From a virus: a stretch of 64,000 bases of DNA. This document shows positions 1 through 64,000 of this stretch, in pieces. Position numbers and translations under genes: made by a program. The stretch is from IMG/VR virus record IMGVR_UViG_3300028844_004552, positions 9,629 to 73,628 of that record. The stretch is one strand, 5' to 3'. Positions within the stretch are counted from its first letter, which is position 1, and the number at the start of each line of letters is the position of its first letter. The notes beneath the pieces were generated by a model. It ran no database searches. It was not told where the DNA came from and saw nothing but the letters and a program-made list of their open reading frames with translations.

Positions 1-1
1 A

Positions 2-817
2 CAAGAAGTTCTTACGGAGAACGCTAGAGTAGCAGCATTAATCAACATAAAGAAAGCGGCTAGAACAACAACGGTTAAACCATCTGGAACTAGTTCACTT
101 GTTTTAGGTACATCATCTGGAATACATGCGTGGCACAATGATTACTATATTAGAAGAATTAGAGTTGGTAAGAACGAGGCTATTTATAGTTATTTAGCAA
201 TAAATCACCCAGAATTGGTTGAGGATGAGTATTTCAGACCTAACGAGCAAGCAGTAATATCAATACCACAGAAGGCACCAGAAGGTTCAATCTTTAGACA
301 TGAATCTCCAATGCACTTATTAGATAGAGTTAAGAATTTTAACACTAACTGGGTCCGTGGTGGTCATAGAACTGGTGAGAATACACATAATGTATCTGTA
401 ACTGTTTCTATTAAGAAAGAATTGGATATGATTTCAATCAAGGATGAAGAAGGTAACCCACTTAAGAGTACTGATGGTAAAGTTATCAAAGAATCTAAGA
501 AAGATGAAGATGGTAACCCAATTTACAGAATCAACGAATGGGGTGGTATTGGTGAATGGATGTGGGATAATAGACATACATTTAATGGTATTTCAGTTCT
601 TCCATATGATGGTGGTAGCTATATTCAAGCACCATTTGAAGATTGTACTAAAGAAAAGTACGACGAGATGAATAAATCACTTCACAACATTGACCTTACT
701 AAGGTTATTGAAATTGAAGATAACACTGACTTAAGTGGTGAATTAGCTTGTGCTGGTGGTGCATGTGAAATTGACGTAGATTTATCAAGTATTAAAGATA
801 TTGATGAAACTGTGTAA
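2..817 (+). CDS. nrdJ: Class II (adenosylcobalamin-dependent) ribonucleotide reductase, C-terminal part (5' truncated by window)
   Basis: Frame is open from base 2: ...AARTTTVKPSGTSSLVLGTSSGIHAWHNDYYIRR..., NGISVLPY, YIQAPFE and the C-terminal redox pair LACAGGAC typical of monomeric NrdJ. Confidence 0.93.
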   Translation, partial: QEVLTENARVAALINIKKAARTTTVKPSGTSSLVLGTSSGIHAWHNDYYIRRIRVGKNEAIYSYLAINHPELVEDEYFRPNEQAVISIPQKAPEGSIFRHESPMHLLDRVKNFNTNWVRGGHRTGENTHNVSVTVSIKKELDMISIKDEEGNPLKSTDGKVIKESKKDEDGNPIYRINEWGGIGEWMWDNRHTFNGISVLPYDGGSYIQAPFEDCTKEKYDEMNKSLHNIDLTKVIEIEDNTDLSGELACAGGACEIDVDLSSIKDIDETV

Positions 818-842
818 ACCATTGATAACACTACAATAAAAG

Positions 843-868
843 GGCTCGTCGAAAGATGAGCCTTTTTT
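843..868 (+). terminator. Rho-independent terminator
   Basis: ggctcgtc-gaaa-gatgagcc hairpin followed by T6, directly after nrdJ. Confidence 0.85.
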
Positions 869-931
869 ATTTGTACTATTTAGTTATTAAAAATATTTAT
901 TATACTATTTATGTAATAAAGAAAGTATAAT

Positions 932-1318
932 ATGGCAAATGGAAAATACATCAACATCAATTTCCCGTTCAAGGAGAGCGATAAAGGATTCTTTTTAGAT
1001 TTAAACGACAACGATAAAGCAGCCATCAAAGCTGACCTTATGCATTTGATTTTAACTAGAAAGGGTGAGAGATTATACCTACCAGATTTTGGTACCAATT
1101 TATTACAATATATATTTGAAGCAAACGACAGTGTTACTCAATCAGAGATAAAGACTGAAATTAGTGATACCGTAAAAAAATACTTACCTAACTTAGTAAT
1201 TAATGAAGTAATAGTAGAACAAAGTGAAGCTAGTGAATATGCCGCTACTGTTAGAATTGATTATACCGTTACAGATGATGCGTTCCAAGCAACTGATTTT
1301 GTATTAATAAACATTTAA
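932..1318 (+). CDS. Baseplate wedge protein, T4 gp25/GPW-like
   Basis: IKADLMHLILTRKGERLYLPDFGTNLLQYIFE motif of the gp25 family; first gene of structural cluster. Confidence 0.88.
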   Translation: MANGKYININFPFKESDKGFFLDLNDNDKAAIKADLMHLILTRKGERLYLPDFGTNLLQYIFEANDSVTQSEIKTEISDTVKKYLPNLVINEVIVEQSEASEYAATVRIDYTVTDDAFQATDFVLINI

Positions 1319-1323
1319 AAACT

Positions 1324-3162
1324 ATGGCAATTAAAAAAATAAATTATACATCTAGAAATTTTTCCGACGTTAGAGGGGAATTAATTGAATTTGTTAGACA
1401 ATACTATCCAGAAATCTTCAATGATTTTAATGATGCTTCTGTAGGTATGATGCTTATAGAATTAAATGCGGCAGTCGCTGATATGCTTTCATTTAATACG
1501 GATAAAGCATTTCAAGAAACACAAATAGATTTTGCACAAGAACGAAAATCACTACTTTCACAAGCTAGAACATTTGGGTTAAAGGTACCAGGTAAGCGAC
1601 CATCAGTATCCATCGTCGATTATTCAGTAACAGTTCCAGTATTAGGTGATACTTGGGACGTATCATACGCACCAGTGATTAGAGAAGGTAGTCAAGTATC
1701 TGGAGCGGGTAAGGTATTTGAAAATTCAGTTGATATTGATTTTTCAAATCCATTCAATTTAGGTGGAATACCAAATAGATTGATTATCCCAAACATAGAT
1801 GAAAACGGTAATATATTAAATTATACTATTGTTAAAAGAGAGATGGTAACCAACGGTATAACAAAGGTGTTCAAGAGAACAATCTCAGCAAATGATTCTA
1901 AGCCATTCTTAGAGGTTATTCTTCCAGATAATGATGTAATGTCAGTTTCATCTGTAATTACCTTAGAAGGTGTTAATTACACCAAAATACCAACCTTAGA
2001 CCAATTTTTAGATATCGATAACCAATGGTTTGAGATGGATGCATTAGCTGAGGATAAAATATATGTTGGTGATACAAGTAAAATATCTGATAATTCTGGT
2101 GTAATACCAGGTAAGTTCATTTCAGTTGATAAGCGTTTCATAAGAGAATACACCGACCTAGGGTTTACAAAACTAATCTTCGGTGGTGGGTCTCAAGACA
2201 TATCAGCACTTTGTGATTTTGATGTAAATAAATCATTAATTAATAGAATTGGTGACTTCATCAATAATACATCATTAGGTCTTACATTACCATCTAATTA
2301 TACGATGTATGTTAGATATAGAGTAGGTGGTGGTTCAACATCTAATCTTGGTCCTAACACAATAAACACTGTAGGTGTTACAAATATGGTGGTTAATGGT
2401 GCAAGTCCAGCAATCAACAACTCAGTTACTACATCATTAAAGGTTAATAACCCAATACCAGCTTTAGGTGGTAAGGACCAACCTTCAATTGAAGAGTTAA
2501 GGAATTTAATTAAATATAATTTCTCAGCACAAAATAGATGTGTAACACTTAAGGATTATCAATCAAGAATTGCATTAATGCCAGGTGAATTTGGAGTTCC
2601 ATTTAGAACAGGTGTCTTCGAGGAACAAAATAAAATAAAGGTATATACATTAGGGTTAGATAGTAGTGGTAAATTAAGTAACACATCAACATCAGCACTT
2701 AGAGATAATATTGGGACATATCTTGCAGATTATAGAATGATTAATGATTATGTTGAAGTGGATAATGGTAGAGTTATAAATCTTAGTTTTGAAATTGACC
2801 TTTTTATTGAAAAACAATTCCCACAATCTCAAATAATGGCTGAGGTTATCAATCAAGTTAAAGATTATATGGATATTAATAAATTTGATATGGGTGATGA
2901 TATTTATCTTTCTGACCTTATGGAAATTATTAACAATGTTAATGGTGTAACCAATGTAATTGACATGAGAGTCTTTAATAAGGTTGGTGATGGTAAATAT
3001 TCATTAAATGAGATAGCACAACCATATGTTAATTCTTTAACTGATGATACGACAAGACAAATTGACTTATTAGGTCAGTTTACTTTATTTGGTGAAACAA
3101 CCTCTATGTTTGAGGTTAAATATCCAGATAAGGATATAATGGTTAGAGTTAAGACTATATAA
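1324..3162 (+). CDS. Baseplate wedge subunit, T4 gp6/baseplate-J-like
   Basis: INYTSRNFSDVRGELI N-terminus, LIFGGG, YRVGGG..SN, GGKDQPSIEELR, AQNRCVTLKDY motifs; adjacent to gp25-like gene. Confidence 0.88.
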   Translation: MAIKKINYTSRNFSDVRGELIEFVRQYYPEIFNDFNDASVGMMLIELNAAVADMLSFNTDKAFQETQIDFAQERKSLLSQARTFGLKVPGKRPSVSIVDYSVTVPVLGDTWDVSYAPVIREGSQVSGAGKVFENSVDIDFSNPFNLGGIPNRLIIPNIDENGNILNYTIVKREMVTNGITKVFKRTISANDSKPFLEVILPDNDVMSVSSVITLEGVNYTKIPTLDQFLDIDNQWFEMDALAEDKIYVGDTSKISDNSGVIPGKFISVDKRFIREYTDLGFTKLIFGGGSQDISALCDFDVNKSLINRIGDFINNTSLGLTLPSNYTMYVRYRVGGGSTSNLGPNTINTVGVTNMVVNGASPAINNSVTTSLKVNNPIPALGGKDQPSIEELRNLIKYNFSAQNRCVTLKDYQSRIALMPGEFGVPFRTGVFEEQNKIKVYTLGLDSSGKLSNTSTSALRDNIGTYLADYRMINDYVEVDNGRVINLSFEIDLFIEKQFPQSQIMAEVINQVKDYMDINKFDMGDDIYLSDLMEIINNVNGVTNVIDMRVFNKVGDGKYSLNEIAQPYVNSLTDDTTRQIDLLGQFTLFGETTSMFEVKYPDKDIMVRVKTI

Positions 3163-3225
3163 ACATTTCCTTTAATGGAAATATTTAGTATATTAATTGT
3201 TATAAGATAAATTAAAATTATTTAA

Positions 3226-3591
3226 ATGAGTTGTCAAAGTTGTAAAGAAAAAAGTAAAAATTTAAATTCACTAGTTAAGGGTGATGGGAGTGAAGACCCA
3301 ATAACTAAAAATGTTGCATTCATTATATTCAATGTTCTAATTAGAATAATATTATTTGCAATATCATTATCAACCACACCAGTTATTTTATTATTTATAG
3401 TGTGGATGTTATTTAAGACTATTATGCTTAATAAGGGTGATTTAAATATTATGCCATCACTAGTAATGGTTGGTAAACAAATGGGTATTGGTAAAAGGAA
3501 ATCAAAGAAATCAAAGGATTCTGAGGATATTGACACATCTAAACCAGAAAACTATGAATTTGATGAAAGAGTAGATAAAGTGAAACTATAA
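3226..3591 (+). CDS. Small membrane protein with N-terminal CxxC
   Basis: MSCQSCK start, long hydrophobic segment, charged C-terminus. Confidence 0.7.
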   Translation: MSCQSCKEKSKNLNSLVKGDGSEDPITKNVAFIIFNVLIRIILFAISLSTTPVILLFIVWMLFKTIMLNKGDLNIMPSLVMVGKQMGIGKRKSKKSKDSEDIDTSKPENYEFDERVDKVKL

Positions 3592-6500
3592 ATGTCAAAA
3601 TCAATTAGGATAAGAACAACACCAAATGGTAGTGATTCAAATATAAAAGTTAAAATCGAACAAGATTTTGATTTCATTGAAATATTATCATTGAAAATTT
3701 CTCAAGCAGAGGCGTATAGTCGTTTCTGTTCGGATTATGGTGTGGTCGTTGGTAGAGTTATTATCAATGACGGTTTCGGTGTTCCTAATGCTAAGGTTTC
3801 GGTATTTGTTCCAATAGAAGAGGAAGATGAATTAGATAGTGAAATTGCTGGTCTATACCCATACAAAGTTTTAGGGGATAAAAATAGTGATGGGATTAGA
3901 TATAACCTTTTACAGAAGGACCCAAAACCTAATGAGAATTGCTTCACACCAGCTGGTTCATTTCCATCTAAAAGAGAAGTGATTGACAATGATACGGTAC
4001 TTGAAGTTTATGACAAGTATTATAAATACACCACCACAACCAACGAAGCTGGTGATTTCATGTTATTTGGTGTTCCAGTTGGTTCACATACACTTAATAT
4101 GGATTGTGATTTATCAGACATTGGTATTGCATCACAAAGACCTTATGATTATATTTCACAAGGTGAGTCAATAAAGAGGTTTGAGTCTACAACAAAATTT
4201 AAGTCCGATAAGGATTTAGATAAGATGATTCAAATCAAAAGTTATAGGAAAGGTATCAATGTACAACCATTTTGGGGTGATAAAGACCAATGTGATATTG
4301 GTATTACAAGAAGTGACTTTGATATCAAGAAAAAAATAATACCATCAGCAATATTTGTTGGGAGTTTATTCTCAGATTCTGAAAAGAATTCAATAAACAA
4401 AAACTGTAGACCTAGAAAAGATTTAGGTAGACTTTGTGAAACAAACGCATCAGAAGGTACCGTAGAGATGATTAGGAAGACGTTAGACGGTACTATTGAA
4501 CGTTTTGATGTTGAGGGTGGTCGAGTAATAGATGATTCGGGAGGATGGGCGTATCAAGTTCCTATGAACTTAGATTATATGGTAACCAATGAATTTGGTG
4601 AACTTGTACCATCGGATGACCCTAACAAGGGAATACCAACAAAGGCTAGAGTTAGATTTAGAATTGGTATGGATGTAACTGGTGACGAGGGTAGACTTAG
4701 AACTAGTGCTAAATATTTAGTTCCACATAACCCACCAAATTCTTCTAATATAGATTACAACTTCAATGAGAATACTAGTGATGAACACTTTAGAGATTTT
4801 CATTGGAATAAAATATATACAGTATCTAATTTTATACCTAGAGTTCAATCAACTTGTCCAGGCGGTAAGTGTGCTGACAATAGGAATATTACAGGTATAA
4901 AGGATGTTGATGATTGTAGTGGTGACAAGACACCATTCCCATATAATAGGGTTGATACAGATTTCAATCCACTGTTTTTAATATTATGTATTATATTAAA
5001 TATAATCATTTTCATAGTATGGATGATTAATGCAATTGTTATAAATCTTATAAATGTTGTCCTAATTATTATCAATGCTGTATTATTGGTTATATGTGAA
5101 ATTGTCTTTTTTATATCTAAAATTGTCTGTGCTTTAAAACACTTAACGGATGCGGATAAACGTGCTGAATGTAGAGAGAAGGGTTGTATGGGTGATTGTG
5201 ATGATGAAGAATGTAAGGATTGTGAATGTAAGAATATTCTTAGTTATGTACCATGTATTGTAATGGAATGTGATGATAAGAATTGGGCACCAGGCTGCAA
5301 GTGTGATTACATTGAACCATCATCTATAGTAGTTGGTTCGAATGATTATGGTAATACAGATACAGGTGCTATTGGTTGTTGGGCTTCAATGACCAACGCT
5401 GAAAATCCTAAGAATCCAATCACTCACTGGAGTGGTGTTAATTATAATTCAGATAATTGTAGTCACCCAGGTCATGATAGACTTGATGCTGGGCTATCAG
5501 ATTGTTACGCAATACAATTAGCAGAAGCATTAAATATGTTTGAATTGGACTTTTATAATGATTGGATTAATGGTACATTATATGCGTATTTATTAAAATA
5601 CAAGAAGAAAAAGAATGGTAAGCAAAAATTCTGTGATTCTGATTGTGACACATCAGATTCGGATAATAATTGCGATAAGAGTTGGTTTGTTGACACTTGT
5701 ACTAGTGAAGGTAGTGATAGGATTGATACCAAGAAAATAATTAAAAAGCAAATTAATGAAGGTCTTATAAAACAAGTAACAACGACTAGACCAGACGGAA
5801 AGGAAGATGAGGTATTGTATTATGCACCTTATACTAAACACCACGATTTTAAAATGTTTGCAACAGAACTTGTACATTTAGGTTCTATATTTGATTGTGA
5901 TTGGCAAGGAATTCCTAAGATACAATCCTACTTATTACCAACATCATATATTAGACCACCTTACACTGCTGAATATTTAAATGATGGGACAACAAAGGTC
6001 ACATGTGGAATGACATCAACTGGTACTCAAGGTAGTGGTGGATTATTTTTTGATATTGATTGTATTGGACTTAAGGTTGGTGGTAGATGTAAAAACTTTA
6101 AGAGAATTTGTGAAATTGGTGTTGAATTACCATCAGATAATTGTTGGGTATTAAATGAATCCATTACAAATCCATATGGGTCTAAATTTAGAGATATATT
6201 CTATGCACTTAATAAGGATGATGGTGCAAATAAATTGAATTCATGGCCTGTTGGTGGAATACCAGTAGGTGGTTATGGTACTGCATTTGAAACAGCTAGT
6301 GGTGAAGGTTTTGCTTCTGATAGTTTAAATGCAGAATATGTTCAATTTAGAGGTAACTATATCTCTACTGACACTGATACAGCAAATGTAGACCAACCTG
6401 TGGAATCTTATTCACAATCTAAGAATTCATTTTATTTCTATTTTGGTACCGAGCCTGGTAAAAGTGGACTAGAAACTATGAACAATAGATTCTTCGCTGA

Positions 6501-8097
6501 ATGTGCTGTTGTACAAAAGAATGACTTCGTAATTCAAGGTATAGTAACTGACTCTACATCATTTACTGGTTGTACTGGTGAAATAAATCTTACAATTGTT
6601 GGTGGTTCTGGTGATTATACATATGTATGGACAGGACCTAACGGTTACACATCAACAGAATCAACAGCAAATAACGAAGATGGTGATATACAAGGACTTT
6701 GTGGTGGTATTTATACTGTTGTTGTTACTGATACTGATGGTGGTTCATCTACAACATCATTCACAGTTAACGCACCAACAGCATTCGCTTGTGATGTAAC
6801 AGCAGTACCAGCAATTCAAGCTGGTGTTAATGGTAGTATTATTCTTAATATAGCTGGTGGTGTACCAAATTATAGTTACAGTATTAATAACAACCCATCT
6901 ATACTTATGACTGGTTCATATGAGAATATACCACTTCCAGAAGGGACATACAACGTAGAGGTTACTGACACTAACAATAATTCATGTACGGATACTGTAA
7001 CAATTTCAGCAAGTACAGCAGCTTTAAATATTGCTGGTGCAACTACAGGTACTAACACCACATGTGGAAATGATAACGGTACACTTACCGTGACGATTGA
7101 TTTCCAAACATTAGGTGGTGCTGCACCATATTCATATTTGATTACTGGACCTAATGGTTTCTCATCATCATCACTTAACTTAACTAATTTAGAGGGTGGA
7201 ACGTATACAATTCAAGTTACTGATTCAAGCCCAACACCACAGGTAGTTACTGATACATGGGTTATAGCACCATCTATAGGACCGACTATGAGTATTATTC
7301 CAGATTGGTTCTGTTGGTTAGCACCAAACACCACACCTACGATAACACCTAGTTTTAATGTAACAGCAAATGGTGGTTACACAATTGAATGGGTGGGTTA
7401 TGATGCGCTTGGTGCTGAGGTATTAGGATACTCTGGGTCAACTACATTCCCAGCGGGTGTTACTAATCCTATTATTACATCTTCAATGATAGGACCTTAC
7501 GGAACTAACTTTAAATTGATTGATTCGTTTGGTTGTATTGTAAACGATTATTACGACCTAAGACCTGGTCAAGGACACGTTCCGACTAGTGCTATGGCTA
7601 TTGAATACATACCAGAACAATATTGTTGGTTAGATGGCTCAACACCACAAATATACCCACAATTCCTAGTTACTGTAGATGGTCCATTTACAATATCATG
7701 GGCGGGTGGTTCAGAATCATTTGCAGCTGTAGGGGTTCCGACTATAATTACACTTAGTACTTTAGTTTCAGTTGGTAACATTAATTTTACACTTACTGAA
7801 ACAAATAATGGTTGTACAAACTTAAGTGGTGTGATAGATTTAACTGCTGGTGGTTCTAATGTACCGTCAAGTGCACTTAGTGGTATCGCAACTCAACCTA
7901 ATCAAACAACAATCACAGTTACACCTACTGGTGGTTGGGGTGGATATACTTATAAATGGTTTAAGAATGGTGTTGATATGGGTATTACTACTCAGTCACA
8001 TACTATCAATGCATTTTCAAATGGTGAAGATTGGCAATGTAAAATAACGGATTCAAATGGATGCTTTACGTATTCTAATATAGTAACGACAACATAA
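3592..8097 (+). CDS. Large virion structural protein: N-terminal Ig/carboxypeptidase-regulatory-like region, long hydrophobic segment, Cys-rich region, C-terminal SprB-like repeats
   Basis: 1501-aa ORF; GRVIINDGFGVPNAKVSVF and TTTNEAGDFMLFGVPVG; repeats such as GEINLTIVGGSGDYTYVWTGPNG...GGIYTVVVTDTDG resemble SprB repeats. Confidence 0.75.
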   Translation: MSKSIRIRTTPNGSDSNIKVKIEQDFDFIEILSLKISQAEAYSRFCSDYGVVVGRVIINDGFGVPNAKVSVFVPIEEEDELDSEIAGLYPYKVLGDKNSDGIRYNLLQKDPKPNENCFTPAGSFPSKREVIDNDTVLEVYDKYYKYTTTTNEAGDFMLFGVPVGSHTLNMDCDLSDIGIASQRPYDYISQGESIKRFESTTKFKSDKDLDKMIQIKSYRKGINVQPFWGDKDQCDIGITRSDFDIKKKIIPSAIFVGSLFSDSEKNSINKNCRPRKDLGRLCETNASEGTVEMIRKTLDGTIERFDVEGGRVIDDSGGWAYQVPMNLDYMVTNEFGELVPSDDPNKGIPTKARVRFRIGMDVTGDEGRLRTSAKYLVPHNPPNSSNIDYNFNENTSDEHFRDFHWNKIYTVSNFIPRVQSTCPGGKCADNRNITGIKDVDDCSGDKTPFPYNRVDTDFNPLFLILCIILNIIIFIVWMINAIVINLINVVLIIINAVLLVICEIVFFISKIVCALKHLTDADKRAECREKGCMGDCDDEECKDCECKNILSYVPCIVMECDDKNWAPGCKCDYIEPSSIVVGSNDYGNTDTGAIGCWASMTNAENPKNPITHWSGVNYNSDNCSHPGHDRLDAGLSDCYAIQLAEALNMFELDFYNDWINGTLYAYLLKYKKKKNGKQKFCDSDCDTSDSDNNCDKSWFVDTCTSEGSDRIDTKKIIKKQINEGLIKQVTTTRPDGKEDEVLYYAPYTKHHDFKMFATELVHLGSIFDCDWQGIPKIQSYLLPTSYIRPPYTAEYLNDGTTKVTCGMTSTGTQGSGGLFFDIDCIGLKVGGRCKNFKRICEIGVELPSDNCWVLNESITNPYGSKFRDIFYALNKDDGANKLNSWPVGGIPVGGYGTAFETASGEGFASDSLNAEYVQFRGNYISTDTDTANVDQPVESYSQSKNSFYFYFGTEPGKSGLETMNNRFFAECAVVQKNDFVIQGIVTDSTSFTGCTGEINLTIVGGSGDYTYVWTGPNGYTSTESTANNEDGDIQGLCGGIYTVVVTDTDGGSSTTSFTVNAPTAFACDVTAVPAIQAGVNGSIILNIAGGVPNYSYSINNNPSILMTGSYENIPLPEGTYNVEVTDTNNNSCTDTVTISASTAALNIAGATTGTNTTCGNDNGTLTVTIDFQTLGGAAPYSYLITGPNGFSSSSLNLTNLEGGTYTIQVTDSSPTPQVVTDTWVIAPSIGPTMSIIPDWFCWLAPNTTPTITPSFNVTANGGYTIEWVGYDALGAEVLGYSGSTTFPAGVTNPIITSSMIGPYGTNFKLIDSFGCIVNDYYDLRPGQGHVPTSAMAIEYIPEQYCWLDGSTPQIYPQFLVTVDGPFTISWAGGSESFAAVGVPTIITLSTLVSVGNINFTLTETNNGCTNLSGVIDLTAGGSNVPSSALSGIATQPNQTTITVTPTGGWGGYTYKWFKNGVDMGITTQSHTINAFSNGEDWQCKITDSNGCFTYSNIVTTT

Positions 8098-9809
8098 TGG
8101 ACGATAGAATTAAACATAGATTGGGTATTGAGAGCTCTCAGAAGGCATCAAATGTTGATGGTTATGTTAACCTTGATGTAACAAACAATGAAGCTATGTT
8201 ACCTGTTGGTGATATGAATAGAATTGTTGATGCTTACAAACGATTTGATAAGGAAAGACAAGAATCACCATTTTATAGATTAGTTGGTACAATTAGACCA
8301 CTTATGAGCAATGTATTATTCAACATCTCTGGTGTTGATAGTTGGTCAAGTTTTAATGATAATATATTTAGAGACCAATCATACCCACCAAATTTATCAA
8401 TCAATGAAGATGAAGATATAACATATGCTGAATCTGTCACTAAACACTTGAAAGAAGTGGATGGTTGGTTTGGTTATTATAACCCAGATATCTTCGGTGT
8501 AAATGTTTGTGCGTTTACAGATATGGAACCTAAGAGAAGAAGATTCTCATTTAAGAAAGATAGATTTAACAATGATATTAAGAATTGGGAAGTAACAGTT
8601 ACATATCCTAGTGCTAGTGCCGACACTCAATTAACAACTGGTGGTCTTATGGTATTTGATAAAGTTTCAGTAAGCGTCTCAACTCGTGAGATGACTGCAT
8701 TAGGTATTCCAGTACTTCATAATATACAAACTGGTGAAATGGTTAGAGTAACGGGTACTAATTTCGATGGTGATTATGTGGTTCAAAGGGTTGGTATGGA
8801 TAATGGTGACCTTATGGGTTATTACTTTGTTATCGACGTAGACCCAAGTATTGCAGTAATTGGACCTAATAGTAGATTCAAGAAAGTTGTTGGTGGACAA
8901 GAAAGTGTATATTACTTTAGAGTATTTGAAAAAGTTAAAACAAGAGTAGAGCCTGTTATCGAAGATGATGATTATGAGATTTACCCTCTTAATTTTGCTA
9001 ATAATGTGTATAATGATGGTGTTTGTCAATTAGTTTTCAATGAGGACATTGATGTTAGTGATTTAACTGATAACCTAGGTAGACCATTGTCGGAATTATT
9101 TCTTACAATTATAAAAACCGAAGGAAATGATGTTAATGGGTCGTTTAATGGATTTACAGACATCAAGTCTGGAATTGAGATACCTTACATGCCAGAGATT
9201 CAAGCGACGAATGCAGAGCCTTATAAGGTAAATATACCAGACATAAGAAGAATACATGATGGTGGTGTAGTTCCTACAATGGGTCACACACCACTAGAAA
9301 ATAACATATTAATCAGCACCAATGGTTTATTTGGTGATGTTGTTGAATATAATAAACATAAAGCAAAAGAAACTATACTTGCCGATGTTCACCATAGATT
9401 TAATACAGCCAATCGAACTGGTCTTGGTAATGTTGCAAATGGTCCTAGACAAGAGGGTTATTACTACAAAGCACACTACCCTATAACAATAAGAAATTTT
9501 TCACCATATATTGAACAAGGTGACATAAACACTGTTGGTATTCCAGATTATGCTGAGGACTTAGGTGATGGTAGATGGCTTTGGAGGGATTTATTAGATA
9601 TAGGTTTCAATGCTGGTCAAGAAAACCCAGTTAAATATCCATTTTTAAATGGTGCTCATTATATTCACCAGAATTATTGTGTTACACTAAAAAGGCAAGA
9701 TTCATTTGGTATGTTTGGTTTATACTATTCAGCACCAATAAATTCTGACCCAGCTGGTGATTCAATGGATGATAAGTTTACAACTAATAACGGTGAAGAT
9801 GTCTGCTAA
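8097..9809 (+). CDS. Hypothetical virion structural protein
   Basis: 570-aa ORF translationally coupled (TAATG) within baseplate cluster. Confidence 0.7.
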   Translation: MDDRIKHRLGIESSQKASNVDGYVNLDVTNNEAMLPVGDMNRIVDAYKRFDKERQESPFYRLVGTIRPLMSNVLFNISGVDSWSSFNDNIFRDQSYPPNLSINEDEDITYAESVTKHLKEVDGWFGYYNPDIFGVNVCAFTDMEPKRRRFSFKKDRFNNDIKNWEVTVTYPSASADTQLTTGGLMVFDKVSVSVSTREMTALGIPVLHNIQTGEMVRVTGTNFDGDYVVQRVGMDNGDLMGYYFVIDVDPSIAVIGPNSRFKKVVGGQESVYYFRVFEKVKTRVEPVIEDDDYEIYPLNFANNVYNDGVCQLVFNEDIDVSDLTDNLGRPLSELFLTIIKTEGNDVNGSFNGFTDIKSGIEIPYMPEIQATNAEPYKVNIPDIRRIHDGGVVPTMGHTPLENNILISTNGLFGDVVEYNKHKAKETILADVHHRFNTANRTGLGNVANGPRQEGYYYKAHYPITIRNFSPYIEQGDINTVGIPDYAEDLGDGRWLWRDLLDIGFNAGQENPVKYPFLNGAHYIHQNYCVTLKRQDSFGMFGLYYSAPINSDPAGDSMDDKFTTNNGEDVC

Positions 9810-10650
9810 ATATCAAATTAAAATATCAAACCTAACAGGTGTTACTGATACATTTATCAATATTCCAATTGAGATGACTCCAAATATGGTGGACCAAGCT
9901 GAATTAGTTAATAAGAAATTCGTTGATGTTGAGGTTGAAAATAGTATAAACCCAATCTTAGATTATGAGAAGGCTAGATTCACTCCAATATATTTTGACG
10001 ATAATCAACAAATAGATATTAACAACATTATTTACGATGTTAGATTCTTAAGTGCATCAACATTTCCGACTAGTGCTAGTTTTTATAGTGATATTGATAT
10101 TACTAATGATGATATTAAATTTGGTAAGAAGAGATTTGAAAATTCATTTCTTAATCTTTCGTTTTATGATACTGATAGAGCTACAGACCAAAGATTATTA
10201 TCATTCATTAATATTTTCCCAAGATTAACATCGGCTAATATTCAAGATGCTACTGACCCAACGCCAGGTTTACCAAAACCAGCCAATGAAATTCCAGTAA
10301 CATTTACATTATCAAATCCTATAAAAAACCCAGAAGGATTTGCTGAGGGTTATTATATTTATAATTACAAAGATGAGGTTACCAGTGAATTACCTAAGGA
10401 AATATTTATGAGAGCTAGATTCAACAATGCGGCAAATGGTAAAACACTTAACCTTATGACTGAGGGTGTTGCCTATGGTATTGAAGAATTGGTAAATAAA
10501 CTATATACTAAGTATATATTACATAGAAATAGTACTGGTTATTTTTACGCAATAGATGAGACTTATAATACTAACGCTGGACTCAATAACGTAACATTAA
10601 CCAATGGTGGTGATTACATTATTACTCTTTATCAAATACAAGCATTATAA
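9799..10650 (+). CDS. Hypothetical virion structural protein
   Basis: ATG at 9799 (MSAKYQIK) gives a short overlap with upstream gene; structural cluster. Confidence 0.7.
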   Translation: MSAKYQIKISNLTGVTDTFINIPIEMTPNMVDQAELVNKKFVDVEVENSINPILDYEKARFTPIYFDDNQQIDINNIIYDVRFLSASTFPTSASFYSDIDITNDDIKFGKKRFENSFLNLSFYDTDRATDQRLLSFINIFPRLTSANIQDATDPTPGLPKPANEIPVTFTLSNPIKNPEGFAEGYYIYNYKDEVTSELPKEIFMRARFNNAANGKTLNLMTEGVAYGIEELVNKLYTKYILHRNSTGYFYAIDETYNTNAGLNNVTLTNGGDYIITLYQIQAL

Positions 10651-11528
10651 TGGGACTTATTAGAAGAAAAATATTACTTGAAGATGCAATTTATAGAGGT
10701 GAAGGGCAATTAGGTGTGGAATATGGTCAAATGACCGCAGATACCTTCTATGTCAACATAATACTTACTCAGAATATTGACGATATGGGGATGATGACCA
10801 ACCTTGAATTCATCTCTGGTAGTACAGACCCAGCATCACAACCAGATTATACTATACTTGAAAATAAATTAATAGCATCTGGTATAACATTTCCTTTTAT
10901 GTTAGGAACTCAACCCCCAACACCATTAACTACTCCAGACACCACTAACATAAGGGTTGTCGGTAAGGAGTTAGAGGATTATTGGGCTTATGCTAGTAGA
11001 ATAACTGGGTCAACAGATTCTAAGAAAGTTAATGTTAAGGGATATGATAATACGAATAAATATATCACCAATTTTGATATTGAAAAAAATATTTATGAAA
11101 ATTATTTAGGTGATACTATTAGTGGGAAAACTAGGATAACAGACCAAATTATTTCAGCAACAACCTACGTGTTTGATGCTAATGATGATTCAAATATAGG
11201 TACGGTAAATCAATCTACTGGGTTGTTATATACTGATTACACTGGGTTAACTAGATTTCTTACAAGTGAGTTCCTTCCAAGTCAAATTCCACTAACAAAC
11301 TTTCAATATGAGGGTGAGGGATGGAACCGAACTAATACATCACTTTCAGCATTAACTAAGGAAGAATACTTATTTGGTATAACACAACCACCAGAAGTAT
11401 TTAGCGATGTATTTATTGATAGGGGTGCAACAACAGTATTAGAAAGTCATTTAAGATTATCAGAAATTGAGAGTCTTGAACACTTAGAAAGATATAATAA
11501 TGGTTTTTATAATATAGTAGACCAATAA
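10650..11528 (+). CDS. Hypothetical virion structural protein
   Basis: Coupled ORF of 292 aa in structural cluster. Confidence 0.7.
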   Translation: MGLIRRKILLEDAIYRGEGQLGVEYGQMTADTFYVNIILTQNIDDMGMMTNLEFISGSTDPASQPDYTILENKLIASGITFPFMLGTQPPTPLTTPDTTNIRVVGKELEDYWAYASRITGSTDSKKVNVKGYDNTNKYITNFDIEKNIYENYLGDTISGKTRITDQIISATTYVFDANDDSNIGTVNQSTGLLYTDYTGLTRFLTSEFLPSQIPLTNFQYEGEGWNRTNTSLSALTKEEYLFGITQPPEVFSDVFIDRGATTVLESHLRLSEIESLEHLERYNNGFYNIVDQ

Positions 11529-11543
11529 AAAAATAAATTTAAA

Positions 11544-12464
11544 ATGGCAACAGGAACATACGGGGTCGTAAGACCAGCAGACATAACACCAGACGATGTG
11601 GATATCTTTATCCACTACACACCTAATAGAAATACTGGAAACTCAACCATTATTAAGGTTGATAATCCAGCTGAATATTTAATTCCAATAGATGACCCAT
11701 CTAAAGGTGAATCTGGAATAACTAGTTTTCAGTTATTTAGTGGATTATATACACTAAAATTACCAGTTGCTGATTTTGGTGTTAAAGGATTTTATACTAT
11801 AATGATTAAACCAGTTGAGATTAGAACAACTATCGTTGATTGTGGTGTATTATCAGCTTATCCAGATATTAAAGGTCTTGTATTTGACTTATCAGATATT
11901 GACTCTAGATTTATCTCTAGATTTGATAACGGTGGTCTTAGTGGTTATAGAATTGAGTACCTTGACAATACTAATAAAACTGATACTAAATTACATAACT
12001 TTTTTAGAATAATAACTAGTAATAATAAGGCTGAACCAGTTAATCAAAACTTAACTAATTCAAGTCAAAAAGCGATTCGTTATAGATTTAATGACAATTC
12101 AACATTAACCTTCTGTACAGTTACACCTAGTTCAGCTAGTAATGTTAAACCTAATGTGTTACCAAATATAGGAAACCCAAATCAAAAGGTAATCATTACA
12201 AACACATTTTTTAATCCAATTATGCTTGAAATAGAGATGGTAGACCACGATATTGAAACACTTGCAATTGGTTTATTCGGAAATCAGTCAAAATCTCTGG
12301 AAGACGGTATTTATACTATATATAACTTTAGAAATGAAATTTATAAGCAATATAACCTTTATGAAATCAAAGACCAATTTACTGGTGAACCATTATTTGA
12401 GGTTAGAGAAGAGAAAGATAATGTTGATTTTACAAAGTCATTCAATGAGATAACAAACTTTTAA
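11544..12464 (+). CDS. Hypothetical virion structural protein
   Basis: 306-aa ORF with A-rich leader in structural cluster. Confidence 0.7.
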   Translation: MATGTYGVVRPADITPDDVDIFIHYTPNRNTGNSTIIKVDNPAEYLIPIDDPSKGESGITSFQLFSGLYTLKLPVADFGVKGFYTIMIKPVEIRTTIVDCGVLSAYPDIKGLVFDLSDIDSRFISRFDNGGLSGYRIEYLDNTNKTDTKLHNFFRIITSNNKAEPVNQNLTNSSQKAIRYRFNDNSTLTFCTVTPSSASNVKPNVLPNIGNPNQKVIITNTFFNPIMLEIEMVDHDIETLAIGLFGNQSKSLEDGIYTIYNFRNEIYKQYNLYEIKDQFTGEPLFEVREEKDNVDFTKSFNEITNF

Positions 12465-12468
12465 TTAA

Positions 12469-15261
12469 ATGGGTAATAAGGTTAAGGTAGTAGGATACGC
12501 AACGAAACAAGTATTTAATGGTAACATAGAATATAGAAATTTTTCGAATGACTTAGTGGGTAATCAATCCACTGGGGGTGATTCTCTATTTACCTTAGGT
12601 AATTTTGCAATAACCACTACACTTGACGCTAAACCAAGTAAGATATTTACGACAAATAAGTTTAGTAATTTTAATAACCTTTGTAATCTTAATTTAACGG
12701 TTGAAGAAACTGATGTATTTCTTAATAATGCTGAGGTTGAATTAAAATTAGATAAGACTAATCTTTGTAATTATGCTTATTTTGGTAGTATGTTGGAGTA
12801 TGTTAGAGTATCACTTGAAAGTATTATTACCAAGTGGCCAGCTTCAATATATATGAACTCGATTATCGATGATAATCTAACCAATCTTACAGTTGAAGAC
12901 TACATATACGATACGATTATTGACACATCCACTTTCAAGGTAGATACGAATGTAATTAGAAACCAATACCAAATCAACTTCTTAAAAAACGGGATTGTTG
13001 TGGATGGATTTAGCAATGGAAATGATATGCGTAACTTATCTGTTAATTATTTAAGTTATAGTGTGTTAAATGACAACATAGAATATGCTGTTTTAGATTT
13101 CACAGGTTCTACAAATCTTACTGATGATTATATATATTTAACCGTAAAGGGTAATCCATTTAGTGGTATAACTGGTACTACATCAACAATTAATTATCAT
13201 ATTAAACCAAATAAACTAAAAGAAGAAACATTTTATACAGAATTACCAGACTTTGAGGCTAATCTATTAAATAGATTGACAACACCTAAATATACATCAG
13301 TATATAAGGTTCCAAAGAGAAATGAGATGGGTACGATTATATCAACTACAAATACCCTTACATGGCCCGTATCTGATGGTTATAATATTGACTTTAATTC
13401 ATCAGAATATATTTCATTTGCTGAAGATTTAATCAACATTTCAACTAACTTCGATGAAAACAAAACCAACCTTATGGTTCGTTTCTTAACAGCTGAGGCA
13501 ATCTCAGATTTTGATACGGTACAGACTTGTGATGGTGGTATAGTAGAAACCGAGAGTCAGAGAATGAATAAAACTCTTAAGATTTACGGTAGAGAATATG
13601 ACGAAGTTAAACGATATATTGATGGGATTCAATATGCAAACACTGTAACATATAACGAAGTTGACAATACACCAAACGCTGTTCTTAAATATTTAGCTAA
13701 AACACTTGGTTGGGGTCTTGTTTCATCTGTACTTGAAAATGACCTATTAGCTAACTATGTGACATCATCTGAATCTACATATTCTGGAATGAGTAGGGGT
13801 TATACAGCAGTTGAAGCTGAGGTTGAAATGTGGAGAAGGATTATCCTTAATACTCCTTGGCTTTGGAAATCTAAGGGTGCTAGGAAGTCCGTAGAGTTCT
13901 TATTTAAATTTATTGGGGCACCAGATGGTCTTATTAACTTTAATGAGTTTATATACCTTGCTAAGGATAAAATTGATGTTGACTTATTTAAAACATTACT
14001 AGAGGCTAATAATTTAGATACTGATATTAGTTTATATAATTTAGATTCTGATGGTTACCCAAGAATTAAAAATAATAACCCAGACATGTATTTCCAAAAG
14101 GGTGGTCTTTGGTTTAGACAAACCGCTGGTTCTGGTGCAACAATAGACATTACAAGTGGTAACAATCCACATGTTGGACCATACGATGGTGGTGCGGCAT
14201 TTATGAATCAATTTAATTGTTTGATTCCAAATTTTAGTGCAACTACAGTTTCATCTACAACAGTAACAACTGATTCAAGTAACTTATTTACCAATTATGA
14301 ATCTGGTACTGTAAATGAATATGATGGTGATTACTTCGTTGATGTTACATCAGACGGTGTTGACATTTCGGATTGTGTTGTTGTGACAACAACAAAGGTA
14401 CCAGACCCATTCCCAACAGCATCTGAAATAAGTGATTGTGGATGTGAGGTTGATGAGGATGATTACGCATTATTAATTAATACTACATGTAGTTCAGAAA
14501 AATTAACAATTGACTGTAGAGGTAAATTAGGTGGTCAAGTAGTTATTGACCCAGAGAACGGTTGGTTTACATTTATATATAACACTTACGATGTAGAAGG
14601 TAATATATTACCACAAACATATACTAGTATATATGCTAGTACAGAATGTTGTCGTTCTTACGGTGGTGCACCATTATTCTATGAGGATTTCGGTGATTAT
14701 AGCTTTCCAGTTGGTGTCACACCAAAACCAACTCCATTGGTGAATTGTGGTTATGTATGTTGTAAAACTGATTCATGTGGATGTTCAGCTACATGTAATT
14801 GGACTATAGAAACTTCTGGTAAGAATTTATTTTTAATTCCACCACACCCAAACCCATTTTTAGTGTTTGTTAAACCAAACGGTGACAAAACGAATATTGT
14901 ACCAACATCATGTTCATGTCCAATTAACTTTACAGTACCAGTTACTGATGTTATAGATACATTTAACTCACCTAATACAGGTACTGGTTGTATGTTAACT
15001 AAAAACGGTCTTAATGACATAAATAATAATAACACATATTATTATTTATCACAAGATGGTGATACATTAGAATGGTCAATACAATTATTCTTTCCAACTA
15101 CTAATAACCCAACACCACCAACTGGTGCAACAACTAGTTTCTTAGAAACATTGTTTCTTGGTATGGCTGGAGGTCAATTACCATGTGATAATCAATACAT
15201 GAATGTAGATGGTTTAGAAGTAAATAACGATACATATTACGATAATAACGATACAAAATAA
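12469..15261 (+). CDS. Baseplate wedge-like protein (P2 gpI/T4 gp7-like core) with Cys-rich C-terminus
   Basis: LKYLAKTLGW...WRRIILNTPWLWKSKGARKSVEFLFKFIG resembles Tail_P2_I-type wedge motif. Confidence 0.62.
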   Translation: MGNKVKVVGYATKQVFNGNIEYRNFSNDLVGNQSTGGDSLFTLGNFAITTTLDAKPSKIFTTNKFSNFNNLCNLNLTVEETDVFLNNAEVELKLDKTNLCNYAYFGSMLEYVRVSLESIITKWPASIYMNSIIDDNLTNLTVEDYIYDTIIDTSTFKVDTNVIRNQYQINFLKNGIVVDGFSNGNDMRNLSVNYLSYSVLNDNIEYAVLDFTGSTNLTDDYIYLTVKGNPFSGITGTTSTINYHIKPNKLKEETFYTELPDFEANLLNRLTTPKYTSVYKVPKRNEMGTIISTTNTLTWPVSDGYNIDFNSSEYISFAEDLINISTNFDENKTNLMVRFLTAEAISDFDTVQTCDGGIVETESQRMNKTLKIYGREYDEVKRYIDGIQYANTVTYNEVDNTPNAVLKYLAKTLGWGLVSSVLENDLLANYVTSSESTYSGMSRGYTAVEAEVEMWRRIILNTPWLWKSKGARKSVEFLFKFIGAPDGLINFNEFIYLAKDKIDVDLFKTLLEANNLDTDISLYNLDSDGYPRIKNNNPDMYFQKGGLWFRQTAGSGATIDITSGNNPHVGPYDGGAAFMNQFNCLIPNFSATTVSSTTVTTDSSNLFTNYESGTVNEYDGDYFVDVTSDGVDISDCVVVTTTKVPDPFPTASEISDCGCEVDEDDYALLINTTCSSEKLTIDCRGKLGGQVVIDPENGWFTFIYNTYDVEGNILPQTYTSIYASTECCRSYGGAPLFYEDFGDYSFPVGVTPKPTPLVNCGYVCCKTDSCGCSATCNWTIETSGKNLFLIPPHPNPFLVFVKPNGDKTNIVPTSCSCPINFTVPVTDVIDTFNSPNTGTGCMLTKNGLNDINNNNTYYYLSQDGDTLEWSIQLFFPTTNNPTPPTGATTSFLETLFLGMAGGQLPCDNQYMNVDGLEVNNDTYYDNNDTK

Positions 15262-16964
15262 TGGGGTATTTTTTTCCACATAATAAAGATGGTAGTGGTC
15301 ATGATGGACCAATTGGTTGTCAAACTAGTGATGCTGTGGTAGATACTGGTGGAATTGTAAATGAGAATTCTGACGGGTCTGTATCAGTATATAATAATGA
15401 TGGTAGTTACAGACCATTGACTAAAGAGTGTTGTGAGACACTTAATCCATCGTATACGTTTGATTTTAACGAACAACAATGTAGATGGGGTGCTGGTTGT
15501 GATGAAGATAATAAACCATATCAATTAGTATTAAATCCAAATGGTAATGCTGGGGTTATCTTTGATGTTGACGGTGATAATGGTGAGGACTGTATATTAA
15601 ATGTTAAATTTGATTATTTATTTAATCTTGATTGTGATATTATATATGATGCACTACAAGCAAATCAATTATTTACCTTAGATGGTGATACTCAAGCATT
15701 GGTTTTCCAATTAAGTGGTAGATGTGAAGAAATATCTACATTGGTAAGTACACTTGAGGTTAATCTTATTTCGTTGACTACTGAATTGAGTAATACACCA
15801 TATGTTATTCAGTGTAGTGAAATTATAAAAGACCCAGAACATGAAGTTCATGAAACACAAAAAACTGTTGGTGGATTCAATTCATTATTACCACCTAACG
15901 CATTCCCAATAAGTGAATATGGAATAGTGACATATTGTTTAACACCTAGTGGTTTAACTGCTTGGAATACAATTTTAGGGACTGTAAATTATGACACTTG
16001 GTTTGCATCAGAGGGTGTGAACACTTCACTATATACATGTGTTGATGTTGATACACTTCTTGATTTAGATAATGGAAGTGGTGACCTTATAGGTACTTGT
16101 GATGTTAGTGTTACGACTAGACAAGAAATAATAACTCAAATAACTGAAACTCAAGAAGAGATAATAACACTTACAAATGAATGTGATGAAATTCAGATTC
16201 AAATAGCAACCTTAATTGGTGATACTAATTGTAATACATTCTTAGAAATGTTGGAAACTCTTAATGTTTCTATGACATTAGAGGTTATTGATTATCCATC
16301 ACCAGCTAACACACCAGTATCAACAACGGTTTATGAAGAAACAATATTTAATATTGGTGAAGATAATCTCTTAGATTATTTATTATCTGCTAATGGTAAA
16401 ACTGGATTTTATATTAGTGGTTCAGAAACTAACAACATATGTGAGGTTATTGAAGGTGGGTTGGTTGATGACATAAATGCAACTGGAGACTTAACTGGTA
16501 TTTTTGAAACTAATTCTGAATTGGTAGACTTAGTAAATACATCATTTAATTCAGAATGGCTTGGGGCAGACATTAACATAACTGACCCAGCAATTATTTC
16601 TGGAATTACGAATCAAGAGATTAAGATATCACTTAAGATTAACGATTGTTGTTTTGATTTAGGTATCCTAATCGATAGAATCGAAATGAATAAGGAATGT
16701 AGTAACACTGAAAGTACTACCATTAGAATTAACAAGTGTCCAAGTTTTGACTTGGTAAGGGTTTGTGACAATAAGAAATCATGGCTTACTAATGAAGACG
16801 CTGAGAAAAGAGAGTTCGACCTTAAATTAAGGGGTACTGGATATAATATTAAGGATTATAGACTTGCAATAAATAGTAAAGAAGTTGATTTAGATATCAA
16901 CCCAGCCAATGCAATAGAACAAGATTTATATTGTTATGTTACTTCCAAAGTGGGTGTACTGTAG
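15261..16964 (+). CDS. Cys-rich acidic structural protein, N-terminal part of a probably frameshifted gene
   Basis: 567-aa ORF that ends abruptly shortly after a tgtta-tgtta duplication at 16932-16941. Confidence 0.7.
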   Translation: MGYFFPHNKDGSGHDGPIGCQTSDAVVDTGGIVNENSDGSVSVYNNDGSYRPLTKECCETLNPSYTFDFNEQQCRWGAGCDEDNKPYQLVLNPNGNAGVIFDVDGDNGEDCILNVKFDYLFNLDCDIIYDALQANQLFTLDGDTQALVFQLSGRCEEISTLVSTLEVNLISLTTELSNTPYVIQCSEIIKDPEHEVHETQKTVGGFNSLLPPNAFPISEYGIVTYCLTPSGLTAWNTILGTVNYDTWFASEGVNTSLYTCVDVDTLLDLDNGSGDLIGTCDVSVTTRQEIITQITETQEEIITLTNECDEIQIQIATLIGDTNCNTFLEMLETLNVSMTLEVIDYPSPANTPVSTTVYEETIFNIGEDNLLDYLLSANGKTGFYISGSETNNICEVIEGGLVDDINATGDLTGIFETNSELVDLVNTSFNSEWLGADINITDPAIISGITNQEIKISLKINDCCFDLGILIDRIEMNKECSNTESTTIRINKCPSFDLVRVCDNKKSWLTNEDAEKREFDLKLRGTGYNIKDYRLAINSKEVDLDINPANAIEQDLYCYVTSKVGVL

Positions 16965-17293
16965 ATACTATTTGGGGTATAGATGTTAGTTTGGGATGTG
17001 AGACTATTTATAGTAACGATTCATTCTATGTTAGTACTGGAATCACAGATACACCAACACAACAAGAGTATCTTATTGAGTTGAGTGGGATTGCTGCAAC
17101 ATTAGGGTTAGAATTTACAAGTGGTGCTACTGAGGTTATATTTACTGACGTGGTAGATTGTGAGGGTGTTAATTATTTAAATGAAACATTTAAGGTTGAT
17201 TTAACATTGGATATCACAACTCTTTGTATTAAGAACTTCCAAGATGGTGAAGATTTCTTATTCCAAGATGATACACCATATGAATTTAATTAA
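16931..17293 (+). CDS. Probable C-terminal continuation of the 15261 gene (shifted frame)
   Basis: Only a TTG start and no leader; composition matches upstream ORF; removing one tgtta copy fuses the frames (LYCYFQSGC...). Confidence 0.6.
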   Translation: MLCYFQSGCTVDTIWGIDVSLGCETIYSNDSFYVSTGITDTPTQQEYLIELSGIAATLGLEFTSGATEVIFTDVVDCEGVNYLNETFKVDLTLDITTLCIKNFQDGEDFLFQDDTPYEFN

Positions 17294-17321
17294 AATAAAA
17301 AAATAGAAAAATAGAAATAAA

Positions 17322-18404
17322 ATGGGAAAATTAACAGGTCAAGACGCATTTAGTGGAACACCAGCTGGTAATGATGTAATTCACATGGTGGATGTAAGTG
17401 ATACTACTGACAGTGCAGAAGGTACATCATTCAAAATACCTTTAAGTGGATTATCTGAATATTATGGGGTTTCGTATTGGACCTCTGGTTCTACAGGTAC
17501 TGGTTCAGTAAAAACAATAAGTGGTGGTACGGTATCAACAGGTGATTATTCAGTTGCGGAAGGTAATTTAACTAGGGCGACTGGTAATTATTCACATGCT
17601 GAGAATGATAGTACAAAAGCAAGTGGTACTGCATCACATGCCGAAGGTAACACTACTATAGCTAGTGGACCTAATTCACATGCAGAAGGTGACACCACCC
17701 TAGCAACTGGTACCACATCACACGCTGAGGGGGTTAACACAATAGCTTCTGGTACCGCATCACACGCTGAGGGTAATGGTACTCAAGCTAGTGGTACCGC
17801 ATCACATGCTGAGGGTGACGGTACGACAGCTAGTGGTACTACATCACATGCTGAGGGTAGTGGAACTATAGCTGGTGGAACTAATTCACATGCTGAGGGT
17901 CTTAATACAATAACTAGTAATTTTGCAGCACATGCTGAGGGTCAAGGTACTATAGCTAGTGGACCTAATGCTCATGCAGAAGGTCTTACTACAATAGCAA
18001 ATGGAAACCAATCACATGCTGAGGGGTATTTCACAGAAGCTAATGGTGTTGCTTCACATGCTGGTGGTCGTAGAGGTGTTGCTGATGGTAATGAATCATT
18101 TGTTCATTTTTATTCTACTACAACTGGGCTGGGTGTATATAGTGATTATTCAGCAATACTAGGTGGTACTGATAACCACATCACAACAGGTGCAACTAAT
18201 TCAGTTGTATTAGGTGGTAGTGATATAACTGGTACTACAGCTGATATGGTATATGTACCAGACTTAAATATTGTAAACTGTCCATCTTATGCTGACGATG
18301 CAGCTGCTGGGGTTGGTGGTCTTACTATAGGTATGGTTTATCAAACGACTGGTGCTGGTGCGTCTCCTTTAGATGCTGCTGGTATATTAATGATTAAACA
18401 ATAA
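17322..18404 (+). CDS. Tail fibre/adhesin with YadA-head-like (trimeric beta-roll) repeats
   Basis: 13 tandem 14-aa units containing S/AHAEG. Confidence 0.8.
   Translation: MGKLTGQDAFSGTPAGNDVIHMVDVSDTTDSAEGTSFKIPLSGLSEYYGVSYWTSGSTGTGSVKTISGGTVSTGDYSVAEGNLTRATGNYSHAENDSTKASGTASHAEGNTTIASGPNSHAEGDTTLATGTTSHAEGVNTIASGTASHAEGNGTQASGTASHAEGDGTTASGTTSHAEGSGTIAGGTNSHAEGLNTITSNFAAHAEGQGTIASGPNAHAEGLTTIANGNQSHAEGYFTEANGVASHAGGRRGVADGNESFVHFYSTTTGLGVYSDYSAILGGTDNHITTGATNSVVLGGSDITGTTADMVYVPDLNIVNCPSYADDAAAGVGGLTIGMVYQTTGAGASPLDAAGILMIKQ
17535..18068 (+). repeat. Degenerate 42-bp coding tandem repeat (13 units, SHAEG)
   Basis: tcacatgctgaggg-like core recurs every 42 nt. Confidence 0.9.
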
Positions 18405-18409
18405 AATAA

Positions 18410-19135
18410 ATGGGTAATTGTAAAACTGTAATAACGTTAACTAACGAGAAATTTGAGTCTTGTGGTGATTTGGGTGTAAACTTAGATGATTTATTGTCTA
18501 CTGATTTAGATACAATGACCACACTTAAGGAATTCAAGGATATCGTTTCAACCGAACTAATAGATGTTTCGGGTTGGAAGACTATGTCTAGTTACCCAAC
18601 ACTTAAGTTGTTATATGAGAGATATATGAATAGTACTGATTATTGTGATACATTGAGTTCACAATTTGACTATTCTGATATGATTAGGTTCTCAGAATTG
18701 GTTGGTACATATTGGGTTGACCTTATTGAACAAGTGGTCCCATCAACAACCATATGGGGTTCAACATATGTATATGGTAATACAATCTTTGACCAACAGA
18801 AATTTAAATACAAAAAATATAGTCTTTTCACTTGTGCAGACCCAAGTTTCATCGATGGTGAATTCCCAAGTCCAACAAGTGGTACAACAAACGATGTTGA
18901 AGTTACAATAACAACATTACCTAACCCAGTAGAAGACCTTGTGTCTACAGGTACTACAGATACCACAGCAACAACTGTTACAACAACGACAGCGGTTGAA
19001 GTTTGTACTGGTGTTAGTGCATGGCAAATAAATGTAGGTTCAGAGTTTGTTGGTAGCATAACGGTTAGTGGTAGTGATACTACTGGTGACTCAACTAGAA
19101 ATAATGGTGACATACAAGTATTTCAATCAACTTAA
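18410..19135 (+). CDS. Hypothetical structural protein
   Basis: 241-aa ORF, YWVDLIEQVVPSTTIW motif, Thr-rich tail; in tail cluster. Confidence 0.7.
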   Translation: MGNCKTVITLTNEKFESCGDLGVNLDDLLSTDLDTMTTLKEFKDIVSTELIDVSGWKTMSSYPTLKLLYERYMNSTDYCDTLSSQFDYSDMIRFSELVGTYWVDLIEQVVPSTTIWGSTYVYGNTIFDQQKFKYKKYSLFTCADPSFIDGEFPSPTSGTTNDVEVTITTLPNPVEDLVSTGTTDTTATTVTTTTAVEVCTGVSAWQINVGSEFVGSITVSGSDTTGDSTRNNGDIQVFQST

Positions 19136-19150
19136 TAGATATTTATAGAT

Positions 19151-19387
19151 ATGCCAAAATTAATACAAAACATTGAGGGTTCAATACTAGATAATTTCGA
19201 GACAACCACTAAATTAATTAGGTCGGTTGAGGGTTACTATGGACAAGAAGATTATATCAAGTTAGGAAGTTTTGAAGCATTCTTACAAGATTTCAGATAC
19301 GCTCCAATAGTTACGGATTTAACTCCACCACCAACGTTTGGTCTTAAAAATAAAACAGAATACATTACACTAGATATATCATATTAA
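19151..19387 (+). CDS. Small hypothetical protein
   Basis: 78 aa, preceded by gatatttata motif, coupled to next gene. Confidence 0.6.
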   Translation: MPKLIQNIEGSILDNFETTTKLIRSVEGYYGQEDYIKLGSFEAFLQDFRYAPIVTDLTPPPTFGLKNKTEYITLDISY

Positions 19388-20850
19388 TGAGTTACTTTGA
19401 AAATAACATATATATTCAAACAGCATACCAAGGGGTTAGAAATAAAGACATTTTAAATGTTAATACTAGTTCTGACTTTTGTGTATTTGAAGGTCCGTCA
19501 TTTGATATGATTGGTGCCGACCAAATTGTCACTGGGGTAACCAGTGCTGATACGTCTATACATATTATAACAACAGCAACAACAATAGATTTAGGGTTCA
19601 CAATAACAGCTAATACAGAATCAATATCAGATACTGATACAACATTTAGATATGAAGTTCATAAGTTAGATTTAAACAGTGGTTTATTCAACACATCACC
19701 ACAATATATTTCAGATGAAATTCCATGGTCTGCTTTTACTGACACTACTGGTAGTGCAACCACAGAAACGATTGATATTAGTAGACTAGATATAGACGGT
19801 GAATACTTAATTAAAAATTCATTTACACATGAAGTTTGTACTGAATTTGCTAGTAGACTAGGTTATAGAAACGACACATCACTATACAAGACTGGTGATG
19901 AATATGGTTTATATAATTCAAATAAGGATTTTTATATGTCAATTTCTAGACATGCTGATACACCATTATTTGACCCGTTCGGAGCTAATGATACACCAAT
20001 AAATGTCCTTCTCCAACAAGTAATAATACCAACAGATGGTCAGACATATTTTATTATATCATCTGATATATCTGGTGATTTCATTGTTACTGTTAATGGG
20101 TTGGTTATGGCTAAAGGTCTTGATTATACGGTTGGTCAATATAGTGCTGGTACTTTACCATATACAATTACAATGTCAGCTGAAACCAAGAGTACTGATA
20201 TTGTTACATTTATATATTCTACCAGTACTACTGGTGGTAATGGTTTAAAAAGTGAAGTAATCGATGTCACATCAATCACTAGTGGTGCAACTGATGGTGA
20301 GGGTACAAATACTATATATTATAATACGACAACTAGTCAGTATGAAGTATTCTTAGAACTTAACCCAACTAGTTCTGACAGTATATTATTAATGGTAAAT
20401 GGTGCTACCCTAGCTAATGGTATTGATTATTACCAATCAATATCAAATCCGAAGCGTCTGATTTTAATCGGTACTATCTTAGTTGGTGACATTATAACTG
20501 TTGCATATAATCAAAGTGCGGACCTTGTTGATAGTGTTAACACCACATACCCAACAATATACTGGTCAATCCAGAACCCACCAACAGTGGTGAATGGTAA
20601 GTTTATTCTTGAGTTTGCATCAGACAAAGCTATGACTAGTCAAATTAGTAGTGCAGAAACAAGTTATATAGTTGCGACTAATGGATATTCTATAGATACT
20701 ACTATCTCTGGAACTGTTGGCACGGAAATATATTATAGAGTAACAAATATTAAAGATTATGTTACAATTACAAATGACATTATACAAAGTATTGCGTATA
20801 GTGAGATAATACCAATAACAATTGCAACAAATGCGATTAATTCCTATTAA
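19387..20850 (+). CDS. Tail/baseplate-associated beta-rich structural protein
   Basis: Two repeats of V.VNG...A.G.DY (VTVNGLVMAKGLDY, LMVNGATLANGIDY) typical of phage baseplate/fibre domains. Confidence 0.65.
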   Translation: MSYFENNIYIQTAYQGVRNKDILNVNTSSDFCVFEGPSFDMIGADQIVTGVTSADTSIHIITTATTIDLGFTITANTESISDTDTTFRYEVHKLDLNSGLFNTSPQYISDEIPWSAFTDTTGSATTETIDISRLDIDGEYLIKNSFTHEVCTEFASRLGYRNDTSLYKTGDEYGLYNSNKDFYMSISRHADTPLFDPFGANDTPINVLLQQVIIPTDGQTYFIISSDISGDFIVTVNGLVMAKGLDYTVGQYSAGTLPYTITMSAETKSTDIVTFIYSTSTTGGNGLKSEVIDVTSITSGATDGEGTNTIYYNTTTSQYEVFLELNPTSSDSILLMVNGATLANGIDYYQSISNPKRLILIGTILVGDIITVAYNQSADLVDSVNTTYPTIYWSIQNPPTVVNGKFILEFASDKAMTSQISSAETSYIVATNGYSIDTTISGTVGTEIYYRVTNIKDYVTITNDIIQSIAYSEIIPITIATNAINSY

Positions 20851-20904
20851 ATGTTTACTTAGGAGTATTTATTAGTAAATAAGAAATAAAGATATTTATA
20901 AGAC

Positions 20905-23034
20905 ATGAGTTATATAATTAACAACACAGACCCGTTCATCAGCATTAAACTTACCCAAGTGGGTAGAGAGCAATTAGCTAAAGGTGCCTTAGACTTTTCG
21001 TTCTGGGCTATTGGTGATTGAGAAATAAATTATGTTAGAGAGGAAATCGTTGACGATAACCCAACTGATATTACACTTTCTGCTGTTACTAGAGTGATGA
21101 GACCATTTGATATGCAACCAGACATCAAATCGTTTATTACTGCTGGTCAGAACGACCCATTACAAGCATTAACAGCAAATAATATTAGAACTGTAAAAGC
21201 TCAAATTAACAATGAAGCAGACGAGAGGGGTTTCTTTAGTGCTGATTCTGGTCACACAAGCTTTACAACACTAACTGCTGATACTTATACACTTTCTTAT
21301 GGTACACTAGTAAATACTAATTTAACTGGTGGTACAAGTCTTGATATTGGCTCTGCGACAACTAGAAATGTTGGTGATTATATTCTTATTAAAGCAACTA
21401 ATGATGTAATCGGTACTCAAACTGGTTATACTAATGATATTGCAATACCAAATCTTTGGTATAAGATTGAAGCTAGTTCTGGTGACCTTATCACAGTTGA
21501 TAGGGATTTACCTAACTTAAGTAACGAAACTGGTAGTACATCAACATTCTTTATTTATAGAGGTGGTGAGGTATATGATACAATTGCAACTGGAAATACA
21601 ACATCTTATTGGAACTCTGGAACACTTTCATTTAACTCATCTTGTGATGTTACATGTGGTGATTCACCAGTATGGAATATGAATAACGTTTGGTGTGAAG
21701 ACTTAGCTGGAATTACAGGTACAACCTATGAAGGTCATGAGTACTTTGGTTCATACCCATACTTAGGTGCTAAGAACCCATACTTCGAATATGAATGTGG
21801 TGGTACCGCATCTACAGCTGATGTTATTTGTGATACTAACGGTCTTGGGGTTCTTGACGATGTAAGCAAATCAGTTTCACTTATACATTACACAAATAAC
21901 TCAGTATCTAACTTGTATGGTGAATATTTCCATATTGATAATGATAACAGCAAAACAGTTAAACTTCATTACCCAACACTTATGTATCACAGAAGAAGTG
22001 GTGCAACAGGTTCTGGTACGACATTAGGTATGACATTCTTAGCTTCTGGTGAAACTAAATTTGTTGGTACATCTGAGGTTACTTATATTGACTTGATAGA
22101 AGACCCAACATTGGTTGATGGTACTCCTAACGTTGTTGGTAGAGTATACCCAAAACTTAAAACCATTTCATTACACGATGACGAGATTGTTGCGGCAACA
22201 TCTTATAAGTCAAATAGAAACTGGACACTTCCAGAACTATCATGTAGTCTTGATTCATTCTCTGGTGGTTCATCCACTGGTGTTCTTGAACCTAATAAGA
22301 CGATGTATGTAACATACAGTCTAGAGAATTCAACAGGTACTGGTCTTACAACTACACTTCCATGTCAGAAATATATCAAAGTTACGAATACAACATCAAC
22401 AAATAAAGATGTTTCATTCAAGATTGATAATGTTGATATGCTTACTTACATGAGAAAGATTGAAGATGGTGGTTATGATGGTATTGGATTCAATGCTTAT
22501 TCTATTAAGGTTCTATTCCAAATCGTTGATGAAATCGAGGATAGACCAGATGCAGCACTTTGGAATGTATATGATTATACAAACACAACATTAACAACAG
22601 TGAGTGGTGAAACTATTTCCCCAGTAGCGTTAGAGAACCAATCTCCAGCGGCAAATGGATTTAGAATAACAACTCTTACTCAAACGGCATCAACAATATT
22701 TGATATTACACAGTCGTTAGATATGGCACCTAAAACTACACCAACTGATTTACAATTCGGTGATAGTAGATTCTTCTATGGAAATATAGAAACATATATT
22801 GGTGCTACAATATATAAAACATTCTTCCCAGTAACAATAAACTCTGGGCAATTTGATACAACTAGTAATAACACTAGAAGCAAGGACACATCAACAAATC
22901 CACCAGATATTAGAATATCAGAAGTAGGTATTTATGATAGTGCTAAAAATCTAGTTATTATTGGAAAACTAAGTAAACCAACAACATTATTAGTGGGTAA
23001 TACCATTATGATGGAGTTATCAATGGACTTTTAA
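20905..23034 (+). pseudogene. Tail-collar/fibre-base protein interrupted by an in-frame TGA at 21019-21021
   Basis: ATG 20905 after gatatttata reads MSYIINNTDPFISIKLTQVGREQLAKGALDFSFWAIGD*EINY in frame with the 21094 ORF; paralog 23037 has KLTPLGR...FTLGDSDANY; C-terminus IRISEVGIYD...LVIIGKL. Confidence 0.8.
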
Positions 23035-23036
23035 TT

Positions 23037-24245
23037 ATGGCATTTATAACAACAGCTGATACAGCTACACTTACAGCAAAACTGACACCATTAGGTAGGA
23101 GGTTATTGGTAACTAACACAAATTCGTTAATTGCTAAATTTACATTAGGGGATTCTGATGCAAATTATAATGTTACAGATTCACTTACAACTGGTGAGGT
23201 ACCATCAATAGGTGGTGATATCGGTGTTGGTAATACTGTGAATAATAGTAGTGGTAATGACATTAGTGTTAAATACCCACTATTTTTAAGTTCAAGAGGT
23301 GGTAACGCTAAAGCTGTTGAGGCAGCTTCAATTGGTGTAACTAACGTAGTATCAAAAATTGGACAAGAACTTAATCTTTCTGGGTCTTCATATATCACAG
23401 AAAATATAGTTGATAGAAATGATTACGCTACTGATACACTTGTAAACCTTTTTACTTCTTTTGGATTACCATTAACAGAAAAACAAAAGTCTACATACAC
23501 AGCAACTACATTCGCATCTGGTGGGTGGAGTGATACTGCAATTAGTGGTTTTGCTAGTGATAAAATTGTTATCATTGGTGTAGATAGTTCTAAGTATGGT
23601 GAAACACTTGATGGACGTGAAATTAAGATTTCAATCCCAACATCTGCTGGTACATTTACTGTTTATAGTACATTCCAAAACAAAGGAGTTAGTTCAACTA
23701 AAGAGGATGCTACATACAAAGATACATCAAATACAACAACTCACTTAGGAAATTCTTTAGGGTTCCTTGTAAGTGACGATATACTTACACCAAATGGTGG
23801 TGACGTATCTAAGAGTTGGGCAACAGGTTTCGGTGTGGTTAAACCATTTTCAGTAGGTAAAAAAGAACTATTTAACCTTCAATCTAATAGTAACTTAAAT
23901 CTTACTGCCGATACAGTGGTTGGTATCTCTTACTTAAGCAAAGGATTCATGGTAATAACAGACCCTACAATAGTAGCCGCATTTACTACTGGATACTCTG
24001 GTGGTCCAGTTGTTACATTCAATAGCGTATCAACAGATGTAGTACAAAACATCACATGTATTGCTGGTAGAGGTGAATTCGGAACATCAAACAACCCAAC
24101 ATGGGCTACTGGTGATACGGTTAGAATTACAGAATTAGGTCTTTACGATATAAATAATAATCTTATAGCATACGGTAAATTTGATAGACAAATATTGAAG
24201 ACAGTTGATGGATTCTCATCTTTTGGTGTTAAAATTACACTTTAA
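23037..24245 (+). CDS. Tail-collar/fibre-base protein (paralog of upstream gene)
   Basis: N-term AKLTPLGRRLL...GDSDANY and C-term VRITELGLYDINNNLIAYGK (DUF3751-like). Confidence 0.7.
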   Translation: MAFITTADTATLTAKLTPLGRRLLVTNTNSLIAKFTLGDSDANYNVTDSLTTGEVPSIGGDIGVGNTVNNSSGNDISVKYPLFLSSRGGNAKAVEAASIGVTNVVSKIGQELNLSGSSYITENIVDRNDYATDTLVNLFTSFGLPLTEKQKSTYTATTFASGGWSDTAISGFASDKIVIIGVDSSKYGETLDGREIKISIPTSAGTFTVYSTFQNKGVSSTKEDATYKDTSNTTTHLGNSLGFLVSDDILTPNGGDVSKSWATGFGVVKPFSVGKKELFNLQSNSNLNLTADTVVGISYLSKGFMVITDPTIVAAFTTGYSGGPVVTFNSVSTDVVQNITCIAGRGEFGTSNNPTWATGDTVRITELGLYDINNNLIAYGKFDRQILKTVDGFSSFGVKITL

Positions 24246-24291
24246 GGGTTTAGTTTTGTCTAATAGTGTTTATATTAAATAAAAAAGTTTT

Positions 24292-24918
24292 ATGATACTA
24301 GGATTAGACATTTCAACCAAAACAATTGGTGTGGCATTATTTGAGGATAATGACGGTAAGGGTGACCTTAAAGTATTAACTCATGTTACACCTAAAGTTA
24401 AACCAAAACCAGAAACTAAGATTGAAGAATTATGTGAAAAAGCAAATATCTTTGAAGAAGAGTTTTTGAATAAGTATGCTGATGTTGGTATCACAAGAGT
24501 AATCATTGAGGAACCACTTCTACGCTCCAACAATGTAAATACAGTTGCAACACTTCTACGATTTAATGGTATGGTTTCTAGGTCAGTTTACAATATCCTT
24601 GGTATTATACCAGAGTATATATCATCATATGATTCTAGAGCATTTGCATATCCAGAATTAATGGAAATCAGAACTAAAAACAAGAAAGGTGAAGCGTACA
24701 GTGAAACTGAAATGAAGAGAAAAAAACCAGTCTTGTTCGGTGGATATAGTTTCGATGTTGACAAGAAGATGGTTGTATGGGAAAAGGTTGCAGACCTTGA
24801 ACCACAAATCACATGGCTTTACACATCAAAAGCAACTCTTAAGAAGGAAAATTTTGATATGACTGATGCATATTCTTGTGTTAAGGCAGTCATGAAAAGG
24901 GATGGTCTTTGGTTATGA
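24292..24918 (+). CDS. RuvC-like Holliday junction resolvase (RNase H fold)
   Basis: MILGLDISTKTIGVA, VIIEEP, DMTDAY acidic catalytic motifs. Confidence 0.85.
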   Translation: MILGLDISTKTIGVALFEDNDGKGDLKVLTHVTPKVKPKPETKIEELCEKANIFEEEFLNKYADVGITRVIIEEPLLRSNNVNTVATLLRFNGMVSRSVYNILGIIPEYISSYDSRAFAYPELMEIRTKNKKGEAYSETEMKRKKPVLFGGYSFDVDKKMVVWEKVADLEPQITWLYTSKATLKKENFDMTDAYSCVKAVMKRDGLWL

Positions 24919-25394
24919 GTTATTATAGTTATGGTACCACAACTGGTGGTACTAGTAGTAATTTAGGTGGTTATAGTAAAATATGTGGTGGGACACATGA
25001 ATGGTTACCTTGTGAAATATGTGGTGCATCAATAAAAATTCTTCATTCTCCTTCAACCTATACTCACATTTGTAAGGATTTAACCAAAGAACTTTACGAA
25101 AAACAACAATTACATTATACTAAAGTTATGATGTATGATAAAGAAAGAGCAGAACGATTTGTGGGTCAAGATATTTGTTATCCATATTGGGTACATAAAA
25201 ACCCAAATAGTGGTCGTAGTTATAAACAAATTGATTATGAGTGGGTTAGTAACTTAAGTTATGATGAGTGGGTTAGATGGGGTAAGGGTGAGATACGTGA
25301 TAGTGTTGAACAAGCTAACCACATTAAACAGTTAGAATACAGAGTTAAGAATGGTAAAGATGCCCAAGAAGAGTTAGATAAACTCAAAAAATAA
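24915..25394 (+). CDS. Hypothetical protein
   Basis: ATGA overlap with RuvC-like stop; CxxC/His-Cys cluster. Confidence 0.6.
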   Translation: MSYYSYGTTTGGTSSNLGGYSKICGGTHEWLPCEICGASIKILHSPSTYTHICKDLTKELYEKQQLHYTKVMMYDKERAERFVGQDICYPYWVHKNPNSGRSYKQIDYEWVSNLSYDEWVRWGKGEIRDSVEQANHIKQLEYRVKNGKDAQEELDKLKK

Positions 25395-25437
25395 CAACTT
25401 AGTTGTGAAATCCAATTAAATTTCGTATATTTGTGGT

Positions 25438-26379
25438 ATGTCAATGTTCTTAATAGACATACTGGAAGGATTCTTAGGTAAGTCCGCAAAACATAATGAA
25501 TCAAAGGGTCAATTAGCCTTTGACTGTCCAGCCTGTGGTATAGAGGGAGATGGGATAGGTAAACACAATCTTGAAGTCAATTACAAACGAGGTATCTTTA
25601 GATGTTGGTCTTGTATGTACAAGAATCACATGCATGGACACGTACCAAAACTAATTAAACGATTTGGGAATGAAGCATTACTTAGGGAATATCTTGTTCT
25701 AAAACCAGATACCTATGAAAATACTGGTGCTGGGGAATATGAAGATGTAAAGATGCCCAAGGGGTATAAAAAATTACATGGATGTCCCAAGAATAGTCCA
25801 AAATACCAAGCTGTAATGAAATACTTGACCGATAGACGAATTGGTCCCGATATTATTGAAAAGTATAATATTGGATATACATTAACTGGTGAATTTAAAG
25901 ATAGAATTATCATTCCATCTTATGATGTGTTCGGTGAACTCAACTATTTTATAGCTAGAGCTTTTTCACGAAGAACAAAACCAAAGTATCTTAATCCAGA
26001 GGCTGAAAAACAAGAAATTATCTTCAATGAAGACAAAGTTAACTGGGATGGGACGATATATCTTGTAGAGGGAGTATTTGACCACATAGTAATCCCAAAC
26101 TCAATACCACTTCTAGGTAAATTTATCTCACCAAAGCTATTTAACCTTCTTTATACCAAAGCTTCGGCTAATATTGTGATATTATTGGATGATGATGCAT
26201 ACGATGATGCAATTGAGTTATACAAGACGTTAAATATGGGTGACTTACTTGATAGAATTAGAATTTGTGTCCCATTAGCTGGTTATGACCCATCACTCAT
26301 TTATCAAAAGTGGGGTAATCATGGTATTATTGAATTATTGAAGATTTCTAATAAGATTCCAGAAAGTAGGTTATATTAA
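25438..26379 (+). CDS. DNA primase (Zn-binding domain + TOPRIM)
   Basis: CPAC...CWSC zinc finger, RIIIP, YFIARA, KYLNP, YLVEGVFD, LDDD motifs. Confidence 0.9.
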   Translation: MSMFLIDILEGFLGKSAKHNESKGQLAFDCPACGIEGDGIGKHNLEVNYKRGIFRCWSCMYKNHMHGHVPKLIKRFGNEALLREYLVLKPDTYENTGAGEYEDVKMPKGYKKLHGCPKNSPKYQAVMKYLTDRRIGPDIIEKYNIGYTLTGEFKDRIIIPSYDVFGELNYFIARAFSRRTKPKYLNPEAEKQEIIFNEDKVNWDGTIYLVEGVFDHIVIPNSIPLLGKFISPKLFNLLYTKASANIVILLDDDAYDDAIELYKTLNMGDLLDRIRICVPLAGYDPSLIYQKWGNHGIIELLKISNKIPESRLY

Positions 26380-27441
26380 TTACTCAAATGAGTCTCTAGA
26401 GATTCTAAGTGTCCTAAGAACATGACCACTTTCCATTTCTTTAGTTGCAACCTCTTGACCACCCATTTTAACCCAGAAAGGACAAGCAGTATCGAAACAT
26501 TGAAGTACAATATTCTGTATTTTAGGTAATTTTTGGAAAATAAACTTAAGTCCCTCAGAACCATAACCTTTTCCTTGTTCAGAAGCGTTATACCCACCCT
26601 TAAGATAAAGTGCGTTAGGTATTGTCTCACCATTGATAGTCAAATCACCAATCCCACCAACACCAAAGTCAACTATTGGGTTTTCACCCATATAAATTGT
26701 ATTAGCACCAGATTTATTGAATCTACCATCAGTATTGAATTTTAATTCTTCTTCTGATTCATTCATATTAAGAGTTTCATTACTAACTTGACTTGTGTTA
26801 GATTTTCGGATAAGATTATTAATAATTCTTTTCATTAATTTATAAACCTTATCAGTTTCGTCTGGTCCAAATTTATGTGTAGTTTTATCTCTATCTCTAC
26901 CATTTGGTGTATAATCATGCTTATTAACACTCCAACCCTTAAATCCTGTTCTATCAAAAATTTCACTATATTCTATCATATAACTTGGTAATATAAAACT
27001 ATGTTCCCCATATACCAACTCTTCGTTTTCGTTAATTTTAAACCTTAACGATGGAAGAGATGTTTTATAAAAATTAACCAAATCTGGATACTCATCAACT
27101 AAAGACATTAGTAAAGAAATATCTACAGAATCAATACTTTCTGGTTCATCTGATTCATTCATATTAACATGTGGATGCATATCATCATATAAGGCAGCTA
27201 GTTTATTTGGGATAAATCTTTTTATAGCATCAATAATACCATAACTATCACCTTCATATTCAGCATATCTAGACATGTATTTATCTTCAATTCTATTAAG
27301 TGCGATTTGGTATTCACGAGGACTCATTTCTTGGTGTGCTAATCCATCAAGTTCCATACCAAGAGGGTCTTCAGTTGATGCCATTCCACCATTCCCACGT
27401 CCCCAATGTTCATGTAACATTTTTTTGATAAATTTCTTCAT
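26380..27441 (-). CDS. Multi-module protein with basic N-terminal leader and C-terminal GNAT-like domain
   Basis: MKKFIKKMLHE leader, modules separated by NMNES linkers, QGKGYGS acetyl-CoA-binding-like motif; gtatttata motif upstream on minus strand. Confidence 0.7.
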   Translation of the reverse strand: MKKFIKKMLHEHWGRGNGGMASTEDPLGMELDGLAHQEMSPREYQIALNRIEDKYMSRYAEYEGDSYGIIDAIKRFIPNKLAALYDDMHPHVNMNESDEPESIDSVDISLLMSLVDEYPDLVNFYKTSLPSLRFKINENEELVYGEHSFILPSYMIEYSEIFDRTGFKGWSVNKHDYTPNGRDRDKTTHKFGPDETDKVYKLMKRIINNLIRKSNTSQVSNETLNMNESEEELKFNTDGRFNKSGANTIYMGENPIVDFGVGGIGDLTINGETIPNALYLKGGYNASEQGKGYGSEGLKFIFQKLPKIQNIVLQCFDTACPFWVKMGGQEVATKEMESGHVLRTLRISRDSFE

Positions 27442-27499
27442 ATGAATCTTTTATTATAAATACTTGAATTTCTAGATAAATTAACGTATATTCGTACGA

Positions 27500-28444
27500 A
27501 TGAGTATTAACAAAGAAAAATTATTAAAAATTGCTGAGGACATAAGAGATGTGGTTGACAAGAAACAAAAGGAATTAGAACTTTCTTTCGTTGAAGACAC
27601 TCACACCTATTACATCAAAAACAAAGAAGGTAAGATTGTTAGTAACCTACCTAGTGTGTCCACAGTAATCACACAATTCTATGAACCGTTTGATGACCTA
27701 TCTAAATCTTTAGATATGTGTGATGGTCATATTGGCTTGCAAGATACATTATTAACTAAATGGAGAGCAACTGCAACCTATGCAAATAGTACTGGTTCTA
27801 GAGTCCATTTTCTATTAGAAACAGACTTACTTAAGATGTATAAGTCTGATAAGGAAGTAAGAAAACCAATCTTTGAATGTGACGAAGAACAAATAGAGAT
27901 TGGTAATAGAATGATTGATGCTGGTCATAAGTTTCTAAACACAATGCACAGACGTGGTGCGGTACTATTAGATACTGAGATGGTTCTAGGTAGCATTGAC
28001 TTAGGATATACTGGACAACCAGATAAGGTCTGGCTTATGGAGAATGAAAAAGGAGAATTAGGTTTCGTGATAACCGATTGGAAAACCAACAAACCAAAGA
28101 ATTTCTTAATTCAACCTTATACAGAACAAATGTTACCACCATTTGAAAACCACCCAGACACAGCACTAAGTCACTACAAGATTCAACTACCAATGTACGG
28201 TAAACTTATTCTCGATATGCTTAAGGGGTCAAAATATGAGAACATTAAATTCTTCGGGTGTGTAATTGTACACTTATTAAGAGAGGGTGAAATGGTTGAA
28301 TACAGAGTTGAGAATTCATTCATCAATACGATATTAGATATGGACCCACTACCTAGAATTGATGAGGTACTTACATATAAAAAGAATCATGCTCTTAGGG
28401 AAGAGAAGAGACTAAAAGAAGTTAAAGCATTTATAAATGAGTAA
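27500..28444 (+). CDS. PD-(D/E)XK exonuclease
   Basis: F.EDTHTY, PSVST, GSRVH, E...GYTGQPD...ITDWKTN, Y..QL..Y motifs. Confidence 0.85.
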   Translation: MSINKEKLLKIAEDIRDVVDKKQKELELSFVEDTHTYYIKNKEGKIVSNLPSVSTVITQFYEPFDDLSKSLDMCDGHIGLQDTLLTKWRATATYANSTGSRVHFLLETDLLKMYKSDKEVRKPIFECDEEQIEIGNRMIDAGHKFLNTMHRRGAVLLDTEMVLGSIDLGYTGQPDKVWLMENEKGELGFVITDWKTNKPKNFLIQPYTEQMLPPFENHPDTALSHYKIQLPMYGKLILDMLKGSKYENIKFFGCVIVHLLREGEMVEYRVENSFINTILDMDPLPRIDEVLTYKKNHALREEKRLKEVKAFINE

Positions 28445-28679
28445 AAAAATAATAAAAGACCAATTTATTGGTGATAAATACAGTTTAACCAAAGTTGGTG
28501 AAATAACCAAACAGATGGTTGGTAATATTAGAGTTGACATAATTTATAAGGATAAGTATGACAATGCATGGATTGAATCAACTCTAGTTGGGCATAATCT
28601 TATGAGTGAAAATAAAACTTTACCTATGGTATTTCTAGGTAAAGATATAATAGATAAAATTATTGAGATTTATGGTTAA
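28437..28679 (+). CDS. Hypothetical protein
   Basis: 80-aa ORF overlapping both neighbours. Confidence 0.6.
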   Translation: MSKKIIKDQFIGDKYSLTKVGEITKQMVGNIRVDIIYKDKYDNAWIESTLVGHNLMSENKTLPMVFLGKDIIDKIIEIYG

Positions 28680-29487
28680 AAAGGTAATACATATTGCCGA
28701 CATACATATCAGAACATTTAGAATGCATGATGTTTATGGTGAGGTATTTAAACAATTCCTAAAGGAGATTAGAGTACTTGTAAAGGACTTTGAACGAGAA
28801 GAGGTAAGAATTGTTATTGTAGGTGATTTAGTTCATCAGAAGATAACTATATCAAATGAGTTACTAACACTAGGTACTTGGTTCTTACAGAAATTAGAGA
28901 AGATTGCACCATTAAGGATTGTAGCTGGTAATCATGATTTCATAGAGAACAATAAAGATAGGCTTGATAGTATCACACCCATGGTTAGTCTATTGGGTGA
29001 TTTAGACATTCAATATTATAAGGGTGATAGTGCTTGCTATGAGGACGATAATATTGTTTGGTGTAACTATTCAATATTTGATGAAGAAGCTAGACCAGAT
29101 ATTGAAAAGGCTAGAATTGACTTCGGTCCAGATAAGTCTTATATTGGTCTTTATCATGCACCAGTTGTTGGGGCATCTACAGATATTGGTTATGAATTTG
29201 ACCATGGTACAACACTTGAACACTTTGAGGGTTGTGATATAGTTATGTTAGGTGATATCCATAAGAGACAATCGTGGGTACATAAAGACATCCCAATTGC
29301 ATATCCATCATCACTTATACAACAGAATTTTGGTGAAACAGTATCAAAGCATGGTTACCTATGGTGGGATATAGCAGATAAAACATTTGAAGAATTTGAT
29401 ATCCCAACAAACTATGGGTTCTATCAATTTAAAATAAAGTCATTAGATGACTTAGAAAATAACGAAGAAAAGTTAACAAATTTATAA
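28672..29487 (+). CDS. sbcD: Mre11/SbcD/gp47-like metallophosphoesterase nuclease
   Basis: HIADIH, VGDLVH, AGNHD, LYH, LGDIHK, YPSSLIQQNFGE motifs. Confidence 0.9.
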   Translation: MVKKVIHIADIHIRTFRMHDVYGEVFKQFLKEIRVLVKDFEREEVRIVIVGDLVHQKITISNELLTLGTWFLQKLEKIAPLRIVAGNHDFIENNKDRLDSITPMVSLLGDLDIQYYKGDSACYEDDNIVWCNYSIFDEEARPDIEKARIDFGPDKSYIGLYHAPVVGASTDIGYEFDHGTTLEHFEGCDIVMLGDIHKRQSWVHKDIPIAYPSSLIQQNFGETVSKHGYLWWDIADKTFEEFDIPTNYGFYQFKIKSLDDLENNEEKLTNL

Positions 29488-29489
29488 TT

Positions 29490-29747
29490 ATGATGACACT
29501 TGAAGAATTAAAGGAATTTTTAAATAACCTACCAGAAGATTTTAACGGATATGGTGTGGTAAATGGAGAAGTTGGAACACTAAAAGATAGTGGTGAAGAT
29601 GGAGAACCAGATTATATGTACCGTTGCGATAAACCAATAATCACACTTTTCGTTGATGAGGAAAATAAAGAAATCTGCTTCCTTCACCAAACACAAGAAG
29701 AGGTTGATACTATTTACGGAAACGACGATGCTAAGGAAGTGAAGTAA
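29490..29747 (+). CDS. Hypothetical acidic protein
   Basis: 85-aa ORF between sbcD and sbcC. Confidence 0.65.
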   Translation: MMTLEELKEFLNNLPEDFNGYGVVNGEVGTLKDSGEDGEPDYMYRCDKPIITLFVDEENKEICFLHQTQEEVDTIYGNDDAKEVK

Positions 29748-30244
29748 TGGATATCCCACAAAAAATTCTCGATGAAATCTGGGAATACTGTCGTATTAAT
29801 AAGATAACAGATGTTGATGGTTTCATTCTAAAAATGCTAAAACAAGGGTTCACTGTTGAAAAGTTTGGTGCTACCCCAACTGAGCGTATCGTAGAAAAAG
29901 AAGTTGAGAAGATAGTCGAAGTCATAGTAGAAAAAGAAGTTGAGAAGATAGTCGAAGTTATCAAAGAAGTTGAAGTAATCAAAGAGGTTCAAATAACTGA
30001 TGATAGTGAAATACAGATATTAGTTGATAAGACTAATAAATTGAACGACGAAATGACAGAACTGAAAAGGAATGCTGTACTTTGTACCAAGAGTGTGGAA
30101 TCAAAGGATAAAGAAATAGAAAATCTTAAGGGTAAAATAAAGGTGGTTGAAACTGAATTAAAGGCTGAGAGATTAAAAACTAAGGATAACTCTAAGAGAG
30201 ATATATACGGAGAAAATAGGAAGGGTTTCGACGGTTCAATTTAA
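29747..30244 (+). CDS. Coiled-coil protein with VEKEVEKIVEVI repeats
   Basis: 165-aa coupled ORF. Confidence 0.7.
   Translation: MDIPQKILDEIWEYCRINKITDVDGFILKMLKQGFTVEKFGATPTERIVEKEVEKIVEVIVEKEVEKIVEVIKEVEVIKEVQITDDSEIQILVDKTNKLNDEMTELKRNAVLCTKSVESKDKEIENLKGKIKVVETELKAERLKTKDNSKRDIYGENRKGFDGSI
29891..29962 (+). repeat. 36-bp tandem duplication (2 copies)
   Basis: gtagaaaaagaagttgagaagatagtcgaagt repeated at 29891 and 29927. Confidence 0.9.
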
Positions 30245-30249
30245 ATTAT

Positions 30250-32694
30250 ATGGAAGAAGAAAAAACATTGGTTAAAAAACTATCAATACCAACTAATGCT
30301 AAAATTAAAGTTTATTGGGATGATGTACCAGAAAACTACAGCAAGGAGAATAAGGTTTTAGTTAGAAACCATTTCGCTACCAAGTATGGTGTTAGCAAGA
30401 CCAATATAAACGTGGTTTATCGACCAATAAAGATTACTGATAAGGGTGAGACAATCGAAATAAATGGTGCTGGGATTGACAACATCATGGATACAAGCTA
30501 CCAACGTGAATTATTCAAAGAGTGGTTAACTAGAGAATCTAAGGATGTTGATTTTAGTCGCCTTATGAAACTAGATGATAAGGTCAATGCTGAGTTGAAT
30601 GAATCTGATAATGGTGGTAATCATCGTGAGTGGTCACTTAAGTGGATAATGATGAATGGGTTCTTATGTTTTGGGGCTAACAACTTTGTATCATTATCTA
30701 ATCTTGATGGACTTACAATCGTAAATTCATATCCAGAAAATCAAGGGGGTAAGACTACCTTTTCTATTGATGCATTTAAATTTGTTCTTTACGGTAAGAC
30801 AACAAAGACCGATAAGAATGAAGAAGTCTTTAATCAATATTGGGACAATAATGACCTAGTTGTTAGAGGTATGTTATCAATTATCGATAAAGAGATTATC
30901 ATTGAAAGAAAGATGACTCGAAAGAAGAAACGTAATGGTGGGTGGAACATAGAGAATAAGTTAAATTTATTTGAGGTATTACCAGATGGTGAAGAGATTC
31001 AAATGAATGATGAGGATGCTAAGGCGACAACAGAAGAGATTAAAAAGGTTGTGGGTGTTGAGGCTGACTTTGAGTTGGTTACACTTGCAACAGCTAGAAA
31101 TCTTGATGACCTTGTTGGTCTTACAACTACCGAGAGTGGTAAACTACTCACAAGATTTATTGGGCTTGACCCAATCGAACGTAAGTCTGAGACATCTAGA
31201 AAGATGTATAATGAATTTGCTAAGACCAAGAAATCTAACATGTATGATGAAACTACACTTAGAAATGAAATTGATGGTTATGATGGAACACCTAATACGG
31301 ATGATGATTTAGAATGTGAACCAAACGCACCACAAGTTCTACGAGTTTACGGACATACGGAGAAAATTGAATTAGCTAATAGAGAAATAATTACCAAAAC
31401 CAAAGAGCTAACAACCAATGACGCTTTAATAACCAAGTATAATGATGAGAAGGATACACTACTTACTAGTAAGAAAACCATAGATGCAGAAATCCTAACA
31501 CTCAATCCATCTAAGTTAAAGGAAGATATTGATGAATTAACAAAGAAGGGTCTTAAGTTAACTGGTGATATTGAAGGACTTAAAAAGAAGATAAAACCAC
31601 TACTTGGAATCACATTTGATGAAGATAGACACCAAGATATTGTTGAAGAGGGTGGAACCTTTAAGACTAACTTAGCGGTCAAGACTGCTGAAATCACTAG
31701 ACTTAAGAAAGTGGTTGAGGATTTAATAGCTGGTGGTATATGTCAAGCATGTAACAGAGCATTGGATGATATTGATAATAGTGCACACATTGCAGAACAT
31801 AACAAAACTATTAAAACATTAGAAGATGAGGGTAGTATTATTCAAGAGAAAATTAACAAATTGGTTATTGAAATAAATTCACTTAACGAACTTAAAGCAA
31901 AGGTTGATGAACGACAGAAACTTGAATTGGATAAGGATAGAACTGAAATTGAAGTTGAGTCCCTTAGAACGCTTATAAAGAGCAAACAAGAAGACCAAAA
32001 GAAGTATAGTAATAATCTAGATGGTATTGAGTTCAATAAGGATATCGATACAAAGGTGTCTTTGATTAAGACTAAATTAAGTGTGTGTGACCATACTAAG
32101 ACTGAGTTAACACAAAAGATTGAGCGCACCAAGATGGATATTACTCAAAACGAAATAGCCATAGTTGACAAGAACAAGATTATTAGTCAAATCAAGAAAG
32201 AGGGTGAGGTTGAGAAACTATTCAAGATATATATCGAAATGGTTGGTAAGAAAGGGATAAGTAAATTGGTTCTTAGGTCAGTCCTACCAATTATTAATTC
32301 AGAGGTTCAAAGGTTATTAGATGGTGTTGTTGATTTTGATGTAGAAATATTCATCAACGATAAGAATGATGTACAATTTATGTTAATCAAGGATGATGTT
32401 GAGAAGTATTTGAAATCTGGTAGTGGTCTTGAGATAACAGCGGCTAGTATTGCACTTAGATGTGTATTAGGTAAGATGTCATGTCTTCCAATGCCTAACT
32501 TCATTACATTCGATGAAGTTCTAGGTAAGGTAGCCAACGTTAACATACCACACATGAAACCATTGTTTGATAAAATAACAGATATGTATGATACTGTGTT
32601 CTTTATCACCCACAACGAGGTAGTGAAGGATTGGGGTGATAATATCATAACAATTAAGAAAGAAAACAATATTTCTAGTATTTATGTTAAATAA
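30250..32694 (+). CDS. sbcC: Rad50/SbcC/gp46-like ABC ATPase recombination subunit
   Basis: Walker A NQGGKTT, coiled coils with zinc hook CQAC, signature SGSGLE, Walker B FITFDEV, H-loop FITHN. Confidence 0.92.
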   Translation: MEEEKTLVKKLSIPTNAKIKVYWDDVPENYSKENKVLVRNHFATKYGVSKTNINVVYRPIKITDKGETIEINGAGIDNIMDTSYQRELFKEWLTRESKDVDFSRLMKLDDKVNAELNESDNGGNHREWSLKWIMMNGFLCFGANNFVSLSNLDGLTIVNSYPENQGGKTTFSIDAFKFVLYGKTTKTDKNEEVFNQYWDNNDLVVRGMLSIIDKEIIIERKMTRKKKRNGGWNIENKLNLFEVLPDGEEIQMNDEDAKATTEEIKKVVGVEADFELVTLATARNLDDLVGLTTTESGKLLTRFIGLDPIERKSETSRKMYNEFAKTKKSNMYDETTLRNEIDGYDGTPNTDDDLECEPNAPQVLRVYGHTEKIELANREIITKTKELTTNDALITKYNDEKDTLLTSKKTIDAEILTLNPSKLKEDIDELTKKGLKLTGDIEGLKKKIKPLLGITFDEDRHQDIVEEGGTFKTNLAVKTAEITRLKKVVEDLIAGGICQACNRALDDIDNSAHIAEHNKTIKTLEDEGSIIQEKINKLVIEINSLNELKAKVDERQKLELDKDRTEIEVESLRTLIKSKQEDQKKYSNNLDGIEFNKDIDTKVSLIKTKLSVCDHTKTELTQKIERTKMDITQNEIAIVDKNKIISQIKKEGEVEKLFKIYIEMVGKKGISKLVLRSVLPIINSEVQRLLDGVVDFDVEIFINDKNDVQFMLIKDDVEKYLKSGSGLEITAASIALRCVLGKMSCLPMPNFITFDEVLGKVANVNIPHMKPLFDKITDMYDTVFFITHNEVVKDWGDNIITIKKENNISSIYVK

Positions 32695-32748
32695 ACGTGC
32701 TATTTCAAATAAAATTTAGTATATTTGTATTATTAATAAAAATAATGT

Positions 32749-33270
32749 ATGAAATTTAGAAATTATTGTATTGTTGTAATGGGAAAAATGGGTGCTGTCA
32801 AAGATGAAATCATCAAGATTGCTGAAACCAAACCTAGATATTTAGATGCTACAGGTATTCTTATCGCAACATTCGCTAGTGTCGCTGAACCAGCTGAACT
32901 AGAAGAGTTTTTCAAAAGAGATGGACGGTCCTTTTTAATATTTGACCTAAATAAAGAAAATTCAGCATATCATTTAGATAACTTAGGTTTTAATACCCAT
33001 CTATTTGGTGATATATTGGAACGAGAGGAAAAACTTAAGGAGATGTCAGATAAGATTATGCAAGAAATATCTGGGTCAACCGAACAAAAGGGTAGACGAA
33101 GTGCTGTTATCATGGAGCCACAAATAAATATTGAGACCGAAGTGAAGGTCGAAGATTTATCTCCAAAAGAAAGAGAAGAATTAGTAAACGAAATATTTGA
33201 CAAAGGTGTTGATAAAATGACGAATTCTGATAAAAAATTACTAGAGAAAATTAGTAATTTTAAACCCTAA
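32749..33270 (+). CDS. Hypothetical protein with short C-terminal helical motif
   Basis: C-term LVNEIFDKGVDKMTNSDKKLL; preceded by tagtatatttg promoter. Confidence 0.7.
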   Translation: MKFRNYCIVVMGKMGAVKDEIIKIAETKPRYLDATGILIATFASVAEPAELEEFFKRDGRSFLIFDLNKENSAYHLDNLGFNTHLFGDILEREEKLKEMSDKIMQEISGSTEQKGRRSAVIMEPQINIETEVKVEDLSPKEREELVNEIFDKGVDKMTNSDKKLLEKISNFKP

Positions 33271-33348
33271 AAACCTTTACTTTTGGGGTAAAACTCGTAT
33301 ATTTATGTGTTTATAGAACACATAAGATTAGAGTATAAAAAATGTTTA

Positions 33349-34125
33349 ATGAGTAAAAATTTTGTAAGTAACTATGGAGAAGATTGCATAGGAAAGTATT
33401 TTAATGACGTAAGAAATTCATCAGAGCTATTAACCGCAGAACAAGAGGTAGCAATAGCGAATAGAATTAAAGCTGGTGACAGCAAAGCGATTGACGAATT
33501 AGTTAAAGCTAACCTTAAATTCGTAATATCAATAGCTAAAGAATATCAAAATCAAGGATTGGGTTTAAATGACCTAATCAACGAAGGTAACTACGGTTTA
33601 ATCAAAGCCGCTGTCAGATTTGACGCAACTAGAGGTTTTAGATTTATATCATATGCCGTATGGTGGATTAAACAATCAATTATTCAAAGTCTTAATGACA
33701 ATGCTAGAATGATTAGACTTCCAGAGAGAGAAGCGTATATTGGAGAAGTTTTAAATAGTGACGACGAAGAGGAAGACCTTGAAGTAATATCTACACCAAC
33801 TGTTAATTCGTTGAACGCAAAAATCAACGAAGAAGGTAGTGAATTGTATGAAATGATTGAAGACACATCAAATGAGGAATCGGATTATTACATAGATGCT
33901 AAAGTAAAAGAGGAATTAGATAGAATCCTTAGTATATTAAACGAAAGGGAACGAAATATAATTCAATGTTACTTCGGTGTGAATACTGAAACTGAATCAA
34001 TGACACTTGAGGATATTGGTGATAAATACAGTTTAACCAAAGAAAGAATCAGACAAATCAAGGAGAAAACAATCAGAAAGATTAGGCATCACTCTAGCTT
34101 CTTATTTGAGTTATTAAAGGACTAA
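33349..34125 (+). CDS. RNA polymerase sigma-70 family factor (RpoD/SigA-like), region 3.0 apparently shortened
   Basis: LVKANLKFVISIAKEY, DLINEGNYGLIKAAVRFD..RGFRFISYAVWWIKQSI, IRLP, and region 4 TLEDIGDKYSLTKERIRQI. Confidence 0.92.
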   Translation: MSKNFVSNYGEDCIGKYFNDVRNSSELLTAEQEVAIANRIKAGDSKAIDELVKANLKFVISIAKEYQNQGLGLNDLINEGNYGLIKAAVRFDATRGFRFISYAVWWIKQSIIQSLNDNARMIRLPEREAYIGEVLNSDDEEEDLEVISTPTVNSLNAKINEEGSELYEMIEDTSNEESDYYIDAKVKEELDRILSILNERERNIIQCYFGVNTETESMTLEDIGDKYSLTKERIRQIKEKTIRKIRHHSSFLFELLKD

Positions 34126-34126
34126 T

Positions 34127-34149
34127 AAAGGGGGTGTAAACCCCTTTTT
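34127..34149 (+). terminator. Rho-independent terminator
   Basis: aaagggg-gtgtaaa-ccccttttt hairpin after sigma gene. Confidence 0.75.
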
Positions 34150-34173
34150 ATACAATATCAGATATTTATTGTT

Positions 34174-35463
34174 ATGAAAAAAATATTATTGTACTTAGTA
34201 TTGTTAATGGCATTATCACTAGCTGGTATTGTGGCGTATGTATCGGTTAATGGTCTATTGAAGATTTTTACTGGTGCTGGGACTGTAGGTCTTATGTTTT
34301 TCACAGCTGTTGAGGTTGCTAAGGTTGTTGCAACATCTGTAATCCATACTTATGGTAAAAGGATAGGTTGGTTCTATAATATATTATTATCATTGAGTAT
34401 TCTTATCGCCATGGCAATAACATCTATGGGTATTTACGGGTATTTATCATCTTCATACAAGGATAGCTTTGCTAAGATGGAAAATGTTGATAGTCAAGTA
34501 GAATTATTGGAAAGTAAACGAGATGGTTACCAAGACCAATTAGTATTTATTGTGGATGAGAAAGAGACACTTAATAACACCATTGGTGAGTTAAGTAAAG
34601 GTCTTGCAAATAATGTAATCCAATATAGAGACCCAACAACGGGGGAAATCATAACCACAACGTCATCATCAACAAGAAGGGCTTTAGAAAAACAATTAGA
34701 CAATGCAATTATCAGACAATCAAGCGTAAATGCAAAGGCTGATAGTCTTAGCACAATTATATTTGACCTTGAAAATGAAATACTTGAAACTAAACTAAGT
34801 AATGATTCAGCTAGTGAGTTAAGTACATTACAATATTTATCCGACATTACTGGTAAATCTATGGATGAGGTTATGAAGTGGTTTATTCTACTTCTAATTA
34901 TCATAGGTGACCCAATGGCAGTACTATTAGTTATTGTATTCAATAAAGTGGTTAAGAAAGATGAAAATGATGCTCCAAGTGATGCGGCAAGTGATGCTCC
35001 AAAACCAAGAATCCCATCTGAGGATTTATTCGATGTGATGCCATCAACAACACCAATGGAAGAAAATCCAGACTCGATGTTTAAATTAGAACCCATTTAT
35101 GATGCGGTAAATGATGCGCCAAGCGAAGAACCAAGTGAAATTCCAGAAGAGGTTGAGGAAGAAGCGAATAAATTAGCTGAAAAACTTAACAGACCTGTTG
35201 TTATTAGAGAGGTAACACCAGAAAATATTGATGAGGAACAAATTGAAGAAGTTATTGAAGAGCCAATCGAAGAGGTTAAGAGGGAACCAATAATCCCAAG
35301 AGGAAAGATTATTGAAGAAGACCTTAAGAAGGATAGAGGGTTTTCTGTTGATGTTCCAGAACCACACATAACTAGAATTGGTTCGAATAAAGAAGTTTCT
35401 GACAGTGAACCTTCGAAGGTTTGGTTTAAGAGAAAAAGGGGTGACGAATTAACAAATGAGTAA
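34174..35463 (+). CDS. Multi-pass membrane protein with coiled coil and acidic tail
   Basis: Three N-terminal hydrophobic helices, coiled coil, fourth TM (WFILLLIIIGDPMAVLLVIVF), Glu/Pro-rich C-terminus. Confidence 0.75.
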   Translation: MKKILLYLVLLMALSLAGIVAYVSVNGLLKIFTGAGTVGLMFFTAVEVAKVVATSVIHTYGKRIGWFYNILLSLSILIAMAITSMGIYGYLSSSYKDSFAKMENVDSQVELLESKRDGYQDQLVFIVDEKETLNNTIGELSKGLANNVIQYRDPTTGEIITTTSSSTRRALEKQLDNAIIRQSSVNAKADSLSTIIFDLENEILETKLSNDSASELSTLQYLSDITGKSMDEVMKWFILLLIIIGDPMAVLLVIVFNKVVKKDENDAPSDAASDAPKPRIPSEDLFDVMPSTTPMEENPDSMFKLEPIYDAVNDAPSEEPSEIPEEVEEEANKLAEKLNRPVVIREVTPENIDEEQIEEVIEEPIEEVKREPIIPRGKIIEEDLKKDRGFSVDVPEPHITRIGSNKEVSDSEPSKVWFKRKRGDELTNE

Positions 35464-36076
35464 ATTAAAAATCAATAACAAATCTTATAAGCTAGGGACC
35501 AAAAACTATATCCCTAGACACACTAGTAAACAACAGATTGTTATTGCTAACACCTTTTCTGAAAACATGAATCATTTTGGTGGTTGGAAAACTAGACATG
35601 GTGGGAACTTTAATAGAACTGCTGCATTTACCATCGATATATATGGAAATATCTACCAACACTTCCCTCCAAAATACCATTCAAATTTCTTAGGTATCAA
35701 AGGTGTTGACGAACACATAATAACAATTCTTATCGAAAATGAAGGATGGTTAAAAAAAGATATTCTAGGTAATGGGTACATTAACTATGTTGGTAATATT
35801 TATAATAGACAAGATGCTATTATTGAAAAGCGTTGGCGAGACCAAGAATATTGGGCTCCATACACTAAAGACCAAGTAGAATCTGCCTTAAAACTTTCAG
35901 AGTACTTATGTGCTACATTTGGTATACCATTCCAAACAGTAGGTCATAACACGAGAGTTGATGGGATTTATGATTTTAATGGTGTTGTATATAAGAGTAA
36001 CTTTGAAAGACATTACACAGACCTTAGCCCAGCTTGGGATTGTGGTGATTTTAAAAATAAATTAGAATTAAAATAG
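35456..36076 (+). CDS. N-acetylmuramoyl-L-alanine amidase-like protein (degenerate)
   Basis: Similar layout to Amidase_2 (IENEGW, YTKDQVES, GHN), but IVIANT replaces the HHT zinc-ligand motif. Confidence 0.65.
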   Translation: MSKLKINNKSYKLGTKNYIPRHTSKQQIVIANTFSENMNHFGGWKTRHGGNFNRTAAFTIDIYGNIYQHFPPKYHSNFLGIKGVDEHIITILIENEGWLKKDILGNGYINYVGNIYNRQDAIIEKRWRDQEYWAPYTKDQVESALKLSEYLCATFGIPFQTVGHNTRVDGIYDFNGVVYKSNFERHYTDLSPAWDCGDFKNKLELK

Positions 36077-36080
36077 GAAT

Positions 36081-36617
36081 ATGGAGAATACAGACGAACA
36101 CGATGTAACAAGAAACATGCTTAACACGCTTAGAGGTGGTACTAACACAACACCATCATTAAACGAGAACACTCAAACAAATCAACCAAGTAAAAAGGTG
36201 GAAGTAATTGATGAGCATGATATGACAAAGAAGATGCTTGACAATATCAGAACTAGCGCATTAAGTGAGAGACATGATAGAATTGGTCAAGTACTGACTG
36301 AGGGTACCAATGACGTTATCAAAGTTGAAGATGAGGAACTAGGTGAAGAGGCTACTAAATTTAATGATATGGTTGGTGGTGTTGACTTCAAACAATACGA
36401 AGTTTATCCACAAGATAGAAATGTTATAATGGTAGGTGTATTAGATAATGGTATTGAGTTTAAGTTCTCTAAGAAAGAACAAGCACCATATATCAATGCT
36501 AATAATCTTAGATTAGATTCTGACACTCTTGAGGTTATCAAGAAATTACAAGGTTACTATACTAACTGGTCTGCTGAGTGGGCTACAAAAATTACTGATT
36601 ATACTCAAAGCGTTTAA
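36081..36617 (+). CDS. Hypothetical protein (probable head-associated)
   Basis: Internal repeat DEHDVTRNMLNTLR / DEHDMTKKMLDNIR; several LxE sites. Confidence 0.65.
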   Translation: MENTDEHDVTRNMLNTLRGGTNTTPSLNENTQTNQPSKKVEVIDEHDMTKKMLDNIRTSALSERHDRIGQVLTEGTNDVIKVEDEELGEEATKFNDMVGGVDFKQYEVYPQDRNVIMVGVLDNGIEFKFSKKEQAPYINANNLRLDSDTLEVIKKLQGYYTNWSAEWATKITDYTQSV

Positions 36618-36619
36618 AT

Positions 36620-36988
36620 ATGTTTAGAAATATAAAACTAGACATAAAATCGATTTTTATAATTATCTTAGGTGGGTTATTGATATTGAGTTTCATCTTT
36701 AGACCTAAGAAGGCTATTGATACATATGAAAATGAGATTAACATGTTACATGAGGAAAATAGGTTATTATTCAATGAGAATGATAGCCTTAGTTTGGCAA
36801 ATAAAGTATTAGATGGTGAGGTTGATAGAATCATGATTGTGATTGCTGAAACCGAAATCAAAATGGATGCAACTAACGAAAGAATTAAAGTTTTAGAAGA
36901 TGAAAAAAATAAAGTATCTACTCATGTTGATGGTCTTGACGCTGATGGGATTTCAGAGTCACTCACAGAATACCTCAACAGACGATAG
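36620..36988 (+). CDS. N-terminally anchored coiled-coil protein (i-spanin-like candidate)
   Basis: Single N-terminal TM then coiled coil; overlaps next gene by 89 nt. Confidence 0.55.
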   Translation: MFRNIKLDIKSIFIIILGGLLILSFIFRPKKAIDTYENEINMLHEENRLLFNENDSLSLANKVLDGEVDRIMIVIAETEIKMDATNERIKVLEDEKNKVSTHVDGLDADGISESLTEYLNRR

Positions 36989-37373
36989 AGTAAAGGTAAC
37001 AATAGCACCCAACGGTGATACACTTGTTACAATGCCATATGAGGACGCTAGAATCCTTTTAAATGATGTTTTGGAGTATGAGTATACTGACAGTCTATTA
37101 ACTGTTTATATGGAACGTGACAGCCTTAATACGCAAACTATAACACTACAAAAGATTATATTATCTAAATTAAGTAGGACAAATGACAATTTAGAGACTA
37201 TGCTTAGTAATCTAGAACAAGTAATTGAGAACAAGGATACTGAGATGTTATTAAAGGATGATATCATCAAACAACAAAAGAAGGAAATTAGGAAACAGAA
37301 GGTTCTAAAGGTAATCGGCTTTACAAGTGCGGTGGTACTACCAATCATAACATTATTTATAGTAGCAAAGTAA
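36900..37373 (+). CDS. Secreted coiled-coil protein with C-terminal membrane anchor (spanin-like candidate)
   Basis: Signal peptide MKKIKYLLMLMVLTLMGFQSHS-Q, C-terminal hydrophobic helix. Confidence 0.55.
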   Translation: MKKIKYLLMLMVLTLMGFQSHSQNTSTDDRVKVTIAPNGDTLVTMPYEDARILLNDVLEYEYTDSLLTVYMERDSLNTQTITLQKIILSKLSRTNDNLETMLSNLEQVIENKDTEMLLKDDIIKQQKKEIRKQKVLKVIGFTSAVVLPIITLFIVAK

Positions 37374-37426
37374 TAAAAAACACAAATTAATCTATTTATA
37401 GTCATAACAAGTTTTAAAACAATATT

Positions 37427-37909
37427 ATGGCTGATTTAATTAGAGAAGTTAGAATACCCTACGAACCGAAAATGGGAAATAGGTGGGTGGTTGAATTACT
37501 ACCAAAAAATAACAATGAGGAAGTGAACATGTTACTTGTTCGACCATCAAAAGACGCAGATAGAATAGATGAGTGGATTATTCACTCAACTGAAAGACCA
37601 ACATTCAAAAGGACAAAATTTTGGAAATTCTGGAAACGATATGAAGTTGATGAGTTACACATGACAATGATGGACCCAATTGGACCATCAACAGCACAGA
37701 AACTCTATAAAATATTAGAATCTGGCAAAAGGATTGATTATGATTTATGTATATTAGACCCAACTGGGGTAACCATTGAAAAGTGGGAAATTAGGGGTTG
37801 TAAGATTTTAACACTTAATTTTGATAGGTTAGATTATGAAGAGAAACCAACTAAACTTTTGAAGTGCTTATTAAGGCTTCAACCTAAGACAGCTAAGTTG
37901 TTATTCTAA
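37427..37909 (+). CDS. Diverged tail-tube (T4 gp19-like) paralog
   Basis: YEPK..NRW, RP, DPIGPS.AQ, LDPTGVTIEKW...GC, F..LDY motifs of myophage tube proteins. Confidence 0.75.
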   Translation: MADLIREVRIPYEPKMGNRWVVELLPKNNNEEVNMLLVRPSKDADRIDEWIIHSTERPTFKRTKFWKFWKRYEVDELHMTMMDPIGPSTAQKLYKILESGKRIDYDLCILDPTGVTIEKWEIRGCKILTLNFDRLDYEEKPTKLLKCLLRLQPKTAKLLF

Positions 37910-37933
37910 AAGGAGCCCATAGGGGCTTTTTTT
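37908..37933 (+). terminator. Rho-independent terminator
   Basis: ggagccc-atag-gggcttt hairpin with T-tract. Confidence 0.75.
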
Positions 37934-37966
37934 AGTTGTGAGAACATATTTATATAAAAACTAAAG

Positions 37967-38317
37967 ATGAGACTAGCTATTTGTTCGGAATGTGATAAAT
38001 TAGGACCAATAACCCCAGCGTTAAATGAGGGTGGTCTTTGTTCTAGTTGTTGGTCAAAAGACCACGACAAGAAATCGATTGATAATATAAACGAAGAGCT
38101 AACTAAGTCTGATGTTAAAAAACAAATCGGTAATTATATGGATTCAGCTGAATTCAGAGGTAAGGTTGAACGAATTGTAAGAGATAGAATTAAGAACGAA
38201 AAGGAACTAGAGAAAAAGGTTGTTGATATTACCAAGAATGTAATAACTCAATTATATAAAACGCTATGGACTAGAAGAGGTATGTGGCAATCTCAGTTAA
38301 AAAATCAAAAGACCTAA
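37967..38317 (+). CDS. Hypothetical protein with N-terminal CxxC-CxxC
   Basis: CSEC...CSSC then helical C-terminus; atatttata motif upstream. Confidence 0.65.
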   Translation: MRLAICSECDKLGPITPALNEGGLCSSCWSKDHDKKSIDNINEELTKSDVKKQIGNYMDSAEFRGKVERIVRDRIKNEKELEKKVVDITKNVITQLYKTLWTRRGMWQSQLKNQKT

Positions 38318-40197
38318 TGAAAAAGATTAAGATTACAGAAGACCAAAAGGGTATGTTAGACAAGGTTGGTGCTAAATTACAAGAAAGTATACCACCTAGT
38401 CAATCACCAGCTTTAAAAGTAAGTAAAGCATTTAAAGCTGAGACTAAAGGTCTTGAGGGGATTAAGACTGAAAACGAACATCCACCAATGGGTGCTGTTA
38501 TAGTAGGTGTTGAATGGTCTGAATTAGCACCACATGTTCTAGAATTTATTAAAAAATTATATACAAATCCTTCTAAGGAAGGTCTTGACCCATTTTGGAA
38601 TCAAGTTGGTCTTACATGGGACGAGATGGTTCAAATGCTTACAAAGTTAGACCTTATCAAAAGTGTTGATGGTGGTTATAGACTTACAAAGTTTGTTGAT
38701 GAACCAATCAAGAACGTTAAAATTGTTGGTAAGTTATTAGAAAAGATGATAAACGACAAGCACCAACCTAAAGAGGAAGAACCAGAAGTTGCTGAGACAA
38801 CTCAAGCGGATATTGCTAAGTCACTTAAACAACAAGTATCAGAACCAAAGAAAACTGGTAAGACTCGTGAAGAGTTATTGGCTGTTATCGCACAAAAGAA
38901 AAAAGAAGAATTAGAAAGAAGAGAAGCCGAAGCTGCAAAGCCTATCGGTGAGGCTGATTGGTTCGATGGACATCCAGACCACCCAGCAAATCAAGTAGAT
39001 AATACTGAAAGAGGTATTAGACCAGAATCATCACCATATAATCTTGTATGGTTTAGTGATGATGTTGCTATATTTACCAAGGATGGACAATACTTCGCAT
39101 TCAACGTCACTTCAACGGATAATGATGAATACGCAGAATATGCTGACAGAGAAGCTATGGACATGGGACAAGATGAAGATGGATTTGCCAATGTTGAATA
39201 TGGTGATTGGTCATTAAATGGTGATATTGTCAATGCATATGTTAATAACAATATAGACCACTTAAGTTTCGGTAAGGGATTAGGTGATTATGAGAATGGT
39301 ATTGACATGTCACTTATCACTCAAGACTTAGCAACAGACTTAATATCATTTGCCAACTATATTGGTGGTGAAGAAGGTGCAAAATTAAATAAGATACTTA
39401 CATCAATCAATCTTGAAGAAGTTACAGCTGCTGCTGGTTCATCGGGTGCGTTTGTTGGTAAGATGGGTGGTTCACCAGCACCAATACATAAGGGTAATGT
39501 AAGTTCTGAAATGAATATGATTACTGATGGTGAAATGGAAGACCAAACTACAAAAGAAGATATATTAAATACACTTAAACAATTAACTGTTGATGGTAAT
39601 ATAGATGTTGCTGAATGGTTCTCATTTGAGGGTGAGTTAAAACGTGTTGTTGACCTTATTCAATCTTTAAACAACGAAGAATGGAATCCAGTAATAATGT
39701 TTATAGTAAAGAGTCTTCAAGTTGCTGAGAGTATTATGGCTGGTAATCACGATGAGATGACTAAATTCAAACAATACCTTAGAAGTCTTGCACAATTTAT
39801 TAATCACTTTGATTCTTTACCGTTAGGTGAAGCAACAACAGTTACATCTGCTGGTGGTGATTCTGGAACCTTCGCATTCGATGTCCCAATGGGAGATGGT
39901 GGTGAGTTTTGGACTGCTGGTAATAAGATGGCTAAGAAAGGTATAAAGGAAGATGCTAAGACAGACACTCAATATCCTAAGGGAGAATTTGTGGAGTTTG
40001 ATGACTGTGTTAAACTAAACAATAATAAGGTTGCACAAAACGGGGGTTGTTCTGTTGGTGCTGTTGACAATGTCGTAAAAACTAAGACTAGTAAGAACTC
40101 AGTAATTTCAGATAATGCACTGTATTTAGAGATATCTATGGCAACTGGTCGAACTATTGATGAGGTTAAGGGACTTATAGAAAATAAAATTAAGTAA
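38317..40197 (+). CDS. Large acidic multi-module protein (probable head/internal protein)
   Basis: ATG 38317 coupled to upstream stop; MKKIKITEDQ leader; multiple (L/I/V)xE sites. Confidence 0.65.
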   Translation: MKKIKITEDQKGMLDKVGAKLQESIPPSQSPALKVSKAFKAETKGLEGIKTENEHPPMGAVIVGVEWSELAPHVLEFIKKLYTNPSKEGLDPFWNQVGLTWDEMVQMLTKLDLIKSVDGGYRLTKFVDEPIKNVKIVGKLLEKMINDKHQPKEEEPEVAETTQADIAKSLKQQVSEPKKTGKTREELLAVIAQKKKEELERREAEAAKPIGEADWFDGHPDHPANQVDNTERGIRPESSPYNLVWFSDDVAIFTKDGQYFAFNVTSTDNDEYAEYADREAMDMGQDEDGFANVEYGDWSLNGDIVNAYVNNNIDHLSFGKGLGDYENGIDMSLITQDLATDLISFANYIGGEEGAKLNKILTSINLEEVTAAAGSSGAFVGKMGGSPAPIHKGNVSSEMNMITDGEMEDQTTKEDILNTLKQLTVDGNIDVAEWFSFEGELKRVVDLIQSLNNEEWNPVIMFIVKSLQVAESIMAGNHDEMTKFKQYLRSLAQFINHFDSLPLGEATTVTSAGGDSGTFAFDVPMGDGGEFWTAGNKMAKKGIKEDAKTDTQYPKGEFVEFDDCVKLNNNKVAQNGGCSVGAVDNVVKTKTSKNSVISDNALYLEISMATGRTIDEVKGLIENKIK

Positions 40198-40250
40198 ACA
40201 ATATAAACTTTACTAAAAATAAAGATATTTATTATTAAACGTATAGTAAT

Positions 40251-42011
40251 ATGGACAGAAATAAAATTAAAACACACTTGAACTCACTTGTAGAGGCTAG
40301 TAAGAAACCAGTTGGTCTTACGTCAACTGAAAAGGTTCAAACAAAGGAGAAGAGTGTAAACAATGATTACTATAAAGAAGTATCCAAAAAAATGGGTGAA
40401 TATGATAAAGCATCTACGGGTGATAATGATTCAATCAAAGAGAAGGACTTAGAAAAGGTAGATTCAGAAGAAATGGATGTTAATCCTAATGGGATGGACC
40501 AAATTCAATATGATAATGACCCTAGTAAGAAATTCAAAGAAAGAGCAATCGAAGCTCTTGAGGGTAGTTCTAAAATGGGTAATGAAACTCACGAAGGTGA
40601 ATGGGACCCAGCTACAGGTGCTGGTAACGGAAACACTGAGGAAGTTTGGGGTGCCTCTGGTAACCACAAAGATAATCTTGGTAAAAGAATAGTAAAGAAT
40701 GCTAAAGCAGTGTCTAAGAAGGACGCTAGACCACAAGAAGATGCTGTAGGGTATGTTCCTAAAGGTAAGGTTAAAACTAAGTTAGCAACTGAAAATAAAA
40801 ATTCAAATAAAGAATCAATAAATAAAAAAATAAAAATGAAACGATTAAACTTTAAGAAGCCGTTCAACGGTGTAGGGAAAGCACTTACATTAATTCCAGA
40901 AACATACAAAGTGGATAATAAGGTGTTTGAAATGACTGACGGTAACGAGAGTTATAAAGTTAGATGGGAAGGTTCCCTAACAGAAGGTAGTGCTGTTGTA
41001 TTAATGGCATCTGATAAGAACATGATGAACGAAGACATCCAACAAATGAAACACCTTATGGGTTTCAAAGCTGAGGATACTTTAGGTACACCATCATCTA
41101 AGGATAGAATGAATGAAGATTCATCTTTCAGAGATATGATGAACCTTACATCATCTTTACTTAATGAAGATGTTAAGTCTGATAAAGAAACAATCAACGA
41201 AGATGTTGCTGGTGCTGCTGGTGCTGGTTACGGATTCACAGGTGAGGGTAACTTAGGTGAAGGTAACTTAGAAGAATCGGAAGAAGTAACGGAAAGTGAA
41301 GAAGTAACTGAATCAGAAGATGTAAACGAATCAACGGGTGAGAATCCAGATATCGCTGCTGCTGGTGATGATACTAAGATTGGTAAAACTGCTGACGGTA
41401 TCGTTAGAGGTGCTGGTCACGATAAACACATCATGGAAGAAGATGATACTGTAGCTGAATCAGAAGAAATTACTGAAACAGAAGAAGTAACGGAAAGTGA
41501 AGAAGTAACTGAATCAGAAGAAGTTGTTGAATCAGAAGAAATTACTGAGACAGAAGATGTAAATGAATCATTTGATTTTGATTCACCAACAATCTATACT
41601 CTTTCTGAGGGTGAAGTTACTCAATCAATGCCAGCTGGTGATGATTTAGGTACTGATATTGGAAAGTCTGCTAAGGGTGACCCTAGAGGTGAAGGACATG
41701 ATACACATATCATGGAAAAAGACGAAGTTGTTGAAGGTGAAGAAATCACTGAAACAGAAGAAGTTGTTGAAGGTGAAATCGATGAAGCTTTTGGTGATAC
41801 ATTTAGAAGTCACGAAAAGATTTTCATTAGAGATAACAAAGCCTTATTTGATGCAGCTAAAGGTGGTGATAATAATGCTAGTAAGCAGTTATCTAACTTA
41901 GCTAACCAATATGCTAAGGAAAATGAAATCACTGGTGGTATGTTAACAAGCTTTAGAAATGAAATCTATAGAATGGTTAAAGGTGGTACTTTCAAAGGAA
42001 GACAATCATAA
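40251..42011 (+). CDS. Acidic repeat protein (probable head scaffold/internal protein)
   Basis: Many EE(V/I)TE(S/T) hexapeptide repeats; gatatttat motif upstream. Confidence 0.7.
   Translation: MDRNKIKTHLNSLVEASKKPVGLTSTEKVQTKEKSVNNDYYKEVSKKMGEYDKASTGDNDSIKEKDLEKVDSEEMDVNPNGMDQIQYDNDPSKKFKERAIEALEGSSKMGNETHEGEWDPATGAGNGNTEEVWGASGNHKDNLGKRIVKNAKAVSKKDARPQEDAVGYVPKGKVKTKLATENKNSNKESINKKIKMKRLNFKKPFNGVGKALTLIPETYKVDNKVFEMTDGNESYKVRWEGSLTEGSAVVLMASDKNMMNEDIQQMKHLMGFKAEDTLGTPSSKDRMNEDSSFRDMMNLTSSLLNEDVKSDKETINEDVAGAAGAGYGFTGEGNLGEGNLEESEEVTESEEVTESEDVNESTGENPDIAAAGDDTKIGKTADGIVRGAGHDKHIMEEDDTVAESEEITETEEVTESEEVTESEEVVESEEITETEDVNESFDFDSPTIYTLSEGEVTQSMPAGDDLGTDIGKSAKGDPRGEGHDTHIMEKDEVVEGEEITETEEVVEGEIDEAFGDTFRSHEKIFIRDNKALFDAAKGGDNNASKQLSNLANQYAKENEITGGMLTSFRNEIYRMVKGGTFKGRQS
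41269..41790 (+). repeat. 18-bp coding tandem repeats (EEVTES) in three blocks, separated by a duplicated AGDD...GHD.HIME module
   Basis: gaagaagtaacggaaagtgaagaagtaactgaatca occurs near 41280 and 41481; modules AAGDDTKIGK...GHDKHIME and PAGDDLGTDIGK...GHDTHIME. Confidence 0.85.
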
Positions 42012-42029
42012 TAAAATAATATAAATAAT

Positions 42030-42058
42030 AAAAGCTCCTAGAAATAGGGGCTTTTTTT
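42030..42058. terminator. Bidirectional terminator between convergent genes
   Basis: aaaagctcct-agaaat-aggggctttttt hairpin with A- and T-tracts. Confidence 0.8.
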
Positions 42059-42485
42059 ATGCTCTTAAAATTACATAATCATTTTCAGTCAATGCTGTGG
42101 ACCCCAAAGAAGAGATTTTATCTAAAACCATATCTTTATCAATATTATTAAGTGTAAATACATCAATAATATCATCGAAGTCGTCCATACCATTAAATGT
42201 TGATTTGAATTCTGCAACTTTATTACTATTGATGATGTTAACCATCTCATTAGTGAAGTCCACTTTAGAATGACAACTCATATTTCGCTCCAATAACAAT
42301 CCAATAAAGGTATTTACTTGGTATGTATTCATAAACAAGAATAAGTTCTCGTAATTACCACAATCAGTTTCTTTAACTAATATACAATCAAAGATATCAA
42401 ATCCATGTACATCATTAAAAGCTTCGTTAATTTCGAATACCCATCCTTTACCGTCAACCTTGTCAATTTTGATAATTGTAACCAT
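42057..42485 (-). CDS. Hypothetical protein with C-terminal LDKIS..G...LT motif
   Basis: 142-aa minus-strand ORF with gtatatttat upstream. Confidence 0.7.
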   Translation of the reverse strand: MVTIIKIDKVDGKGWVFEINEAFNDVHGFDIFDCILVKETDCGNYENLFLFMNTYQVNTFIGLLLERNMSCHSKVDFTNEMVNIINSNKVAEFKSTFNGMDDFDDIIDVFTLNNIDKDMVLDKISSLGSTALTENDYVILRA

Positions 42486-42591
42486 ATCTCTTTATTTTCT
42501 ATAAATATACGGATAATATATCAATAAACCTAATTTTTAGTAAAAAAAATGTATTTATAGTTAACTAAGTTATAAAAAAACAACAATAAAT

Positions 42592-43569
42592 ATGTTATTA
42601 AAAATAGGTGACAACAGTAGACAAGTAAAAGAGGTTCAAACCTTATTAGATACACATGGATTTTGGGTATATCATAAATTCACATTCTATTTCGGGACCA
42701 TTACTGATACAGCAGTAAGAAAATTTCAAAAAGCTAAGAATATTAAAGTAGATGGTGAAGTAGGACCAGAGACTTATGGTTATTTGTTAGAAGGTATTGA
42801 CACAGATAGAGGTGGTTTAGATACTGATGAGGTTGTTAACGATACTGACAACAAATTAGATTATAGAGGTTCTTACGAATCAAAAGATGGTCTAACAATA
42901 GACAGAGCTTACTTAGATTCAGATGAATTCGTTATGGATTACGGTAAGATAAAACCTAAAAACTTATTCATACACCACACCGCTGGTTGGGATAACCCAT
43001 ACGCTACTATTGGTCATTGGAATAGAGATAAGAGAGGTCGTGTTGCAACACAATATGTTGTTGGTGGATTTAACATCAAGGGTGACTCTAAACATGACGG
43101 TACGGTTGTACAATGTTTCCCAGATAATTATATTGGGTGGCACTTAGGTAAAGTTGGTGGCTTCAACGCATCAAAGTATTCTGTTGGTATTGAACTTAAC
43201 AACTTTGGTTATGTTACAAAAAAGAATGGTAAATTTTACACATATGTAAACACAGTGGTTCCAGAGGACCAAGTATGTGATTTAGGTTACAAATTTAGAA
43301 ATCACCAATATTGGCATAAATATTCTGACGCTCAAATTGAAAGTCTTAGATTATTAATTCTTCACATTAAAGATATCTACCCTACGATAGATATTACCAA
43401 GGGACTTATTGAAGAATTAGAGACAAAGACACCAGCAGAGGCATTTGGGTTTAACAAAGACGCTTATAATGCAAAGGAGTACGGTATGTGGACTCACACC
43501 AATGTAAGAAAGGATAAATTTGATTGTTTCCCACAACCAGAATTAATAGAGATGTTAAAATCACTATAA
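42592..43569 (+). CDS. Endolysin: peptidoglycan-binding domain + Amidase_2
   Basis: LLKIGD...VKEVQ..L, AVRKFQK...VDGEVGPET; HHTAG, WHLG, SVGIEL, THTNVRKDKFDC. Confidence 0.92.
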   Translation: MLLKIGDNSRQVKEVQTLLDTHGFWVYHKFTFYFGTITDTAVRKFQKAKNIKVDGEVGPETYGYLLEGIDTDRGGLDTDEVVNDTDNKLDYRGSYESKDGLTIDRAYLDSDEFVMDYGKIKPKNLFIHHTAGWDNPYATIGHWNRDKRGRVATQYVVGGFNIKGDSKHDGTVVQCFPDNYIGWHLGKVGGFNASKYSVGIELNNFGYVTKKNGKFYTYVNTVVPEDQVCDLGYKFRNHQYWHKYSDAQIESLRLLILHIKDIYPTIDITKGLIEELETKTPAEAFGFNKDAYNAKEYGMWTHTNVRKDKFDCFPQPELIEMLKSL

Positions 43570-43606
43570 GACTTTATTTTCAACTAATATTTGTTATATT
43601 AATCAT

Positions 43607-44080
43607 ATGACAGACAATACTAAAAAATCACTTGAGTTTTTGAGTTATATCAACACACCACTAAGTAAAACCAGTATAGATGTATTATACAGTGCGAACA
43701 ACGTTAATTTTGAACGTTGCCAACTGTATAGTGACTTTATTCAGAGTTTAATTGGGCTTATACTTAACACGTATATGGGTGATGAAATCACTACTTCAAA
43801 GCAGAGGGTAGAACATTTCGATTGGTGTTGGTCTAAGAACATGGATAATTTTAGTGATGAGGGAATCAACTTCAATAACTCAAAAAAATTATACGATTAT
43901 ATAAAACAAGATATTATTGAAACATTCTATAAAGTTGGAGATAAAGTAGAGGAAGAATTGAATGGTGGTTACCTACTTAAGGTTTGGAAATACATATTTT
44001 CATATTCATCAAATAAGACCCGTTCTGACATCGAAATATTCATCAAACTTTACAATTTATTTGAAGAATCACTTGATTAA
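43607..44080 (+). CDS. Hypothetical protein
   Basis: 157-aa ORF. Confidence 0.7.
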   Translation: MTDNTKKSLEFLSYINTPLSKTSIDVLYSANNVNFERCQLYSDFIQSLIGLILNTYMGDEITTSKQRVEHFDWCWSKNMDNFSDEGINFNNSKKLYDYIKQDIIETFYKVGDKVEEELNGGYLLKVWKYIFSYSSNKTRSDIEIFIKLYNLFEESLD

Positions 44081-44138
44081 GTGTAAAAAAGAGGGTTTTA
44101 GTATTTATTTATAAAAAATAAAGTTATATACTTAAGAT

Positions 44139-44360
44139 ATGAGATTATTCGATATTATAAAAAGCACATTAACAACTGAAAAATTAATAGCTGAACAAGA
44201 ACTTGAAAGAGTTATAAATGATAAGAGCTTGGAGACAAGTAAGAAGGTTGTTATGATAAAAGGGTTATTAAACAAGATAACACTAACCGAATCATCATTT
44301 GGGGTATTTGAAAATTTAATCAAACCAACTGATGAAACTAATGAAGATAAAAAACAATAA
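44139..44360 (+). CDS. Hypothetical protein
   Basis: 73-aa ORF in operon-like spacing. Confidence 0.6.
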   Translation: MRLFDIIKSTLTTEKLIAEQELERVINDKSLETSKKVVMIKGLLNKITLTESSFGVFENLIKPTDETNEDKKQ

Positions 44361-44362
44361 AA

Positions 44363-44530
44363 ATGGAAAAATTTGAACAATTAAAGAGTTTACTAGAAGA
44401 AGCTACATCAGATGTAGAAAAAACAGCTAACGGAAACAAAGCCGCTGGTGTTAGAGTAAGAAAGATGTTACAATCAGTTAAGGATGTAGCTCAAGAATTT
44501 CGAAAAGAAATTTCAGCAATGAAAAAGTAA
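44363..44530 (+). CDS. Histone H1-like Hc1-family protein (not in ORF track)
   Basis: MEKFEQLKSLLEEATSDVEKTANGNKAAGVRVRKMLQSVKDVAQEFRKEISAMKK; GNKAAG.R.RK is the Hc1 signature. Confidence 0.85.
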   Translation: MEKFEQLKSLLEEATSDVEKTANGNKAAGVRVRKMLQSVKDVAQEFRKEISAMKK

Positions 44531-44534
44531 GAAT

Positions 44535-44750
44535 ATGACAATAGAGATAATAAATAAAATACTATATATCTTACTCTTCCTATCCATATTGAATATTGGT
44601 AGGTGTACGTTCTTCTTAATAGGTTCTTTCATCAAATCCAACGATGAAAGACCAGAGAAGTATAGATTAAATAGGTTATCGTTAATTTTATTAGGATTAT
44701 CTATTGGCTATGTAATAAGTGTGTTCTTTACGGGAGTTACTATCTCGTGA
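44535..44750 (+). CDS. Small two-TM membrane protein
   Basis: Two hydrophobic helices. Confidence 0.65.
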   Translation: MTIEIINKILYILLFLSILNIGRCTFFLIGSFIKSNDERPEKYRLNRLSLILLGLSIGYVISVFFTGVTIS

Positions 44751-44775
44751 GAACCACAAAAAGAAAAAAAGTTTT

Positions 44776-45591
44776 ATGTCAAATATACAAAATAGGTTAA
44801 ATTCATTACAACCATACGTAATTGGGGTTAGATTCCAAAACGGGATGTCAATAGTTGATGCTGTCTTTAAAGATGGGTGGGCTGTTCCAAAATCAGAAAT
44901 AATTGAGAGTACGAAAGGTAAGGGTGATGAGTTAAACTACCACATGTTTTTCACACAACGAGAAGACTTAGGTTTAGACGAAATCCTAGACTATGTGGAG
45001 AAAGTTATTGGACTCAACATTGAAAGAGAAAAGAAACATGCATTATTGAAGGTTAAGGCTAAAGAATTAGCAGAGTTATTTAAAAAGAATCCATTATCTA
45101 AATTACAAGGTATGTCATTTGTTTTAAGTGGTGAGAAGTTAATCAAGGATATGGAAGCAGATGTTGAAGATGTAGTTGATATTGATTTCAGTGTAGATAT
45201 TCCATTAACCCCACAACCAGAGGTAGTTACAACTCCACAACCAGAGGTAGTTACAACTCCACAACCAGCAGTAGTAACAACCCCACAACCAGAGGTAGTT
45301 GTTGACGAACCAAATGTGAGAAGAGCCCCTAACGGTGAAATAATCCCACCATTATCAGAGGAAGATACAGGGGAGATTGAAGAGGACTTCAATAAAGTTG
45401 ATTTAACACCTAAGGAAGAACCAGCGGTAAGAAAGAATGTGAATGGTAAACAAATTGATTTACCAGCTAAAAAGGGTGCTAAGAACCAAGTTCAATTAGA
45501 GGAAATAGTGGCACCACAAAATGTGGTCTGTAAATGTGTTGGGGATGAAGTATGTCCAGCATGTGAAGAAGAAAAAATAGGAAGTTACTAA
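44776..45591 (+). CDS. Hypothetical protein with TPQPEVVT repeats and C-terminal CxC-CxxC
   Basis: ATG 44776 after A-rich leader. Confidence 0.7.
   Translation: MSNIQNRLNSLQPYVIGVRFQNGMSIVDAVFKDGWAVPKSEIIESTKGKGDELNYHMFFTQREDLGLDEILDYVEKVIGLNIEREKKHALLKVKAKELAELFKKNPLSKLQGMSFVLSGEKLIKDMEADVEDVVDIDFSVDIPLTPQPEVVTTPQPEVVTTPQPAVVTTPQPEVVVDEPNVRRAPNGEIIPPLSEEDTGEIEEDFNKVDLTPKEEPAVRKNVNGKQIDLPAKKGAKNQVQLEEIVAPQNVVCKCVGDEVCPACEEEKIGSY
45208..45303 (+). repeat. 24-bp tandem repeat x4 (TPQPEVVT)
   Basis: ccacaaccagaggtagttacaact units. Confidence 0.92.
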
Positions 45592-45595
45592 GATT

Positions 45596-45916
45596 ATGAC
45601 AAATTTAATTATATTCATTTTATGTGCCTATGGGTTTTCAAACATCGTAGTATACGGTTCAAACTTTCAATGGTTTAGAAACGGATTATCAAAATTAGGA
45701 ACTGGACCACTGAGTCTATATAAATTATTCACTTGTATGATGTGCCTACCAACATGGGTAGGGTTCGGACTTTCCGCATTATTCCAACATTACGGGGTTG
45801 AAACTCCAATGGGTAGTATTGAAAATTATTGGTGGGTATTATTCCTCGACGGTGTGTTGACATCTGGTGGTGTATACGCATTTAATGTTTTAGTTGAATA
45901 CTTTGAAGGAGATTAA
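45596..45916 (+). CDS. DUF1360-like membrane protein
   Basis: LFTCMMCLPTWVG motif with three hydrophobic segments. Confidence 0.7.
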   Translation: MTNLIIFILCAYGFSNIVVYGSNFQWFRNGLSKLGTGPLSLYKLFTCMMCLPTWVGFGLSALFQHYGVETPMGSIENYWWVLFLDGVLTSGGVYAFNVLVEYFEGD

Positions 45917-45918
45917 TT

Positions 45919-46236
45919 ATGAAAAAACCAAATTTAGAAGGGAGAATTGAATTGGATGAAGTTCTAGCTAAGGCTAAGGAAAGCACAACCAACTTTATCA
46001 ATCACTTAGAAAGTGAGGAACAAGGTGAAAGGATAGAAACTGTTGATACTATTCGCAACCAAATACTTGGTGATAAGAAGAGTAGTGATATCAAAAAGAA
46101 TAAATTCATTCAAGAAATGAAGAATGGTATGGGTGCTGACATCATGAACAAAGGTGGTTATGGTGTTAAAATCAACAAACCAACAAGAATGAAGAGGTTT
46201 AAGAACTTCTTAATAAGATTGTATTCAAAATTCTAA
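45919..46236 (+). CDS. Hypothetical protein
   Basis: 105-aa ORF. Confidence 0.65.
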   Translation: MKKPNLEGRIELDEVLAKAKESTTNFINHLESEEQGERIETVDTIRNQILGDKKSSDIKKNKFIQEMKNGMGADIMNKGGYGVKINKPTRMKRFKNFLIRLYSKF

Positions 46237-46238
46237 AA

Positions 46239-46493
46239 ATGACATACGAGGATTTAATTGAAATATTTTCAGAATTGGTTAATAATGAGAACATCAAAAA
46301 AGATGGTCTTATAATGTTCTATGAACTACCAGCTGAGAATCATGAAAAGTTGGATGAACACCTATTCTACAAGACCAATGATAGAAATGCTGAGTTTACA
46401 CATCAAGACATTATAGAGGTTGAAGTTGATGGATTTATTGTTAAGATTATCAAGGAAGGTGGAAAATTAGTGTACGAAGATTTGGATAATTGA
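46239..46493 (+). CDS. Hypothetical protein
   Basis: 84-aa ORF. Confidence 0.65.
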   Translation: MTYEDLIEIFSELVNNENIKKDGLIMFYELPAENHEKLDEHLFYKTNDRNAEFTHQDIIEVEVDGFIVKIIKEGGKLVYEDLDN

Positions 46494-46517
46494 TTTATTT
46501 TCCTTATCTTTGTGTTT

Positions 46518-46808
46518 ATGAAGATGTCTAAATCCAAACACAGAAATACACATTGCAAAGAAGCTGGTAAATATACTTACCCTAGTGAAGCCGCAGCATC
46601 TCGTACTTTAAATAAGTATGAAGACATTAAACGCACCTATCTATGTAAGGGTTGTGGTGGTTGGCATATAACTAGCATGACTATGCGTACAGCAGTAAAG
46701 TATGGTATTGTTAATAAACTACCAAAGAAAAGTAAAAAGGGTTATCCCACATCAAAAATACAAAATAGACTTGATTTTTTAAATAAAAAAATAAATAAAG
46801 ATGCTTAA
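46518..46808 (+). CDS. Small basic zinc-finger-like protein
   Basis: C..GK..Y...AA...RTYLCKGCGGWHIT motif; tatctttg promoter upstream. Confidence 0.65.
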   Translation: MKMSKSKHRNTHCKEAGKYTYPSEAAASRTLNKYEDIKRTYLCKGCGGWHITSMTMRTAVKYGIVNKLPKKSKKGYPTSKIQNRLDFLNKKINKDA

Positions 46809-47430
46809 GAATTACGCAAGAGAACATAACCTAAAACAAGTAGCTGGTTTAGATGAGGTTGGTAGAGGTTCATTCGCTGGACCAGTTGTAACTGCCGCAG
46901 TGATACTACCACCAGACTTCGAATCAGAACTAATAGTCGATTCAAAGCTCATCTGCAAGTCAAGACCGAAGATGCAAAAGGCTTACGACCTAATCATGGA
47001 GAATGCAATAGCTGTTCATTGTGACGCACAATCAGCAAAGGTAATAAACGAGTTAGGTATCAATGATGCAATTTGGAAATCGATGCATACATGTATAGAC
47101 AACTTACCACACGTTGAGAAATTATTGATTGATGGTCGTGAATGGGTTGAACACCCAAGAATTGGTGATATACCATATGAAACAGTAGTTAAGGGTGATA
47201 ATACATATTTATCAATAGCGGCAGCTGCAATTGTAGCTAAGTACCGTAGAGATGAATACATGACGAAAGTACATGAATTACATCCACATTATAACTTTAG
47301 TGGTAGCAAGGGTTATTACTGTAAGAAACATGGTGAGGGGCTACTAGAATATGGGAAGACACGTTATCATCGAGACCAATATGTTGAGACGTGGTGTAAA
47401 AATAAAGGACATTTATTACCAAATAATTAG
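46801..47430 (+). CDS. rnhB: Ribonuclease HII
   Basis: AGLDEVGRGSFAGPV, DSK, LIDG, VKGD, SIAAAAIVAK..RD, KGY motifs. Confidence 0.95.
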   Translation: MLKNYAREHNLKQVAGLDEVGRGSFAGPVVTAAVILPPDFESELIVDSKLICKSRPKMQKAYDLIMENAIAVHCDAQSAKVINELGINDAIWKSMHTCIDNLPHVEKLLIDGREWVEHPRIGDIPYETVVKGDNTYLSIAAAAIVAKYRRDEYMTKVHELHPHYNFSGSKGYYCKKHGEGLLEYGKTRYHRDQYVETWCKNKGHLLPNN

Positions 47431-47481
47431 GAATAACGAAATAAATTACTTATATTTGTTTTAACCAATTAAATAAACAAT

Positions 47482-47961
47482 ATGAAAAAGTTATTATTTG
47501 CAGTATCAGTAATCTTAGTATTCGCTTCTTGTGAGAAGGAAGACTTCGGACAATATAGTCAAGAATTAGAGCCAGTGGATAACCTTCCAACAACGGAATA
47601 TACCTATGGTGGAACACTTCCATCAACTGGTACGGTTTCCAACGACCTTGTAGGTACAACTTGGGTATTAACTAAGTATGTATCAGCATTCGCAACAGAA
47701 TATCCTTATGATACAATAGCCTTTGTATCTAACAATGAATACACTATCAATAGTGGTGCTGTTAGAACATACCAATTGAATTCGTTGCCATTATCCAACA
47801 ACTATGACTTATCATTATATTTCTTTTTCCCAATGGGTGGTAGTCACTACAGTGGAGAGGTTGGTCAGACATTCATTGGTGATGGGGAGATTAACAACGT
47901 TCAGTTTCAAGACATTCAGAACGAGGGAAATACAATATTAACCTTCTTTACAAAAATATAA
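47482..47961 (+). CDS. Lipoprotein, lipocalin-like
   Basis: Lipobox FAS-C followed by EKED; LVGTTWVL motif; own TAnnTTTG promoter. Confidence 0.75.
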   Translation: MKKLLFAVSVILVFASCEKEDFGQYSQELEPVDNLPTTEYTYGGTLPSTGTVSNDLVGTTWVLTKYVSAFATEYPYDTIAFVSNNEYTINSGAVRTYQLNSLPLSNNYDLSLYFFFPMGGSHYSGEVGQTFIGDGEINNVQFQDIQNEGNTILTFFTKI

Positions 47962-47963
47962 AG

Positions 47964-48344
47964 ATGAAATATCATTTAACAAATATATACTTCGAACCAG
48001 AACCACCTAATAATCAAATCAGATTGATGAAGATAATGAATGGGTTCATTGTGGGAAGAGAAATAGCAGAGGTTATACTAACAACAATCAATGCAAAAGA
48101 AAAATTAGTTGTTGAAGATATTAACCCTATGAGGCTTCACACTTATGGTATTAGATGTGACCATCAGACTGAGGAAACCATCAATCGAATAGCGAAAGAG
48201 AAGAAAGAAAACGAAGAAAGATGGGCTCGTGAAGACATTATCTTCAAGAAAGCTGAGATATGGTATGAAACTCTTAGTGAAGAAGAAAAGGAAATGGTCC
48301 AACAATTGGGTTATAAGAAATTTCAAGCATATGCAGTAGGATAA
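47964..48344 (+). CDS. Hypothetical protein
   Basis: 126-aa ORF. Confidence 0.65.
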   Translation: MKYHLTNIYFEPEPPNNQIRLMKIMNGFIVGREIAEVILTTINAKEKLVVEDINPMRLHTYGIRCDHQTEETINRIAKEKKENEERWAREDIIFKKAEIWYETLSEEEKEMVQQLGYKKFQAYAVG

Positions 48345-48357
48345 AAAAATATAAGAT

Positions 48358-48531
48358 ATGGGAATGGATATAGATTGGGTATTTTTAGATAAAGCCCTAG
48401 ATAATGTTAGACATATAGCGTCATGCATACCACACGGTGAACGTGAGAAAATTGCTGACGATATTCTAAAATTTGAAAAGAAAATCTGCAAGAAATACAA
48501 TGGAGAATCTGCCTTTACGGAAAAAAAATAA
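48358..48531 (+). CDS. Small hypothetical protein (57 aa, not in ORF track)
   Basis: MGMDIDWVFLDKALDNVRHIASCIPHGEREK... fills the gap on the + strand. Confidence 0.5.
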   Translation: MGMDIDWVFLDKALDNVRHIASCIPHGEREKIADDILKFEKKICKKYNGESAFTEKK

Positions 48532-48549
48532 AAATAATTTAGATTTTGC

Positions 48550-48580
48550 TTGACAAGAGGATTTAAATGTAGTATATTTG
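48550..48580 (+). promoter_or_regulatory. Strong early promoter TTGACA-N14-TAGTATATTTG
   Basis: Same architecture at 56271, 57596 and 59557; contains the Bacteroidota -7 element TAnnTTTG. Confidence 0.85.
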
Positions 48581-48628
48581 CAGTCGCTGAAATTAGATAA
48601 CTAAGTTTAATTTTAAAAACCAAACACT

Positions 48629-50089
48629 ATGTCAAAATTGATTGATGCAATCAGAACTAACGATTCCCTTACAGAAAATGGGATGACTACTAACTCAACA
48701 TCATTAAATATGTGTGTAGACATGTTCTTCACCATAGGTGCTATGAGAGGTCAAGATAAGACTCGTCTTATAAACACATTCACGAAAGCTTACGCAGAAG
48801 ATGCACTTACAGCAACAAAGTTGTTGTTCTGGGCTAGAGACGTACGTGGTGGTGCTGGAGAGAGACAAATCTTTAAGGATATCATTACTTACTTAGCAAG
48901 TTCTAAGCACAAGGAAGTTCTTAGAAAGAACTTATCACTTATCTCTGAATTCGGGAGATGGGATGACCTTCTAGTATTGGTTGGTACTCCATTGGAGACT
49001 GACGCATTAAATCTTATTGCTAATGCACTTAACGAAGGGAACGGACTTTGTGCTAAGTGGATGCCAAGACCTAACGGTGGAAACAGAGAAAATAAGAGAT
49101 GGGCTTCTGCTCTTAGAAAGCATATGGACCTTACACCAAAGGCTTATAGAACATTGTTAGTTGAAAACACTAACGTTGTTGAAACGCTTATGTGTTCAAA
49201 GGACTTCGGTTCTATCGAGTACGGTAAGATTCCATCAAAGGCTATGTCTGATTACATGAAAGCATTCGGTAAGAATGATTACGAAAGATTCACAATGTAT
49301 CTTAATGCAGTTGACAATGGTGAGGAAAAAATTAACGCTGGTGCGGTATACCCATATGATATTGTTAAGAACATGAGAAACGGTTCTAAGAATGGTGCTG
49401 ACACACAATGGAATGCGTTACCTAACTACATGGAAGGTAGCAACGAGAGAATATTACCTCTAGTTGATGTATCTGGTTCAATGCAAACTCCAGCTGGTGG
49501 AAACTCCAATATATCATGTATGGATGTGGCAATCTCATTGGGATTATACATGTCAGAGAGAAATGTTGGACCATTCAAGGATGCGTTCATTACATTCCAC
49601 TCCAATCCAACATTGGAAGTGGTTAAGGGTACACTTTCTGAAAGATATACTCAAATGCATAGCTCTAAATGGGGTGGTTCTACTAACATAGAAGCCGCAT
49701 TCGGATTGATGTTAAATAAGGCAATAGCAAACAACGTTTCTGCTGATGAAATGCCAACAATGATGATTATATTGTCAGATATGGAATTTGACTCTGCAAC
49801 AAGAGCGGGATGGGGTGAATCACACCCAAGATGGAATGCTTCGGCTCAATCTATGATTGAGGATAAGTATGCAGAAGCTGGGTACGTGATGCCTAAGATT
49901 GTATATTGGAACCTTCAATCTCGTGGAGATAAGAACAAGCCAGTTCAGTTCGATAAAAACGGAACAGCATTGGTGTCTGGATTCAGTCCAGCATTATTGA
50001 CTAGTTTGTTGGCTGGTAAGGACATGACTCCTTACAGTATGATGATGAACGTAATTAGCTCTGCTCGTTACGAGGATATAACTATATAA
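48629..50089 (+). CDS. DUF2828-family protein (Ro60/TROVE-like helical domain + vWA domain)
   Basis: TENG, LFWARDVRGGAGER, EFGRWDDL, AKWMPR, LYPY-like VYPYDIV, MIDAS DVSGSM, GGSTN, ILSDMEFD, VYWNL, SGFSP. Confidence 0.88.
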   Translation: MSKLIDAIRTNDSLTENGMTTNSTSLNMCVDMFFTIGAMRGQDKTRLINTFTKAYAEDALTATKLLFWARDVRGGAGERQIFKDIITYLASSKHKEVLRKNLSLISEFGRWDDLLVLVGTPLETDALNLIANALNEGNGLCAKWMPRPNGGNRENKRWASALRKHMDLTPKAYRTLLVENTNVVETLMCSKDFGSIEYGKIPSKAMSDYMKAFGKNDYERFTMYLNAVDNGEEKINAGAVYPYDIVKNMRNGSKNGADTQWNALPNYMEGSNERILPLVDVSGSMQTPAGGNSNISCMDVAISLGLYMSERNVGPFKDAFITFHSNPTLEVVKGTLSERYTQMHSSKWGGSTNIEAAFGLMLNKAIANNVSADEMPTMMIILSDMEFDSATRAGWGESHPRWNASAQSMIEDKYAEAGYVMPKIVYWNLQSRGDKNKPVQFDKNGTALVSGFSPALLTSLLAGKDMTPYSMMMNVISSARYEDITI

Positions 50090-50122
50090 TATTTGGGGTG
50101 GCTTCGGCTACCCCATTTGTGT

Positions 50123-50301
50123 TTTGTGATTTTAAGAATGATTACTGCAATCTTAAAACAAATATAAATAGCTACATAACAGAAAGAAATGGGTCAACTG
50201 TACGGGACCACATTTATTCGAAATTGATATCGATTTCAGCATACCAATTGTACGTTCTCTACTGGGTTAGAACTAAATGCCCCCACATTCTGTATCACAA
50301 A
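50123..50301 (+). ncRNA. Candidate Y-RNA-like ncRNA A, co-transcribed after the DUF2828 gene
   Basis: Outer stem tttgtgat/atcacaaa, inner stem agaatg/cattct-g, attactgcaa motif; lies between a UUCG hairpin (50094-50115) and a terminator. Confidence 0.6.
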
Positions 50302-50309
50302 CTTAAATT

Positions 50310-50334
50310 AAGCCTCTTTATTGAGGCTTTTTTT
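50310..50334 (+). terminator. Rho-independent terminator
   Basis: aagcctc-tttatt-gaggctt followed by T-tract. Confidence 0.85.
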
Positions 50335-50405
50335 ATTCCCTAAACCTTTACACTATAATAAAAATTACTTAGATTTAACTATAATATAAAAATAATGAAT
50401 TATAG

Positions 50406-50705
50406 ATGAAAATAGTAGTTAAACAAACGGATGAATTAAGGGGAACAACACCACCATTTAAAGATGAAAAGATGGTTGAAGAGTTTATGGTTTATTTAAT
50501 GGATGATACTGGTAGACCACTATCATGTGAAATTGTTTACGGTATAGCCGCTAAGAATGATATAGTTGGTAGGTTATTAATAGAATACTTCTTGCCAGAT
50601 AATTGGGAAGAAAATAAGGAGCGGTTTGATGTCACAACAATTGTTGAAGAAGTATCATATGAAGATTACTTAGAACCAGCTGGAATTGCAAATACAAGAA
50701 TATAA
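50406..50705 (+). CDS. Hypothetical protein
   Basis: 99-aa ORF. Confidence 0.65.
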   Translation: MKIVVKQTDELRGTTPPFKDEKMVEEFMVYLMDDTGRPLSCEIVYGIAAKNDIVGRLLIEYFLPDNWEENKERFDVTTIVEEVSYEDYLEPAGIANTRI

Positions 50706-51151
50706 TGGAAAAAGAAATTATGAAAAAAATGGCTCGATACGTCGAGTTATCAACAAAGTTCTCTAAGTCAGAAAAAGATGTCTTTACAGAAGAAGAATTA
50801 AAAACGTTACTCACTTCAAATACTACAGTAATAGGTGGTGGGAATAATAGTGTTATGATTGGTACTGTTTGTGGTACAGGACATGCTAATATAACTATGA
50901 ATAACCTTTCTAACTACTTATCCGTAAATAGTGGGTTTATGCTTGGTGATAGAGAAATTTATATTGATAAGAGCGGTAATGTTAAATCTAGAAACCCAAA
51001 GAAACCACTTACAAGAGGTGAGATGTTTGAATTAAACACAATGGTTAATATTAAAGAAAGAGCTACACTATTAGATGAGTATGATGAGTATAATAAACTA
51101 AGAGTATCACTTAATAAATATTTTGATGGTGCTAATGATTTAATAAACTAA
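50705..51151 (+). CDS. Hypothetical protein
   Basis: Coupled 148-aa ORF. Confidence 0.65.
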   Translation: MEKEIMKKMARYVELSTKFSKSEKDVFTEEELKTLLTSNTTVIGGGNNSVMIGTVCGTGHANITMNNLSNYLSVNSGFMLGDREIYIDKSGNVKSRNPKKPLTRGEMFELNTMVNIKERATLLDEYDEYNKLRVSLNKYFDGANDLIN

Positions 51152-51153
51152 GA

Positions 51154-51498
51154 ATGAAAGAGAAACAAATCACAAAAAAGGGATACCCTTTGATTTTAGT
51201 TTTCTATATGGATAGAGAATTAATGCAAACAGAAATGATGGGTCAGATAGCAATATCAATAAATGATGCAATTGCAAAACGAGACGCTAACGCAATGGCG
51301 TTCTTCGTTCCAACAGATGGTATTGAGAGAATCGAATGTATCAACCCAATAATGGTTAAGGATGCTGATATGGAACAAGTCAATAAACTTGTCCAAGACC
51401 TTACAAAGAACTTTGACATAGGTCAAGGTGCTGACGAAGGTAAGAATGACCCAGCTAACGAAATAGAAATAGAACCTAGGGAAGACGATGGAGAATAG
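51154..51498 (+). CDS. Hypothetical protein
   Basis: 114-aa ORF, ERIECINP motif. Confidence 0.7.
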   Translation: MKEKQITKKGYPLILVFYMDRELMQTEMMGQIAISINDAIAKRDANAMAFFVPTDGIERIECINPIMVKDADMEQVNKLVQDLTKNFDIGQGADEGKNDPANEIEIEPREDDGE

Positions 51499-52090
51499 GG
51501 ATTTAGCAAAAACTATTCTTGACATTGTTAACACTGAAACGAATGACTATGATGCCATTGATAAGGTTATAGAAATTCTTGATGGTTATAGTATTATATC
51601 TAAAGTAGAAGAAAACGCTAAAATGTTAATGGAGAATTGTGCGTGGACTCTTAGATGGGATTACAATGGGTTAGAGCAATATAAGGTAAAGGATATTACT
51701 ATTTTTCAAAAGGAATGGAACCAAACATTGATTACTAAGATTAATCAAATTTCTGCACAAATATCCCAAGCAACATTAACTGGTCCAGCTAAGATAATAA
51801 AAACACACCCACACTTAAAAAAGTTATTTGAGACTTTAGAGTATTATAAGGATGGTGATATACTTGGTCGATACATGGTTGAGTATGATGAAAATCTATA
51901 CTTAAATGAAGTATTTATCTATCAATCAACATGGAATAAGGTTAAATCGATTCCTAAGACAACTGTAGGTATTGCTGATGGTGAGATGGCTACCGTAACA
52001 TTCATACCTACAAGTGATTTTACTATCGATGAGAACACAGAATTCAACTCTAAATTAATTGGTTGTATAATAGTAGATAATTATGAGTGA
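51488..52090 (+). CDS. Truncated, diverged major-capsid (gp23-like) C-terminal paralog
   Basis: AWTLRWDYNG...QKEWNQTLITKINQISAQISQATLTGPA...LEY...ILGRYMV resembles the C-terminal half of T4-like major capsid proteins. Confidence 0.6.
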   Translation: MENRDLAKTILDIVNTETNDYDAIDKVIEILDGYSIISKVEENAKMLMENCAWTLRWDYNGLEQYKVKDITIFQKEWNQTLITKINQISAQISQATLTGPAKIIKTHPHLKKLFETLEYYKDGDILGRYMVEYDENLYLNEVFIYQSTWNKVKSIPKTTVGIADGEMATVTFIPTSDFTIDENTEFNSKLIGCIIVDNYE

Positions 52091-52253
52091 TAAGAATCAG
52101 AAGGAACATCAATTACTGGCTCTACTCTATAGAGTTGACGAATTACTACTTGAGCTACGTGCTGGTGGTAAAGATAGTGAAGATTACAAGCGACTTGGTA
52201 TTATTATAAAGAACTTGGAGAATTATCTTCAAGATGAACAAGACTTAAGTTAG
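52083..52253 (+). CDS. Small helical protein (56 aa, not in ORF track)
   Basis: MSDKNQKEHQLLALLYRVDELLLELRAGG...; overlaps upstream stop and abuts convergent gene. Confidence 0.55.
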   Translation: MSDKNQKEHQLLALLYRVDELLLELRAGGKDSEDYKRLGIIIKNLENYLQDEQDLS

Positions 52254-52912
52254 GGTTTTGTAGAAGTTCTACGAATCTTTTCTATTGACCAATCCGTATT
52301 TTCTAGAATTACATCATACATCCTTGATACGGTAGCTGGACTAGCAGTACCCATAAAGATAAGACTCTTGACACTATTCTTCTTTGCGGCATCATGCAAT
52401 GCATGGTGAAGTCTTTGAGCATCACGCTTATTCTTACAAACAACCATATTAAACTCTTCCTCACTGTGAATCAATAACTTATTGTGTACAACAATAATTT
52501 GCTTTGCATACTTAGCTCTATGAGCACCCTTCATTAGTGGTCTCATTATATCTGCTATGGTTTTTCTATCGTGTATTGGGTTGTGACCATACAACCAGAA
52601 TGTTTCTTCGTAGTTGTATTCACATGAAGCTAATACTGTCCATATCCCGAATAGGGTTTTTTCTTTGTATACACGCCCGTAATCATCTCGGAGTGTTCTT
52701 TCCTTGTCTTCTTCCTCAAAGTCCTTTACAACGCATATTTTGTACGTTACGGGGCGAATTCCGTTGCTATTGATATACTTCCTAGGGAAGATAACACTTT
52801 CATTCTCCAGTTTAATGGATTGATAGTTAATAAAAGAGGTATCTTTCGTCTTACAACGATGAATTGTCTTCTTATACTCTCCATTTCTCAATAAAATGAC
52901 TCTATATACCAT
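52250..52912 (-). CDS. Hypothetical basic protein
   Basis: 220-aa minus-strand ORF with gtatattta upstream. Confidence 0.75.
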   Translation of the reverse strand: MVYRVILLRNGEYKKTIHRCKTKDTSFINYQSIKLENESVIFPRKYINSNGIRPVTYKICVVKDFEEEDKERTLRDDYGRVYKEKTLFGIWTVLASCEYNYEETFWLYGHNPIHDRKTIADIMRPLMKGAHRAKYAKQIIVVHNKLLIHSEEEFNMVVCKNKRDAQRLHHALHDAAKKNSVKSLIFMGTASPATVSRMYDVILENTDWSIEKIRRTSTKP

Positions 52913-52966
52913 GTTAGTCTTTATTTATTCCTTAAATATACGTAAATTAAAAAAAAGATAAACTGC

Positions 52967-53995
52967 ATGGCGAAAAGAGATTATTATGAAGTATTAGGTG
53001 TAAGTAAAACTGCATCAGAAAAGGAAATTAAAAAAGCTTATAGAACAATAGCTAAGGAGAATCATCCAGACGTTAAACCAGACGACAAAGCAGCTGAGGA
53101 AGTATTCAGAGAAGCCGCAGAAGCCTACGAAACCTTAAGTGATAAGGATAAGAAGAATAACTATGATAGATTCGGTCACCAAGGTGCTCAGAGAGTTAAG
53201 GGTAGGCAAGACATGGAAGATATGATGCGTGAGATGTTCGGCAACCAACGACAACAAGTTAGGAAGGGTGAAAGTCTTAGATTGAATCTTAAGATGTCAC
53301 TTGAAGAAATGTTTAGTGGTGCTAAAAAAACATTAAAGTATGCTAAACAAGTTGTTTGTAAACCTTGTAATGGTAAGGGTGGTCATAACGTAAAAGGTTG
53401 TGGTGTCTGCAAGGGTTCTGGAATGATGTTTAGAAACATAAGGATGGGTAACCAAATGTTTCAAGAACAAAGTACATGTCAAAGCTGTAGAGGTACTGGT
53501 GAGATGATATCAGATATATGTAAGAACTGTAAGGGTGCTAAAACGATTAGTAAAACAAACACACTTGAAGTTGACATACCATCTGGAGTTATGGATGGAA
53601 TGCAAATAATATCCGAAGGTGGTGGTCATGAAACACCTAATGGTCACAATGGTGATGTAATGGTTGTATTAACACAATTATCTCACAACACATTTATTAG
53701 AAGTGGTAATGACTTGAAGGTTAATTTAAAATTAAGTTATACACAATTAGTATTAGGTGATAAGATTGAGATTGAAACCATAGAGGGTGGTAAGATACGA
53801 GCAACTATTCCACCATATAGCAATGTTGATGATAATCTTAGAATTCCTAACAAGGGAATGAATATTTTACATTCAAATGGACAGCGAGGTGATATGATAA
53901 TAATTCTAAGTGTCTCAGTACCAACAGAAGTGAGTGATGAGGAAAAAGAATTGCTAGAAAAATTACAGGATATCCAAAATAAGGTTGCACAGTAA
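52967..53995 (+). CDS. dnaJ: Molecular chaperone DnaJ
   Basis: DYYEVLGV, HPD motif, four CxxCxGxG-type repeats, C-terminal domain. Confidence 0.95.
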   Translation: MAKRDYYEVLGVSKTASEKEIKKAYRTIAKENHPDVKPDDKAAEEVFREAAEAYETLSDKDKKNNYDRFGHQGAQRVKGRQDMEDMMREMFGNQRQQVRKGESLRLNLKMSLEEMFSGAKKTLKYAKQVVCKPCNGKGGHNVKGCGVCKGSGMMFRNIRMGNQMFQEQSTCQSCRGTGEMISDICKNCKGAKTISKTNTLEVDIPSGVMDGMQIISEGGGHETPNGHNGDVMVVLTQLSHNTFIRSGNDLKVNLKLSYTQLVLGDKIEIETIEGGKIRATIPPYSNVDDNLRIPNKGMNILHSNGQRGDMIIILSVSVPTEVSDEEKELLEKLQDIQNKVAQ

Positions 53996-54047
53996 GCATA
54001 TTAGGTGTATATTTGTAATCTAATATTTAAAACAAAAAAGAAAAATT

Positions 54048-54476
54048 ATGGCAAAATTCGAAGAACCATTTGACAGTACAAAATCAGTATTCAAAACAGT
54101 TATTGATTTTACAGAGTTAGACAAAGTATTAACTTTTGATATCATCACTAACAACAAACTTAGGGAAATTTTCAAGGTAGCGAAGACCAACGATTACGAA
54201 AAACACAGAACTGGTGTTGATATTAAAATCTTTATCAATGAAGAGGTATTTGAAATGCTTGACGAGGTTCAACAAATGATAATTGTGGAAGAAGCATTAG
54301 CATATGTTGAATACAACTATGAAAAGGATACGGTTAAGATTAACAAACCAGATGTTATGGGTCACTCTGGAGTTATTAGTAAATTTGGTGACAAACTTTA
54401 CCTTGACACACTTACAATAATCAAAGCTGCTTTCAATTCATTAAAAGAAGCTAAGGAGGAAGAAGCTACGGCTTAA
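54048..54476 (+). CDS. Putative phage metallopeptidase-like protein (zinc ligands degenerate)
   Basis: IFINEEVFEML...QQMIIVEEAL...KPDV...G pattern. Confidence 0.5.
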   Translation: MAKFEEPFDSTKSVFKTVIDFTELDKVLTFDIITNNKLREIFKVAKTNDYEKHRTGVDIKIFINEEVFEMLDEVQQMIIVEEALAYVEYNYEKDTVKINKPDVMGHSGVISKFGDKLYLDTLTIIKAAFNSLKEAKEEEATA

Positions 54477-54491
54477 AAAAGAAAAAAAAAT

Positions 54492-55223
54492 ATGATAGAT
54501 TTTTATTCAGAATTTAAAGACTACGCAATAAAACATATGGGTATTAGCGGTCTCCAATTCCATGATTGGGAGAAGGTACAAGAGACGTTATACTCGAATG
54601 TGATGACACAAGCTAATTATGGTATTCAAGGAAATATGACACCTTACATTATTGAGGAACGTCAAATGAATATGACTCAAATGGATATCTTTTCACGAAT
54701 GATGATGGATAGAATCCTTTGGGTTGCTGGACCAGTTAATGACCAAATGAGTAATGTTGTTTCAGCACAGCTTATGTTCTTAGATAATGTTGATGAGACT
54801 GATATTAAGATGCATGTAGATTCACCTGGTGGGTCGGTCAAGTCTGGACTATCAATGGTAGATACCATGAACTATATTGCTTCCGATGTCTCAACAATTA
54901 ACTTTGGTATGGCTGCATCAATGGGTTCAATTCTATTAGGTAATGGTGAGAAGGGGAAACGTTTCTCTTTACCAAATTCAGTTGTGATGCTTCACCAAGT
55001 TTCATCTGGTGCACGAGGTCATGTTGAAGATATGAAGATTAGTCTTGAACAAGCTGTTAAGTATAATGATAAGTTATTTGATATGCTTGGTGATTATACT
55101 GGTAAGACCAAAAAGAAAGTAATTGCTGATTGTAACAGAGATAATTGGTTGGATGCTGATGAAGCACTCAAGTATGGTATTATCGATGGTATTATCAAGA
55201 ATAAGGTTAAAAAGAATATCTAA
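54492..55223 (+). CDS. clpP: ATP-dependent Clp protease proteolytic subunit
   Basis: PYIIEE, DIFSRMMMDRI, DSPGGSV, GMAASMGS, MLHQVSSG, RDNWL.A.EA..YG.ID. Confidence 0.95.
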   Translation: MIDFYSEFKDYAIKHMGISGLQFHDWEKVQETLYSNVMTQANYGIQGNMTPYIIEERQMNMTQMDIFSRMMMDRILWVAGPVNDQMSNVVSAQLMFLDNVDETDIKMHVDSPGGSVKSGLSMVDTMNYIASDVSTINFGMAASMGSILLGNGEKGKRFSLPNSVVMLHQVSSGARGHVEDMKISLEQAVKYNDKLFDMLGDYTGKTKKKVIADCNRDNWLDADEALKYGIIDGIIKNKVKKNI

Positions 55224-55570
55224 TGAAGGTCGCAGTTGTTGGGGGTAGAACCTTTGATGATTATAAGAGACTTGAGCGTACCCTAGATTCAATTTTAGCT
55301 GGTGCTGGATTTGACACCATCGTAAGTGGTGGTGCTATAGGTGCTGATTCACTTGGAGCTAGATATGCGGACGAGAGAGGTCTTAAAAAGATAATTCATC
55401 TTCCAGATTGGGACCTACACGGAAAGGCTGCTGGTTTCATTAGAAATGAATTAATAATAACTGATGCTGATATAGTTGTTGCTTGTTGGAATGGTGAAAG
55501 CCGAGGAACCAACAATTCAATAGCATTGGCAAAACAACAAAAGAAAGATACACTTACATTATATTATTAG
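55223..55570 (+). CDS. SLOG-superfamily protein (DUF2493/YspA-like)
   Basis: MKVAVVGGR.F.D, IVSGGAIGAD, DW..HGKAAGFIRN, WNGESRGT. Confidence 0.88.
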   Translation: MKVAVVGGRTFDDYKRLERTLDSILAGAGFDTIVSGGAIGADSLGARYADERGLKKIIHLPDWDLHGKAAGFIRNELIITDADIVVACWNGESRGTNNSIALAKQQKKDTLTLYY

Positions 55571-55572
55571 TT

Positions 55573-55851
55573 ATGGTAAAAGAAAGAGAAAGATTCACGG
55601 TAAGTGAAGAAGAAATTGATGACTTCACAAGTGAAGATAGTTGGGAAATAAATGGTGAGACTTATAATTTCGTTGAGGATTATCCAAGTAGAGATTGTGA
55701 TGGGGAATGTCATAATGTTGTTGTACAAAGAGAATCGGATAAGAAGTACTTCCTATTCTTTTGGATGTTAACACGTAGTGAAAATTATCATTATGATGAA
55801 GATTGGAACGAAGTAACTCGTAAAGAGGTGATAACTGTAACTTGGGAATAG
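55573..55851 (+). CDS. Hypothetical acidic protein
   Basis: 92-aa ORF. Confidence 0.65.
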   Translation: MVKERERFTVSEEEIDDFTSEDSWEINGETYNFVEDYPSRDCDGECHNVVVQRESDKKYFLFFWMLTRSENYHYDEDWNEVTRKEVITVTWE

Positions 55852-55864
55852 AATAATTATTAAA

Positions 55865-56227
55865 ATTGTGTTACTTCCATAAAAAAAAATAAAAATATAT
55901 GGAAACAATTATATTAATATTGATATCAGTCGCTTCAACATTGGGTGTTGTTGCTATAGTTACGGCTATAGTGGTTGCGTTCTTTAAGTTGAAGAATAAG
56001 GTTGATTATACAGATTTAGATAGCTTAACAAATGAAATGAATCAGAGGTTTGATGACTTATATCGAACAACCAATGATACAGATTTAGAAACAAGAAGGG
56101 TCATAGACTCTAGGTGTGATAAGTTAGACACCAAAATACAAAACTTAAATAAAACAATAATCAAGGGTGGTAAACAATTACTAACCGATTAAATAAGAAT
56201 AAAAATAACAATAAGAAGTAACACAAT
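55865..56227. repeat. 13-bp perfect inverted repeat flanking one gene
   Basis: attgtgttacttc (55865-55877) / gaagtaacacaat (56215-56227). Confidence 0.8.
55899..56192 (+). CDS. Single-TM coiled-coil protein
   Basis: N-terminal hydrophobic helix then coiled coil, IDSRCDKL. Confidence 0.7.
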   Translation: METIILILISVASTLGVVAIVTAIVVAFFKLKNKVDYTDLDSLTNEMNQRFDDLYRTTNDTDLETRRVIDSRCDKLDTKIQNLNKTIIKGGKQLLTD

Positions 56228-56260
56228 AAAAGAGGGATTCGAAAGTTTTCCTCTTTTTTT
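56228..56260 (+). terminator. Rho-independent terminator
   Basis: aaaagaggga...ttcctcttttttt hairpin. Confidence 0.7.
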
Positions 56261-56270
56261 ATTAAAAAAC

Positions 56271-56301
56271 TTGACATTAGATAAAACTTTTAGTATATTT
56301 G
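56271..56301 (+). promoter_or_regulatory. Promoter for tmRNA (TTGACA-N14-TAGTATATTTG), followed by boxA-like GTTCTTTAA at 56322
   Basis: Conserved motif and spacing. Confidence 0.85.
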
Positions 56302-56335
56302 CACATATTTAAAAGATACACGTTCTTTAATTTAT

Positions 56336-56703
56336 GGGGTTGACTGGCATTTGATTGTTTATTAAAACATGATTTGTAAGCATGCACAGCGAAGTGGACA
56401 AGCTGTTAAAACTGAGACACAAATTTAACTGGAAACTTAACTGTATCCGAAAATTTCCTTGACAACGCATCGATAGGTGTGCTTGACGGAGAGATGGCTG
56501 TAGCCTAAAACAGCACATGGTACTGGTATCGTACCGAACTTCAATGATAAACGAAGTAAACATATATCCAAGATAACTTTTATTAGAAACACCGACTTGT
56601 AAAATCGGGAACTAGTAAACTTTGCTAGAATTAGAAACTAGATAAGCATGTAGAAAACACTTTATGTGTAAGCAAGACGAGAGTTCGAATCTCTCCAACT
56701 CCA
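56336..56703 (+). ncRNA. ssrA: tmRNA, tag (A)GNLTVSENFLDNASIGVLDGEMAVA*
   Basis: Acceptor stem GGGGTTG/CAACTCC with G3.U70, GAC-gagag-TTCGAAT-ctctc T-arm, GCATG helix-2 pair, taact-GGA resume context at 56431, stop at 56506-56508; CCA not encoded. Confidence 0.92.
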
Positions 56704-56742
56704 CGCTAACGCTCCACACCCACAAGTTGGGAGTGAAATATT

Positions 56743-56782
56743 AAGCCTCGTATTGACAAGAATGCGGGGCTTCGTTGTTTTT
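56743..56782 (+). terminator. Probable terminator after tmRNA
   Basis: aagcctcgtatt-gacaag-aatgcggggctt hairpin followed by T-rich tract. Confidence 0.65.
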
Positions 56783-56825
56783 ATACTTTTACGTTTACGA
56801 AGGTATTTATCATAAAAACAACGTT

Positions 56826-57119
56826 ATGTCAAAGAAAAAAAGATTTAAATTATTCACAGATATTCTAAAACAAAATGGAAAGTATTCTCAAGGTAGAGTT
56901 TATCTTCTTTGGTCTGTGGTAGCATATTATATTACATTAGGTATACTTACTTTCTCTGGTATTAGAAAGGATGAAATAGAAATGGAAAACTTTAAGATGA
57001 TTGTTGATGCATTAGAATATGCAATGACATTATTCGGTGGTTATGTATTTGGTGGTAAGTTCTTAGAAGTAGTGAAAGTAGTTCGAGGAAATAAATCTGA
57101 ATCAGAAAATGAGGGGTAA
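56826..57119 (+). CDS. Two-TM holin-like membrane protein
   Basis: ATG 56826 after gtatttat motif; basic N-term, GKYSQGR then two TMs. Confidence 0.6.
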   Translation: MSKKKRFKLFTDILKQNGKYSQGRVYLLWSVVAYYITLGILTFSGIRKDEIEMENFKMIVDALEYAMTLFGGYVFGGKFLEVVKVVRGNKSESENEG

Positions 57120-57149
57120 AATAAAAGGGTCAATTAAGACCCTTTAAAG

Positions 57150-57224
57150 TTATTTACTAGTATTAGTAGTATTTGCCGCTGGTTTCGGCTTCGGCTTATT
57201 TTTCTTTTTGCATCCACATCCCAT
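57150..57224 (-). CDS. 24-aa MGCGCK basic peptide (not in ORF track)
   Basis: MGCGCKKKNKPKPKPAANTTNTSK*; gatatttatt motif upstream on minus strand; hairpin 57124-57145 downstream. Confidence 0.6.
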   Translation of the reverse strand: MGCGCKKKNKPKPKPAANTTNTSK

Positions 57225-57332
57225 AATTTATATTTTTTAGTTAAACTTATTATCTTATACTAATAAATATCATTTTAATTGAAAATAAAGTCTAATTGTT
57301 GACAAATTTATTAAAAATGTTATATTTAAGGT

Positions 57333-57566
57333 ATGATAAACTTATTTAAACGTACGAGTATTTCAATTCTTGATAAAGATTGGAAACCAATTAAACAAGG
57401 TGTAAAATTAAAACACATACCTAGATATGATGAAATTGTCTGGATTGAAGAAACCCACCAATATTATAAGGTATTAAATGTAGTTTATTATCTAAATAAG
57501 AAACAAGGTATATTTATTATTGTTGGTGAAATGGATAATAAATCATTGAAAATCAAGGAAAAGTAA
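57333..57566 (+). CDS. Hypothetical protein
   Basis: 77-aa ORF after ttgaca...tatattta. Confidence 0.65.
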   Translation: MINLFKRTSISILDKDWKPIKQGVKLKHIPRYDEIVWIEETHQYYKVLNVVYYLNKKQGIFIIVGEMDNKSLKIKEK

Positions 57567-57595
57567 ATTAATTTCAAAGAAAAATGAAATTTTAC

Positions 57596-57626
57596 TTGAC
57601 AAGTGAGTATATATGTAGTATATTTG
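57596..57626 (+). promoter_or_regulatory. Promoter of small-RNA cluster (TTGACA-N14-TAGTATATTTG)
   Basis: Conserved motif; boxA-like GTTCATTGAA at ~57646; about 1 kb without ORFs follows. Confidence 0.85.
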
Positions 57627-57666
57627 TATTCTATTAAGCGAAATAGTTCATTGAAAATTAAGATAT

Positions 57667-57800
57667 AGTCAAAAAGGATAATTACGGCAAACCGTAAAAC
57701 AAAATCTAAAGGAAGTGGTTAAGTATAGGTTCCACATAAAATAAACCGCCATGGTGTCTAGACCCATGTAAAAAAAACACTAAACCATTATTCTGTGACT
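57667..57800 (+). ncRNA. Candidate Y-RNA-like ncRNA B
   Basis: agtca/tgact outer stem, aggataat/attattct-g inner stem, tacggcaa motif. Confidence 0.6.
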
Positions 57801-57808
57801 TAAAAAAA

Positions 57809-57889
57809 TTGATTAAGGTCTAAGGGTCCTAAGTGTGTAACAGCAATGTTCGAACTCCATCTAGAATGGTGACCTCTGACCTTAATCAA
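57809..57889 (+). ncRNA. Candidate Y-RNA-like ncRNA C
   Basis: 12-bp perfect stem ttgattaaggtc/gaccttaatcaa, inner agggtc/gacctct-g, aacagcaa motif. Confidence 0.65.
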
Positions 57890-57894
57890 CAACT

Positions 57895-57999
57895 GGGGAG
57901 ATAGTATAAGAGAGAATACTATTTCATAGAGAACCTCCTTCTTTATGAAATATTCGAGTACGACTTCGGTAAGTCAAGGTTCAAGTCCTAGTCTCCCCA
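57895..57999 (+). ncRNA. tRNA-like RNA with 13-bp anticodon-position hairpin and CCTCC loop
   Basis: GGGGAGA/TCTCCCC-A acceptor, GTAT/ATAC D-arm, GG-TTCAAGT-CC T-arm; no canonical anticodon loop. Confidence 0.75.
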
Positions 58000-58004
58000 C
58001 TAAA

Positions 58005-58058
58005 AGAAAGGATTCAGCAATTAACTTTTTTCAAAAAAAAAAAAACAGTCCCTTTCTG
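58005..58058 (+). ncRNA. Candidate minimal Y-RNA-like ncRNA D
   Basis: agaaagg/cctttct-g stem, attcagcaa motif, U/A homopolymer loop. Confidence 0.55.
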
Positions 58059-58067
58059 ACAACATTA

Positions 58068-58163
58068 CGTTGAAGTATTTAAATGATTTCAGCGAATCAT
58101 ACTCCACCTATCGTCATGGTAACGATAGCTAATAGTGTAAGTCTATTGTGGGGTACTTTAGCG
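58068..58163 (+). ncRNA. Structured RNA: outer stem enclosing a mini-tRNA-like module (YrlA-like layout)
   Basis: cgttgaagta/tactttagcg stem; inner actccac/gtggggt, ctatcgt/acgatag hairpin and aatag-TGTAAGT-ctatt T-arm-like hairpin. Confidence 0.55.
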
Positions 58164-58202
58164 GTTAGCACTATACGATACCGAGGGATAGGAAGTGCAA
58201 AT

Positions 58203-58252
58203 GGGAGTATAAGATGTAAGTCTTATTGGTAGAGCGATACTATCTACTCCCA
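58203..58252 (+). ncRNA. 50-nt mini-tRNA-like RNA
   Basis: GGGAGTA/TACTCCC-A acceptor-like stem, one hairpin, then 5-bp arm with 7-nt loop AGCGATA. Confidence 0.6.
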
Positions 58253-58257
58253 CATAT

Positions 58258-58330
58258 TGCGGGGTGGAGCAGTTGGTAGCTCGCAAGGCTCATAACCTTG
58301 AGGTCGTCCGTTCGAGTCGGGCTCCCGCTA
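58258..58330 (+). tRNA. tRNA-Met(CAT), initiator type
   Basis: Full cloverleaf, loop CTCATAA, 1:72 mismatch (T:T), A11:T24 pair; CCA not encoded. Confidence 0.93.
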
Positions 58331-58335
58331 CAAAT

Positions 58336-58384
58336 GGAGATGCATGCATTAGGCATGATTAAGGAGCAATATCTTACATCTCCA
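58336..58384 (+). ncRNA. 49-nt mini-tRNA-like RNA
   Basis: GGAGATG/CATCTCC-A stem, catgc/gcatg hairpin, 5-bp arm with 7-nt loop AGCAATA. Confidence 0.6.
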
Positions 58385-58391
58385 CTAAACG

Positions 58392-58424
58392 AGGGGAAGC
58401 GAAAGCTTCCCCTTAGATTTTTTT
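58392..58424 (+). terminator. GNRA hairpin/terminator
   Basis: aggggaagc-gaaa-gcttcccct then T-tract after a short spacer. Confidence 0.65.
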
Positions 58425-58429
58425 GGTAC

Positions 58430-58489
58430 TGGGTTATGAATCAAAATGACAGATGTGGTTGAAACGATAGTCCACGATATCATAACCCA
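58430..58489 (+). ncRNA. Unassigned hairpin RNA
   Basis: 10-bp stem tgggttatga/tcataaccca with internal gtgg/ccac hairpin. Confidence 0.4.
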
Positions 58490-58628
58490 ACAATTTTTTA
58501 CCATTTTTTGTATAAAAATAGGACACACTCGTTGCCCGATTAGGGTGATAGAGATACTTAAACGCTAACCCTTGACGGTTGGCGTTCTTAGTTTTGCACC
58601 GTATTATATTTTTTAGTATATTTGCATC

Positions 58629-59267
58629 ATGAATAGAAAATTTTTGATACTAGGGAATATGCGACATGGTAAGGATACGTTCGCAGAATTGATGGGTGAA
58701 TATTACGGGCTTAAATTCCAATCATCATCACAAGCAGCTGCTGACATATTCATTTACGATACACTTAAAGACAAGTACAACTATTCAACACCAGCAGAGT
58801 GTTTCGAAGACCGAGAGGGTCATAGGCAAGAATGGTATGAGTTAATCCTTGATTATAACAAGGATGACCGAGCAAGACTAGCTAAGGGGATTCTTGAACG
58901 TGCGGATTGTTATGTTGGTATGAGAGACCATGGGGAGATTACTGAATGTATGAATCAAGGACTATTCGACCTAATTATTTGGGTTGACGCATCTGGAAGA
59001 CTTCCACTCGAACCATCCACCTCCTTCAACATTGATATGAGTTGTGCTGATATAATTATTGAGAACAATGGAACTCTAGATGAGTTTAAGGGTAAGGTTA
59101 AAAGGATTGGAAGTATTCTAATGAATCACGAACCAACAACCATTAATGAGACTGATTTTTGTAATTGTGAATACCCTAAGCCCAATGTAATGGTATTGGA
59201 TAATGAGAAGTTTATAATCTGTATTGGGTGTAATAAAGAAATTATTGCAAGTTTAGAAAAAAAGTAG
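58629..59267 (+). CDS. Deoxynucleoside monophosphate kinase-like P-loop protein
   Basis: LILGNMRHGKDT, VGMR...E, IIWVD, ADIIIENNGTL; C-terminal Cys pairs. Confidence 0.75.
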   Translation: MNRKFLILGNMRHGKDTFAELMGEYYGLKFQSSSQAAADIFIYDTLKDKYNYSTPAECFEDREGHRQEWYELILDYNKDDRARLAKGILERADCYVGMRDHGEITECMNQGLFDLIIWVDASGRLPLEPSTSFNIDMSCADIIIENNGTLDEFKGKVKRIGSILMNHEPTTINETDFCNCEYPKPNVMVLDNEKFIICIGCNKEIIASLEKK

Positions 59268-59302
59268 TATATTTGTATGTATATATAAATAAACAAATTG
59301 TT

Positions 59303-59515
59303 ATGAAAATCATTATTACATTATTTCTACTAATGTCTTTTTCAAGCCTTGCCAATGATGGTATTGTTGCTGAGAAGACAAGTTATAGTATTGAAGCTTC
59401 TTATGGACCTGGTTACCCAGGCGGTAAGAAAAATAAAAAGAAGGGTCGAAAAGGTAAACGAGCAAATAAGAAAAGAAATAAGATGTGTAGAAAGATGCAT
59501 CGTAATCGAGGATAA
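59303..59515 (+). CDS. Small secreted protein with very basic tail
   Basis: Signal peptide MKIIITLFLLMSFSSLA, K/R-rich C-terminus; tagtatatttg upstream. Confidence 0.55.
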   Translation: MKIIITLFLLMSFSSLANDGIVAEKTSYSIEASYGPGYPGGKKNKKKGRKGKRANKKRNKMCRKMHRNRG

Positions 59516-59556
59516 GCTCATTATTAAAAAAAAAATAAAAAAAAACATAAATATAC

Positions 59557-59587
59557 TTGACACGAGGAAATAAATGTAGTATATTTG
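59557..59587 (+). promoter_or_regulatory. Promoter of large ncRNA (TTGACA-N14-TAGTATATTTG), followed by UUCG hairpin and boxA-like GTTCTTTAA at 59618
   Basis: Same leader layout as tmRNA. Confidence 0.85.
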
Positions 59588-59632
59588 TGCAACGATTCTT
59601 CGGAATCATTAAAACAAGTTCTTTAATTTTAT

Positions 59633-60107
59633 GGGGGCATGTTTATGGGCACATGAACATGACAATTATGCTCGAATAATCACTACCTACAGGGGTGATA
59701 AGAGATGACGTTCCTATGGTGGGATTCTGATGGCAAACTGCTTAAGAATGGACAGGGTAGATGTTAGATGATACAGGCGAAGCTTCCTTTGGGAGTTAGT
59801 AGTTGAGTCAAGCAAATATTCCTAACAGTCGGTCCAACGTTAGTACATTTGAAAGGCAAAGCTAGATGTAATTATCTACTTGTAGCCTCATTTACTGGTA
59901 AATACATAAATCCAGTCTTGTAGCCTAATAACCTTTGATTAGTGGGTTAAGGCAATGCATAAGGTAGGAATACCGCTTCGAGAGTCTAATGACGGAGAAG
60001 AATCTAGGCTACCGCTTAGATATGTGTGTAATGAGGTAGAAAACGGTTCGAATCCGAATTAATCCAAATGCTAGAGGTGTTAAGAAGATTCCTTTTAATT
60101 TCCCCCA
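59633..60107 (+). ncRNA. Large (~475 nt) structured ncRNA of unknown family
   Basis: No ORF >=60 aa, more GC-rich than flanks, GGGGG/CCCCC-A ends, internal cgg-TTCGAAT-ccg, long-range complements, own promoter and terminator. Confidence 0.75.
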
Positions 60108-60155
60108 CTATGTTCACGTATTACTGTGAACTGTATTAAAGTTGTTTTTTTTAAG

Positions 60156-60186
60156 AAGCCCTACCTTTACTGGTGGGGCTTTTTTT
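60156..60186 (+). terminator. Rho-independent terminator
   Basis: aagccctacc-tttact-ggtggggctt plus T-tract. Confidence 0.85.
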
Positions 60187-60209
60187 ATTTATATGAAGTA
60201 TTTATTAGT

Positions 60210-60677
60210 ATGAAATTAATGTCTTTATATGAGGATGCAATGAATGAACTTATCTTTGATTATGATGAGGATGAAGACGGGGTAACTATAAGTGCTATCA
60301 AAAATAGAGAAACACTTGGTAAGATAGTTATAGTAATGATATTCGATGCTTATAGAGAATTTGAGGACGCTATAGAAGACCCAGACATAGATTTTGATGA
60401 TAATGATTACAATAAATTGTTCCCCAACGATAGATTTACTAAGATAGAACATTTAGATGTTGAAGATAAAGCTAAGGGTACTGGAATTGGAAAGGCACTT
60501 ATGCAGAAAAGCATTGCATATGCTAGAAGTGAGGGTGATAACATAATGTACTTGAATGCGTCACCAATGGGATTCAAAGGGCTTAGAATAAATGACCTTG
60601 TAGGTTTCTATAAATCATTTGGTTTCCAAACACTTATAGACTCTGGTCACAATGTTGAAATGTTTATGAACATATGA
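60210..60677 (+). CDS. GNAT-family acetyltransferase
   Basis: IEHLDVEDKAKGTGIGKALM, YLNASP, LVGFYKSFGF. Confidence 0.88.
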   Translation: MKLMSLYEDAMNELIFDYDEDEDGVTISAIKNRETLGKIVIVMIFDAYREFEDAIEDPDIDFDDNDYNKLFPNDRFTKIEHLDVEDKAKGTGIGKALMQKSIAYARSEGDNIMYLNASPMGFKGLRINDLVGFYKSFGFQTLIDSGHNVEMFMNI

Positions 60678-61432
60678 AAGAATTTATTAGAAATAGAATT
60701 AGAGAATCATTAATTGAGGAACGCCTTATGGATGTTACTGATGATGTGGATTTCATTTATGATACTTATTTTAAAAAGGATTATGAGGAAATTGATAAAA
60801 CTGGAATTATCACGGATGATATGTTTAAGAAAACACTGATTAATACATCAACATTAAAATCACCCTTAGCAGTAAAAGCAGACAAACTTAATCTTTGTAT
60901 TATACTTATTAATGAGGGTGGAGGTAATTTCTATGCCCCAACAGAACATGTAATATCTATTGGTCCAAACACAAGTGCTATAAGTTTTATAAAGGATAAT
61001 GGTGGGTCAATAAAATCTGCCGCTAGTTATTTACCAGATAATCAACTTAGTAATTTTATGAATGAGTTTAGCTCATCATCAATAAAAGGTAGTATCCACC
61101 ATGAATTGGTACATTGGATTGATGACACGTTACATAATAAACATATTAATAAACGAATAGAAAGGGCTAGTGAAAGAGGTATAACCAAAAAAGGCATACC
61201 AATAAATGCGGATAAAATGGAAATCCAATCACAAATTCACAATATAGTACAATTAAAACGTAAGTATGGTGAGATTTGGGATTCATTAACATTTGAGGAC
61301 ATGATAAAATACTCACCAGCACTAAACACAATGACTAGTACTTTCAGTGTTGAGGTTAAGAATCGATGGGTTAGGGATATTAAGACAAGAATGTATCGTG
61401 AAGGGTTGTTGGGTAAAAATATGAGGAATTAA
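60674..61432 (+). CDS. HEXXH zincin-like metallopeptidase with basic N-terminal leader
   Basis: SIHHELVHWID and downstream E (MEIQSQ); leader MKEFIRNRIRESLIEE. Confidence 0.7.
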   Translation: MKEFIRNRIRESLIEERLMDVTDDVDFIYDTYFKKDYEEIDKTGIITDDMFKKTLINTSTLKSPLAVKADKLNLCIILINEGGGNFYAPTEHVISIGPNTSAISFIKDNGGSIKSAASYLPDNQLSNFMNEFSSSSIKGSIHHELVHWIDDTLHNKHINKRIERASERGITKKGIPINADKMEIQSQIHNIVQLKRKYGEIWDSLTFEDMIKYSPALNTMTSTFSVEVKNRWVRDIKTRMYREGLLGKNMRN

Positions 61433-61502
61433 TTTGGATACTAAGATTTAAATGACTATATTTGTTATGATGAAAGAATTTATTAGAAATAGAATTAGAG
61501 AA
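60674..61502 (+). repeat. 33-bp exact direct repeat at two gene starts (60674-60706, 61470-61502)
   Basis: atgaaagaatttattagaaatagaattagagaa = MKEFIRNRIRE. Confidence 0.92.
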
Positions 61503-62627
61503 GGACTTATCACGGAGAACCGAGTTAAGTTTAACCTTACAATACCAAGTGATATACTTGAGATTAAAGACGTGTTTGTTAAAAACGGTTTTAAATTGTA
61601 TGTTGTTGGTGGTGCTGTAAGAGATGCCCTTTTAGGTAAAACACCTAAGGATTGGGACCTCGCAACTGATGCTAACCCAGACCAAGTGGAAGCTATAATG
61701 GCGAAGGGTGGTTTCAAGACTATCCCAACTGGTAAGGCATTCGGAGTAATCAATGTATTCAGTGATACTGATGAATATGAAATCGCAACATTCAGAAAAG
61801 ATATAGGTTCTGGTAGAAGACCAGATGCAGTTGAGTTTACGACTATTGACCAAGATGTTAAGAGACGTGACCTTACAATCAATGCACTTTTCTTTGATAT
61901 AAATACAAATGAGATAGTTGACCTTGTAGGTGGTATCTCAGACCTTAAGAAAGGTATTGTGAGAACTGTTGGCGCACCAGAGGAAAGATTTGAAGAAGAT
62001 AGACTTAGAATCCTTAGAGCAATTAGATTTGCTGGTAGATTTGGTAGTGAATTGGAACCAAACGTTGATGCGGCACTTAAGAAGGATGCTAGTCTTGATG
62101 GTATTAGTCCAGAGAGAATCAGAGATGAATTCTTAAAGGGTGTTAAGACAACAAAGACAATCAACCAATTCTTAGGGTTATTAGATAAGTACAACTTATT
62201 CAATGATGTATTCAAGGGATTAAGTGTATCTAAGAACTTCTTAGAAGAAAGAGACCCAATTGTGCTACTTGCTTGGTTACTTAAGGATAACGACCCACAT
62301 AAGTTAGGTAAGGTACTTAATAAGTTGACTTACTCAAGTACTGAGGTTAAGGCTATCACATTCTTGGTTGCATTACAACAATTCAATAACCCAGAGGATG
62401 TATTTGTATTCAAGAAGCAACAAGTTAACGCTGGGTTATCAGATGAACAAATAAGAAAGTTCGGTAGATTTATCAACTTAGATTCTAAGATGCTTGACGC
62501 ATTTATAGACTTTAGATTGAGTGTAACTGGTGCTGATGCTCAAAAAGAGTTAGGTGTGGAAGCTGGACCAGAAATGGGTAAAGCAATAAAACAACTTGAA
62601 ACGGAGAAGTTTAAGGCAATGTTATAG
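61470..62627 (+). CDS. cca: tRNA nucleotidyltransferase (class II CCA-adding enzyme/poly(A) polymerase family)
   Basis: YVVGGAVRDALLG..PKDWDLATDA, EIATFR, DVKRRDLTINALF, RFEEDRLRILRAIRF, ISPERIRDEF. Confidence 0.92.
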   Translation: MKEFIRNRIREGLITENRVKFNLTIPSDILEIKDVFVKNGFKLYVVGGAVRDALLGKTPKDWDLATDANPDQVEAIMAKGGFKTIPTGKAFGVINVFSDTDEYEIATFRKDIGSGRRPDAVEFTTIDQDVKRRDLTINALFFDINTNEIVDLVGGISDLKKGIVRTVGAPEERFEEDRLRILRAIRFAGRFGSELEPNVDAALKKDASLDGISPERIRDEFLKGVKTTKTINQFLGLLDKYNLFNDVFKGLSVSKNFLEERDPIVLLAWLLKDNDPHKLGKVLNKLTYSSTEVKAITFLVALQQFNNPEDVFVFKKQQVNAGLSDEQIRKFGRFINLDSKMLDAFIDFRLSVTGADAQKELGVEAGPEMGKAIKQLETEKFKAML

Positions 62628-62638
62628 TATTTATAAAC

Positions 62639-63211
62639 ATGAGACGATTCGATAAAGACAAACATATTAAGAAGGCTAACCTTTTAGCTGAATCAAGACA
62701 TTTAGAATCTAAGGGTGTTATAACGGAAGATGAAGGAAAGGTCTATACTGATGAACGAAGTGGGAAAACATATTCAAGTGATGAGGTTGATATTTGGATT
62801 CATAATTATAAATATGGTAATATGTCTAAGGAGCAGAAAATCGCCTACAAAGGCTTTTTTAATCATCTTGGGGTAAAACCTAACCAACTTAAAAAAACAA
62901 GTACGTGGCTTTCAATTGATAAACCAAAAGTAGATGTGGCACTTGCACAAATGGACGCACCCATTGAATGGAAAAATGCCATTATGTTTATAGAGAAAGT
63001 TATCTCATCTGCCAGTGCCGCTAAATATAGAGGTGTTAGTACTCAAACACTTTACAGAAAATTTGGTGATAAAATTCATGAACCAATGAATTTTGTTGGA
63101 AATCCACGTTATGTTGGATATGATGAAAATAAAAATGGTGAATTGTGGAAAGAATATTGCAATTTAAGAGGTTGGGCTGTTAGTTTTGACTTTGGGGATA
63201 TATTAGCTTAA
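62639..63211 (+). CDS. Hypothetical protein with shared N-terminal leader
   Basis: MRRFDKDKHIKKANLLAESRHLESKG leader; gtatttata upstream. Confidence 0.75.
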   Translation: MRRFDKDKHIKKANLLAESRHLESKGVITEDEGKVYTDERSGKTYSSDEVDIWIHNYKYGNMSKEQKIAYKGFFNHLGVKPNQLKKTSTWLSIDKPKVDVALAQMDAPIEWKNAIMFIEKVISSASAAKYRGVSTQTLYRKFGDKIHEPMNFVGNPRYVGYDENKNGELWKEYCNLRGWAVSFDFGDILA

Positions 63212-63293
63212 TACTATGAGACGATTCGATAAAGACAAACATATTAAGAAGGCTAACCTTTTAGCTGAATCAAGACATTTAGAATCTAAGGGT
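62639..63293 (+). repeat. 78-bp exact direct repeat at two gene starts (62639-62716, 63216-63293)
   Basis: atgagacgattcgataaagac...gaatctaagggt identical in both. Confidence 0.95.
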
Positions 63294-63653
63294 ATTGTAT
63301 CGGAAGACGTTGAAGTGGTTTATGAGTCTAATGAAAATAAAACTGATGTAAGTAGTATAATGGATGCTCTTAATAAATGTGAAGCTGGAGAGTTTGATTT
63401 ATTTGGTGATGAAAAAATAATGTATATTTTTACAAACCCACCACCCGTTAAATATAGTAAAGCTATAGGTGTAAAGTATCTTATAAATTTTTTAACTCGA
63501 ACTATAACCATGATTAATATCCGAGAAGACGGAGATTATCCATCTAAAGAGAGGGTTTTTTCTAGAGCTTTTGGTGGTGAACTAAGAGTTACACCAGAAG
63601 AAAATGATAAATTCAAGAAATCTGTTATGAATATCTTGAAAAAATCAATTTAA
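63216..63653 (+). CDS. Hypothetical protein with shared N-terminal leader
   Basis: Same 26-aa leader, unrelated body. Confidence 0.75.
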   Translation: MRRFDKDKHIKKANLLAESRHLESKGIVSEDVEVVYESNENKTDVSSIMDALNKCEAGEFDLFGDEKIMYIFTNPPPVKYSKAIGVKYLINFLTRTITMINIREDGDYPSKERVFSRAFGGELRVTPEENDKFKKSVMNILKKSI

Positions 63654-63691
63654 TAAGAGAAATGCAATATTTATAATAAAAGAGTTTAATC

Positions 63692-64000
63692 ATGAGAAGT
63701 AAGAAATTTTATAACAACGCAGATAGAGCTAAATTAAGAGCTAATACACATAAAGCAATATTTGAGAGCTTCACAAACACGTTCAATAAGATTAAGAGAA
63801 TCAATGAGGATGGTGTAAGTAGCCTAGCTTCAAATGATGCATCATCAGCTAAGATAGTTGGCTGGCACAATCAATCACCAACTGTAAGGTTTATTAGTAA
63901 CCAAGATGGTACTGAGCGTGTTGTTACATTCGAAGATAAGGAAGATGTGACTGGTGAGGATACATTCGTAGGTACTGACCAAAATGGTGAGCAATGGAGT
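63692..64000 (+). CDS. Hypothetical protein, 3' truncated by window
   Basis: Open from ATG 63692 to window end; basic leader ending KIKRINE; atatttata upstream. Confidence 0.7.
   Translation, partial: MRSKKFYNNADRAKLRANTHKAIFESFTNTFNKIKRINEDGVSSLASNDASSAKIVGWHNQSPTVRFISNQDGTERVVTFEDKEDVTGEDTFVGTDQNGEQWS

What the first reader, a model, noticed from the sequence alone, without database searches (positions are those of the whole stretch)
57895..57999. tRNA scaffold whose anticodon arm is replaced by a 13-bp hairpin presenting an anti-Shine-Dalgarno sequence
Seen: acceptor stem, D-arm and T-loop are present. The anticodon arm is ATTTCATAGAGAA-CCTCC-TTCTTTATGAAAT with no U33 or purine 37, followed by an enlarged variable region. 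The apex reads ACCTCCTT. Known: ACCUCCUU is the 16S rRNA anti-SD core; Bacteroidota ribosomes keep their anti-SD occluded (bS21/bS18/bS6), and SD use is largely limited to a few genes such as rpsU in Flavobacteriales. Inference: a non-decoding tRNA mimic that may pair with rare SD-containing mRNAs, titrate anti-SD-binding proteins, or decoy anticodon nucleases. An 8-nt match could be chance.
Basis: partly seen in the sequence, partly recalled or inferred. Interest (0 to 1): 0.75.

Follow-up and report, generated by a model that had tools for sequence, protein, structure and literature searches.

The report
Non-decoding tRNA-shaped RNA of jumbo phages
A marine jumbo phage carries a conserved tRNA-shaped RNA that cannot decode, and its ribosome-like CCUCC loop is not kept in relatives, so it is probably a protein-binding tRNA mimic rather than an anti-Shine-Dalgarno decoy.

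Summary
The sequence features are real. At 57895-57999 there is a 7-bp acceptor stem, a T-arm, a discriminator A and a 13-bp hairpin with a CCUCC loop. Rfam scores it as tRNA at 31.1 bits (cut-off 29), and default ARAGORN misses it.

I found seven homologs in IMG/VR and metagenome contigs, all in the same non-coding operon of about 350-kb phages. The apex is not conserved: CCUCC in 1 of 8, CCACC in 3, CUCC in 1, UUCG in 2 and GUAA in 1. ACCTCCTT occurs in the window at chance frequency, and 0 of 38 phage genes have an SD-like motif.

Covariation supports the acceptor and T stems. It also supports a long-range helix (nt 10-13 with 64-67) over the canonical D-stem. The hairpin therefore caps an elongated, bulged arm with an invariant internal loop. 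The "variable arm" takes the anticodon-arm position.

No member can form a 7-nt anticodon loop, and no splicing was seen.

The phage clade encodes a Ro60-like protein (Foldseek), a CCA-adding enzyme, tmRNA and SmpB.

Best reading: a tRNA-mimic RNA, matured like a tRNA, that works by protein binding, possibly Y-RNA-like. It is a new variant of a known kind. The function is inferred.

Other notes of this scan on the same window had already proposed the Ro60-like/Y-RNA link.

The parts
57596..57624 (+). Promoter-like site (TTGACA, 17 nt, TATATT) at the head of the non-coding unit that holds the element
   Evidence: 11 of 12 consensus positions. The same type of site sits at 56271 (before the tmRNA) and at 57299. 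Similar sites precede the homologous operons in L086, L087, L096 and L103 (read by eye).
57811..57893 (+). Long hairpin directly 5' of the element, present or absent between strains
   Evidence: fold of 57800-57895 gives -26.6 kcal/mol, z = -4.2; one contig of an RNA library (X7) and one of a DNA run (X3) join 57810 to 57894 with ATA in between. This is a DNA-level variant, not splicing.
57895..57901 (+). Acceptor-stem 5' strand (nt 1-7)
   Evidence: 98.2% of cells are paired across 8 sequences, and pairs 6-112 and 7-111 (alignment columns) covary.
57904..57907 (+). 5' strand of helix 2a (nt 10-13, GTAT). It pairs with 57958-57961 (GTAC). This is the same segment that the tRNA model reads as the D-stem.
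   Evidence: all 4 pairs form a standard pair in 8 of 8, and pair 12-70 is AU in 5 and GC in 3. RNAalifold predicts it independently; the canonical D-stem is only 81.3% paired.
57908..57913 (+). Purine-rich 5' side (AAGAGA) of an asymmetric internal loop. Its partner side is GA at 57956-57957. Nearly invariant in the family.
   Evidence: columns 14-22 are identical in 7 of 8 members. L046 differs in the first four loop positions but keeps the G-A step. The K-turn-like or tandem G.A reading is my inference and was not tested.
57914..57918 (+). 5' strand of helix 2b (GAATA), pairing with 57951-57955 (TATTC)
   Evidence: pairs 20-66 to 24-62. Pair 23-63 is UA in 5, AU in 2 and AA in 1.
57921..57951 (+). 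Hairpin 1: 13-bp stem (12 bp if helix 2b forms) with the loop CCTCC at 57934-57938
   Evidence: Homologs have stems of 5 to 13 bp and loops CCACC, CUCC, UUCG or GUAA.
57956..57961 (+). GA of the internal loop plus the 3' strand of helix 2a (GTAC). Part of the invariant block TTCGAG(T/C)AC.
57962..57975 (+). Hairpin 2: a 5-bp stem with loop CGGT. It sits at the anticodon-arm position in the four-way-junction fold.
   Evidence: In homologs it is a 3-6-bp stub with 3-6-nt loops, and its first pair switches between A-U and U-A (read by eye; these columns are poorly aligned).
57977..57989 (+). T-arm core (AGG, loop TTCAAGT, CCT). The two outer pairs (57975-57976 with 57990-57991) include an A.A mismatch in the window.
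   Evidence: 97.5% paired, and 3 of 5 pairs show changes on both sides.
57992..57999 (+). Acceptor-stem 3' strand and discriminator A. The next base is C, and no CCA is encoded.
   Evidence: all 8 members have A then C at this point.
58004..58058 (+). Conserved stem element (TTCAGCAAT ... TCTG) directly 3' of the element
   Evidence: it is present in most of the relatives printed in those calls, with different, complementary stem sequences. The MFE alone is not significant (z = -0.5).
58258..58331 (+). tRNA-Met(CAT) of the same unit, with a 1:72 mismatch (initiator-like)
   Evidence: (54.8 bits), and the ARAGORN drawing.
58391..58424 (+). Terminator-like hairpin and T run that closes the unit
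48629..50089 (+). Ro60-like protein (DUF2828 + DUF7788), a candidate protein partner of RNAs of the island
   Evidence: Pfam; the five best Foldseek PDB matches are all Ro60/TROVE (E from 8.9e-9 to 2.7e-4); present in 4 of 4 related records, about 8 kb upstream of the island.
61452..62627 (+). CCA-adding / poly(A) polymerase family enzyme
   Evidence: PolyA_pol head domain, 2.9e-37
56336..56706 (+). Phage tmRNA, 1.2 kb upstream
   Evidence: 67.5 bits

Best explanation
The element is a stable, non-decoding, tRNA-shaped RNA. It belongs to a small family (8 members found) carried by about 350-kb marine jumbo phages.

It is transcribed from a phage promoter as part of a non-coding operon that ends with an initiator-like tRNA-Met. 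Because it keeps a tRNA-like acceptor stem, T-arm and discriminator, it is most likely cut out by RNase P and 3' processing and given CCA by the phage's own nucleotidyltransferase (inferred).

It cannot read a codon. Its functional surface is most likely the tRNA-like elbow together with the invariant asymmetric internal loop at the base of a long bulged arm. The apex of that arm is the least conserved part. The RNA therefore probably acts by binding a protein that recognises tRNA-like shapes.

The candidate I favour is the phage's Ro60-like protein. On that reading the RNA would serve as a Y-RNA-like module. Other tRNA-binding proteins remain possible.

What is shown: sequence, fold, family, covariation, context and the Ro60-like fold of the neighbouring gene. 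What is inferred: processing, CCA addition and the protein partner.
For: - It matches the tRNA model just above the cut-off, but has no 7-nt loop and default ARAGORN rejects it.
- There are 8 family members in different contigs, with R1 scores of 50-107 bits and pairwise identity of 53-90%. Seven of the 8 were in the alignment that R1 was built from, so their scores follow by construction. Only L046 (50 bits) was found independently by the model.
- All members whose flanks I read sit in the same operon, between the same flanking elements.
- Compensatory changes occur in the acceptor stem, the T stem, helix 2a and helix 2b. The covariation score is 0.336 against 0.141 in shuffles (0 of 500 reach it), and slid controls give 0.038-0.102.
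- The block around the internal loop is identical in 7 of 8 members, while the apex differs.
- The next-best covariance-model hits are 67-73-nt cloverleaf RNAs with 4-6-nt loops. Several lie 5-7 nt upstream of tRNA-Met in relatives. True tRNAs score lower.
- A promoter-like site and a terminator-like site bracket the unit.
- No ORF of 60 aa or more lies between 57567 and 58628.
- No member encodes CCA, and a CCA-adding-type enzyme lies 3.5 kb downstream.
- The five best PDB matches of the DUF2828/DUF7788 protein model are Ro60/TROVE structures, including a phage Ro60. The gene lies about 8 kb upstream of the island in 4 of 4 related records.
- Published precedent: Y RNAs encoded near Ro60 in more than 250 bacteria and phages carry tRNA-like domains; one has a 6-nt 'anticodon' loop; and M. 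smegmatis YrlA is cut by RNase P and receives CCA (PMC4201824, abstract and passages). A phage Ro60 binds phage Y-like RNAs and host PNPase (PMC12135203, abstract and passages). Some jumbo phages carry a TROVE protein, whose cellular relatives work with a tRNA-like partner (PMC7824862, passage).
Against: - No direct evidence of expression or processing. RNA-library contigs that cover part of the unit have depth 1-7, and a DNA run of the same study gives similar depth (1.6-4.9), so they may be DNA carry-over.
- The element lacks the Ro-binding motif described for bacterial and phage Y RNAs (GNCGAAN0-1G / CGAA). Its ends form an acceptor stem rather than a Ro-binding stem.
- The Ro60-like gene is about 8 kb away, not adjacent.
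- The Ro60-like gene is present in relatives that lack this element. G003 and G004 have no strong R1 hit. Its presence therefore does not track the element.
- The structure model of the Ro60-like protein is only moderately confident (pLDDT 65.8, TM 0.3-0.4).
- Covariation rests on 8 sequences in about 4 lineages. Alignment A6 was fitted to the structure I supplied, although RNAalifold recovered helix 2a on its own.
- In L086 and L103 the single-sequence MFE prefers the local D-stem.
- The C-rich apex in 5 of 8 members is left unexplained by this reading.
Confidence: 0.5

Rival explanations
1. Anti-Shine-Dalgarno mimic. The apex imitates the 3' tail of 16S rRNA. It either pairs with the rare SD-bearing host mRNAs such as rpsU, or titrates the proteins that hide the anti-SD in Bacteroidota ribosomes.
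For: - The window apex reads ACCTCCTT.
- 5 of 8 members have a C-rich loop (CCUCC, CCACC in 3, CUCC) followed by a pyrimidine run, on stems of different sequence.
- The host is probably a Bacteroidota member. This rests on: no SD motifs upstream of genes; a SprB-repeat protein; and -7-type promoter motifs (my reading, with the consensus recalled from knowledge).
- The biology of anti-SD occlusion and the rpsU SD is published (PMC7797042 and PMC9976891, abstracts and passages).
- The RNA is co-transcribed with an initiator-like tRNA.
Against: - The exact CCUCC occurs in 1 of 8 members. 3 of 8 have unrelated tetraloops (UUCG in 2, GUAA in 1).
- The commonest loop, CCACC, changes the central base. 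Natural ASD variants change positions 1535/1539.
- The 8-mer occurs at chance frequency in the window.
- 0 of 38 phage genes have SD-like motifs.
- No phage bS21 gene in 0 of 5 records.
- A 5-nt loop closed by a 13-bp stem exposes few bases for pairing.
- No covarying G-rich partner was found in the operons.
Confidence: 0.07
2. Processing punctuation only. The tRNA shape serves as an RNase P / RNase Z cleavage signal that releases the neighbouring small RNAs and tRNA-Met from the polycistronic transcript. The excised RNA has no function of its own.
For: - The element sits between other conserved structured elements in one transcription unit.
- Related operons have other tRNA-shaped modules at various positions, some 5-7 nt before tRNA-Met.
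- The slot holding this element is empty in many relatives, as expected for a dispensable spacer.
- tRNA-like processing handles are known elsewhere, for example the gammaherpesvirus 68 tRNA-miRNA units and mascRNA (recalled, not read here).
Against: - A cleavage signal needs only the acceptor and T arms. Here the best-conserved block is the internal loop of the long arm (identical in 7 of 8), and the long arm is kept with compensatory changes.
- Operons without the element still carry the flanking RNAs, so it is not needed to release them.
Confidence: 0.2
3. Decoy for host tRNA-directed defence or toxin enzymes. These could be anticodon nucleases, acceptor-end modifying toxins, or tRNA-sensing defence systems. 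The RNA soaks them up because it looks like a tRNA but has no cleavable anticodon loop.
For: - It has the tRNA shape without a 7-nt anticodon loop.
- The clade carries many such RNAs beside real tRNAs.
- Phage tRNAs are known to counter tRNA-targeting defences (recalled, no paper read here).
Against: - Nothing in the data points to a particular nuclease.
- Enzymes that recognise the anticodon loop would not bind a molecule that lacks it.
- The invariant internal loop has no counterpart in host tRNAs.
Confidence: 0.12
4. A chargeable or decoding tRNA. Either the insert is removed to give an ordinary tRNA, or the RNA is aminoacylated by a synthetase that ignores the anticodon and used off the ribosome.
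For:
- The discriminator is A and the T-loop is canonical.
- Under the five-arm reading it resembles a class II tRNA.
Against: - The stem is a continuous helix, with no bulge-helix-bulge and no room for a group I intron.
- L091, L051 and L046 have 4-nt loops on 5-7-bp stems, from which no 7-nt loop can be made.
- No joint within the element appeared in any laid contig. One RNA-library contig is colinear with the DNA over 57894-57975 (weak, contigs only).
- There is no G3.U70 pair.
- Covariation contradicts the five-arm reading.
Confidence: 0.04

Closest known systems
Bacterial and phage Y RNAs with tRNA-like domains (YrlA, Yrn1; phage phiLo Yrl1/2) that bind Ro60
   Same: - A non-decoding RNA of about 100 nt with tRNA-like T-arm and acceptor-like stem, plus a long bulged stem.
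- It is encoded in a genome that also encodes a Ro60-type protein.
- Precedents exist for a wrong-sized 'anticodon' loop and for RNase P cleavage and CCA addition (PMC4201824).
- Phage examples are known (PMC4201824, PMC12135203).
   Different: - In YrlA the 5' and 3' ends close the Ro-binding stem, and the acceptor-like stem is capped by a loop. Here the ends are at the acceptor stem and the long arm is capped, as if circularly permuted.
- The GNCGAA/CGAA motif is absent from the element.
- The Ro60-like gene is about 8 kb away.
- No Rfam family other than tRNA matched at E up to 10.
Transfer RNA (Rfam RF00005)
   Same: - A 7-bp acceptor stem, a T-arm with a TTCAAGT loop, and a discriminator A.
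- The score is just above the gathering threshold.
- It lies in an operon with a real tRNA-Met.
   Different: - No 7-nt anticodon loop, no U33 and no purine 37.
- The D-stem is not conserved and is replaced by a long-range helix.
- There is a 20-bp-class bulged arm.
tRNA-like domain of tmRNA
   Same: - tRNA-like acceptor and T arms joined to a long helix in place of the normal D/anticodon architecture.
- The phage clade encodes tmRNA and SmpB.
   Different: - No G3.U70 alanine identity pair and no mRNA-like part.
- The junction has four arms.
- No sequence relation to the window's tmRNA.
Viral tRNA-like processing handles (gammaherpesvirus 68 tRNA-miRNA units, mascRNA); recalled, not read here
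   Same: A non-aminoacylated tRNA shape inside a longer non-coding transcript, which would attract RNase P and RNase Z.
   Different: - Those are eukaryotic systems.
- Here the most conserved part is an internal loop that a processing signal would not need.

Membership tests
tRNA (decoding) | Acceptor stem of 7 bp, a T-arm with a T-loop, and a discriminator base | tested here: met
   (31.1 bits against a cut-off of 29); both stems are kept, with compensatory changes.
tRNA (decoding) | Anticodon arm of 5 bp with a 7-nt loop (U33, purine 37) | tested here: not met
   In all 8 members the two hairpins that could stand for it have loops of 3-6 nt in the single-sequence folds. ARAGORN in default mode makes no call.
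tRNA (decoding) | Conserved D-stem (10-13 with 22-25) and a G18 G19 D-loop | tested here: not met
   81.3% paired. Pair 12-23 is broken in 3 of 8 and pair 10-25 in 3 of 8. The Rfam alignment shows no GG in the D-loop.
YrlA-type Y RNA | Ro-binding motif GNCGAAN0-1G (CGAA) near the 5' end, in a stem closed by the RNA's two ends | tested here: not met
   The motif is defined in PMC4201824 and PMC12135203. The element has TTCGAG on the 3' side of an internal arm, and its ends form an acceptor stem.
YrlA-type Y RNA | tRNA-like T and D stem-loops | tested here: inconclusive
   The T-arm is met. A D-like stem-loop is not conserved.
YrlA-type Y RNA | Encoded next to a Ro60 (TROVE) gene | tested here: inconclusive
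   The Ro60-like fold is supported by Foldseek. The gene is about 8 kb upstream in the window and in two relatives that carry the element, G001 and G002. It is not adjacent, and it is also present in relatives without this element.
YrlA-type Y RNA | Binding to Ro60 | not testable with these tools
   This needs an EMSA or pull-down.
Anti-SD mimic | CCUCC core conserved at the apex while the stem covaries | tested here: not met
   1 of 8 members has CCUCC. The rest are CCACC in 3, CUCC in 1, UUCG in 2 and GUAA in 1.
Anti-SD mimic | The match is more than chance, and SD-bearing targets exist | tested here: not met
   2 matches found against 1.98 expected; 0 of 38 genes have GGAG or GAGG upstream. 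Host targets could not be examined.
tmRNA tRNA-like domain | G3.U70 pair and an mRNA-like reading frame | tested here: not met
   G3 pairs with C. ARAGORN's tmRNA search finds only the tmRNA at 56336.
Intron-containing tRNA | A removable insert (group I or bulge-helix-bulge) that leaves a 7-nt loop | tested here: not met
   The helix is continuous, with no bulges. Homologs with tetraloops cannot yield a 7-nt loop. No joint appears within the element in the laid contigs (weak).

The most novel reading that the evidence does not exclude
The element is a circularly permuted Y RNA. The tRNA-like domain is opened at the acceptor end, so it is matured by RNase P and the phage CCA enzyme. The long bulged arm with its invariant internal loop is the docking site for the phage's divergent Ro60-like protein. 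The C-rich apex would recruit a host exonuclease such as PNPase through its KH/S1 domains. With the other tRNA-shaped and stem RNAs of the island, this would form a modular phage ribonucleoprotein that retargets host RNA decay or surveillance.
Probability: 0.18. Interest if true: 0.7.

Novelty: new variant of a known kind. Interest (0 to 1): 0.45.

Why it matters
Jumbo phages carry many tRNA genes, and automatic annotation discards or mislabels those that do not decode. This work shows that one such oddity is a conserved RNA with its own architecture, not a decayed tRNA.

It sits in an RNA island together with tmRNA, an initiator-like tRNA, other tRNA-shaped RNAs, a CCA-adding enzyme and a Ro60-like protein. 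The family containing that Ro60-like protein is very large in metagenomes: at least 7,997 proteins at E <= 1e-5 among the 8,000 scored.

If the RNA proves to be a partner of that protein, it would give a tractable phage model for Ro60/Y-RNA function. It would also widen the definition of Y RNAs.

The result also removes an attractive but unsupported link to anti-SD occlusion in Bacteroidota.

Tried and rejected
**Searches that led nowhere**
- Similarity searches of 'phages' with 3 kb and with 131 nt around the element found only tRNA-Met relatives and chance hits.
- The exact 22-mer of the 3' half is absent from IMG/VR.
- The 5' 22-mer pattern and the two-block pattern found only one other IMG/VR contig.
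- A third pattern returned that contig plus 6 chance hits.
- Of the 23 metagenome loci, 18 were ordinary tRNAs or chance. I dropped them by eye because they lack the shared 5' block, the TTCGAG(T/C)AC block and a complementary acceptor stem.

**ARAGORN calls with introns allowed**
- I did not accept the 'tRNA-Lys' calls in the window, L086 and L103.
- In L048/L066 the call reduces to a 70-nt tRNA-like RNA.
- The calls in L068 and L017 were not resolved.

**Tests for a pairing partner or associated genes**
- I looked for a G-rich partner that changes with the loop (GGAGG against GGTGG) in five operons and found none.
- Gene searches in 5 records each: bS21 0 of 5, RtcB 0 of 5, SmpB 4 of 5.
- tblastn of the Ro60-like protein against all fetched loci gave nothing, because the flanks were too short.

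**Sequencing runs**
- Marine metagenomes hold the stretch.
- Three metatranscriptome runs hold 14-20% of its words. Their contigs have depth 1-7 and a DNA run of the same study gives similar depth (1.6-4.9). I therefore do not count this as evidence of expression or of ends.
- Parts without cover mean nothing.

**PDB sequence searches with the Ro60-like protein**
- These gave only marginal hits to TROVE proteins: E = 0.66 with the single sequence and 0.15 with the profile. The fold search was needed.

**Literature searches**
- 'DUF2828': 5 papers, none relevant by title.
- 'tRNA-like' + 'jumbo phage' + 'tmRNA': 0 papers.
- A six-term search on phage tRNA-like decoys: nothing relevant by title or abstract.
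- My statement that this family is not in print rests only. Subscription journals are not covered.
They could hold related RNAs.

**Ideas considered and dropped**
- Class II tRNA (Leu/Ser/Tyr) identity. It is untestable here and is contradicted by the covariation-supported fold.
- tRNA-Sec.
- SmpB-binding mini-tmRNA. There is no G3.U70 pair.
- GOLLD/ROOL-type large RNAs. No Rfam hit at E up to 10.
Full report
**1. What is in the sequence**

It has:
- a 7-bp terminal stem (57895-57901 with 57992-57998) followed by an unpaired A;
- a T-arm with loop TTCAAGT;
- a hairpin of 13 pairs (one G.U) capped by CCTCC, so that the apex reads ACCTCCTT (57933-57940);
- a second, small hairpin (57962-57975).

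The Rfam tRNA model matches end to end at 31.1 bits (gathering score 29, E = 0.0025 for 10 kb). It places 48 nt where the 15-nt anticodon arm belongs. ARAGORN in default mode finds only the tmRNA at 56336-56704 and tRNA-Met at 58258-58331. With introns allowed it forces 'tRNA-Lys(ctt)' with a 12-nt intron at an unorthodox position.

The RNA folds at -35.6 kcal/mol, z = -4.2, and 0 of 200 shuffles fold as well.

The 8-mer itself is unremarkable. It occurs twice in the window, against 1.98 expected from shuffles.

**2. Where it lies**

The window is part of a 73.6-kb IMG/VR virus record estimated at 21% complete. Complete relatives are 353-369 kb, two of the three with terminal repeats.

The region 57567-58628 has no ORF of 60 aa or more. 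A promoter-like site at 57596-57624 (11 of 12 positions) and a terminator-like hairpin at 58391-58414 bracket one non-coding unit. That unit holds the element and tRNA-Met.

Nearby genes encode:
- DnaJ and ClpP;
- a CCA-adding-type nucleotidyltransferase;
- a DUF2828+DUF7788 protein;
- a sigma factor, a primase-like protein and an amidase;
- a SprB-repeat protein.

None of 38 gene starts has GGAG or GAGG upstream, and the leaders are A/T-rich. Together with the SprB repeats this fits a Bacteroidota host. That assignment is inferred.

The DNA occurs in marine metagenomes.

**3. Relatives**

The protein encoded just downstream (58629-59267) brought in 13 and then 68 loci from IMG/VR. Among the loci scanned, most show the order tmRNA, non-coding operon, tRNA-Met, then this gene.

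blastn found only one homolog of the element among them, L051 (= L083).

A two-block pattern scanned over metagenome contigs returned 23 loci. Five are clear homologs: L086, L087, L091, L096 and L103. The other 18 are ordinary tRNAs or chance.

A covariance model built from these seven sequences (R1) recovered all of them, as expected since it was built from them. It also found an eighth, more distant member, L046 (50 bits).

There is one copy per record in the two related whole records that carry it, G001 and G002.

Pairwise identities define about four lineages:
- window, L086 and L103 (82-90%);
- L087 and L096 (81%);
- L091 and L051 (81%);
- L046 (53-67% to all others).

In every member with readable flanks the element sits at the same place in the operon, after a conserved A-rich junction. 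In the window, L086 and L096 the TTCAGCA...TCTG stem follows it directly; in L103, L091 and L083 that stem lies further downstream, and in L087 I did not see it. In many relatives that slot is empty or holds an unrelated small structure.

**4.

The apex is not conserved. Loops of hairpin 1, from the sequences and the folds:

| Member | Loop |
|---|---|
| window | CCUCC |
| L086, L087, L096 | CCACC |
| L103 | CUCC |
| L091, L051 | UUCG |
| L046 | GUAA |

Stem length ranges from 5 to 13 bp, and stem sequences differ between lineages.

A C-rich loop does recur in two or three lineages, and my main reading does not explain it. However:
- its variable position is the central base, whereas natural anti-SD variants in Flavobacteriia differ at 1535 and 1539 (PMC7797042, passages);
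- I found no G-rich partner in the operons that changes with it;
- the clade has no bS21 gene (0 of 5 records).

**5. The fold that the family supports**

On the model-based alignment A6, the acceptor stem is 98.2% paired with two covarying pairs. The T stem is 97.5% paired with three covarying pairs. The covariation score is 0.336 against 0.141 in shuffles (0 of 500 reach it), and slid controls give 0.038-0.102.

The canonical D-stem fares worse, at 81.3% paired. Pair 12-23 is broken in the three members that have G at position 12.

Those same three members have C instead of U at the position that pairs with nt 12 in an alternative helix, nt 10-13 with nt 64-67 of the window element. That helix is kept in 8 of 8. 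RNAalifold predicts it without my input. It adds a second helix (nt 20-24 with 57-61), whose middle pair is U-A in 5, A-U in 2 and A.A in 1.

The result is a four-way junction made of:
- the acceptor stem;
- a long arm, built from 4 bp, an asymmetric internal loop of 6 and 2 nt, 5 bp, a 3-nt bulge, and then the 12-13-bp hairpin;
- a stub hairpin;
- the T-arm.

The block around the internal loop is identical in 7 of 8 members. It is the best-conserved part outside the T-loop. Its G-A steps on both strands would allow tandem sheared pairs, as in a kink-turn. That is my inference and was not tested.

Caveats:
- There are eight sequences in about four lineages.
- The key compensatory change may be a single event.
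- A6 was fitted to my structure.
- In L086 and L103 the single-sequence MFE prefers the local D-stem.

**6. It does not decode and is not spliced**

- No member can form a 7-nt loop on either hairpin.
- The helix has no bulge-helix-bulge and no room for a group I intron.
- The laid contigs show no joint within the element.
- The one joint found (57810 to 57894, with ATA between) is also in a DNA run. It removes the upstream hairpin, so it is a strain variant.

**7. A wider class**

Below the eight members, R1's next hits are 67-73-nt cloverleaf RNAs in relatives. They have normal D and T arms, a discriminator A followed by C, and 'anticodon' loops of 4-6 nt. Several lie 5-7 nt upstream of tRNA-Met. 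True tRNAs score lower.

The clade therefore carries a repertoire of non-decoding tRNA-shaped RNAs. The element examined here is an elaborated form of that repertoire.

**8. Candidate partners**

The DUF2828+DUF7788 protein (48629-50089) was modelled from 21 sequences (pLDDT 65.8). Its five best PDB matches are all Ro60/TROVE structures, aligned over about 500 columns at TM 0.3-0.4:

| PDB entry | Protein | E-value |
|---|---|---|
| 9kop | Thermus phage phiLo Ro60 | 8.9e-9 |
| 9l5y (chains A, B) | Thermus phage phiLo Ro60 | 7.1e-7, 1.9e-6 |
| 2nvo | Deinococcus Rsr | 4.5e-6 |
| 9nf8 | human Ro60 | 2.7e-4 |

Sequence searches alone were marginal.

The gene is present in 4 of 4 related records. 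It lies about 8 kb upstream of the island in the window and in the two relatives carrying the element whose positions I worked out. SmpB is present in 4 of 5 records and RtcB in 0 of 5.

Published work shows the following:
- Y RNAs encoded near Ro60 in more than 250 bacteria and phages have tRNA-like domains. One has a 6-nt 'anticodon' loop. One is cut by RNase P and receives CCA (PMC4201824, abstract and passages).
- A phage Ro60 binds phage Y-like RNAs and host PNPase (PMC12135203, abstract and passages).
- Some jumbo phages carry a TROVE protein (PMC7824862, one passage).

Against membership in that family:
- the element lacks the GNCGAA/CGAA motif;
- its ends form the acceptor stem, not a Ro-binding stem;
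- the Ro60-like gene does not track the element's presence.

**9. Verdict**

The anti-SD interpretation is not supported. The 'non-decoding tRNA mimic' part is supported.

The most likely account is a tRNA-shaped RNA that is matured by tRNA enzymes and acts through protein binding at its elbow and internal loop. The Ro60-like protein is the leading but unproven partner.

Rivals are processing punctuation, a decoy for tRNA-directed defence, the anti-SD idea, and a chargeable tRNA.

I had noted the Ro60-like lead myself. Other first-stage notes of this scan on the same window propose the same link, plus related small RNAs. I tested only the protein fold and parts of the promoter and CCA observations.

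I class the element as a new variant of a known kind (tRNA-mimic non-coding RNAs), of moderate interest.

Noticed in passing
L010:621-689 and L014:2596-2664: An HDV-like ribozyme (Rfam RF02682, 46.2 bits, cut-off 44) starts directly after the 3' end of the phage tmRNA in two relatives. This suggests ribozyme-made 3' ends. No such hit follows the window's tmRNA (for the window).
   Followed up: no
L002, L006, L010, L012, L014-L070 (many loci): Most relatives carry a tRNA with anticodon CUA (ARAGORN 'tRNA-Pyl'), an amber suppressor, just downstream of the 212-aa gene. Several also carry tRNA-shaped genes with 6-nt loops ('tRNA-???'). Possible TAG recoding in the clade was not examined.
   Followed up: no
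L048:3286-3354, L027:976-1045 and 755-823, L010:2616-2682, L061:2540-2609, L035:3208-3277, L017:1259-1329, L037:1080-1150: These are cloverleaf RNAs of 67-73 nt with normal acceptor, D and T arms but 4-6-nt 'anticodon' loops. Several sit 5-7 nt upstream of tRNA-Met. They form a wider class of non-decoding tRNA-shaped RNAs in this phage clade.
   Followed up: partly
window 58004-58058, with equivalents in most relatives: A conserved stem element with TTCAGCA(A/T) after the 5' strand and TCTG at the 3' strand. The stem sequence differs but stays complementary between relatives. A related motif with AGCGAAT at about 58085-58099 is seen in the operons that carry the tRNA-like element (in L103 as AGCGAGT; not seen in L087). 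It contains the CGAA of Y-RNA Ro-binding motifs.
   Followed up: partly
window 58332-58390; L083:947-1005; L096 (- strand) after tRNA-Met: A conserved structured element of about 58 nt (a 7-bp outer stem enclosing a hairpin and a 7-nt loop) directly follows tRNA-Met in the window. In L051/L083 it directly follows the tRNA-like element. It has no Rfam match.
   Followed up: no
window 57811-57893: The long hairpin upstream of the element is missing, replaced by ATA, in contigs of one DNA run and one RNA-library run. This is a strain-level indel.
   Followed up: partly
L002:~4140-4250, L006:~4395-4500, L008, L009, L012: A strongly conserved non-coding block of about 100 nt lies upstream of the slot in a subset of relatives. 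It has no Rfam hit at gathering threshold and is absent from the window.
   Followed up: no
window 48629-50089: The Ro60-like DUF2828/DUF7788 protein family is very large and highly conserved in metagenomes: 7,997 of the 8,000 scored candidates have E <= 1e-5, and the 120 listed are 67-92% identical. Almost all carry no name or only 'hypothetical protein'.
   Followed up: partly
window 58258-58331: The tRNA-Met has a mismatch at pair 1:72 in ARAGORN's drawing, as bacterial initiator tRNAs do. It is 81-89% identical to tRNA-Met genes of Lak megaphages.
   Followed up: no
G001:256570-256998, G002:323728-324156, G003:356939-357364, G004:119346-119774: Relatives encode SmpB as well as tmRNA, which makes a complete phage trans-translation pair. 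No bS21 and no RtcB were found.
   Followed up: no
It may be spurious, or it may be a tRNA split by an intron or inserted gene.
   Followed up: no

What the first reader, a model, noticed from the sequence alone, without database searches (positions are those of the whole stretch)
58101..58384. Three ~50-nt mini-tRNAs (acceptor stem + one hairpin + T-arm) around tRNA-iMet
Seen: 58203-58252 and 58336-58384 each have a 7-bp terminal stem, a single hairpin, a short linker, a 5-bp arm with 7-nt loop AGC(G/A)ATA, and a discriminator A. Their stem sequences are unrelated but geometry matches. 58101-58154 repeats the geometry with loop TGTAAGT. Known: acceptor plus T-arm is the minimal substrate for RNase P, RNase Z and CCA-adding enzyme, as in mascRNA. 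Inference: a class of anticodon-less tRNA mimics acting as processing punctuation for the polycistronic RNA, or as decoys.
Basis: partly seen in the sequence, partly recalled or inferred. Interest (0 to 1): 0.72.

Follow-up and report, generated by a model that had tools for sequence, protein, structure and literature searches.

The report
Three mini tRNA-like RNAs in phage
A marine jumbo-phage fragment carries three real ~50-nt RNAs that keep only the acceptor stem, one hairpin and the T-arm of a tRNA, packed around its initiator-like tRNA-Met, and they look like the smallest members of a wider set of tRNA-shaped RNAs that cannot decode.

Summary
At 58101-58155, 58203-52 and 58336-84 (+) each element forms a 7-bp terminal stem, a hairpin, a 2-nt linker, a 5-bp arm with a 7-nt loop, and a discriminator A. 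Every stem position pairs (19/19, 17/17, 17/17). Three such hits in 284 nt compare with about 5.5 chance hits in the whole 73.6-kb record.

They lie in a non-coding unit between a promoter-like site at 57596 and a terminator at 58391. They share junctions with the true tRNA-Met and tmRNA: T before the 5' end, A73, then C.

The closest relative, L016, keeps mini 3's acceptor stem, but all 5 hairpin pairs are changed on both sides. It lacks minis 1 and 2 and the tRNA-Met. More distant relatives carry larger tRNA-shaped RNAs with 4-5-nt "anticodon" loops or a GAAA-capped arm, with covariation, in that part of the operon. Some have HDV-like ribozymes right after tRNA-Met.

They are not decoding tRNAs.

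Best reading: tRNA-mimic modules cut by RNase P and a 3' nuclease, then CCA-tailed, serving mainly as processing punctuation. A trans-acting decoy role is not excluded. No RNA-end data exist.

The parts
58101..58155 (+). Mini tRNA-like 1: 7-bp acceptor, 7-bp hairpin (loop CATGGTA), linker CT, 5-bp arm (loop TGTAAGT), discriminator A
   Evidence: 19 of 19 pairs. Absent as an exact indel in L016. Competes with spacer pairing in the context fold.
58156..58202 (+). Spacer with a hairpin (GCACT...AGTGC) between minis 1 and 2
   Evidence: Homologous stretch in L016 with GTACT...AGTAC, one pair changed on both sides (read by eye). Global identity 28 of 47. On its own it does not fold better than shuffles (z +0.33).
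58203..58252 (+). Mini tRNA-like 2: acceptor GGGAGTA/TACTCCC, 5-bp hairpin, linker TT, arm with loop AGCGATA, discriminator A; 5 nt before tRNA-Met
   Evidence: Hit by the model built from mini 3 at 23.9 bits, E 3.7e-5, filters off. Sits where relatives have the 74-83-nt 'family A' tRNA-like RNA.
58258..58331 (+). tRNA-Met (CAU) with a 1:72 U-U mismatch (initiator-like), no encoded CCA
   Evidence: ARAGORN; Rfam RF00005 54.8 bits with the non-pair marked at 1:72.
58336..58384 (+). Mini tRNA-like 3: acceptor GGAGATG/CATCTCC, 5-bp hairpin, linker AT, arm with loop AGCAATA, discriminator A; 5 nt after tRNA-Met, 6 nt before the terminator
   Evidence: Homologue L016:3094-3144 at 34.6 bits with compensatory changes.
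58391..58424 (+). Intrinsic terminator closing the non-coding unit
   Evidence: 10-bp stem with 6 G-C pairs, then a T run. Also folds in context.
57596..57624 (+). Promoter-like site (TTGACA-17-TATATT, 11 of 12) heading the non-coding unit
   Evidence: Identical hexamers stand before the tmRNA (56271) and before ORF 57333 (57299). Consensus match only.
57895..57999 (+). Larger tRNA-like RNA ('family C'): acceptor, D-arm, T-arm TTCAAGT, extra arm, and a 13-bp arm with a 5-nt loop in place of the anticodon arm
   Evidence: Rfam tRNA 31.1 bits with a 48-nt insert. Fold z -3.83. 97 of 107 identical in L016.
58005..58059 (+). 'CAGCAA element': 7-bp stem joining the ends, UUNCAGCAA next to the 5' strand, A-rich interior, CUGR after the stem
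   Evidence: Regex hits, mostly two per locus, in the viral-contig relatives, with different complementary stem words. Further hits.
61452..62627 (+). Phage tRNA nucleotidyltransferase (CCA-adding type) ORF, 3 kb downstream
   Evidence: Pfam PolyA_pol head domain 2.9e-37 plus the RNA-binding domain.
56336..56706 (+). Phage tmRNA; shares the junction grammar (T at -1, A73, C74)

Best explanation
The three elements are reduced tRNA mimics. Each keeps the 12-bp acceptor/T-arm stack (7 + 5 bp), a 7-nt T-like loop with A at position 58, a discriminator A and one extra hairpin. None has a usable anticodon loop or a D-arm.

They are made as part of one roughly 790-nt non-coding transcript running from the promoter-like site at 57596 to the terminator at 58391. 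That transcript also carries a larger tRNA-like RNA, the CAGCAA element and the initiator-like tRNA-Met.

Inferred mechanism:
- Host RNase P cuts at each mini's 5' end, which follows a U.
- A 3' nuclease trims to the discriminator or to C74.
- The phage or host CCA-adding enzyme completes the end.

Their main job would be cis-acting punctuation. Mini 3 lets RNase P sever tRNA-Met from the terminator hairpin, leaving a 5-nt trailer. Mini 2, and mini A in L016, define the 3' end of the conserved spacer RNA. The excised minis would be stable by-products.

Shown here: the structure, the clustering, the junction grammar, and structural conservation of mini 3.
Inferred: transcription as one unit, every cleavage, CCA addition, and the purpose.
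For: 1. Geometry. All stem positions pair in all three, and the acceptor plus arm is always 7 + 5 bp, while the first hairpin varies from 5 to 7 bp with 5-7-nt loops.

2. Clustering far above chance.

3. Junction grammar shared with the true tRNA-Met and tmRNA. In my table of 45 tRNA, tmRNA and tRNA-like modules from the window and relatives, the base before the 5' end is T in 31 of 45. Position 73 is A in 37 of 45; the other 8 are T and all belong to family B. Position 74 is C in 40 of 45, against a genomic C frequency of 0.14. All three minis read AT|...|A|C. Two rows of that table (L011 family-B mini and L040 TL) had ends set a base or more off, and many rows are orthologues rather than independent.

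4. Conservation. L016:3094-3144 has the same acceptor stem (7 of 7 pairs identical). All 5 compared hairpin pairs are changed on both sides yet still pair. In the T stem, 1 pair is changed on both sides and 2 on one side, and all pair. Loop and linker lengths are the same. A model built from mini 3 alone scores it 34.6 bits.

5. One unit. There is a promoter-like site and a terminator, and no ORF of 50 aa or more other than one overlapping the tRNA.

6. Slot equivalence. Directly after the discriminator of tRNA-Met, L007, L009, L017 and L032 carry an element aligning at 88% mean column identity with an RF02682-scoring HDV-like ribozyme of L011. It fits the nested double-pseudoknot fold in 98.1% of cells, with 3 pairs changed on both sides. 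Such ribozymes are reported to mature phage tRNA 3' ends (PMC10879173, passages read).

7. A CCA-adding-type enzyme is encoded 3 kb downstream, and neither the minis nor the tRNA-Met encode CCA.

8. Precedent. Plant mitochondrial t-elements are non-canonical tRNA-like structures that direct RNase P/Z cuts and receive non-encoded C/CA (PMC1920247, passages read).
Against: - There are no RNA-end or CCA data. Contigs from two RNA libraries cover only 57599-57808 at near-identity and do not cover the minis.
- tRNA-Met is itself an RNase P substrate, so mini 2 is not needed for its 5' end.
- L016 keeps the spacer but lacks minis 1 and 2, so they are dispensable there.
- A bare minihelix would suffice for processing, yet all four minis keep the first hairpin. 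That hints at a further requirement.
- The T-like loops (AGCGATA, AGCAATA, TGTAAGT) lack the usual T-Psi-C sequence and there is no D-loop partner, so recognition by RNase P may be weak.
- Mini 1 is out-competed by alternative pairing in the context fold.
- In most relatives the place after tRNA-Met holds the CAGCAA element, whose function is unknown, so 'a processing slot' is an inference drawn from the ribozyme cases only.
Confidence: 0.45

Rival explanations
1. Trans-acting acceptor-arm mimics. After tRNA-like maturation and CCA addition the minis would act on proteins that read the acceptor/T-arm half of tRNAs. They could be decoys for host defence nucleases or toxins that attack tRNA, or could titrate or be charged by synthetases, formyltransferase, EF-Tu or aminoacyl-transferases. 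The larger non-decoding tRNA-like RNAs of relatives would do the same.
For: - Relatives conserve full tRNA-shaped RNAs whose anticodon arm is closed by a 4-5-nt loop or a GAAA-capped arm. Covariation is seen in 10 of 21 pairs (family B, 10 sequences) and 15 of 32 pairs (family A, 5 sequences). Punctuation alone hardly needs such elaborate, conserved RNAs.
- Mini 3 and L016 mini A keep an identical acceptor stem while the rest has changed.
- All minis keep a hairpin beyond the minimal minihelix.
- Presence and absence turn over fast between the window and L016, as expected in an arms race.
- The phage invests in its own CCA enzyme, tmRNA and initiator-like tRNA.
Against: - No target is identifiable.
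- No known identity set is present. G3-U70 is absent: positions 3:70 are U-G, G-C and A-U.
- The T-like loops are non-canonical and there is no tRNA elbow.
- No literature precedent for phage decoys of this shape turned up in my four searches.
Confidence: 0.25
2. Decaying relics. Internal deletions of former tRNA or tRNA-like genes (families A and B) left the terminal halves, which are still transcribed but have no function of their own.
For: - Minis 1 and 2 occupy the place where relatives have family B or family A.
- Mini 2's first hairpin resembles the small hairpin of family A, and mini 1's loop TGTAAGT resembles TGTAACC of the 61-nt reduced family B in L011 (by eye).
- Minis 1 and 2 are missing in L016.
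- L017 holds a tRNA-Met-like sequence without a T-arm (by eye), so truncation is common in this clade.
Against: - All 53 stem positions of the three minis still pair, with one G-U each. Neutral decay should have broken some.
- Mini 3's hairpin was remade with 5 of 5 double changes in L016.
- The junction grammar is intact.
Confidence: 0.15
3. Arm-less decoding tRNAs of the kind known from some mitochondria, with the first hairpin acting as an anticodon arm.
For: Mini 1's first hairpin can be drawn as 5 bp with a 7-nt loop, CAUGGUA.
Against: - That loop would have A at position 33 and U at position 37. The loops of minis 2 and 3 are 6 and 5 nt.
- ARAGORN in standard and two mitochondrial modes calls none of them.
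- Rfam tRNA gives no match at E up to 10.
Confidence: 0.02
4. Something else on the DNA or RNA: chance inverted repeats, protein-binding sites, or small self-cleaving ribozymes.
For: - The descriptor alone is not rare: 10 hits per genome against 5.5 expected.
- The topology is symmetric, so the minus strand also scores.
Against: - Clustering, junction grammar and the L016 covariation.
- Each mini has one G-U pair on the + strand, which would be a C-A mismatch on the other strand.
- No ribozyme family matches at E up to 10. The three share no core sequence, and the strand that would form P2 of an HDV-like fold pairs locally instead.
Confidence: 0.05

Closest known systems
Plant mitochondrial t-elements (PMC1920247, passages read)
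   Same: Both are non-canonical tRNA-like structures embedded in longer transcripts. In t-elements the ends coincide with RNase P/Z cuts that shape neighbouring RNAs, and the excised elements carry non-encoded C/CA.
   Different: t-elements keep a perfectly conserved T-arm sequence (GGTTCRANYCC) and are about 74-nt cloverleaf-like. The phage minis are 49-55 nt, have unusual T-like loops and no D-arm, flank non-coding RNAs rather than mRNAs, and have no experimental support.
mascRNA / MEN-beta tRNA-like ends of vertebrate lncRNAs (recalled, not read here)
   Same: tRNA-like, non-decoding, cut out by RNase P and RNase Z and CCA-tailed. They serve to form the 3' end of the upstream RNA.
   Different: These are eukaryotic and cloverleaf-shaped with four arms. 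There is one per transcript rather than a tandem array around a true tRNA.
HDV-like 'theta' ribozymes next to phage tRNAs (PMC10879173, passages read)
   Same: Same genomic slot. Relatives of this phage have HDV-like ribozymes starting at the base after the tRNA-Met discriminator, where the window has mini 3 five bases further on. Both would free the tRNA 3' end.
   Different: The mechanism is entirely different: self-cleavage versus presumed RNase P. The minis lack the double pseudoknot and give no Rfam match.
Canonical tRNA / tmRNA tRNA-like domain
   Same: 7-bp acceptor stem, 5-bp arm with a 7-nt loop stacked on it, discriminator A, and the same flanking grammar as the phage's own tRNA-Met and tmRNA.
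   Different: No D-arm, no anticodon loop, no T-Psi-C sequence, no G3-U70. Not detected by ARAGORN or RF00005.
Stable non-tRNA RNAs in the phage T4 tRNA cluster, and gammaherpesvirus 68 tRNA-like RNAs (both recalled, not read here)
   Same: Virus-encoded small RNAs co-located or fused with tRNA-type processing signals, of unclear function.
   Different: Different sizes, shapes and hosts. No sequence relation was tested.

Membership tests
tRNA (Rfam RF00005, canonical cloverleaf) | 7-bp acceptor stem plus discriminator | tested here: met
   7 of 7 pairs in each mini, discriminator A.
tRNA (Rfam RF00005, canonical cloverleaf) | 5-bp T stem with 7-nt loop directly joined to the 3' acceptor strand | tested here: met
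   5 of 5 pairs, 7-nt loop, no nucleotide between arm and acceptor strand in all three.
tRNA (Rfam RF00005, canonical cloverleaf) | T-loop sequence T54-Psi55-C56-R57-A58 | tested here: not met
   The loops are TGTAAGT, AGCGATA and AGCAATA. Only the fifth-position A is common to all.
tRNA (Rfam RF00005, canonical cloverleaf) | D-arm, and an anticodon arm with a 7-nt loop (U33, purine 37) | tested here: not met
   Only one hairpin lies between the acceptor and the T-arm. Its loops are 7 nt (A at 33, U at 37), 6 nt and 5 nt.
tRNA (Rfam RF00005, canonical cloverleaf) | Detection by the family model or tRNA finders | tested here: not met
   No RF00005 match at E up to 10 over 56000-58700. ARAGORN in standard, -mt, -mtmam and -ps80 modes calls none.
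tRNA-like processing elements (t-element / mascRNA kind) | 12-bp acceptor/T-arm stack that RNase P, RNase Z and CCA-adding enzyme can read | tested here: met
   7 + 5 bp in all three and in L016 mini A. That this stack suffices for those enzymes is established knowledge, not tested here.
tRNA-like processing elements (t-element / mascRNA kind) | Embedded in a longer transcript beside other RNAs | tested here: inconclusive
   Promoter-like site at 57596 and terminator at 58391, with no ORF between. RNA-library contigs cover only 57599-57808.
tRNA-like processing elements (t-element / mascRNA kind) | Ends made by RNase P and RNase Z; non-templated CCA | not testable with these tools
   Only assembled contigs were available, and none lies over the minis.
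HDV-like / theta ribozyme | Nested double pseudoknot (P1, P1.1, P2, P3) with a catalytic C | tested here: not met
   No Rfam ribozyme match at E up to 10. The segment after the 5' stem strand pairs locally. True HDV-like elements of relatives fit the fold, whereas the minis do not resemble them.
Alanine minihelix / tmRNA tRNA-like domain | G3-U70 wobble pair | tested here: not met
   Positions 3:70 are U-G, G-C and A-U in minis 1, 2 and 3.

The most novel reading that the evidence does not exclude
The minis would be the smallest members of an undescribed class of phage-encoded, non-decoding tRNA-shaped RNAs found across this clade. The class would run from full cloverleaves with 4-5-nt 'anticodon' loops down to 49-55-nt three-way junctions. 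Members would be matured and CCA-tailed like tRNAs and then act in trans on host or phage proteins that read the acceptor/T-arm half of tRNA. One example would be decoys against tRNA-targeting defence.
Probability: 0.25. Interest if true: 0.85.

Novelty: new variant of a known kind. Interest (0 to 1): 0.6.

Why it matters
tRNA-like processing signals are known from organelles and from eukaryotic lncRNAs. I found no report of tandem mini tRNA mimics, or of families of anticodon-less tRNA-shaped RNAs, in phage RNA operons. The searches were full-text ones; supplements were closed.

If the elements are processed as predicted, they show a phage building a non-coding operon from interchangeable maturation modules: tRNA mimics, HDV-like ribozymes and the CAGCAA element. 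They would also give a natural 49-nt substrate for RNase P, RNase Z and CCA-enzyme studies.

If instead they act in trans, they would be a new kind of phage counter-measure or regulator aimed at the tRNA machinery.

Tried and rejected
- Close relatives in phage GenBank records: blastn found only the tRNA-Met, in 74 records, none covering 80% or more of the query.
- IMG/VR pattern scans gave 0 hits each for two conserved stretches of the operon and for a degenerate mini-3 pattern.
- RNA evidence. Of 24 runs listed, I laid two RNA and two DNA runs. No contig lies over 58120-58250 or 58340-58460, so nothing can be said about expression or ends of the minis. Depth over 58254-58336 comes from other organisms' tRNA-Met (4-14 differing letters per piece).
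- A relaxed descriptor (arm 4 of 5 pairs, up to 2 G-U) gave 309 plus-strand and 224 minus-strand hits in 329 kb and was useless.
- The stricter scan gave 23 plus-strand and 15 minus-strand hits. Among these, the L039 'mini' turned out to lie inside a complete suppressor tRNA and was dropped.
- MAFFT could not put the four minis in structural register, so I built no family covariance model. The single-sequence model R1 found only mini 3 and L016 mini A in 43 sources (285 kb) with default filters. With filters off on two loci it also found mini 2.
- nhmmer profiles of family A did not reach mini 2.
- HDV-like elements after tRNA-Met in L007 and L009 did not score at E up to 1 in Rfam. Their identity rests on alignment to the scoring L011 copy and on pair counts.

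Full report
**What the window is.** The window is 64 kb of a 73,628-base IMG/VR virus record that CheckV rates 21% complete. That points to a jumbo phage. It is 30-37% G+C.

Near the finding it encodes DnaJ, ClpP, a GNAT acetyltransferase and a CCA-adding-type nucleotidyltransferase at 61452-62627. It also has a tmRNA at 56336-56706 and one canonical tRNA, tRNA-Met at 58258-58331. Rfam marks a non-pair at 1:72 of that tRNA (U-U), an initiator-like trait.

**The observation.** The only correction is that mini 1's discriminator A is at 58155.

Each element has the same layout: a 7-bp terminal stem, a hairpin that starts directly after it, a 2-nt linker, a 5-bp arm with a 7-nt loop joined directly to the 3' stem strand, and then A. 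Every stem position pairs (19/19, 17/17, 17/17), with one G-U each. The acceptor and arm are always 7 + 5 bp. The first hairpin varies: 7, 5 and 5 bp, with loops of 7, 6 and 5 nt.

Folded alone, the three give these shapes with z-scores of -1.8, -2.7 and -3.3. In a 431-nt context fold, minis 2 and 3, the tRNA and the terminator persist. Mini 1 is displaced by pairing with the following spacer.

**Is it more than chance?** A descriptor for this geometry is not rare by itself. It gives 10 hits on both strands of the whole record, against 5.5 +/- 2.2 in 40 Markov simulations. In the window, 7 hits are 56 nt or shorter.

Three on one strand within 284 nt, beside the only tRNA, is a different matter: about 0.01 is expected in such a span. 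All three also share AT before the 5' end, A at position 73 and C at position 74.

**Context.** Three near-identical promoter-like sites (TTGACA-17-TATATT) stand before the tmRNA, before ORF 57333 and at 57596. A strong terminator lies at 58391-58424. Between 57596 and 58424 there is no ORF of 50 aa or more, apart from one overlapping the tRNA.

The predicted unit holds, in order:
- a roughly 260-nt leader;
- a 105-nt tRNA-like RNA (57895-57999), which scores 31.1 bits against Rfam tRNA and has a 13-bp, 5-nt-loop arm where the anticodon arm should be;
- the 'CAGCAA element' (58005-58059);
- mini 1;
- a 47-nt spacer;
- mini 2;
- tRNA-Met;
- mini 3;
- the terminator.

The spacers on either side of the tRNA are 5 nt (CATAT and CAAAT).

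**Relatives.** The kinase-like ORF just downstream (58629-59267) retrieved 13 IMG/VR loci at 66-75% amino-acid identity and 35 metagenome loci, the best at 82% (L016).

L016 has the same operon. Identities to the window are 232/264 for the leader, 97/107 for the large tRNA-like RNA and 325/371 for the tmRNA. It has no tRNA-Met, no mini 1 (a clean indel) and no mini 2.

It does keep a homologue of mini 3 at 3094-3144. The acceptor stem is identical. All 5 compared hairpin pairs are changed on both sides and still pair. In the T stem, one pair has a double change and two have single changes, and all pair. The 5-nt loop, 2-nt linker and 7-nt loop lengths are the same.

A covariance model made from mini 3 alone scores the L016 copy at 34.6 bits. 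With filters off it scores mini 2 at 23.9 bits, so minis 2 and 3 look like paralogues. In 43 sources (285 kb) with default filters it finds nothing else. The mini form therefore seems confined to this lineage. Three IMG/VR pattern scans for closer kin found nothing.

**Wider class.** More distant relatives carry larger tRNA-shaped RNAs between the upstream CAGCAA element and tRNA-Met.
- 'Family B' (10 sequences aligned) is a cloverleaf with canonical D- and T-loops but a 5-bp arm closed by 4-5 nt. Ten of its 21 pairs show double changes. A 61-nt reduced form in L011 and L015 has a GAAA-capped mini arm and the loop TGTAACC.
- 'Family A' (5 sequences) is a linker-less four-way junction with a small hairpin and a long arm. 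Fifteen of its 32 pairs show double changes.
- 'Family C' relatives of 57895-57999 have 3-6-nt loops in the same arm.

None of these can decode. Minis 1 and 2 sit in the family B/A part of the operon. By eye they resemble those families in loop or hairpin sequence, but profiles did not link them.

**Junction grammar.** I tabulated 45 tRNA, tmRNA and tRNA-like modules. The base before the 5' end is T in 31. Position 73 is A in 37, and T in 8 that are all family B. Position 74 is C in 40. The three G exceptions at position 74 are the first base of HDV-like ribozymes. The rows include orthologues, and two rows have misplaced ends.

A preference for U at -1 by bacterial RNase P is established knowledge. 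The minis follow the same grammar as the genuine tRNA-Met and tmRNA. This is the best available sign that they enter the same maturation route.

**The slot after tRNA-Met.** Rfam finds HDV-like ribozymes (RF02682, 46.2 bits) right after the tmRNA in L011, L012 and L015.

Elements aligning at 88% mean column identity with these begin at the base after the tRNA-Met discriminator in L007, L009, L017 and L032. They fit the double-pseudoknot fold in 98.1% of cells, with three pairs changed on both sides, one of them in P1.1. They did not score at E up to 1 in Rfam.

Such ribozymes were shown to process phage tRNA 3' ends (PMC10879173, passages read). In most other relatives the CAGCAA element fills that slot. 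In the window, mini 3 does.

**Interpretation.** The elements are tRNA mimics reduced to the part that RNase P, RNase Z and CCA-adding enzymes read. They are not decoding tRNAs, not HDV-like ribozymes, and not alanine minihelices.

The most economical function is cis punctuation. An RNase P cut at mini 3 would detach tRNA-Met from the terminator hairpin. A cut at mini 2 (mini A in L016) would define the 3' end of the spacer RNA, which is conserved with one compensatory pair. Plant mitochondrial t-elements are the closest precedent (PMC1920247, passages read).

Several points argue against this reading:
- the retained first hairpin;
- the elaborate, conserved larger families;
- the identical acceptor stem of mini 3 and its homologue;
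- the dispensability of minis 1 and 2 in L016.

These keep a trans-acting role alive (decoy or carrier), and to a lesser degree a relic reading. Nothing here measures RNA ends. The only RNA-library contigs at near-identity cover 57599-57808.

**Literature.** Full-text searches for phage tRNA-like minihelices, decoys or anticodon-less tRNA-like RNAs returned no description of such elements. The jumbo-phage survey mentions CCA-adding enzymes and a Ro-associated tRNA-like partner only (PMC7824862, passages read). Supplements were closed, and they might list such RNAs.

**Verdict.** The feature is real. It is a new variant of the known kind 'tRNA-like processing or mimic element', embedded in a richer and apparently undescribed phage RNA operon. 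Its function is inferred, not shown.

Noticed in passing
window 58005-58059; two copies in most viral-contig relatives, e.g. L003:2344-2404 and L003:2623-2680: The 'CAGCAA element' has a 7-bp stem joining its ends (stem words differ but stay complementary), UUNCAGCAA next to the 5' strand, an A-rich variable interior, and CUGR after the stem. It lies 3-6 nt after tRNA 3' ends and before terminators. It hits Rfam Dicty_Class_I_RNA (RF01414) at 26.8-32 bits, below the 41.5-bit cut-off. That family has the same architecture (PMC7919456, passages read). Some copies carry an internal T-arm-like hairpin (GTGG TTCAATT CCAC).
   Followed up: partly
window 57895-57999: A 105-nt tRNA-like RNA with acceptor stem, D-arm, T-arm (TTCAAGT) and an extra arm, but a 13-bp stem with a 5-nt loop instead of an anticodon arm. 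Rfam tRNA scores it 31.1 bits. It is 97/107 identical in L016. Related copies in L004, L011, L020 and L040 have 3-6-nt loops there.
   Followed up: partly
L011:556-624, L012, L015 (after tmRNA); L007:2766-2838, L009:2538-2610, L017:2502-2576, L032:928-1000 (after tRNA-Met): HDV-like ribozymes start at the base after the discriminator of the tmRNA or tRNA-Met in this aquatic phage clade. Theta ribozymes were reported mainly from gut phages and next to tRNAs; the passages I read do not mention a tmRNA (term 'tmRNA': 0 occurrences).
   Followed up: partly
L017:2452-2501: A tRNA-Met-like sequence (loop containing CAT) that appears to lack a T-arm, followed at once by an HDV-like ribozyme. ARAGORN finds no tRNA in this locus.
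   Followed up: no
window 57599-57808 and 57811-57893: The leader of the non-coding unit is present at 0-1 differences in contigs of two metatranscriptome libraries of one study. That does not prove transcription. One DNA run has a contig that skips 57811-57893, a long-stemmed module, replacing it with ATA.
   Followed up: no
L003:2489-2533, L010:3302-3346, L045, L048: A conserved ~45-nt element (GGCCCAGT...ACTGGTGCC enclosing a 5-bp hairpin) stands about 10 nt upstream of tRNA-Met genes. It has no Rfam match.
   Followed up: no
L003:4549, L007:6236, L011:5063, L013:4807 and others: Most relatives carry a CUA-anticodon (amber suppressor) tRNA downstream of the kinase-like gene, which hints at TAG recoding in the clade. 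None is found in this window.
   Followed up: no
window 52967-56706: The phage encodes DnaJ, ClpP, a SLOG-family protein and its own tmRNA (predicted tag VLDGEMAVA) in one neighbourhood. This amounts to a proteostasis and ribosome-rescue module.
   Followed up: no
window 58128-58146 vs 58211-58229: Mini 1's T-like arm and mini 2's first hairpin share TGTAAGTCT..ATTG (seen in the MAFFT alignment). This suggests module shuffling between the minis.
   Followed up: no

What the first reader, a model, noticed from the sequence alone, without database searches (positions are those of the whole stretch)
59557..60186. Large (~475 nt) ornate ncRNA with its own promoter, boxA-like leader and terminator
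Seen: a complete transcription unit with no ORF >=60 aa. Ends pair GGGGG/CCCCC followed by A. Long-range complements include gtagcct/aggctac, cctcatt/aatgagg and ggtagat/atctact. It has a loop-E-like GAA/AGTA motif around gcttcc/gggagt and an internal T-loop cgg-TTCGAAT-ccg. The leader is nearly identical to the tmRNA leader (gttctttaattt(t)atgggg). Known: GOLLD and ROOL are large phage RNAs found near tRNA clusters, but typically longer. Inference: a compact member of those classes or a new one.
Basis: partly seen in the sequence, partly recalled or inferred. Interest (0 to 1): 0.8.

Follow-up and report, generated by a model that had tools for sequence, protein, structure and literature searches.

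The report
New large structured phage RNA, possibly circular
A marine giant phage makes a roughly 480-letter, elaborately folded RNA that codes for no protein, belongs to no catalogued RNA family, is found in environmental RNA samples, and there appears with its two ends joined as if it were a closed ring.

Summary
Window 59557-60194 is a promoter-to-terminator unit with no ORF of 60 aa or more.

It encodes a real structured RNA. I found three homologs (L024, L063, L131; 68-89% identical). Conservation starts at GGGGG and stops at CCCCC-A. On the four sequences, 95 proposed pairs are 98.2% paired and 22 carry compensatory changes; slid controls give 39-44% and 0-2.

No Rfam 15 family reaches its threshold, so it is not GOLLD, ROOL, RNase P, tmRNA or an intron. 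The only weak hit is manA (RF01745) on the 3' half: 27.6 bits in L131, 10-18 in the window, nothing usable in the other two.

The unexpected result comes from public RNA libraries. In one run, contigs identical to the window cover only 59628-60108. They close into a 481-nt cycle through a 60108-to-59628 joint.

My reading: a new family of stand-alone, trimmed, stable phage RNA, acting in trans, and probably (about 50-60%) circularised. Function is unknown. Earlier notes of this scan (e1-6160433, e1-6160443) describe an RNA on other DNA whose quoted motifs match the L131 copy.

The parts
59557..59585 (+). Promoter TTGACA-17-TATATT; the -10 runs on as TAtaTTTG
   Evidence: 11 of 12 matches. The first 31 nt recur at 90% identity at G000 58178-58208, which is window 48550-48580. 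L024 and L131 have a like promoter upstream of their copies.
59592..59627 (+). Leader that is absent from the accumulated RNA: a GAUUC-UUCG-GAAUC hairpin at 59594-59607 and GTTCTTTAA at 59618-59626, the motif shared with the tmRNA leader
   Evidence: sequence. RNA-library contigs of X3 start at 59628. The transcription start is inferred from the -10 element and was not mapped.
59628..60108 (+). The accumulated RNA species, 481 nt, as delimited by RNA-library contigs and by the head-to-tail joint 60108->59628 (or 60109->59629)
   Evidence: X3 records 3-5, 100% identical, with zero depth on the flanking genes and a joint that 'goes back 481'.
59633..60107 (+). Conserved core. Conservation begins at GGGGG and ends at CCCCC-A in 4 of 4 homologs
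59633..59637 (+). P1 5' strand (GGGGG). It pairs with 60102-60106.
   Evidence: five G-C pairs, invariant in 4 of 4.
60102..60106 (+). P1 3' strand (CCCCC)
59638..59661 (+). Hairpin A, stacked directly on P1
   Evidence: helix 2: 8 pairs, 5 with compensatory change.
59671..59704 (+). Hairpin B, with an internal loop and a UACA tip. It lies inside a 70-nt block that is identical between the window and L024.
   Evidence: helices 3-4 (2 compensatory pairs).
59706..59842 (+). Domain closed by UGACGUU (59706-59712) and AACGUUA (59836-59842). It holds CCUAUGGUGGGA, a short hairpin, and a long hairpin (59750-59835) that varies in sequence but keeps its shape and carries a conserved CUAAC-containing bulge.
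   Evidence: helix 5; (6 compensatory pairs between the window and L024 in the long hairpin; like folds in all four).
59846..59851 (+). CAUUUG, 5' strand of the long-range helix that closes the 3' domain. It pairs with CAAAUG at 60065-60070.
   Evidence: helix 6: U-A becomes C-G in L063.
59858..59883 (+). Nearly invariant hairpin AAAG-C-UAGAUG-UAAU-UAUCUA-C-UUGU
   Evidence: helix 7: 10 pairs, 9 of which never vary, so there is no covariation evidence.
59885..60037 (+). Multi-helix core closed by GCCUCAUU/AAUGAGGU. Contents: hairpin H1 (59894-59916, 13-nt loop); H2 (59923-59953, invariant loop UUGAUUAGU); and helix 59955-59961/60021-60027, which encloses three hairpins, among them GGUA-GGAA-UACC.
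   Evidence: helices 8-16. Natural variants in X3 and X13 keep the pairs of helix 59955-59961/60021-60027.
60044..60056 (+). T-loop-like hairpin CGG-UUCGAAU-CCG
   Evidence: Invariant in 4 of 4. The extra U in L131 extends this stem to 4 pairs and would break the alternative GGUUCG/CGAAUU pairing.
60073..60095 (+). Hairpin H5, AGAGG-13 nt-CCUUU. Its loop resembles that of H1.
   Evidence: helix 18; (the manA model aligns its last hairpin to H1 in L063).
59893..60105 (+). The stretch that the Rfam manA model (RF01745) aligns to, below threshold
   Evidence: 17.9 and 10.3 bits. The homologous stretch of L131 scores 27.6 bits, E 2.9e-05.
60109..60194 (+). Trailer: hairpin GUUCAC...GUGAAC at 60113-60132, intrinsic terminator at 60153-60184, then a T run
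   Evidence: X8 contig 59922-60176 runs through it; that contig may be precursor RNA or DNA.

Best explanation
This is the gene of a previously uncatalogued family of large (about 475-490 nt), highly structured, non-coding RNA. It is carried in the RNA island (tmRNA, tRNA, small RNAs) of marine or aquatic giant phages whose promoters look Bacteroidota-like.

Shown:
- It is transcribed as its own unit, from promoter to terminator.
- It folds into at least 18 helices organised in two halves. A 5-bp all-G-C helix (P1) ties the first and last conserved nucleotides together.
- It evolves more slowly than the gene next to it.
- It is not tied to any particular neighbouring protein gene.
- In environmental RNA libraries it appears as a discrete species covering 59628-60108, without the leader, the trailer or the flanking genes.
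- Molecules exist in which position 60108 is joined to 59628.

Inferred:
- The primary transcript of about 600 nt is cut in the AU-rich leader and trimmed back to within 1-2 nt of P1.
- P1 holds the two ends together.
- A ligase seals them through a 7-nt loop (CCCCC-ACUUUAU-GGGGG), giving a covalently closed, exonuclease-resistant 481-nt ring.
- The RNA then acts in trans as a stable particle. My best guess is that it binds or sequesters a component of the tRNA, translation or RNA-repair world that the surrounding island also deals with. It does not regulate the downstream gene.

The 3' half shares its helix order and nesting with manA-motif RNAs and may be a distant relative of them.
For: Unit and lack of coding.

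Homologs and boundaries: L024, L063 and L131. The flanks diverge immediately outside GGGGG and CCCCC-A.

Structure:
- 95 pairs, 98.2% of 380 cells paired, 22 pairs with compensatory change. 0 of 500 shuffles reach this. Slid controls give 39-44% paired and 0-2 compensatory pairs.
- 3' domain alone: 55 pairs, 97.7% paired, 13 compensatory.
- Natural variants in RNA libraries keep 10 of the 15 touched pairs of the window's MFE fold (X13) and 3 of 4 (X3).

Selection: the RNA is 88.6% identical between the window and L024, against 72.3% for the adjacent GNAT gene. GC is 40.6% against 33.7% for the window.

Independence from neighbours:
- The L131 copy has unrelated flanking proteins.
- All four copies are followed by a terminator-like hairpin and T run (for the window; read from the sequence for the others).
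- Only 1 of 22 and 1 of 80 GNAT-homolog loci carry the RNA.

Expression and ends:
- In X3, contigs with 0 differences cover 59628-60108 only. Bin depths fit that range exactly.
- The 403-nt contig (depth 11.5) crosses the 60108->59628 joint. With the 138-nt contig it closes a 481-nt cycle (403+138-60).
- X13, from another study and another habitat, has one 479-nt contig at 92% identity. Its ends are shifted by about 21 nt on both sides, as one turn of a ring would be.
- 10 of the 24 listed runs are on record as RNA, and 15 studies are represented.

A ligase is at hand in this phage group: an RNA_ligase (PF09414) gene lies in the L131 record.
Against: - There are only four DNA homologs in two close pairs. 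Compensatory counts therefore rest on few independent events, and shuffle controls overstate significance for related sequences.
- The joint is seen in one contig of one laid run. That run is labelled METATRANSCRIPTOMIC but 'WGS', and the tool guesses 'probably DNA'.
- Contigs cannot give the share of joined molecules. Reverse-transcriptase jumping from the 5' end of one molecule to the 3' end of another would give the same joint.
- The X13 contig can also be read as a linear piece running 59611-60087.
- X8 has a contig running through 60108 into the terminator.
- No ligase was found in the window's own record or in L024's: RtcB 0 of 3 records, RNA_ligase 1 of 3. All three records are fragments, 4-35% complete.
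- No ribozyme, bulge-helix-bulge or intron signal flanks the ends.
- The function is pure inference from context. No partner was identified.
- The manA link is weak: significant in 1 of 4 copies and not reciprocated by my own model.
Confidence: 0.6

Rival explanations
1. The same new structured RNA, but linear in the cell. It is trimmed to 5'-UUUAU-GGGGG...CCCCC-AC-3', and the head-to-tail joint is made during library preparation (template switching at RNA ends) or reflects rare ligation.
For: The joint is seen in one contig of one laid run. Contigs cannot quantify it, and the X13 contig is ambiguous. No ligase gene lies in the window's own fragment. There is a 1-nt overlap at the joint ('both = 1'), as is typical of microhomology jumps.
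Against: At a mean depth of only 11.5, a rare artefact would seldom supply the words needed to carry a contig across the joint. The graph closes to exactly 481 nt with no exit to leader or trailer. The 479-nt X13 contig from another study fits one full turn.
Confidence: 0.3
2. A self-assembling RNA-only particle of the ROOL/GOLLD type. The RNA multimerises through loop-loop contacts into a cage or ring that serves the phage. This could hold alongside the best explanation.
For: Its size, its ornate fold and its place beside tRNA/tmRNA genes in a phage are the same kind of setting I recall for ROOL and GOLLD. There are several invariant loops, among them UUCGAA (self-complementary) and two alike 13-nt loops. 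The abstract of PMC12286853, seen in the listing, reports that GOLLD, ROOL and OLE form homo-oligomers.
Against: No sequence or model similarity to ROOL or GOLLD at E up to 10. UUCGAAU is also simply the usual T-loop sequence.
Confidence: 0.15
3. A ribozyme: either an RNA-processing enzyme for the island's many odd tRNA-like RNAs (an RNase P analogue), or an RNA that cuts and joins its own ends.
For: A 70-nt block is invariant between the window and L024, and many nucleotides are invariant in four copies. The ends are joined without any recognisable flanking ribozyme or intron. The RNA lies among RNAs that all need end processing.
Against: No hit to RNase P (bacterial A or B, archaeal, nuclear), group I or II introns, or to hammerhead, twister, pistol, hatchet or HDV models at E up to 10. 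I could not find the P4-type conserved strands by eye, working from recall. 12 of 12 related phage loci have the tmRNA and 11 of 12 tRNA genes (none in L014) but lack this RNA, so it is not needed to process them.
Confidence: 0.1
4. An enlarged manA-type cis-regulator (riboswitch candidate) controlling the downstream GNAT gene.
For: manA is the only Rfam model that touches the body, and it reaches E 2.9e-05 in L131. manA RNAs are described as lying in 5' UTRs (PMC2864571, passages read). They lie upstream of protein genes in P-SSM2 and P-SSM4.
Against: A strong terminator separates the RNA from the GNAT gene. In L063 and L131 the downstream gene is a different one. RNA data show the element alone, without the mRNA. 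Scores are below the 55.2-bit cut-off in 4 of 4 copies, and the two manA helices that close that motif are not formed.
Confidence: 0.04
5. A tRNA-like or tmRNA-like RNA: cut by RNase P at G59633, given CCA by the phage enzyme (61452-62627), and perhaps aminoacylated.
For: An acceptor-like G-C helix followed by an unpaired A. The same leader as the phage tmRNA. A T-loop-like hairpin. A CCA-adding enzyme gene (PolyA_pol head domain, E 2.9e-37) 1.4 kb downstream.
Against: ARAGORN and the tRNA and tmRNA models do not call it. P1 has 5 pairs, not 7. The T-loop hairpin lies 45 nt from the 3' strand rather than next to it. The RNA species in X3 begins 5 nt before G59633, and its 3' C60108 is followed by UUUAU, not by CA. 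There is no conserved tag-like reading frame.
Confidence: 0.04

Closest known systems
manA RNA motif (Rfam RF01745; Weinberg et al. 2010, PMC2864571, passages read)
   Same: It is the only Rfam model that aligns. In L131 the full model (1-192) maps onto the 3' half at 27.6 bits. By my reading of the alignment, 8 of its 10 helices fall on helices that I had supported independently by covariation. These are two leading hairpins, a helix enclosing three hairpins, a 7-nt-loop hairpin, and a last hairpin with a long A/U-rich loop. Both are marine and phage-borne. In cyanophage S-CREM1 the annotated manA lies directly between tRNA-Leu and tRNA-Asn.
   Different: Scores are 27.6, 17.9/10.3, 11.6 (in another register) and none, against a cut-off of 55.2. 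The enclosing helix of manA and the outer stem of its fourth hairpin are not formed; those strands pair with segments outside the manA-like part. This RNA has a further ~260-nt 5' half, its own promoter and terminator, and is trimmed. My model R1 does not find S-CREM1 manA. manA lies beside tRNAs in only 1 of the 3 cyanophages with a hit (5 records searched).
ROOL and GOLLD large ornate RNAs (PMC12286853, listing and start of abstract seen; PMC5737381, listing only)
   Same: Large, elaborately folded, of unknown function, with no protein partner known. Association with phages and tRNA genes is as I recall it.
   Different: No model match at all. It is shorter (about 480 nt against about 580 and 800, figures recalled). 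It comes from a different host group and habitat. Oligomerisation was not tested.
The phage's own tmRNA (window 56336-56706, RF00023, 67.5 bits)
   Same: Same promoter type and the same GTTCTTTAATTT(T)AT leader before a run of G. The ends pair and are followed by an unpaired A, with no encoded CCA. Same island.
   Different: No tmRNA model hit, no tag reading frame, a 5-bp rather than 7-bp terminal helix, no G3-U70 pair, and a T-loop hairpin that is not adjacent to the 3' strand. The tmRNA is present in 12 of 12 related loci; this RNA is present in none of them.
DNA-encoded circular RNAs made by cutting and ligation, such as archaeal rRNA and tRNA-intron circles and permuted-tRNA intermediates (recalled, not read here)
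   Same: A terminal helix brings the two ends together and a head-to-tail joint is seen in RNA data.
   Different: No bulge-helix-bulge motif and no splicing-endonuclease gene were seen. The host is bacterial. The enzymes are unknown, and circularity is not proven.

Membership tests
ROOL and GOLLD (Rfam models) | Match to the family covariance model at or above the gathering score | tested here: not met
   No hit even at E up to 10 in relaxed searches of each of the four copies, nor at gathering score on the window.
ROOL and GOLLD | Homo-oligomeric RNA-only assembly | not testable with these tools
   This needs SEC, native gels or cryo-EM.
manA RNA motif (RF01745) | Covariance-model score of at least 55.2 bits | tested here: not met
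   27.6 bits (L131); 17.9 and 10.3 (window); 11.6 in a different register (L063); none (L024). A whole-record search found 0 of 5.
manA RNA motif (RF01745) | Order and nesting of helices of the consensus | tested here: inconclusive
   In the L131 alignment, 8 of 10 helices coincide with helices supported here by covariation. The enclosing helix and the outer stem of the fourth hairpin are marked as non-pairs.
manA RNA motif (RF01745) | Position in the 5' UTR of a protein gene (cis-regulatory) | tested here: not met
   It has its own terminator before the next gene, and different downstream genes in different copies.
Bacterial RNase P RNA | Match to RNase P models; conserved P4 strands | tested here: not met
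   No hit at E up to 10. P4-type motifs were not found by eye (from recall, not a tool).
tmRNA | tRNA-like domain with 7-bp acceptor and adjacent T-arm; tag reading frame | tested here: not met
   ARAGORN and RF00023 call only the tmRNA at 56336-56706. No conserved ORF.
Group I/II introns and small self-cleaving ribozymes | Match to the Rfam models in or beside the element | tested here: not met
   None in 59400-60300 at E up to 10. None at gathering score in L063 and L131.
Covalently closed circular RNA | Head-to-tail junction in RNA-derived sequence | tested here: met
   X3 contig with the joint 60108->59628, closing a 481-nt cycle.
Covalently closed circular RNA | Physical proof of a closed ring (RNase R resistance, gel behaviour), with tandem DNA and RT artefact excluded | not testable with these tools
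   Only contigs of one laid run show the joint.

The most novel reading that the evidence does not exclude
A giant phage encodes in its DNA a ~481-nt ornate RNA that is cut out of its transcript and ligated end to end. A G-C clamp helix is capped by a 7-nt loop (ACUUUAU) that looks like an anticodon loop. That would make it the first DNA-encoded, non-intronic circular structured RNA of a bacteriophage: a nuclease-proof RNA particle that is abundant in marine sediment and salt-marsh RNA. It may serve as a decoy or scaffold for tRNA-directed host or phage enzymes.
Probability: 0.4. Interest if true: 0.85.

Novelty: new variant of a known kind. Interest (0 to 1): 0.72.

Why it matters
Large structured RNAs of unknown function are rare. 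Each new class (GOLLD, ROOL, OLE, raiA) has so far turned out to have unusual architecture.

This one has several features that make it tractable:
- clear boundaries and a well-supported secondary structure;
- evidence of expression in nature;
- a specific, cheap, testable prediction, namely a joint at 60108|59628 and RNase R resistance.

If the ring is real, bacteriophages would join the systems that make circular RNA by cutting and ligation. That raises the question of which ligase does it, and why a phage that also carries tmRNA, odd tRNA-like RNAs, a Ro60-like protein and a CCA-adding enzyme needs such an RNA.

If the weak manA likeness is real, it would also give the first stand-alone, processed relative of an orphan 'riboswitch candidate'. 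That would bear on what manA RNAs do.

Tried and rejected
1. Synteny through the upstream 212-aa gene. All 13 related loci have the leader motif or tmRNA but none has a homolog of this RNA, by nhmmer or blastn. A whole-record BLAST of 12 of them also found none; L013 was not held.

2. Synteny through the downstream GNAT gene. The RNA was present in 1 of 1, 0 of the further 22 viral loci, and 1 of 80 metagenome loci. The twelve closest GNAT loci, L049-L060, lack it. tblastn of GNAT against phage records gave no match.

3. DNA patterns:
   - one search found only L024's contig;
   - (metagenomes) found 0;
   - one search found L131 plus 3 chance hits;
   - (genomes) found six bare 18-21-mer hits in unrelated bacteria with no further similarity;
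   - searches gave two chance hits in coding sequence;
   - one search found nothing new;
   - searches gave five chance hits.

4. A four-sequence nhmmer profile over all 140 loci then held (639,826 nt) found nothing new. Model R1 over 100 of the roughly 147 loci held at that point found only the window. L108-L147 and the loci of the other known copies were not included in that search.

5. A leader-trailer 'processing stalk': duplex energies are no better than with shuffled trailers (fractions 0.63, 0.65, 0.87). Dropped.

6. Reciprocal manA test: R1 does not hit S-CREM1 manA (best overlapping hit 2 bits, E 1.3). blastn of that manA finds only itself.

7. The idea that manA RNAs generally sit in tRNA arrays: true in S-CREM1 only. 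It does not hold in P-SSM2 or P-SSM4. syn9 and S-RSM4 had no hit.

8. Conserved protein neighbours: none between L131 and the window.

9. RtcB: 0 of 3 records.

11. Literature searches found no description of this RNA. PMC10690425 predicts 8,495 candidate RNAs from IMG/VR (passages read).

12. In one search I set the 3' strand of P1 one column off. That table's helix 1 is therefore wrong in its first pair; one search gives P1 correctly.
Full report
WHAT IS THERE. The window is part of an IMG/VR virus record of 73.6 kb, estimated 21% complete. That points to a giant phage. Its strong promoters are TTGACA-N17-TATATT running into TTTG. Between 56.2 and 60.2 kb lies an RNA island: a tmRNA (56336-56706, 67.5 bits), a tRNA-Met (58258-58330), and several unannotated small RNAs.

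The finding is the last unit of that island. It has a promoter at 59557-59585 (11 of 12 matches). That is one of four such sites in 5.5 kb, although promoter-like sites overall are at chance level, 26 against 25.6. It ends in the strongest terminator of the region, 60153-60184. No ORF longer than 40 aa overlaps the body.

IT IS A CONSERVED, STRUCTURED RNA. Related phages reached through the upstream 212-aa gene (13 loci) share the tmRNA, and all but L014 have tRNA genes, but they do not have this RNA. Through the downstream GNAT gene and through short conserved words I found three homologs:
- L024:2007-2483, an IMG/VR contig;
- L063:1180-1662, a metagenome contig, 1 of 80 GNAT loci;
- L131:2308-2798 on the minus strand, in a 122.5-kb IMG/VR contig.

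Pairwise identity is 68-89%. In all four, conservation starts exactly at GGGGG and stops at CCCCC-A, and the flanks are unalignable beyond that. Between the window and L024 the RNA is 88.6% identical, while the adjacent GNAT gene is 72.3% identical. GC is 40.6% against 33.7% for the window.

RNAalifold on the four sequences predicts 110 pairs, 23 of them with compensatory change. I then wrote down a curated set of 95 pairs in 18 helices:
- 98.2% of 380 cells pair, and 22 pairs show changes on both sides;
- no shuffle out of 500 reaches these values;
- sliding the partners by 1-3 columns gives 39-44% pairing and 0-2 compensatory pairs.

The 3' domain alone gives 55 pairs, 97.7% paired, 13 compensatory. 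The long hairpin at 59750-59835 changes sequence almost completely but keeps its shape and a CUAAC-containing bulge.

Caveat: the four sequences fall into two close pairs, so the number of independent events is small.

ARCHITECTURE.
- P1 (GGGGG/CCCCC) ties the ends together.
- Hairpins A and B follow, then a domain closed by UGACGUU/AACGUUA, which holds the variable hairpin.
- A long-range helix CAUUUG/CAAAUG (U-A becomes C-G in L063) closes the 3' half.
- The 3' half contains an invariant hairpin and a core closed by GCCUCAUU/AAUGAGGU. That core holds two hairpins and a helix enclosing three hairpins.
- A T-loop-like hairpin comes next, and outside the CAUUUG/CAAAUG helix a last hairpin follows.

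The loop-E-like motif is in 2 of 4 copies.

WHAT IT IS NOT. Rfam 15 at gathering score finds nothing in the unit. Relaxed searches at E up to 10 covered 59400-60300 and each of the four copies alone. They give no hit to GOLLD, ROOL, RNase P, tmRNA, tRNA, OLE, introns or small ribozymes. The hits other than manA all lie on the terminator.

It is not cis-regulatory, for three reasons. All four copies are followed by a terminator-like hairpin and T run. The downstream genes differ, and the neighbours of the L131 copy are unrelated to the window's. In L063 and L131 it is the last member of a small-RNA operon.

THE manA LEAD. The only model that touches the body is manA (RF01745), a marine and cyanophage riboswitch candidate (PMC2864571, passages read). 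Scores are 27.6 bits (E 2.9e-05) in L131, 17.9 and 10.3 bits in the window, 11.6 bits in another register in L063, and nothing in L024. The cut-off is 55.2.

In the L131 alignment, 8 of 10 model helices fall on helices that I had supported independently. The helices that close the manA motif are not formed. My own model R1 does not find a bona fide manA. A whole-record search finds nothing.

I therefore do not file the RNA under manA, and I rate a distant relationship at about even odds. In S-CREM1 the annotated manA lies exactly between two tRNAs. In P-SSM2 and P-SSM4 it lies upstream of protein genes with no tRNA nearby. The tRNA-array setting is therefore not general: 1 of the 3 cyanophages with a hit, out of 5 records searched.

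EXPRESSION AND ENDS. 24 public runs from 15 studies hold parts of the 1-kb stretch around the RNA. Two of them may be the source of the window. 10 are on record as RNA. I laid four runs on 59000-60800.

X3 (marine sediment, source METATRANSCRIPTOMIC, strategy WGS, guessed 'probably DNA' by the tool):
- Contigs with no difference from the window cover 59628-60108 and nothing else. The bin depths of 8.1 and 2.1 at the edges fit those limits, and the flanking genes have depth 0. DNA of this phage could not give that pattern.
- The 403-nt contig (depth 11.5) runs 59988-60108 and then 59628-59909, a joint that 'goes back 481'.
- Together with the 138-nt contig it closes a cycle of 403+138-60 = 481 nt. 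A second variant (6 substitutions and 1 insertion, depth 4.8) forms a bubble.

X13 (salt marsh RNA-seq, another study) has a single 479-nt contig, 92% identical, laid on 59611-60087. It is shifted by about 21 nt at both ends, which is what one turn of such a ring would look like. A linear piece is not excluded.

X8 (RNA-seq) has a contig from 59922 to 60176 that runs through the 3' end into the terminator. This may be precursor or DNA; the DNA run X7 of the same study holds the phage at depth about 2.

The variants seen in these runs mostly keep the pairs, 10 of 15 and 3 of 4. All four changes in strand 59955-59961 keep its pairs with 60021-60027.

HOW IT MOST LIKELY WORKS.

Shown:
- its own transcription unit;
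- a conserved fold clamped by P1;
- a discrete 481-nt species in RNA data that begins 5 nt before GGGGG and ends 1-2 nt after the unpaired A;
- head-to-tail joined molecules.

Inferred:
- an endonucleolytic cut in the AU-rich leader, and 3' trimming back to P1;
- ligation of the two ends held together by P1, giving CCCCC-ACUUUAU-GGGGG, a 5-bp stem with a 7-nt loop;
- the ring, or at least the clamped linear form, resists exonucleases and acts in trans.

An Rnl-type RNA ligase gene is present in the L131 record. RtcB is absent from the three fragments but is present in the Bacteroides control genome in the control list. The island also carries a Ro60-like DUF2828 protein and a CCA-adding enzyme.

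Which molecule the RNA binds is not known. I favour a role as a stable decoy or scaffold for tRNA- or RNA-repair-related factors, and I hold this loosely. The idea of a leader-trailer processing stalk failed its control. The resemblance of GTTCTTTAA to boxA is recalled, not tested.

NOVELTY. No Rfam family matches, no phage record matches, and four literature searches found no paper describing it. It may be hidden in closed supplementary tables of PMC10690425. Earlier first-reader notes of this scan describe an RNA on another genome whose quoted motifs match the L131-type sequence. I class it as a new variant within the known kind 'large ornate phage-borne structured RNAs'. If the ring is confirmed, that would be a markedly new property.

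Noticed in passing
L011:556-624 and L015:596-664: An HDV-like ribozyme (RF02682, 46.2 bits against a cut-off of 44) starts at the very last base of the phage tmRNA gene in two related phage contigs. The tmRNA 3' end there is probably made by ribozyme self-cleavage.
   Followed up: no
window 56322-56335; L003, L004, L007, L008, L010, L013, L014: The motif GTTC[TA]TT[AG]A lies 14-15 nt before the tmRNA 5' end in the window and in 7 of the 13 related loci scanned (L012 has no Rfam result). It also precedes the large RNA in the window and L024, and it lies just after the promoter in L063 and L131. This is a shared leader signal of the phage's RNA genes (boxA-like by recall).
   Followed up: partly
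L024:1821-1991: About 170 extra nucleotides lie between the promoter and the large RNA in L024, and they are absent from the window.
   Followed up: no
L035:1621-2300: In a related phage, a promoter with the same leader motif drives an array. It holds a tRNA-like gene with a large insertion, followed by ~60-nt hairpin RNAs with GGGGA.../...UCCCCAC ends. ARAGORN calls none of them.
   Followed up: no
L142:1216-1430 (OP535465 10215-10429): In cyanophage S-CREM1 the annotated manA RNA abuts tRNA-Leu, with a 1-nt gap, and shares one base with the annotated tRNA-Asn. In this phage it would be released by tRNA processing rather than acting as a 5' UTR.
   Followed up: partly
window 57895-57999 and 58100-58390: There are tRNA-shaped RNAs that ARAGORN does not call: one runs from GGGGAGAU to UCUCCCCA with a T-loop, and short acceptor-plus-T-arm units lie around tRNA-Met.
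   Followed up: no
L133-L138 (bacterial genomes of six phyla): The 18-mer AGGTAGGAATACCGCTTC occurs in six unrelated bacterial genomes. In four of them the match extends by the same extra base. No known RNA lies there. It is probably a conserved coding word.
   Followed up: partly
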